From Octopus sinensis (lineage: Eukaryota): DNA of 19,738 nucleotides. Made by a program: the position numbers and the translations under genes. How positions within the stretch are numbered: the stretch's first letter is position 1; every line of letters starts with the position of its first letter. The stretch covers positions 1 to 19,738 of the forward strand of contig NW_021824154.1 of assembly GCF_006345805.1 (NCBI RefSeq). The letters are read 5' to 3'. The notes beneath the pieces were generated by a model. It made no database searches and had not been told where the DNA came from. It saw only the letters and a program-made list of their open reading frames with translations. Positions 1 to 19,738 of this stretch are shown here, piece by piece.

Positions 1-270
1 GTCCAGGGAGGCTTTGAACAAAGCGGTCGTCGGCATCTTCACCATCTCGTCTGGCAGCTTGTTCCACGGATCTGCAACCCGGACGGAGAAAGCTCCTCTC
101 CTTCGATTGAGATGAAATCGTCGCAGGTAGAGCTTTTCGGAATGACCCCGCAGCCGACGCTCTGGAGCAGGAGTTAAGAACAGCTCTTTCGAGAGGTTAC
201 ACTTTCCGCTTATGATGTTGTGGGCGAGAATGAGATCACCACGGCGGCGGCGTTTTTCAAGAGAATAACG
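1..270 (-). mobile_element. CR1-clade LINE fragment, C-terminal end of ORF2 (continues past the window edge)
   Basis: Minus-strand translation RYSLEKRRRRGDLILAHNIISGK...LRGHSEKL...RRGAFSVRVADPWNKLPDEMVK...FKASLD matches the CR1 ORF2 C-terminal pattern (SLE.RR.RGD; RGH..KL; FS.RV...WN.LP). Confidence 0.85.
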
Positions 271-288
271 TGTATGTGTATGTGTGTA

Positions 289-1057
289 GGGGTCGATGGG
301 TAAATTGTCATCGTTTTATATTTTCAATTTCGAGTATGCGCATTGTATTTTTTTTCATCTACAACACAGTATAGTAGTTCCCGTTTGGCACCGTCTGTGA
401 GAAAAACAGCACCATGACGCAATTCACACGGCCAGAAATTTGGAAACGACATGCTGTACTGCTTGTCATTCGCGCCGGAAGCTCCAATACGAACACTTCA
501 GATTTTTAGGGTTTCTTTCTGAGGACATGTATCGAGAGTGATAACAATCAAACATCCAGCCAACATCGTGGGGTTTGGAGTGATCACTAGCGATAGTGAC
601 GTTATGCCTCCATTCATCTTCGCACAAGGCCTCAGACTCAACACAGAGGTAGTGCTGCCCTGGGTCAAGGGGTTGGCTACTGGAAGACCCTGTCTGGCAA
701 CAGGATCCTGCACCACACAACACAAGCAGGAGGACCCAGTCATGGCTCTGAGATAATTTCTGCGAGCACATCGCCCGTTGTGGGGCGCAGTTGAGTGAGA
801 GACCAACAAAACTCCTTGTAACACCAAAGACGAACTGAATGCAAGGATCATAGCAGCATTCACAAACTTAAACAAATAGACCGTCCAGGAGGGCTGTAGG
901 AGATTCCGAAGTGGTCTAGACGCCGTGGTCGAAACCAATGGGGATTTTATTGAATAAATTTACTCTTTAATATTTGAAGATATTTCTCTGTAATTTTGGC
1001 AAATATATCTCTTAAAACGAGATGTCAGTGTTATTTTCCTTTTGCGTATTTGGACAT
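289..1057 (+). mobile_element. Degenerate, internally deleted Tc1/mariner transposon (maT/DD37D-like); transposase remnant about 414-957
   Basis: Starts after TA at 287-288. ATG at 414 (MTQFTRPEIWKRHAVLL), then KHPANIVGFGVITSDSDVMPPFIF, frameshifted WQQDPAPH, WGAVE*ETNKTP and terminal RFRSGLDAVVETNGDFIE* (TAA 955-957). Contains stops, frameshifts and deletions; no right TIR seen. Confidence 0.8.
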
Positions 1058-1088
1058 TGTATATATTATATAATATATATATATTATA

Positions 1089-1131
<43 letters not shown>

Positions 1132-1138
1132 ACACAGA

Positions 1139-1178
<40 letters not shown>

Positions 1179-1232
1179 CACATATGTAATATATATATAT
1201 AATATACATATATGTATGTATGTATATATATA

Positions 1233-1276
<44 letters not shown>

Positions 1277-1355
1277 ATATATATATATAATATATAATAT
1301 ATATATATTATATGTATATATATATGCGGGGTGCGGTGAATATATATATATATAC
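1058..1355. repeat. Compound (TA)n/(CA)n microsatellite
   Basis: Directly visible dinucleotide runs. Confidence 0.95.
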
Positions 1356-1643
1356 AAGACACTCACTTATACATATATTCCATATAGAGCTAGAAAGATG
1401 TACGTTTATACAAATACGCATACATAGGAGTGGACGAGTGTGTGTATGTGCGTGCGCCTATCCGTGAGTGTGTGGGTGTGTGTGTGTGTGGTGTTGATAT
1501 TCTATGGTTTTCTGCTTGAGGCCAGTATGAAGGACATCGACCTGTTTAGTGTCGGTATTTATTCTTTAAATTCTTCATCAAATAAACAATAATAAACCGC
1601 TGAAAGACGCTGGAATCATCTAGAGTGATTTTCCTTCTGGCAA

Positions 1644-1836
1644 GTGTGTGTCTGTGTGTGCGTGTGTCAGGTATTTGTATGTGTGTGTGTGTGTGTGTGT
1701 GTTTGTGTGTCTGTGTGCATGCACGCGTCTCTGCATGTGTGTATACATGTGTGTTTGTATATGTATAAATATACATGCATATACACAATACTCTACACAC
1801 ATGTATTATATATATATATATATATGAATATATATA

Positions 1837-1916
<80 letters not shown>

Positions 1917-2130
1917 ATATATATGAATATACATATATATATTAGAGAGAGAGAGACAGAGACAAAGAGAGACTCATACATAGTTACTCACATACACATT
2001 TACATAAGTATGCATGCATATTTGTGTATATACATACACACACACACACACATGTAGTTGTATATGCATATATATGTGAGTGCAATTATGTGCATGCGTG
2101 TGCTTATGTGTGTGTGCGTGCATATGTGTA
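1644..2130. repeat. Compound (TG)n/(TA)n/(GA)n/(CA)n microsatellite
   Basis: Directly visible dinucleotide runs. Confidence 0.95.
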
Positions 2131-2268
2131 TCATATTTGCCACATTCATGGAGATCATGCAAATCTCATGCAGCATTACTACATGATATGTTTTTCTATG
2201 CTACTTTCCTATATATACCGAACATATTACGTTGTGTATAGAAAGTCGAAAAGAGCCTCCCAGTTTTT

Positions 2269-2662
2269 CTGGCCGAAATGTTAGCACGCCGGGCGAAATA
2301 TTCAGCGGTATTTCGTCTGCCGCTACGTTCTGAGTTCAAATTCCGCCGAGGTCTCGATTTTGCCTTTCATCATTTCGGGGTCGATTAAATAAGTACCAGT
2401 TACGCACTGAGGTCGATATAATCGACTTATTTCTTTTTTCTGTCCTTGCTTGTCCTCTCTGTGTTTAGCCCCTTGTGGGTAGTAAAGAAATAGGTATTTT
2501 GTCTGTCTTTACGTCCTGAGTTCAAATTTACGCCGAGGTCGACTTTGCCTTTCATCCTTTCGGGGTCGATAAATTAAGTACCAGTTGCGTACTGGAATCA
2601 ATCTAATCGACTAGCCCCTTTCCCCCCAAATTTGCGGCCTTGTGCCTAGAATAGAAAAGAAT
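2269..2662 (+). mobile_element. Dimeric tRNA-derived SINE (family A): monomer 1 at 2269-2492, 5'-truncated monomer 2 at 2493-2662
   Basis: The B-box-like GAGTTCAAAT and the body GAGGTCGACTTTGCCTTTCATCCTTTCGGGGTCGATAAATTAAGTACCAGTT each occur twice (first copy slightly diverged). The same body recurs at about 6730, 11950 and 16518. Confidence 0.85.
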
Positions 2663-2677
2663 ATATATATATATATA

Positions 2678-3410
2678 TTGGGTCATCCCATAAATAATGC
2701 GGTTTTTTCAATTACATGAACAAAAGTCGGAGGGTGGCGGGATAAACTACCTACATCAACTTGCTATAAAGGCAGGTAGTAATTTTACCTTGTACTTATT
2801 CTTAGGGTAAATTCTGAAGAGTGCAGTTCGATTTTAACAGTTATTTTTCCAAAGCTATAATGGAAGTAACAAAGGAGCATATTCGGCATATTTTGCTTCA
2901 TGAGGCAACCACGCAACGGAAAGTGCAAGGTATATTAATGCAGTATATGGGAATTGGACAATAAGCATAAGCCAGTGTCAACGATGGTTCTAGAAATTCC
3001 GAGCCGGAAACTACAGGCTGGAGGATGAGCTTCGTCCTGGAAGTTCGGTAGAGCTCGACGAGGACATCCTGCAAACCCTGGTGGAACAAAATCATATCGT
3101 AACTGTTGAGGAACTTGCAGAGATACCTGGATTTGGTCATTCAACCATTCATCGACACCTGCGGGCCATCGAAAAAGTAAGCAAATTGGGTCATTGGGTT
3201 CCTAACAAACCTTCCGAGTCTAGTCGTGCACAGAGAGTGAATGTGTGCTGTTCTTTGCTGCCATGTTTCACGAATGAACCTTTTTTTGGACCGAATAGCG
3301 GCTGGTGACGAGAAATGGGTTCTCTATAAAAATGTCAAGCGCCGAAGACAGTGAGTAAGAAAAGGGAAAAAAACACCGGTACTTCAAGCTAAAGAAGGTC
3401 TTCACTCAAG
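2678..3410 (+). mobile_element. 3'-truncated mariner element; transposase pseudogene from ATG 2860
   Basis: TA then TIR-like TTGGGTCATCCCATAAATAATGCGG. Translation MEVTKEHIRHILL...QRWF*KFRAGNYRLEDELRPG...KLGHWVPNKP (WVPHEL motif)...GDEKWVLYKN (first catalytic D). Stops and frameshifts present. Confidence 0.9.
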
Positions 3411-3574
3411 TAAGGGATCTTTGGCAGGCAGGACACCCCACGCATTGAAACTTAAAGAGGTAACAAAAACAGGACATTTGATGATCATAGGACAGAGATT
3501 GGCAGAAGAAGAATTAGATATAACAGAGATGGTGTAAAACCATATGAGAAAAAGGTTTAGCGATAGTGTTCTCG

Positions 3575-3905
3575 GTGGTGGTGGTGGTGGTGATGGTGGT
3601 GGTGGTGGTGGTGGTGATGGTAGTGTTGGTAGTGGTGTTGGCGGCGGCGGGTGAGGGGGGTTGCTGGTGTTGGTAACCGTGGTGATGCTGATCGTCGTTG
3701 TTGTCATGGTCGTGGCCGTCATCGTCGCCCTTTAGTAATTACCGTTGAGGTGCACGCAGTGATGATGGTATTGAAGATTCACTGTTGATGCTGTTACTGC
3801 TATTGATGCTGTTGTTGCTGATGTCACTGTTGATGAATGCGTTGCAGTAGTAGTTGTTGTTGTTGCTGTTATTTTTGTTGTCGTAGTTCTTGTTTTTGCA
3901 GCTGA
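3575..3905. repeat. (GGT)n/(GTT)n/(GCT)n trinucleotide low-complexity tract
   Basis: Visible trinucleotide runs; they account for the poly-Pro/Thr ORF 3402-3722. Confidence 0.85.
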
Positions 3906-4012
3906 TACCATTGTGAAATAATAGCTACGATGCGTTGTTTTAAAACCATTTGAAATAAAGTGAAAAAGACGAAACCAACAACTAACTATATACGTACATC
4001 TATATTATAAGA

Positions 4013-4375
4013 TGTTACAAGGATGTTTGCAAAAGGGACATGAAGGCCTGCAACATCAATATTAGCGGTTGGGAGGCAATTGCCGGCAACCGTGGAGACT
4101 GGCGACGTACCGTAAGAGAGGGAATACACAGGAGTGACAGAGAGAGAGAGGAGAAATGGAAAGACAAGAAAAGACGTCAACAAGAAACTATGGCATTACA
4201 ACCAGCCAGGAACAGTCTTCGCTACATTTGCGGTACCTGCTAGAGGGAGTGTTTGTCCAGGATAGGACTACACAGCCACAGCAGGAAATGTATCAGGACA
4301 TGAAATGTAAAAGCCGGACTAGATTACTTTATGCGCAACTCCATTGTCTCCCGAGACAAAAAGGATGCCGACCTA
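4013..4375 (+). mobile_element. 5'-truncated RTE-clade LINE (ORF C-terminus plus 3' UTR) with 11-bp target-site duplication
   Basis: YKDVCKRDMKACNINISGWEAIAGNRGDWRRTVREG...YICGTC*RECLSRIGLHSHSRKC is the RTE terminal zinc-finger pattern. 3' stem-loop TTGTCTCCCGAGACAA. ATATTATAAGA occurs at 4002-4012 and 4376-4386. Confidence 0.88.
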
Positions 4376-4660
4376 ATATTATAAGAGACATGCTGAAAAC
4401 TGATCTCCGTCTAACTGCAGGTCACAACAAATATGTAGAAGAAGTGAAAAAAGGGGAGGAGAAAAACTTGTTGCTGTTGAGAGAGAGAGAGAGAGAGAAT
4501 TGTGTAAAAGATAGATAGATAGGTAGCGTTGCCACCATAGTAACTAACAAGGTTTGGTTACAACGCAACAAAAACTTCAAAAAATACTTTTATTATAACT
4601 CAGTCTACTTTTAGCTGGCCATCCCTGTCATTTCTCAGTCACACACACACGCATATATAT

Positions 4661-4702
<42 letters not shown>

Positions 4703-4704
4703 GT

Positions 4705-5009
4705 GGAGGCGCAATGGCCTAGTGTTTAGGGCAGTGGACTCGCGGTCGCAGGATCGCGGTTTCGATTCCCAGACCGGGCGTTGTGAGTGTTTATTGAGCG
4801 AAAACACCTAAAAGCTCCACGAGGCTCCGGCAGGGGGTGGTGATCCCTGCTGTACTCTTTCACCACTCTTTCTCCCACTCTTTCTTCTGTTGGCCTGCTC
4901 GCTTAGCCAGCGGGATGGCGTCATTCGATGGCTAAAACAATGCGAACGCATTGTGACCAGCGATGTGTAACAACATCTGATGGTCTGGTCGGTCACGTGA
5001 TCACGTGAT
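4705..5009 (+). mobile_element. Full-length tRNA-Arg-derived SINE (octopus OR-type by recollection)
   Basis: A-box TGGCCTAGTG, anticodon-arm-like GGAC-TCG-CGGTC, B-box GGTTTCGATTCC, about 230-nt body and 3' tandem (CACGTGAT)x2. Inserted in a (TA)n tract. Confidence 0.85.
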
Positions 5010-5067
5010 ATATATACATATATATATATTTATATATACGAGAAAGAAGCAACAAGAATGGATTGGT

Positions 5068-5158
5068 TTTTAGTACAATTGTTTCATACAAAGACAGGCT
5101 TTATTACAAGTTGCAAAAATTGCAGCAGATAAAAGTGTCCCGTACTCATCAGCTAAAA
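5068..5158 (-). ncRNA. Type I hammerhead ribozyme with intact core, in a ~120-bp element (about 5040-5165) embedded in (TA)n
   Basis: Minus strand reads UUUUAG-CUGAUGA-GUACGGGACA...UGUCUUUGUAU-GAAA-CAAUUG-UA-CUAAAA. It has a 6-bp stem I, exact CUGAUGA and GAAA core, long stem II, palindromic stem III ACAAUUGU and a GUA cleavage triplet. Confidence 0.85.
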
Positions 5159-5435
5159 TACAATATTTATATATATATACATATATATATATAAAATACA
5201 ATATTTATATATATATATATACATATATATATATAAATATATATATTTATTTATTTATACATACATACATAATACATATAATTTGAGTTGCGTTTATCTA
5301 TTTCTATGTGTATGTGTCAGTGTGTGTGTTTCTATATATCTTTGAACGTATCGGCAACGCAACACAGACTTTAAAACACTCTGTCGTTGTTGTTGTTGAA
5401 AGGTAAGTGCAGTGAGAGAGAAAGAGAATGTGTGT

Positions 5436-5502
<67 letters not shown>

Positions 5503-5503
5503 G
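5436..5503. repeat. (GATA)n microsatellite
   Basis: Perfect GATA run. Confidence 0.97.
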
Positions 5504-6138
5504 GATGTATTTGTCACCATAGTGACTAACAAGACTTTCACTGTATAACACTCTATATAGTACAGGCCGTACTATATGAGGTCCATTATAAATAGTTTCA
5601 ATAATAATGTCCGTATTATTGCTACCCACGGCTGACCAGATTATATAAAGCTAGATATTGTTCAATGAGTATAATTCTTCTATAGAATATAAGAAAATAA
5701 GTATTTTAAATAAATGTTAATTTTCAACATCATTCAAACTGTTATCAATCTTCACCTAGAAAGTCAATCTAAGCAGTATTTGGACAATTTATGAAGATAT
5801 ATGCACGATCAATAATTATTTTTACCGGCAGTGTAGCGACGGATACCAACCTAGTTATAATAACAATAAGGAGAATTTTCTATGCAGAATGAAACATATT
5901 TTGAAGTACAAGCGCAGTCGTTTACATCGGCCCCAGAAATAATAATGATAATCATGACAATAATAGCTATAATACTAAATAAATATTTAAAGGAAAAGGT
6001 CTCCCATAATTACGCGGATGCTAACTGGAGATAGAAGTGAATAATGAAAATGGGAAGGCAAATTATGATGGGCTATCAGATGAAGGCTTGCTATAAGAGA
6101 TAGATAAATAGATGGAGGGAAAGAATTTGAGAGAAAGA

Positions 6139-6186
6139 GAGGGAAGATGAAAGAGAGGGAAGATGAAAAAGAGGGAAGATGAAAGA
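6139..6186. repeat. 16-bp purine-rich minisatellite, 3 copies (GAGGGAAGATGAAAGA)
   Basis: Units at 6139, 6155 and 6171 with one mismatch. Confidence 0.85.
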
Positions 6187-6643
6187 GAGAGAAGGTGGGG
6201 AAAATGAAATTGCCGGCCAATTTTTTTTTGCTTTATGCTTTATCTAGGTGGGAGGTGATAGAAAAATAAAAATGGCAGAATAAAAAAAGAATAGAGAAAA
6301 TTGTATGTATGATGTTTTAATAAAGATAGCAAGCTATAGAGGGAATGAGAGCGATTGAGTGCGAAATGTTTAACGGACGCAATTTCAAGCAAATCGGGAA
6401 GAACGCAGATTTTGCAAGCAGTTATAATGGAGGAAATCAAAAGGAAAATAAAGAAATGATAACAATATAAACAATACAAACAATTTTGAAAACATAACTG
6501 AAAGTTGAAAGACGGAATTAAACGATAATTTTAAAATTTCGAATTATAGCAAAGAATATAAAATTAAATAAAGGTTATATAGTAGCATGCACAAGTCTGT
6601 ATTCAAGACTACCCGTCAATGTGTTATCTACATATATGTGTGT

Positions 6644-6875
6644 AAGACGGTGAGCTGGCAGAACCGTTAACACGCCGGGCGAAATGCGTAGCCGTATTTC
6701 GTCTGCTGTTACGTTCTGAGTTCAAATTCCGCCGAGGTCGACTTTGTCTTTCATCCTTTCGAGGTCGATAAATTAAATACCAGTTAAGCACTGGGGTCGA
6801 TGTAATCGTCTTAATCCGTTTGTCTGTCCTTTTTTGTCCACTCTACGTTTAGCCCCTTGTGGGTAGTAAAGAAAC
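6644..6875 (+). mobile_element. Full-length tRNA-derived SINE (family A monomer, tail type 1)
   Basis: A-box-like TGGCAGAACCGTTAA, B-box GAGTTCAAATTCC, shared body and tail ...GCCCCTTGTGGGTAGTAAAGAAA. Possible TSD ATATATGTGTGT at 6632-6643 and 6878-6889 (low complexity). Confidence 0.88.
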
Positions 6876-6928
6876 ATATATATGTGTGTGTATGCGTGGA
6901 GAGAGAGAGAGGGAGGGGGAGAGAGATA

Positions 6929-7565
6929 CGAGGATAGGCTGAAAAGTTCATATGCTGACTATGAAGGATTGATGCTAGAGCTGTGATATCTTACAAGTAT
7001 TAAGTTCAGCCCTTCTTATTAATAACTATATTGTTTCTTCCTAGGTAAACTGACATCTGACTGTTCAAAGAGGGCTTGAAAAATAACTGGTATCGCCTTG
7101 TCTTGTAAATCGAGAAAATTTGGCATCACATGTGTTATCAAGAACCTTCACAAAAGCGGTTTAGCTCCCAAGGACACTCACCCTTCTCTGATATGGTTGC
7201 TACGCTGGGGAATGACACTCCAACTTTATCAACTGTGCAAAAGTGGACAGCTGAATTTATAAGGTGAAGGGTGAGTCTTAAAGTTGACCCCAGATTTGGG
7301 GTTTGCGACTCGACTCCCGTCACTTAGGAAAATATTGATCGTGTTCACCACATGGTGGTGGCTGATTGACAATGAGCTATAAACTAAACAGTCAATGTTA
7401 TTAGCATATCCCATGAGAGTTGAGAATATTCTACTCAATGAACTTGGCACGACGAAGGTCTCTTCCAGTGGGTACCATGCCTTCTAACACCTGATCAAAA
7501 GCGCATGAGGCTGATCAGATAACGGGAAAATTTGATAGTTTGGGGCAGATCCAGCTGGTTCCCTC
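6929..7565 (+). mobile_element. Degenerate, 3'-truncated mariner element (irritans-like)
   Basis: TA then CGAGGATAGGCTGAAAAGTTC TIR-like start. Decayed frames read DMVATLGNDTPTLSTVQKWTAEF...ENIDRVHHMV...ENILLNELG...QWVPCLLTPDQKRMR (WVPxxL motif). Confidence 0.82.
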
Positions 7566-7605
7566 CAACCACAATTCTTCTGCGTCCATATACTATACTT
7601 TTATG

Positions 7606-7657
<52 letters not shown>

Positions 7658-7695
7658 CATATATAAAATAATATGTTACAATTACTCAATAGTCA

Positions 7696-7758
7696 AGATA
7701 AAACTCTGAGTTTCAGATGCCGAAGTGGAAATCCACAACACCATCTCTTCGGTTATCT
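7696..7758 (-). ncRNA. Type I hammerhead-like ribozyme, near-intact core
   Basis: Minus strand reads AGAUAA-CCGAAGA-GAUG...CAUC(U)-GAAA-CUCAGAG-UU-UUAUCU. 6-bp stem I, core with U4>C, quasi-palindromic stem III ACUC-A-GAGU and GUU triplet. Adjacent to a (TA)n tract. Confidence 0.65.
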
Positions 7759-8250
7759 GGCCATCTGAACAAACGCTATGAAAAATACCGTTATATAAAG
7801 GGAAATTACTGTGTTATAATTCTGCTACTTATATAAAATAAGATTAAAAGTTCATAGTAAACACGTAAACATGGCTAGTCATACGCTCACATGTGCGCTC
7901 GCGGACCCACGTGCGTACTTATAAGTCACTATGAAAACGTACACATCTTCACTCGCATTTTTTGCCAAATATATACGCATATATATACAAACTCATACAT
8001 ACACACATGCGTACCGTAAAAGTTCATACATACGTCTATATACGGACAAGCACAAGAAAAAACATGGTTAAAGGTAACAATACAGAAAAAACATAAGGAA
8101 GTATACAAAGCGTAAAAACCACGTTCATATATGGCCATGCCCTTATGCACTCATACAAACACACGCCCATAGATGTACATACCCACACATGTTTATATAC
8201 GCATACACACACACGCATATACAAAAAATGAATATACATATGCCCCGCCC

Positions 8251-8315
8251 CTCAAAATTCAGCAAAAACCCAAAGCTTATTTTTAGGCTTTGGTTTTTTG
8301 CTGAATTTTCTTGAG
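8251..8315. other. Near-perfect hairpin (26-bp stem, 4-nt loop)
   Basis: Arm 8254-8279 is the reverse complement of 8284-8309 except for one mismatch and one G-U pair. Confidence 0.85.
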
Positions 8316-8462
8316 AACACATTCTCCGTGGAAAATGACGATTTTGACGTCTATATCTAGCATACAGGCTGTCCACTTTTAGTGGTCATTCCTCTAAATT
8401 TTGTATATATAAATATATACATATATAAAAGATATTATATATAAATATATATACATATATAT

Positions 8463-8503
<41 letters not shown>

Positions 8504-8621
8504 GTATATATGCATGTGTATACATTTGTGTGTGTATTAATATATATTCTGATTGAATGCTCCGTGTGTTAACATGTACCTCCTTATGACAATGTAAACT
8601 TCATTTAATGAAGATACCCTT

Positions 8622-8705
8622 GGCCTGAAGTGTAGCCTACGGTATACACCTCGCTTGGGTATTTACTACTTTCAAGGTCCCGGTAGCTATGAAACATATG
8701 TAGCC
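8622..8705 (+). ncRNA. Type I hammerhead-like ribozyme upstream of the Penelope-like ORF
   Basis: GGC-CUGAAGU-GUAGC...GCUAU-GAAA-CAUAUG-UA-GCC. 3-bp stem I, core with A9>U, 59-nt stem II domain, palindromic stem III ACAUAUGU and GUA triplet. Confidence 0.7.
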
Positions 8706-9119
8706 CGGATTTCATCTACTCCATTCCTTAACCCTTGGATTTTTATTCGCATATCTGACAATCCTGGCTGCCTACCGTGAAATATAAAGTAATTTTTTTC
8801 AGCTTATCATACACCGATACGAAAAAATCCACAACTCTACGTCCCAATAAACCACTATTGTCTCTGGAAGTTGTTTTATATATTTTCTACGGATTGATTG
8901 AAACACCTTCTCACACCTTGCTCCTTCGACCTTATATTTATATATATAAAGCACACAATATACATAGTTTTAATATATTTTTAAAAAATTATTTTATAAG
9001 TGAAAGAGTATTGTGTTTGTCGACCGATTTCACTTTCACTAATCATGACATTGAATTTATTGTAATTTCGTATTTTCTTAAGAAGATTTTCGTCCATGTT
9101 CTTTGTGGTGAAGTTCCAA

Positions 9120-10630
9120 AAACATCTCGACACAGATATAAGTATGCATGCTAGGAAAACCCTACTTTTCAACTAGAATTCAACCTGGGTCAAACGAACT
9201 GACACTGAAGGCTCATTCGACGTTGCTGATATTTGCGACCTTATAGGGTTTTACATTCTGGACACTCTAGGTAATAAATTCCCCTCTGTCCACTTTGGCT
9301 TATATAGAGATGATGCATTAGCCATACTTTAGTTAGGCTTAGAAAAGACATCCTACACACCATACACGACCTCGCCCTTAAACTCACCATTGAAACTAAT
9401 CTCACCGTGGTGAGATGCCACGCTTCTTGGATGCCACGCTTGATCTAGATAGTGGTACCTATAGACCATACCGTAAACCGAATGATAGGCTATCGTACAT
9501 TAATACAGCCTCCTGCCATCCACCCATAATCTTAAAACATCTAATAAACATTATCAGTAAACAGATTTCGATCTTATCTTCAAATAAAGATATTTTCGAC
9601 GCAGCGGCTCCCGCTTACAATGAGGCGTTAGCGGCCAGCGGGTTCAAAGAGAATACAGTATATGTACCAAAGAAGGAAACGCCACCGCAATACCTTATGG
9701 TTAGCTTCCCGCTTCTCCCTAAACGTCCGGAAATGCATAGGTAAGATTTTTCTTAGGTTGGTTGATAAGCATTTCACACGATCACACAAATAGAGAAAGA
9801 TCTTTAACAGGCATAATTTAAGAATCTCTTTCAGTTGTGCACGTAATATCAAGGACAAATTACTTAGCACTCCTAAGCCACGGACAGAGGCAGATTTTAC
9901 ATGCAGGATTAGCAATGAATGCCCAGTGGACGGCCGATCTAACACCGAGGCTACAGTATACCAAGCAAAAGTAGCCTCAAACGGAAGCAGCACAAATATC
10001 AATAACATCGATGCCAAAATAGGGACACAAACTAAAATTTATGTTGGATCTTGTGAATCCAGATTTAAAGTTCGCCTGAACAACCACAGATCTTCTTTCA
10101 GAGTCCCGGAAAGACGCAACACAACAACACTTACAGCATACGTATGACGCCTAAAGGACGATCATACGCCCTTTAACATCAGGCGGAAATTATTGGAAAC
10201 TTGTGGACCCTATTGTAATGGAACAAGCCTGTGTAAATTGTATTTGGCAGAAAGATTTATAATCCTCATGAGCTCACATGAGCCAGGGGGGGGCTATCTT
10301 AACTCCAGCACGGAAGCCGTGGGGAATTGTCCACATTTTCGGAAATTTTTACTTCAAAATTGTAAAAACCTAGCTAAGAAGCGAAGGAAGACAACTTGCC
10401 CAGCCATATTTTTAAAGAGGATTATTTCTTGAACTATCACCGGCGTCTTTCTATTTTAAAACACACATTCTTTGCAGAGAACGGTTATCGTTTAAAGGAA
10501 CTGAAAAGTTCACGCTTGATGTGAAACCAATGGTTTTTTTATCTAAACTTACGCTAGACATACACAAATAAAATAACTGCACAATATTTTATAGGGTATG
10601 CTCTTCTCCTGATTTATGATATTGTAACGA
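9120..10630 (+). mobile_element. Penelope-like retroelement pseudogene: RT (YRDD) plus C-terminal GIY-YIG endonuclease, 5'-truncated
   Basis: HARKTLLFN*NSTWVKR...ICDLIGFYIL...GLYRDDAL (about 9297-9320); FLDATLDL..GTYRPYRKPN..LSYIN..SCHPP; CPVDG...VYQAKV...IYVGSCESRFKVRLNNHRSSF; CKLYLAERFII...LNSSTEAVGNCPH. Multiple stops and frameshifts. Confidence 0.9.
10497..10539 (+). ncRNA. Decayed hammerhead-like motif in the 3' region of the Penelope-like element
   Basis: GGAA-CUGAAAA-(15 nt)-GAAA-CCAAUGG-UU-UUUU. Core G8>A, quasi-palindromic stem III ACCA-A-UGGU, weak stems I and II. Confidence 0.4.
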
Positions 10631-11012
<382 letters not shown>

Positions 11013-11018
11013 GACAGC

Positions 11019-11138
11019 ACAGTTTCCGCCTACCAAATTCTCTCAAAGCACTGCTCGGCTTGGAGTTTTAATAGAAGATACTTGTTCCAGTTGCCGCGCA
11101 AACCACATCGTTGAAAAATGAGCGTATTGACTGCACGA
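11019..11138 (-). mobile_element. Degenerate SINE fragment, probably CORE-type
   Basis: Minus strand CAACTGGAACAAGTATCTTCTATT...TTTGGTAGGCGGAAACTG resembles the CORE motif ACCTTGGGCAAGTGTCTTC. Family assignment is from recollection. Confidence 0.5.
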
Positions 11139-11709
11139 GTGGCGGGGGGATATCACTTGTAAGATACTTGCGTCCTCCTACCGGGTGGAAGATGGGGCCA
11201 GATGTTTCCTTTTTCGTTGCGGCTCATCTAGAAACTTAGTCGACGCTAAGCAGATCTCTTTAAGTAAATCCTTCAAGGCTTTCTTTATTTCTTTTCCTTT
11301 TGTCGCAAAAAGGAAACGATCCACATGCAGTTAAGAGTAGTTGCGCAGCCGAAGCGTAATCAGTATGAAAGTATAAGGTTAACACAGCATCAAGGGACAA
11401 AATAGAAAAAGATCGGATTATGGATAATTAAGATGTGCCGCAAAGGAAATTATAGGATATATATAATCCAATGAATTATAGGATTATCATAATATAAAGG
11501 AATCCGAGAAAGGACAGGATTACTATTGGTTCCTTACACACAAATCCTAAACTATTTACAAGTGAGTTAGAAATTCGATACTTTCCTTAGGGGCACTTGT
11601 TACGCGAGTATAATTCAGGGGAAATGCAATTTATAAACAGGAATCGAAAATGAATAGCGATGCACTCGTTCGTTGAGATTATGCAGCCACAAATATGGCT
11701 CTCAAAAAA

Positions 11710-11741
11710 ATAATAATGTATTTATAATAATAATGATAATC

Positions 11742-11793
<52 letters not shown>

Positions 11794-11829
11794 TAATAAT
11801 AATAATAATTATTATTATTATTATTATTA

Positions 11830-11885
<56 letters not shown>
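11710..11885. repeat. (TAA)n switching to (TTA)n: self-complementary microsatellite
   Basis: Polarity switch at about 11808. Confidence 0.95.
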
Positions 11886-12072
11886 GCGACGAGCTGGAAG
11901 AATCATTAGCACGCTGGACGTCGCTGCGTTCTGAGTTCAAATTCCGCCGAGGTCGACTTTGCCTTTCATCCTTTCAGGCTCGATAAATTAAGTACCAGTT
12001 GAACACTGGGGTCGATGTCATCGACTGTCCGCCTCCCCAAAATTCCAGGCCGTAGGCCTATAGTGCAAAGGA
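11886..12072 (+). mobile_element. Family A SINE with deleted head segment, tail type 2
   Basis: GAGCTGGAAGAATCATTAGCACG, GAGTTCAAATTCCGCCGAGGTCGACTTTGCCTTTCATCC and tail CCCCAAAATTCCAGGCCGTAGGCCTATAG. Confidence 0.85.
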
Positions 12073-12132
12073 TTTTTGATCCAATCAACGGCCCTTATGA
12101 GCCCCATGGCTCGAGAAGGAACAAGCAAAAAC

Positions 12133-12311
12133 AAATTCCATGCCTGTATCTTTGCCGAAGAGTCGTACAATCTGTGTTAAGGAATCTTTCTTTCATTCTT
12201 ACTAAAAAGCTTCAGACCATCCATGTAGAGCAAATGGTTAATTTTTCCTTTCCTATTTCTACACTGATACTCCCACTTTGCTTTCCTCAATACTAAACTG
12301 AGTGGGATCAA
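12133..12311 (-). mobile_element. R4/Dong-clade non-LTR retrotransposon RT fragment
   Basis: Minus-strand translation LIPLSLVLRKAKWEYQCRNRKGKINHLLYMDGLKLFSKNER, then after a frameshift SLTQIVRLFGKDTGMEF. This matches the R4/Dong pattern HLLYMDDLKL...F..DIGMEF, with the catalytic DD mutated to DG. Confidence 0.78.
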
Positions 12312-12768
12312 ACATAATAATAATTATAATTATTATTATTATATTGTCTTTGCACAGCTTCTACTGCTGCAGATGTACTACGGTGTCAGTGAAAATAAAA
12401 GACTAAAGTAGTAAATGAAATAACGGGGCTGGGAGATACGGTGAGAGAGAGAAGAGAGAAAGAGCGAAGTGGGATAGACGTTGAAAAACAAGGGCAAGGA
12501 TACGAGTGACAGAGAAAAAGTTCCAAGGATATAATAATTGAATGACTAATAAGAAAAAGACTAAAGAGAGAGAGAGAGAAAAAGGCACAGACGGGCACAC
12601 AGGCAAAGAGACAGGCAAGGTAGCTAGTGTTATAAGGAAATGACAACAGTAAAAGGATACAAATGAAAGGCGTAAAGAAAAGTACCTCACAGTGAAATCA
12701 AATTTGTTTTCTGATTACCATGTAGTTGGAAAGTTTCAATAAGAAGCTAGAAACCATATTTTAGATAA

Positions 12769-12813
<45 letters not shown>

Positions 12814-12814
12814 A

Positions 12815-12849
<35 letters not shown>

Positions 12850-12858
12850 CTTATATAA

Positions 12859-12938
12859 AATATGTAAATCTTACTAGAAAAAAAAACGAATTATTAAAGC
12901 CTACACGGTCTAGCAAATTCTTATGAATTTCATTTCTA

Positions 12939-12974
<36 letters not shown>

Positions 12975-13079
12975 ATATATATGTATGTATGTATGTATGA
13001 GTGCGTGTATGGGTGTGTGCTTGCGTGTCTATATACATACATACACACACACACACAACACACACACGCACACATACAT

Positions 13080-13138
<59 letters not shown>

Positions 13139-13415
13139 TTATTTTTACGTATTTTTGAATTCTTATTCGTTCCCGTCCTTGTTTTGTATATATACATTCG
13201 AGGCTTTCTTCCAAGGAATCTAATGCGCTTGGCTTAGATTTTCCTTTGGGGCTGGCCAGGTCGGAGCAATCTCAAGATTAATCAGCCGAAATTGCGAGCA
13301 TGATCCGGTTCTGACTGAAGATTGAAGGCTTCGAATGTCTCGTCCGTGTTTTTTGTATCTTCTTGTAAATGTTTTGCGTTCTTGTCCCAGTTTGTATTTT
13401 TTTACATTACATACA

Positions 13416-13458
<43 letters not shown>

Positions 13459-13547
13459 GTGTGTGTGTGGTGTGGTGGTGTGGTGTGTGTGTGTTGTGCG
13501 TGTATGTATGTATATAGACACACAAGCACACCCATACACGCACTCAT

Positions 13548-13591
<44 letters not shown>

Positions 13592-13672
13592 TAGAAATGA
13601 AATTCATAAGAATTTTCTAAACCGTGTAGGCTTTAATAATTGCGGTTTTTTTTCTTGTACGATTTACATATT
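12859..13672. repeat. Large inverted repeat: arms about 12859-13135 and 13410-13672 around a ~275-bp core
   Basis: Unique AATATGTAAATC...GAATTTCATTTCTAATACAT and GAGTGCGTGTATGGGTGTG...GTCTATATACATAC blocks recur in reverse complement, in mirrored order with the intervening microsatellites. Confidence 0.92.
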
Positions 13673-14224
13673 CGAGACCAATTAATAAGCAGCTTCATTT
13701 ATTTTAGTATAGATTATCTTTTCTCAGTTTTCAATTACCCTGTAATTTCGTACAGTGGAGCAAACGTGCGTTCAAGAGTGTTTGAGTATTTATGAACATC
13801 CTACTTTACCCTAGGTAACAGTCTTTCCATGATAATTTTATTTAATATAGGTTTTTTTATTATTATTTCACCTTGTCTTGCTTATATTTTTTGTTTATGT
13901 ACTTTTTTACCCAAAAGTAAATCCTCCACAATTTTTGCAGCTCATCTTTGTTATGTCTCGAATTTGTCACACTTGCAGGAAGTAAAAACAAAATTAATAC
14001 AATTAATACCTCTGTTGCTGTTTGTTGTTGTTGTTGTTGTTTGTGTACTTATTATTATAGAGATGAAATGATTTTCTCACTCTTTTCACTTCTGTACGAT
14101 TGATGTACACAAAGGTGAAGCAAAAACAACCGGAAATCGAACCCTTTGTTCGGTGTCTGCCTAAGGCGAAGGTTATAATTACTAGGATAATTGAATATTG
14201 CTATCCTTTTGCCATAATCAGAAA

Positions 14225-14265
14225 TCATAATAATAATAGTTATCATCATCATCATCATCATCATC

Positions 14266-14334
<69 letters not shown>

Positions 14335-14401
14335 CATTATTATTATTATTATCATTATTATTATCATTATCATTATTATTTTTATTATCATTATTATAAT
14401 G

Positions 14402-14433
<32 letters not shown>

Positions 14434-14711
14434 TATTATTATTATTATTATTTATTATTATTACCATTATTATTATTATTATTATTATATTATTATTATT
14501 ATTATTTTACCATTATTATTATTATTATTATTACTATTAAATTATTATTATTATCATCATTATTATTATTATTATCATTTATTTTTTATTATTTTTATTA
14601 TCATTATTATAATAATAATAATTATTATTATTATTATTATTGTTATTATTATTATTATTACTATCATTATTTCTATTATTATTATTATTATTACTATTAT
14701 CATTATTATTA

Positions 14712-14773
<62 letters not shown>
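14225..14773. repeat. Long (TTA)n/(TCA)n tract with embedded (TAA)n segments
   Basis: Directly visible. Confidence 0.95.
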
Positions 14774-15322
14774 GAGTGAGAGAGCAGTGCATGCCATCAA
14801 AGTGACACTGGGGTAATATATACGAAGCCCAGTATACCCATCATGACTACCCGTCTGATAAGAGTACACCAGGCACATGCATCACAGCCATATGTGCGTG
14901 ACATGGTGATCTCATATCAAGATAAACAGCGCATGACCTCGCAGGTGGGGACCTGTTAGAATTTTCTTCTGGTCGAATAGTCAATCCCGCTCAAAAGGTC
15001 CCTAAATAAGGGCTGTTTAAGGATGTTGAACGAAACACCCACGTTTCCAGAGGTGAATTATTCAAACCCCAAAGAATCCCTCTCAACACATGGTTATGAT
15101 GCTCCCCCACTAATTCTGTTCGTGAACAGAGATGCACATATCGTCAGCCACTAAGGGACATGCTCAACTGGTTAAGCTCAAACAACTGACAAGCTAATCT
15201 GTGGTATTGAGCAGAATATTTGCTGTAGTCCATCTTTTATACCAAGATAAAACAATGTACATGATAACACTTCCAATCAGTTAAGATCAGAAGCCATGAG
15301 AGACTCTGCCTGGTACTACATG
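14774..15322 (-). mobile_element. Probable non-coding retroposon body ending in a (TAA)n tail
   Basis: A 550-bp complex block with no credible ORF; the minus strand ends ...GCACTGCTCTCTCACTCAATAATAAT. Its status as a repeat is from recollection of cephalopod sequence and is not provable within the window. Confidence 0.5.
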
Positions 15323-15427
15323 AGGCAAAGTCGACCTCAGCGGAATTTGAACTCAGAACGTAAAGACGGGCGAATGCCACTAAGCATTTCTCCCAGCGAG
15401 CTAACGATTCTGCCAGCTTGCTGCCTT
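15323..15427 (-). mobile_element. Family A SINE 5' part (left arm of inverted pair)
   Basis: Reverse complement of AAGGCAGCAAGCTGGCAGAATCGTTAGC...GAGTTCAAATTCCGCTGAGGTCGACTTTGCCT. Confidence 0.88.
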
Positions 15428-15471
15428 ATTATTATTATTATTAAAAATAATAATAATAATAATAATAATAA

Positions 15472-15511
<40 letters not shown>

Positions 15512-15531
15512 TAATAATAATAATAATAATA

Positions 15532-15564
<33 letters not shown>

Positions 15565-15669
15565 AAGGCAGCAAGCTGGCAGAATCGTTAGCACGATGGC
15601 AGAAATGCTTAGTGGCATTCGCTTGTCTTTACGTTCTGAGTTCAAATTCCGCTGAGGTCGACTTTGCCT
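15565..15669 (+). mobile_element. Family A SINE 5' part (right arm of inverted pair)
   Basis: A-box-like TGGCAGAATCGTTAG and B-box GAGTTCAAATTCC; truncated after GTCGACTTTGCCT. Confidence 0.88.
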
Positions 15670-16517
15670 TTATAGCGGTGTTAAACTACCTTGAGCTCTC
15701 TCTTAGGTTATATTATTATAGTATATCTCTATTTAGTTTTGTTGCAGTAATGTAATGCTATTTATTGTTTTCTATTGGGAAATAGATTATTTTATTTGGC
15801 TTTTTTGAGTAAGGGTGAATATAATGATTAAAACGTCACTTATAACTTAAGTGTTATCATTATACACAAATCCGAACTACAGTGTATAACGAATGGAGAA
15901 ATATACTTATGGAACGCTATAAATATTAACGACATGTATGTATAATATTTTCTTCGTGTTCATTTAACCGCTATAAGAAAATATAATTTAATGACTACAG
16001 AAATGCATATTTATTTATACTCAGTTGAAAAACAAACGTGAAGAGAAACATTTTCTTAATTAGTTTTATTATATAAATATAACATTTTATATTATGTACA
16101 TGTGAAAGGAAAGATAATTTTCGTCGTGTAGAAGTACGACTATATATTCACTAGCTAATTCATAAATCTAACTAATAGATTAATCAACAATTCAAAATAG
16201 ACTTGTGATTTTCTTTGAACATGGCATGAAAATCACCAATGTCTCAAAGGAGTGAATATTGTGGAGTTCAGTTACTTCCAACAAACACTAAAGTTTTCCC
16301 CCAAAATCCAGGGTTTTTATAACTGCTCAACGTGACTTAAAAGAATCGAAATCCATTACAAATATTCTTTACGTAACTTTTTAGAATCTTTATATGAGCA
16401 GTTATATTAAACCAATGGAAAAAAACGAAAATAATAATTCTTCGGCAATACGACATTATGTCATATTGCCAATTCGCGCTTTATTTCAAAAATTGGTTAA
16501 AATGGCTAATTGCTACA

Positions 16518-16595
16518 CCTTCATCCTTTCGGGTTCGATAAATTGAGATCGATGTAATTGACGATTTTCTTACCCCATATTTTTAGGCCTTGTGC
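16518..16595 (+). mobile_element. Family A SINE internal/3' fragment
   Basis: CCTTCATCCTTTCGGGTTCGATAAATT...GGCCTTGTGC matches the body and type-2 tail. Confidence 0.7.
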
Positions 16596-17460
16596 TTTCT
16601 ATTATTATTATTATTTATTTATTTATTTATTTATTTGTTCATTTATGTATTTATTTTTACTCAGCTTTTGTTGGGACTCCCGGAAACTTGCATACGTAGC
16701 GGGATTGCTAATTTCAGCCCACGGTACATGCTATCTATTCTTTTCGACTAATGTTTTCTTGATTATTATTATTGTTATCAGTAGTAGTAGTAGTAGTAAT
16801 TGTGGTGGTGGTGATGATGAGGTGGAGGAGAATGGGAAGCGGGAGGGTCATTGCGGAGTGTGTAAAGCTATGTTTAAAATTCGCTCCCAGTTTTACCAAA
16901 TATAATAGCATAAGGATAACCTATAAAGCAGGAGTCAGTCCTGATTTGGTTAGACTTGAATCTCCAAAATACTAGCAGGCACAATATGTGTACAAATGGT
17001 CCTAATACCATGAAACGAGATTCTTAAGTATGCTTAGGTATGGATTAATTAATTTTGAGATGATCAACTTGTGTAAATCACTAATTTAATTAGACTTTAA
17101 GATCCAGTAATGAGTTACATAGACAATTATTCCTTAGACACAAGTGATACTTAAATGAAAACTTAAGTAAAAAAACGGGTATGGAAACACAAATTAAGAA
17201 GTTTTACTTAGACACGTAATTAGGAATTAATTAGACTTTCTGCTCCAGCGTCAATTACTTCGTAGAAATGTTCACTAAACCCAAGCGAATCTATTCATGT
17301 CACTTAAGAACCATTTTAGGTACGGATTTCTAATTTAAGAAGCATTTTCTCCTAATCACTATACACTAATTAAGAAGAAACATGCAGAAACACTGTTTTC
17401 AAGCTACGTGAGGAATGCAACATACAAACGTGTCTTAGACCCAAAACGTGTTTTGACAGA

Positions 17461-17527
17461 GTTTTCTATCTTGAGATCTGGGCCAACCCAGATTCCTAGC
17501 AACTTAATCGGGCCTTCCATCCATTTT
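17461..17527 (-). mobile_element. Probable L1/Tx1-clade LINE ORF2 fragment
   Basis: Minus-strand translation KWMEGPIKLLGIWVGPDLKIEN resembles the post-RT K.LG motif of Tx1-like elements. Confidence 0.5.
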
Positions 17528-17671
17528 ATTTACAGAACTTCATCATTATGCAGCATCCACAGGAACCAGCTTGTACGAGAGGTTTTTGTCTTTAAGGGTA
17601 TCATTATACGTCTGGTTGGAAGTCCAACAGCACGAGTTCTTTTAGAAGGCTTAGCGAAAGGGAAAGGCTCA

Positions 17672-17726
17672 TTTCTTTATTAGCCGCAAGGACCCAAAAT
17701 AGAGGGGGACAAACAATGACAGACAA
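17672..17726 (-). mobile_element. Isolated family A SINE type-1 tail
   Basis: Reverse complement TTGTCTGTCATTGTTTGTCCCCCTCT...CCTTGCGGCTAATAAAGAAA matches the tails at 2440-2490 and 6820-6874. Confidence 0.7.
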
Positions 17727-17808
17727 CACAAAATGTTGGGGTACATAAAATGTATAATGAAAATGTATGTGACAATAAAATCGAATGAAAAGAAATGCAA
17801 TGGCTTAC

Positions 17809-17880
17809 GAGCCCTTCCAAAGCTCGCAGTTCCATTTTACTGTTCATATAATGTTTGATACAAACTTGAAAGCAGTGTTG
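17809..17880 (-). CDS. Candidate 72-nt internal host exon (QHCFQVCIKHYMNSKMELRALEGL if phase 0)
   Basis: Acceptor TATTCTTTCTTTCTCCAG, donor GTAAGC, length divisible by 3, only one frame open, non-repetitive context. Protein not recognised. Confidence 0.35.
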
Positions 17881-18259
17881 CTGGAGAAAGAAAGAATAGG
17901 TAGATTGGTAGAGTTATTCCCCGACAAAAGTGAAGGATTGCTGCGATGTGTGTGAATCTGAGACGGGACTATGTTGAATAAAATCATAATTTATCCTCCT
18001 GTATATTTTTTAACCAAAGCCAGTATGATTTCAGCACCCCTTCGTATAATACCTTATGAATTTTAGAAACAGTCCTTGAAGATATCGTTCCAGTATTCTA
18101 TACTCAGCGACGAACACCACTGAGAAAAATATTCAATGGCTTTTATATCGACGTGATTTTCAATGTGATATCAATGTGATTTTCTTTCCATCAGAACCAT
18201 AACAATACTAAGAGGGCGATGAAACATAAACAGAAAGAAACATGTACATATTACAAGTT

Positions 18260-18537
18260 TCACACTCCCTTTCTCTCTTTCTCTCACTTTGTGTGTGTCT
18301 CTTTCTTTCTTTTTCTCTCTGTCTCTGTCTCTCTCTGTCTCTCTCTTTCTCTGTTTCTCCCTTTCTCACGTACACTCTCTCTTCTCTCCATTTCAATCAT
18401 TCACTCATATTCTTCATGTCACCATTTCTCCATATTTCAGTTTTTCTCACTCTCTCTCTCCCTTCTCCCTCTCCCTTCTCTCTCTCTCTATATATATATA
18501 TATACACACCCACACACATATATAGACACACACACAT

Positions 18538-18578
<41 letters not shown>

Positions 18579-18652
18579 GTGCTTTCTCTTGCCTAGAAAT
18601 CGCCGTAGTCTCACAATCCCTCATTCACTACACTAACTTACACATTCTCTGC

Positions 18653-18698
<46 letters not shown>

Positions 18699-18722
18699 GA
18701 CCACCACTATTACTACTACTAT
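18260..18722. repeat. (CT)n pyrimidine tract, (TA)/(CA)n and (CTA)n microsatellites
   Basis: Directly visible. Confidence 0.9.
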
Positions 18723-18900
18723 GACCACTAATACATTCATATATACATATATAAGCAAACACACATATGTATATACGTATAATATATGAGTATATTTATC
18801 CTATGCGTATATACCTGAATATATACCCCATATAAAAATATAAGTACACCCTATATGTAACTACTTTTATACACAACTCTCTATAAATACTCATACCCAA

Positions 18901-18917
18901 TAGATATATATATATAT

Positions 18918-18985
<68 letters not shown>

Positions 18986-18997
18986 ATGTAGATATAG

Positions 18998-19035
<38 letters not shown>

Positions 19036-19139
19036 TATATATACCAGTTCGCGTGTCTGTGTGTATATACATGTGTGTGTACGTATATATGTATATACAT
19101 ATACTTGTATGCGCACACACACACATATATATATATACA

Positions 19140-19194
<55 letters not shown>

Positions 19195-19280
19195 CTGTGC
19201 GCGTGTCTATTTACATGTGGTATATATATGTGTGTGTGCGTGTGTGTGTACGCGTGTATATGTATATATATGTATATACA

Positions 19281-19325
<45 letters not shown>

Positions 19326-19400
19326 ATATGTATTATATATATATATAGTAAATATATATATATATATATTATATATATATATTGCATGTATGCATGTACG
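18901..19400. repeat. (GATA)n/(TA)n/(TG)n compound microsatellite
   Basis: Directly visible. Confidence 0.95.
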
Positions 19401-19629
19401 TGCGTATGTATCCTATCTGTTTTAGCCATAACCACATTCCACTCCAGATCTTTTGATGTTTGCCAATTCTCGCTAATTTCACTCTCAACATACTTTCATC
19501 ACATTTACTGCTTCACCCTTGTTATTGTTTAACGTCGTTGTTCTCGTGGTTGTTGCTGGTATTGTATTTGTTGGGTTTTTTCTCCTCTTTATTAGTTTTT
19601 GTTGTTACTATTGATATTACGGTTGTTGT

Positions 19630-19673
<44 letters not shown>

Positions 19674-19738
19674 ACTACTACTACTACTACTACTACTACT
19701 AATATTATTATCATTATTACCATTATTATTATTATTAT
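19630..19738. repeat. (ACT)n then (TTA)n microsatellite
   Basis: Directly visible. Confidence 0.95.

Follow-up and report, generated by a model that had tools for sequence, protein, structure and literature searches.

The four hammerhead ribozyme (HHR) motifs found in a 19,738-nucleotide stretch of the Octopus sinensis genome (contig NW_021824154.1; hereafter the window) are very probably, as judged from sequence comparison, the terminal-repeat ribozymes of four autonomous Penelope-like element (PLE) families. These families, all likely members of the Hydra clade, would have inserted independently as 5'-truncated copies beside TA microsatellites, with reverse transcription starting as proposed below and with a sub-lineage in which stem II became long. 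The core of this finding, HHRs at PLE ends lodged in TA repeats, is published biology; the new part is likely a set of about 14,000 motifs with an unusually long base-paired second arm, which standard searches are likely to miss.

All four motifs are of type I and have a palindromic stem III. Motif 1 (5074..5152, minus strand) combines the core CUGAUGA with a 60-nt stem II insert, stem III ACAAUUGU and a 6-bp stem I, its cleavage site being predicted after the GUA at 5074; among the four it alone has a canonical core. Motif 2 (7702..7752, minus strand) has the core CCGAAGA, a 31-nt stem II insert, an additional U ahead of G12 and stem III ACUCAGAGU; its U4C change, a natural HHR variant of low activity (PMC3088659), recurs in 36/43 copies of its family. 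Motif 3 (8625..8702, plus strand; 59-nt insert, stem III ACAUAUGU) shows A9U, a change found in 2/39 copies of its family, 20 of which have CUGAAGA. Motif 4 (10501..10535, plus strand; 15-nt insert, stem III ACCAAUGGU) is decayed, with about 8 nt of the core and stem II deleted relative to its family and a stem II that does not fold. Motifs 3 and 4 are damaged, whereas the commonest form in each of their families is intact. The hammerhead core CUGANGA...GAAA...UH is exact in motif 1, altered by U4C in motif 2 and represented by damaged copies in motifs 3 and 4, and stems I, II and III with an open stem I are present throughout, except in the window copy of motif 4.

The positions, topology and stem III palindromes had been given in an earlier note on this DNA, and they were confirmed with a descriptor composed post hoc, the motifs having already been seen. 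It matched one site in the window with a perfect core, three with one core mismatch and four with stem II relaxed to 2 bp, whereas the mean over 60 block-wise dinucleotide shuffles was 0, 0.03 and 0.07 matches at the same three settings (maximum 1). The motifs thus exceed the frequency in shuffled sequence that the note had named as one way in which its reading could fail. The pair that it had singled out for a common GUA...UAU-GAAA-CANNUG-UA and a stem II of about 60 nt consists of motifs 1 and 3. None of the 121 Rfam matches at E<=1, all of them microsatellite-driven, was to a hammerhead family, which is a limit of the models and not of the HHR class.

The pieces that carry the motifs belong to different families. 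F1 (5039..5162, minus strand) is the extreme 3' end, 124 nt long, of a young Hydra-like PLE and is flanked by two (TA)n tracts, the one at its 3' end occupying 5008..5038. F2 (7666..8250, minus strand; about 585 nt) covers the 3' UTR and terminus of a second PLE family, its 3' end adjoining (TA)n at 7602..7665, and F3 (8546..8948, plus strand; about 400 nt) is the 3' end of a third, older family, with a tail at 8741-8948 and (TA)n at 8404..8511, upstream of its 5' junction. F4 (9134..10632, plus strand) is a 5'-truncated, frame-broken Hydra PLE that retains the C-terminal part of the reverse transcriptase (RT), the linker, the GIY-YIG endonuclease (EN), the 3' UTR, the HHR and a tail (10571-10632), and is followed by (TA)n at 10633..10930. 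Since blastn found no match among the four window pieces, none of the three upstream motifs belongs to the PLE at 9134-10632; a role for motif 3 as the 5' pLTR of that element was rejected for its lack of a blastn match to F4. Identity within families is 99-100% in F1 (100% in 38/44 among the matches listed), 97-99% in F2, 81-85% in F3 and 76-86% in F4, and the four differ in age.

Longer copies connect the families to PLE machinery, which the earlier note had invoked, with RT and GIY-YIG upstream of the HHR in F1-F4. From 260-2615 candidates in each family the 30 best-scoring loci were examined, a choice biased to close copies. The F1 locus L121 contains an inverted 608-nt 3' copy followed by RT, GIY-YIG, a 1.6-kb 3' UTR and the same 3' end and HHR as in the window, the latter four all in sense, so that F1 here exceeds 4.2 kb despite 5' truncation. 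The 5' ends of F1 form a continuum of 124-897 nt (39 segments), the window copy being the shortest, and 12/27 loci hold F1 in both orientations. An EN remnant lies upstream in sense in 8/29 F2 loci, two extended loci (L125, L126) have both RT and EN, and two F2 loci have duplicated blocks. For F3, RT, EN and the HHR region occur in order on one strand in 4/30 loci (the HHR region in 17/30), and for F4 the RT, EN and HHR chain is present in the window itself. F1-F4 all have the organization of EN-containing PLEs, namely RT, then C-terminal GIY-YIG, then an HHR in sense at the 3' end, together with 5' truncation, inverted 5' copies and an optional tail. These domains were identified by tblastn among the families and by motifs; Pfam gave no RT or GIY-YIG match at E<=0.1 for six window ORF pieces, and none of F1-F4 yielded an intact full-length ORF. 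F2 and F3 are not fixed-length elements of 590 and 400 nt, as once considered, their apparent 5' ends being the window copies' own truncation points. F1 was also seen in contigs of 4 runs guessed to be RNA, with no ends callable; this is not evidence of expression.

Each motif had been placed within about 100 bp of a (TA)n tract. The nearest (TA)4 tracts are indeed 9, 42, 74 and 93 nt from motifs 1-4, but because 30% of the window is no more than 100 nt from such a tract, the family-level test is the stronger one. There, (TA)4 lies within 15 nt of 25/40 matches in F1, 16/40 in F2, 10/40 in F3 and 21/31 in F4 against a background of 6.7%, which bears out the proposed targeting of (TA)n. Every family has two 3' ends, both adjoining (TA)n. 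The link is weaker for F3, where 14/40 matches have no (TA)4 within 400 nt.

Motifs and a by-eye match, rather than a reference tree, make F1-F4 likely members of the Hydra clade; our RT tree is unrooted and built of sequences of this genome only. In the available part of Craig et al. 2021 (PMC8557442), Hydra elements resemble ours: RT is followed by GIY-YIG, the linker is CxCX5C, CxxC and CxH motifs surround E and N, insertion is into (TA)n, and a type I HHR whose stem III is palindromic lies near the 3' end. The linker occurs in F1 (L180), F2 (L125, L126) and F4 (L132, L133), is degenerate in the single F3 copy read and is absent, in a departure from Hydra, from 3/3 copies read of a larger family, A. 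In F1-F4 and family A the conserved E and N are surrounded by CxxC and CxH in place of CCHH, and DKT, which with RWK forms the N-terminal motifs of Hydra, was seen in family A (L178, L192). A first assignment to the Neptune clade was dropped against the published Hydra definition and the EN and linker motifs. Hydra elements are described as generally shorter than 3 kb, a descriptive trait only, and the published F4 relative measures 2.5 kb, whereas F1 and family A exceed 3 kb and have long low-complexity linkers and 3' UTRs. That relative, Hydra-1_Obim, is by eye of the same family as F4, matching it in HHR, 3' UTR and tail, its printed HHR row giving the commonest letters of our F4 family alignment; stem III of Penelope-3_HM equals that of motif 2. 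Over the Hydra HHRs of File S2 the stem II region spans at most about 26 nt, as against 55-60 nt in F1, F3 and family A. The novelty that the earlier note left to a search is therefore partial: the HHR of motif 4's family is in print, as are Hydra (TA)n targeting and palindromic HHRs, and it is the long stem II class that stands.

We propose that the GIY-YIG endonuclease of the element would nick (TA)n and that RT would begin synthesis from either of two internal sites downstream of the ribozyme. In each of the four families the first of these lies 35-38 nt beyond the predicted cleavage site; the second, which would give the tail, lies another 60-210 nt downstream. Copying would usually stop early or fold back, leaving short and inverted copies. 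Because the ribozyme adjoins the RT start point, nearly every insertion would carry one, and this would account for the HHR density. Cleavage is predicted only as a dimer through the palindromic stem III, or with the element's protein; internal RT starts, a tail and protein-assisted cleavage have been demonstrated for a Poseidon PLE (PMC11167929). In a sub-lineage of F1, F3 and family A, stem II would have lengthened to an interrupted helix of 43-72 nt, compensatory changes keeping its pairing. The expectation that the genome holds very many ribozymes was borne out: four patterns together gave about 18,800 exact-core matches versus 240 in reversed controls, a high total and no record, with 126,247 HHRs reported in axolotl and about 9,000 in Xenopus.

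The earlier note took the motifs to be short HHR families mobilised by a PLE. Several families, PLE machinery and (TA)n targeting were indeed found; the short, trans-mobilised status fails on the RT and GIY-YIG that the families have upstream. In its explicit form, the motifs at 5068-8705 would be short non-autonomous elements (retrozymes or SINE-like) moved in trans by a PLE such as that at 9134-10632. The window copies are ORF-less and bounded by (TA)n, short copies make up most of each family, this genome does contain a genuine non-autonomous HHR family (R1, described below), and retrozymes have been proposed as PLE dependants in the available parts of PMC7229834 and 10.64898/2026.07.22.740005. 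Against this, every family extends into its own RT and EN, the F1 5' ends are continuous, there is no similarity to F4, and no regular R1-like head-to-tail arrays were seen, barring the duplicated F2 blocks; for the four window motifs we regard the proposal as largely refuted and very improbable. They instead behave as the note's second refuting outcome foresaw, all being pLTRs with no independent mobilisation, and they lack the short tandem units without a linked ORF that define non-LTR retrozymes. Even less credible is a functional unit in which neighbouring HHRs act together or control a host transcript. Four motifs within 5.6 kb are indeed dense beside about one exact-core match per 145 kb, but insertions accumulate in (TA)n-rich DNA and the window was chosen for its content, while the motifs lie on opposite strands, differ in age, include two damaged cores and carry different palindromes unable to pair with one another. 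We therefore retain independent insertions of four autonomous PLE families as the explanation.

Outside the window, R1 indicates that an element of the kind proposed in the earlier note does exist in this genome. It is a 535-nt ORF-less unit (longest stop-free stretch 48 codons in sense and 87 in antisense) with 839 copies in dispersed tandem arrays, each unit having, as in non-LTR retrozymes, one type I HHR, here with a long stem II and a predicted GUC cleavage site. R1 is strongly self-paired (folding z -7.7), shows PLE-type inversions at 15/22 sites and ends in (TA)n; apart from an older relative (L166) and short matches in the HHR region no partner was found, F1-F4 giving no match. The animal non-LTR retrozymes of Cervera and de la Pena 2020 (PMC7229834) and Li et al. 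2026 (10.64898/2026.07.22.740005) likewise consist of self-paired, ORF-less units in tandem, each bearing one type I HHR, but are reported at 170-400 nt, shorter than R1 with its long stem II, and direct PLE insertion marks like those of R1 were not found described in the available parts of these sources. Non-autonomous Chlamys elements such as MRC1 resemble R1 as PLE dependants with insertions of multiple head-to-tail copies, and differ in belonging to green algae and another PLE clade and, in the available part of PMC8557442, in having no canonical HHR.

A genome-wide descriptor search that allowed a long stem II, a check called for in the earlier note, recovered 14,190 HHRs with a stem II of 43-72 nt against 29 in the control. 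Short-stem HHRs of the same stem III class number 491, and several of those listed resemble deletion copies of long ones. The base before GAAA is non-T in 10,831 matches (nearly all C among 100 non-T matches listed) and T in 3,359, which excludes a G-U closing pair as the genome-wide norm. Counted within one related group, on a structure specified by the analyst from the alignment, the basal stem II has double changes at 7/12 pairs and 88% of cells paired versus 36-50% in slid controls, and the distal part shows little covariation (1/6 pairs). At least 4 stem II closing pairs form in 20/27 clusters (mean 5.1 versus 1.6 in shuffles), and stem I has at least 3 bp in 20/27 versus 12% of cross-family pairs; the folding z is below -2 in only 12/27, and the two long inserts of the window fold no better than shuffles (z -1.55 and +0.45). 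For other long-stem families an ORF remnant of their own was found in only 4/20 sampled loci and in 4/20 of another sample, in which two more had matches belonging to neighbouring elements; ORF-linked, autonomous status is seen in only a minority of the long-stem families sampled. Luense et al. reportedly described PLE hammerhead variants. No long stem II class in PLEs of animals was described in the literature searched, though Luense et al. and Arkhipova et al. 2017 may list long-stem forms; the available part of PMC13282606 mentions neither hammerhead nor ribozyme.

As the earlier note held, this stem II is far longer than that of minimal PLE HHRs, and the class falls outside the descriptor in the available part of Cervera and de la Pena 2014 (PMC4209133) because stem II is limited there to 7 bp and a 10-nt loop. 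The minimal forms are alike in being type I, lying in pLTRs and having a palindromic stem III, and in numbering thousands of copies, single or inverted, that derive from truncated PLEs, with many sequence families per genome. Their consensus has an extra nucleotide, whereas the listed long-class motifs mostly have G10.1 right after A9, and F1 and F3 differ from them in closing stem II by G-U. The HHRs of PLE-X1 in spike mosses, marked non-canonical in PMC8557442 File S2, have a loop 2 of 29-35 nt and are a precedent for a long stem II region. Unlike the present elements, PLE-X1 is described there as a plant, EN-minus, rDNA-targeted group of two families that is not abundant, without a palindromic stem III of the same form.

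The long stem II may be neutral, a view to which we give slightly less than even weight: an AT-rich hairpin expansion in one ancestor would have spread by lineage success, only the basal pairs mattering. This concerns the long-stem part only and is compatible with the rest of our explanation. It would fit the highly variable length (46-72 nt) and sequence in 27 clusters, whose median folding z is only -1.7, the position of long-stem families on one side of a single branch in the unrooted tree of this genome, and the dispensability of HHR cleavage for in vitro insertion in another PLE (PMC11167929). It sits less easily with double changes that preserve pairing to pair 12, past the 4-8 bp that known PLE HHRs are reported to have, and with the rarity of shortened forms, several of those listed looking deletion-derived. 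A more speculative proposal, which we hold to be rather unlikely, is that in a Hydra sub-lineage stem II serves as a 50-70 nt helical docking arm for the element's own RT-endonuclease, so that the ribozyme would act both as a protein-gated switch and as the RT start marker; this form would be dominant (more than 14,000 intact cores), would escape standard descriptors and would have been captured by the 535-nt retrozyme for insertion by the Hydra enzyme.

Ribozyme censuses that limit stem II length would miss the major HHR class here, so that hammerheads in genomes of this kind may have been undercounted. For questions about what PLE hammerheads do and how animal retrozymes are mobilised, this genome pairs young, near-identical autonomous long-stem families with a young retrozyme bearing PLE insertion marks, material suited to in vitro tests; if the docking-arm proposal is true, the two would form a direct natural test pair for PLE-driven mobilisation of animal retrozymes.

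All four hammerhead ribozyme (HHR) motifs of the window, at 5074-5152(-), 7702-7752(-), 8625-8702(+) and 10501-10535(+) (motifs 1-4), were confirmed as the earlier note had placed and described them. A type I descriptor requiring a fully palindromic stem III, composed after the motifs were known, gave one window hit with an exact core, three with one core mismatch and four with stem II relaxed, exceeding the respective means of 0, 0.03 and 0.07 across 60 shuffles; since it post-dates sight of the motifs, genome-wide controls are a stronger test than these shuffles. An Rfam scan of the window returned no model catching the four hammerheads. The core is canonical in motif 1 only: motif 2 bears U4C, seen in 36 of 43 copies of its family (F2), motif 3 the rare change A9U and motif 4 a deletion of about 8 nt. 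F2 is a young family, nearly fixed for U4C, and U4 is kept in many divergent relatives among the genome pattern matches listed. PMC3088659 describes U4C as a natural variant, with activity reportedly lowered; an active F2 family may, to judge by sequence, be carrying a weakened ribozyme.

The motifs terminate four families of Penelope-like elements (PLEs), F1-F4, whose window pieces lie at 5039-5162(-), 7666-8250(-), 8546-8948(+) and 9134-10632(+). Searches of the same genome (2.72 Gb) yielded 1111, 2029, 2615 and 260 first-look candidates for F1-F4; per family, 40 were scored and 30 fetched. The F1 locus L121 comprises, in order, an inverted 608-nt 3' copy, a reverse transcriptase (RT), an Asn-rich linker, a GIY-YIG endonuclease (EN), a 1.6-kb 3' UTR and an HHR identical to motif 1, in sense orientation relative to RT and EN. 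Its 3' UTR also contains a tandem array of two to three 102-nt repeats with about 84% similarity (L121:5396-5601), as well as a pyrimidine tract of 300 nt (near 4970-5260). F1 5' ends range from 124 nt, in the window copy, to 897 nt (39 segments, 27 loci), with both orientations present in 12 of the 27 loci. For F2, an EN remnant lies upstream in sense orientation in 8/29 loci, and RT is additionally seen in two extended loci. The EN of F3 is located 0.7-1.1 kb upstream; used as a query, it has the F3 end downstream in 17/30 loci, RT upstream in 7/30 and both within 1.5-kb flanks in 4/30. F4 is a broken element. Because the four window pieces share no similarity by blastn and differ in age, they represent independent insertions.

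The window holds several further repeats. One inverted pair (15323-15469 and 15523-15669) flanks an (ATT)n/(AAT)n tract, its two copies being in opposite orientations and showing 91% complementarity across 147 nt; this common repeat is presumably SINE-like, and related pieces occur at 6638-6889 and 11919-12074. A different high-copy repeat at 4700-5007, which we also take to be SINE-like, received the F1 insertion in its (TA)n end. About three repeats of a 38-nt unit (5154-5271) take in the first bases of the F1 5' junction, and a 50-nt hairpin with only a weak miRNA-model match (8258-8308) stands directly upstream of that of F2. A decayed mariner-like transposon remnant with weak HTH hits lies at 2994-3308, and the stretch at about 6925-7590 is, judging from its terminus, presumably another. 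Matching ORF translations and repeats show that a stretch flanked by microsatellites is duplicated locally (12939-13136 and 13409-13620).

In each of the four families the 3' end falls at one of two positions: the nearer lies 35-38 nt beyond the predicted cleavage site, and the farther adds a tail of about 120 (F1), 70 (F2), 210 (F3) or 60 nt (F4). At family level, (TA)4 follows the 3' end within 15 nt in 25/40, 16/40, 10/40 and 21/31 matches of F1-F4 (background 6.7%), and within 130 nt in 39/40, 38/40, 20/40 and 24/31 (background 21.8%). PMC8557442 describes 5' truncation, inversion and tails as PLE features, and PMC11167929 reports for a Poseidon element that internal RT starts yield the tail and that protein helps HHR cleavage. 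By analogy, internal RT starts would produce the tails of F1-F4, and their cleavage would be protein-assisted.

PMC8557442 also defines, in section 11, the EN signatures of the Hydra clade; it reports that nearly every Hydra family prefers (TA)n, and the HHRs it prints for them have a palindromic stem III. The CxCX5C linker is present in the endonucleases of F1, F2 and F4, and the CxxC..E and CxH motifs in those of all four. The HHR row printed for Hydra-1_Obim equals the commonest letters of the F4 alignment; by eye, window 10310-10632 also agrees with the 3' UTR and first 50 nt of that entry. This identity makes an octopus the probable host. PLE hammerheads are dense, diverse and mostly solitary in the main result of PMC4209133, and dimer cleavage via the stem III palindrome is reviewed in PMC6765202. 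The cluster as originally stated is thus known biology, with one family (F4/Hydra-1_Obim) already published.

The idea that PLEs mobilise short hammerhead elements is not supported for the window motifs, which are linked to RT/EN, and may apply to R1, a non-autonomous unit outside the window. R1 (L201:866-3234; G000:C1, about 22,011,165-22,013,530) is a 535-nt tandem unit with a long-stem-II HHR, no ORF and a folding z of -7.7. Exact copies of its HHR number 839 genome-wide (control 0), and the best-scoring units are 95-100% identical; the unit is young. It forms head-to-tail arrays at many dispersed sites, one of about 17 unit lengths, with inverted segments at 15/22 sites and visible 3' ends mostly entering (TA)n. 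PLE-like tblastn hits occur in 4/30 R1 loci, all outside the arrays, and an autonomous partner was not found. By structure R1 is a non-LTR retrozyme bearing PLE insertion marks, and this combination supports, at the level of sequence, the proposal of PMC7229834 and 10.64898/2026.07.22.740005 that PLEs mobilise retrozymes.

The long stem II remarked on from the window proved to be a genuine variant that is abundant in the genome. Its pattern, CTGANGAG + 42-71 nt + GAAACANNTGTH, has 14,190 genome matches (3,359 + 10,831) versus 29 reversed, and the same pattern with 6-41 nt has 491 (reversed control 28); for the class with a 7-nt stem III, to which motif 2 belongs, a less strict pattern has 4,110 (control 183), and the window's own GUA...UAU form 886 (control 0). 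As these four patterns cover part of the HHR forms and reversal does not preserve dinucleotide content, the dominance of the long stem II applies to the ACANNUGU class and to the forms that were counted. Small families that combine a short stem II with the ACANNUGU stem III also occur (e.g., G000:C3:117122 and 118306), including one tandem pair spaced by 1.18 kb.

Among 92 distinct stem II inserts from fetched loci, grouped into 27 clusters, at least four closing pairs form in 20/27 clusters (mean 5.1 versus 1.6 shuffled), and the folding z falls below -2 in only 12/27. In the largest related group (20 members), whose relatedness inflates covariation counts, double changes affect 7/12 basal pairs and 1/6 pairs of the distal hairpin, and 88% of cells are paired versus 36-50% when slid. 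A neutral long arm and one that is not seem to us about equally probable. In an unrooted tree built from 13 single RT pieces, with four shorter ones left out, a split with 100/100 support sets the short-stem families F2 and F4 apart from the long-stem ones, namely F1, F3 and a further, larger family (family A); this fits a single origin of the long form, short of showing it.

As to earlier work, the 2014 PLE descriptor allowed a stem II of 7 bp plus a 10-nt loop (PMC4209133), the core search of 2021 spanned 7-17 nt (PMC8557442), and the viral "long helix II" is 6-8 bp (PMC13725137). The 2021 study also recorded 35-50 nt cases in Naiads as half cores, and its spike-moss PLE-X hammerheads are precedents for a long stem II region. 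The papers searched yielded no description of the long variant in animal PLEs. Family A (L178, L192, L195), which is large and young, lacks a cysteine linker before GIY-YIG in 3/3 copies read, and each of its two 3' ends keeps a constant distance to (TA)n. A linker-less family of this kind is relevant to the published proposal that (TA)n targeting depends on direction by the linker.

Follow-up and report, generated by a model that had tools for sequence, protein, structure and literature searches.

Penelope-like elements (PLEs) of the C-terminal EN+ type make up the Hydra clade, which includes Hydra-1_Obim of Octopus bimaculoides (Craig et al. 2021, PMC8557442). Members are described there as encoding an RT followed by a CxCx5C linker and a GIY-YIG domain, with RWK and DKT motifs and a sense-oriented hammerhead near the 3′ end. 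The same account gives (TA)n targets, a near-palindromic stem III, inverted 5′ copies and a one-ended tail, the legend to its Fig. 2 noting that the tail is often confined to one end. The pLTR hammerheads of metazoan PLEs (Cervera and de la Pena 2014, PMC4209133) are reported to be of type I, to lie in both flanking repeats and to have a palindromic helix III; most are single motifs of truncated copies, and close opposite-strand pairs also occur. According to that report, a single minimal PLE hammerhead is inactive and dimers are weakly active. Non-LTR retrozymes (Cervera and de la Pena 2020, PMC7229834; Li et al. 2026, 10.64898/2026.07.22.740005) are likewise described as type I, low in GC and of PLE origin, and for Poseidon internal RT starts, an uncleaved template and protein-assisted cleavage have been reported (PMC11167929). 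The literature already covers palindromic stem III hammerheads at PLE ends, solo motifs left by truncated copies, insertion at TA targets and a Hydra family in octopus.

The DNA examined here, referred to as the window, is a 19,738 nt stretch of the Octopus sinensis genome (contig NW_021824154.1, positions 1 to 19,738). On its minus strand it carries a type I hammerhead with an exceptionally long second arm, for which self-cleavage is predicted from the sequence. The hammerhead occupies 91 of the 124 nt of an insert that sits in (TA)n, in agreement with a preliminary description of a small insert almost filled by a ribozyme. We consider it very likely that this insert is the 5′-truncated end of a 4.6-kb Hydra-clade element, likely inserted by target-primed reverse transcription in a TA microsatellite, with a hammerhead whose activity is likely confined to the full-length RNA of the parent. 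Direct support comes from identity to ORF-bearing copies, a constant 3′ end combined with 5′ ends that vary, insertion at TA, a pair of hammerheads around the ORF in full-length relatives, and conservation of the core and stems. The features of the locus are as follows.

5039 to 5162, minus strand: very probable 3′ end of a Hydra-clade Penelope-like element, 5′-truncated (pLTR remnant, 124 nt), all 124 nt being 100% identical to the ends of L032 and L033, two copies that bear the ORF
5068 to 5158, minus strand: type I hammerhead motif, 91 nt, from the sequence and a core invariant in 14 relatives except at position 7
5153 to 5158, minus strand: stem I, 5′ strand, pairing with 5068-5073 (6 bp), with two-sided changes in 2 of 6 pairs
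5146 to 5152, minus strand: core CUGAUGA, from the sequence and the comparison of 14 relatives
5086 to 5145, minus strand: stem II domain, 60 nt, with a 7-bp basal helix (G-U closing pair), a middle helix and an apical hairpin, from a constrained fold (-11.5 kcal/mol) and pair counts
5075 to 5085, minus strand: GAA (5083-5085) and the 8-nt self-complementary stem III ACAAUUGU (5075-5082), the palindrome being retained through an A-U/G-U/G-C change
5073 to 5074, minus strand: predicted cleavage site, 3′ of A17 (5074), by hammerhead numbering
5068 to 5073, minus strand: stem I, 3′ strand, from the sequence and pair comparison
5039 to 5067, minus strand: terminal segment up to the short 3′ end, which lies 35 nt beyond the cut and is a putative reverse-transcription start site, from the 3′ end common to copies and 118 exact matches of a 27-nt piece
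5026 to 5038, no strand: left copy of a probable 13-nt target-site duplication in (TA)n, equal to 5163-5175 including a non-periodic TTT and, being of low complexity, of moderate weight
5163 to 5175, no strand: probable 13-nt target-site duplication, right copy, the same 13 nt as 5026-5038
5154 to 5271, no strand: 38-bp period repeat duplicating the 5′ junction (~9 nt of element plus TA flank), from TRF and the sequence

The core (CUGAUGA and GAAA), the 6-bp stem I, the 60-nt stem II domain with its G-U closure, the palindromic stem III (5082-5075) and the cut between 5074 and 5073 had all been proposed in the preliminary description, and each was found on the minus strand, the coordinates given there being exact and the cut agreeing with A17 at 5074. 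The window hammerhead has CUGANGA, GAAA and NUH at a three-way junction, and the G10.1-C11.1 closing pair expected of type I is G-U at this copy. When the flank 5510-6100 was used to look for an empty allele or a duplicate of the locus, only the window itself and repeats of 69-87% identity were recovered. A SINE-like element with a tRNA-like head (4700-5007, plus strand), flanked by a short TA-rich duplication, lies in the same TA tract.

A covariance-model search had been proposed as a check on the motif, and Rfam returned no hammerhead model among the 150 matches listed of 155 at E ≤ 5, the matches being otherwise microsatellite-driven noise from miRNA models. In folding, the 91-mer was no more stable than shuffled sequences (z -0.10) and the hammerhead was not its minimum free energy (MFE) structure, though the inner 5-bp hairpin of the stem II domain is present in the MFE fold; three cuts folded without constraint (z -0.10, 0.73 and -0.68) gave no stability signal. 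The case for the hammerhead therefore rests on comparison. A descriptor scan, the other type of search proposed, produced 178 matches, many of them redundant copies (157 loci, 687 kb), and none in each of five block-shuffled sets, hence the motif is not due to chance.

For the comparison, 14 variants were picked for diversity and for bearing the motif, and these are mutually related. Stem positions were paired in 89% of cells across these 14 related sequences, against 33-50% in slid controls, and two-sided changes were found in stems I, II and III. The changes in stem I run from U-A through U-G to C-G and from A-U through G-U to G-C, and that in stem III from A-U through G-U to G-C. The closing pair of stem II is G-U in eight relatives, G-C in three, A-U in two and another combination in one, and the middle helix of the stem II domain includes two poorly kept pairs. 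Stem covariation, which had also been suggested as a check, was found by one measure and not by another: the score for the 14 related sequences was 0.198, compared with 0.157±0.012 for shuffled sets, and was reached in 0/500 shuffles, whereas the count of two-sided pairs (5) showed no excess (164/500 shuffles).

The inner four bases of stem III are self-complementary (Watson-Crick or G-U) in 177 of the 178 descriptor matches, which fall into eight lineages with unrelated-looking stems I and II. The descriptor demanded only AC....GU in stem III, and the eight lineages differ in the inner sequences. As the inner pairs cannot form within one strand, this argues for selection on the dimer. The computed energies agree with this, at -32.6 kcal/mol for a double hammerhead, -21.4 for a pair of monomer hammerheads and -28.0 for a pair of MFE folds, although the active fold is not the MFE structure for either the monomer (-10.7 versus -14.0) or the dimer (-32.6 versus -36.7). 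A lone hammerhead of this kind is expected to cleave poorly. The earlier view that this is a Penelope-like type I hammerhead with a stem III palindrome suited to a dimer was right.

An identical 124-nt end was found in L032 and L033, in the sense orientation and downstream of RT, the CxCx5C linker and GIY-YIG, the last of these being recognised in L032 by Pfam (PF01541, E 8.6e-05). A relative, L134, has an unbroken frame of 947 aa that encodes an RT and, at its C-terminus, GIY-YIG, and includes RWK, DKT, CxCx5C, CxxC and CxH, with no CCHH; the RT part of L033 and the EN part of L032 share 83% and 87% identity, respectively, with the L134 protein. A Pfam search with the whole L134 protein found nothing at E ≤ 0.01, and the Hydra motifs (RWK, DKT, CxCx5C, CxxC and CxH around conserved E and N, no CCHH) were identified by eye in the translations of L134, L142 and L146. 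The parent is very probably a Hydra-clade PLE, an assignment made by motifs and not by a tree, and the sense hammerhead in the pLTR and the (TA)n insertion conform to that clade. In full-length relatives, two sense hammerheads flank the ORF at a spacing of 4,630 nt in L135, 4,723 nt in L142 and 4,769 nt in L148, and the tail sequence is therefore the start of the 5′ leader. An antisense orientation of the hammerhead relative to the ORF was considered and rejected, as L030 is an inverted arm and L033 shows the sense orientation. Among the loci retrieved, none was a full-length copy with both an intact frame and a 100% identical hammerhead.

When an RT piece was used as the query, the 150 candidates scored of 10,889 shared 62-100% identity. 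Database homologues numbered 32, mostly unnamed and with 32-39% identity, the exception being the partial match P0013. This annotated octopus ankyrin-repeat protein shares 68% identity over 42% of the RT query region, and is a case of a PLE fragment lying inside a gene model, perhaps through an annotation artefact.

Copy number had been named as a further check, and an 85-nt piece of the motif was found unchanged 142 times in the 2.72 Gb genome; from these identical hammerheads, the family is young. To define the ends, 129 arms were classified in 84 insertions at 91 of 192 loci, one part of the loci being biased towards tail-bearing copies. The 84 insertions stop at a common 3′ position, which lies 35 nt beyond the predicted cut, and their upstream reach varies from 27 to >3,500 nt. 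A second 3′ end further on defines a tail of ~119 nt. In simple inverted insertions the short end (+35) is paired with the long end (about +154) in 40/40 cases, and 38 of 42 single-arm insertions have the short end; on closer inspection, a small opposite arm was seen in three of the four long singles and three of the 38 short singles. TA flanks make target duplications unreadable in most other copies.

The constant short/long pairing suggests that a single RNA serves for priming on both strands of the target. Inverted insertions arising through stem III dimerisation of two RNAs were disfavoured, as two independent RNAs should produce short-short or long-long combinations as well, and the 84 insertions included no such case. 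An excess of 5′ ends where the hammerhead cuts, which would be a trace of cleavage in vivo, was also considered and rejected; four insertions have arms of 31-40 nt and none can be placed cleanly at the cut, the site is spanned by a 4-nt palindrome, and the numbers are too small. Contigs from four sequencing runs, three of them presumed to be RNA, covered 28-30 of 30 bins of L135 but carry no start or end sites, and weigh neither for nor against expression.

The family shares with the Hydra clade, as described by Craig et al., the domain order, the RWK and DKT motifs, the sense hammerhead, the (TA)n targets, the near-palindromic stem III, the inverted 5′ copies and the one-ended tail. The G-U closing pair is found in two published families and A17 in 12 of the 26 rows of File S2 (PMC8557442). 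However, the unit is 4.6-4.8 kb (4.63-4.77 kb between hammerheads), with Asn-rich inserts and a 3′ UTR of about 1.4 kb, compared with a length of "generally <3 kb" that is given for the clade as a descriptive, non-diagnostic trait. The stem II domain is 56-60 nt in the family versus 10-24 nt in the 26 published Hydra rows, and the tail is about 119 nt versus 30-40 bp (PMC8557442). The family is distinct from Hydra-1_Obim, the hammerhead of which is listed with a 22-nt stem II domain (PMC8557442). Type I hammerheads in both flanking repeats, the palindromic helix III, the prevalence of single motifs of truncated copies and the close opposite-strand pairs are shared with the metazoan PLE pLTR hammerheads of PMC4209133. 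The differences from those are that the motif here is not minimal, with an 8-nt palindrome and a very long stem II domain, and that it has G10.1-U11.1 for the conserved G-C and lacks the extra base after position 9. As in Poseidon_Ac of green anole (Frangieh et al. 2024, PMC11167929), two classes of 3′ end past the hammerhead define a tail and the targets are AT-rich. In contrast to what is reported there, the starts here are about 119 nt apart, the hammerhead does not overlap a start codon, and the pairing of short with long ends in 40/40 inverted insertions contrasts with the lack of a strand difference for Poseidon_Ac in vitro.

The departures of the family are thus a 60-nt stem II domain with compensatory changes that is missed by Rfam, a tail of ~119 nt, and the 40/40 short/long inverted pairing. 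In the literature, as covered by titles and the starts of abstracts and with Repbase, Dfam and subscription journals outside that scope, no description of the window family or of a long-stem-II cephalopod PLE hammerhead was found. The window locus itself is an ordinary truncated transposon copy and not a new mini-element. The family is useful in being young, with near-intact relatives and two measurable departures from described Penelope-like elements. Its long stem II domain and two widely spaced 3′ ends in fixed pairing bear on the role of the hammerhead in Penelope-like transposition, and also on the origin of inverted copies and tails.

From the anatomy of the copies and from PMC11167929 and PMC4209133, a mechanism can be proposed for insertion of the truncated Hydra-clade end. 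The GIY-YIG nuclease would nick (TA)n, and RT would start inside an RNA that had not been cleaved, at a position 35 nt beyond the hammerhead cut, with a second start about 119 nt further on giving rise to the tail. At the window copy, synthesis would have halted after 124 nt, with the end joined via TA-like microhomology and a 13-nt duplication left behind. The 8-nt palindrome could form only 2 bp in a monomer and 8 bp between two hammerheads, and in a full-length or tandem transcript the hammerheads at the two termini would pair via stem III and cleave together to yield unit-length RNA, perhaps assisted by the element's protein. The window copy has no hammerhead partner in cis and is likely to be an inert passenger.

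An alternative is that the motif is kept mainly as a structure for RNA dimerisation or protein binding, next to the sites where RT starts, and that it cleaves little or not at all in vivo. The uncut hammerhead junction retained in all copies long enough to include it fits this view. It is also favoured by the weak cleavage reported for metazoan PLE hammerheads (PMC4209133), and by the Poseidon results, in which insertion in vitro was described as unaffected by hammerhead mutants and no reads ended at the cut (PMC11167929); moreover, catalysis alone leaves the long stem II unexplained. However, invariant catalytic positions with a variable position 7, as seen in the 14 relatives, are what is expected under selection for catalysis, and a mainly structural role appears unlikely.

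It is also possible that both terminal hammerheads cut and that the unit-length RNA is ligated to a circle, which serves as the insertion template, as in the model of Cervera and de la Pena. Two hammerheads lie around the ORF, one unit apart, and in a circle the junction would be re-formed, with the tail provided downstream of it. However, uncleaved read-through or tandem transcripts would yield identical products, and Poseidon is reported to use unprocessed RNA in vitro (PMC11167929), making a circular template rather improbable.

The preliminary description had left a choice between a minimal non-coding ribozyme retroposon and a solo pLTR. The latter is close to what was found, whereas the former, which would be a non-autonomous, retrozyme-like element multiplying as a 124-nt unit, did not hold, as lengths are continuous into the coding element. 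Three single-arm insertions (L001, L002 and L183) do start at 124-125 nt, a point that lies just upstream of stem I in a TA-like internal stretch, and a genuine non-coding tandem hammerhead family is present in the same genome. However, the other 39 of 42 single-arm insertions have other lengths, and 5′ start clusters of similar size occur at about 205-209 and 546-548 nt. All clusters have their start in internal stretches that are TA-like, a pattern indicative of joining by microhomology and not of a discrete family. The first 30 exact matches in genome order have the same spread of lengths, with one at 125 nt. No tandem 124-nt array was found in the window (using TRF) or in the 84 insertions, and the window copy is identical to the ends of long copies. 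Retrozymes have in common with the present copy a type I hammerhead, low GC and a PLE origin, but are described as non-coding tandem units of about 170-400 nt with a hammerhead in each (PMC7229834; 10.64898/2026.07.22.740005), whereas the window holds a single 124-nt piece, the truncated end of a coding element. Independent multiplication of a 124-nt unit is therefore very unlikely.

Cutting of a minus-strand host pre-mRNA by the window copy, also raised earlier, gained no support and is very improbable: though the core is intact, many identical copies could give a partner in trans and an intronic position may apply, no cellular exon or host gene was recognised by inspection of the 43 frames of ≥90 aa in the window, stem III of the monomer is weak, and no locus-specific selection is visible at a copy identical to 141 others.

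Beyond the truncated Hydra-clade end and its parent, hammerheads with long second stems recur in the genome. A separate non-coding family with a 594-nt unit (L034:5076-5669; L193-L204) occurs in tandems of up to three or more and in inverted pairs. In the hammerhead of each unit the stem II domain measures 67-76 nt and stem III is palindromic, the longest stop-free frame is 66 codons, and 40/40 scored matches share 99-100% identity; from its sequence, this family looks like a true retrozyme. A sister Hydra family (L146, L148, L149, L028 and L055), with about 64% aa identity in RT, also has a palindromic stem III, and its stem II domain of 51-60 nt is unrelated in sequence to that of the window family. 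Further hammerhead families with stem II domains of 16-68 nt and stem III palindromes of 8-12 nt were found in flanks (L011:2761, L026:391, L055:2415, L110:38, L112:3390, L077:2879, L085:5821, L135:2104 and L079:457). No similarity to the L134 or L146 proteins was detected in the available DNA upstream of 13 of the other long-stem hammerheads. Craig et al. list Naiad "half-core" cases, one of them in octopus (PMC8557442), and these might be such long-arm motifs.

A broader proposal, which we put forward only tentatively, is that octopus genomes have seen a radiation of active, obligate-dimer hammerheads with a long stem II, in Hydra-clade elements and the 594-nt family, that was missed by Rfam and by short-spacer descriptors. 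The long arm would be a conserved protein-binding or gating domain, and the short/long pairing would reflect a dimeric RT priming both strands at two fixed sites of one RNA.

An older, broken Hydra-type element was found elsewhere in the window (9100-10630, plus strand), with RT pieces of 35-41% aa identity to L134 and an end in (TA)n. The decayed hammerhead at about 10497-10545 has a 20-nt upstream flank equal to the flank listed for Hydra-1_oBim (PMC8557442). A TA-bounded inverted repeat at about 12860-13660 (arms at about 12860-12935 and 13590-13660), with a partial hammerhead-like core near 13313-13340, is probably another PLE end. The regions at about 300-1000 and 2690-3410 of the window contain what we take, from their motifs, to be decayed remnants of a mariner-like transposase.
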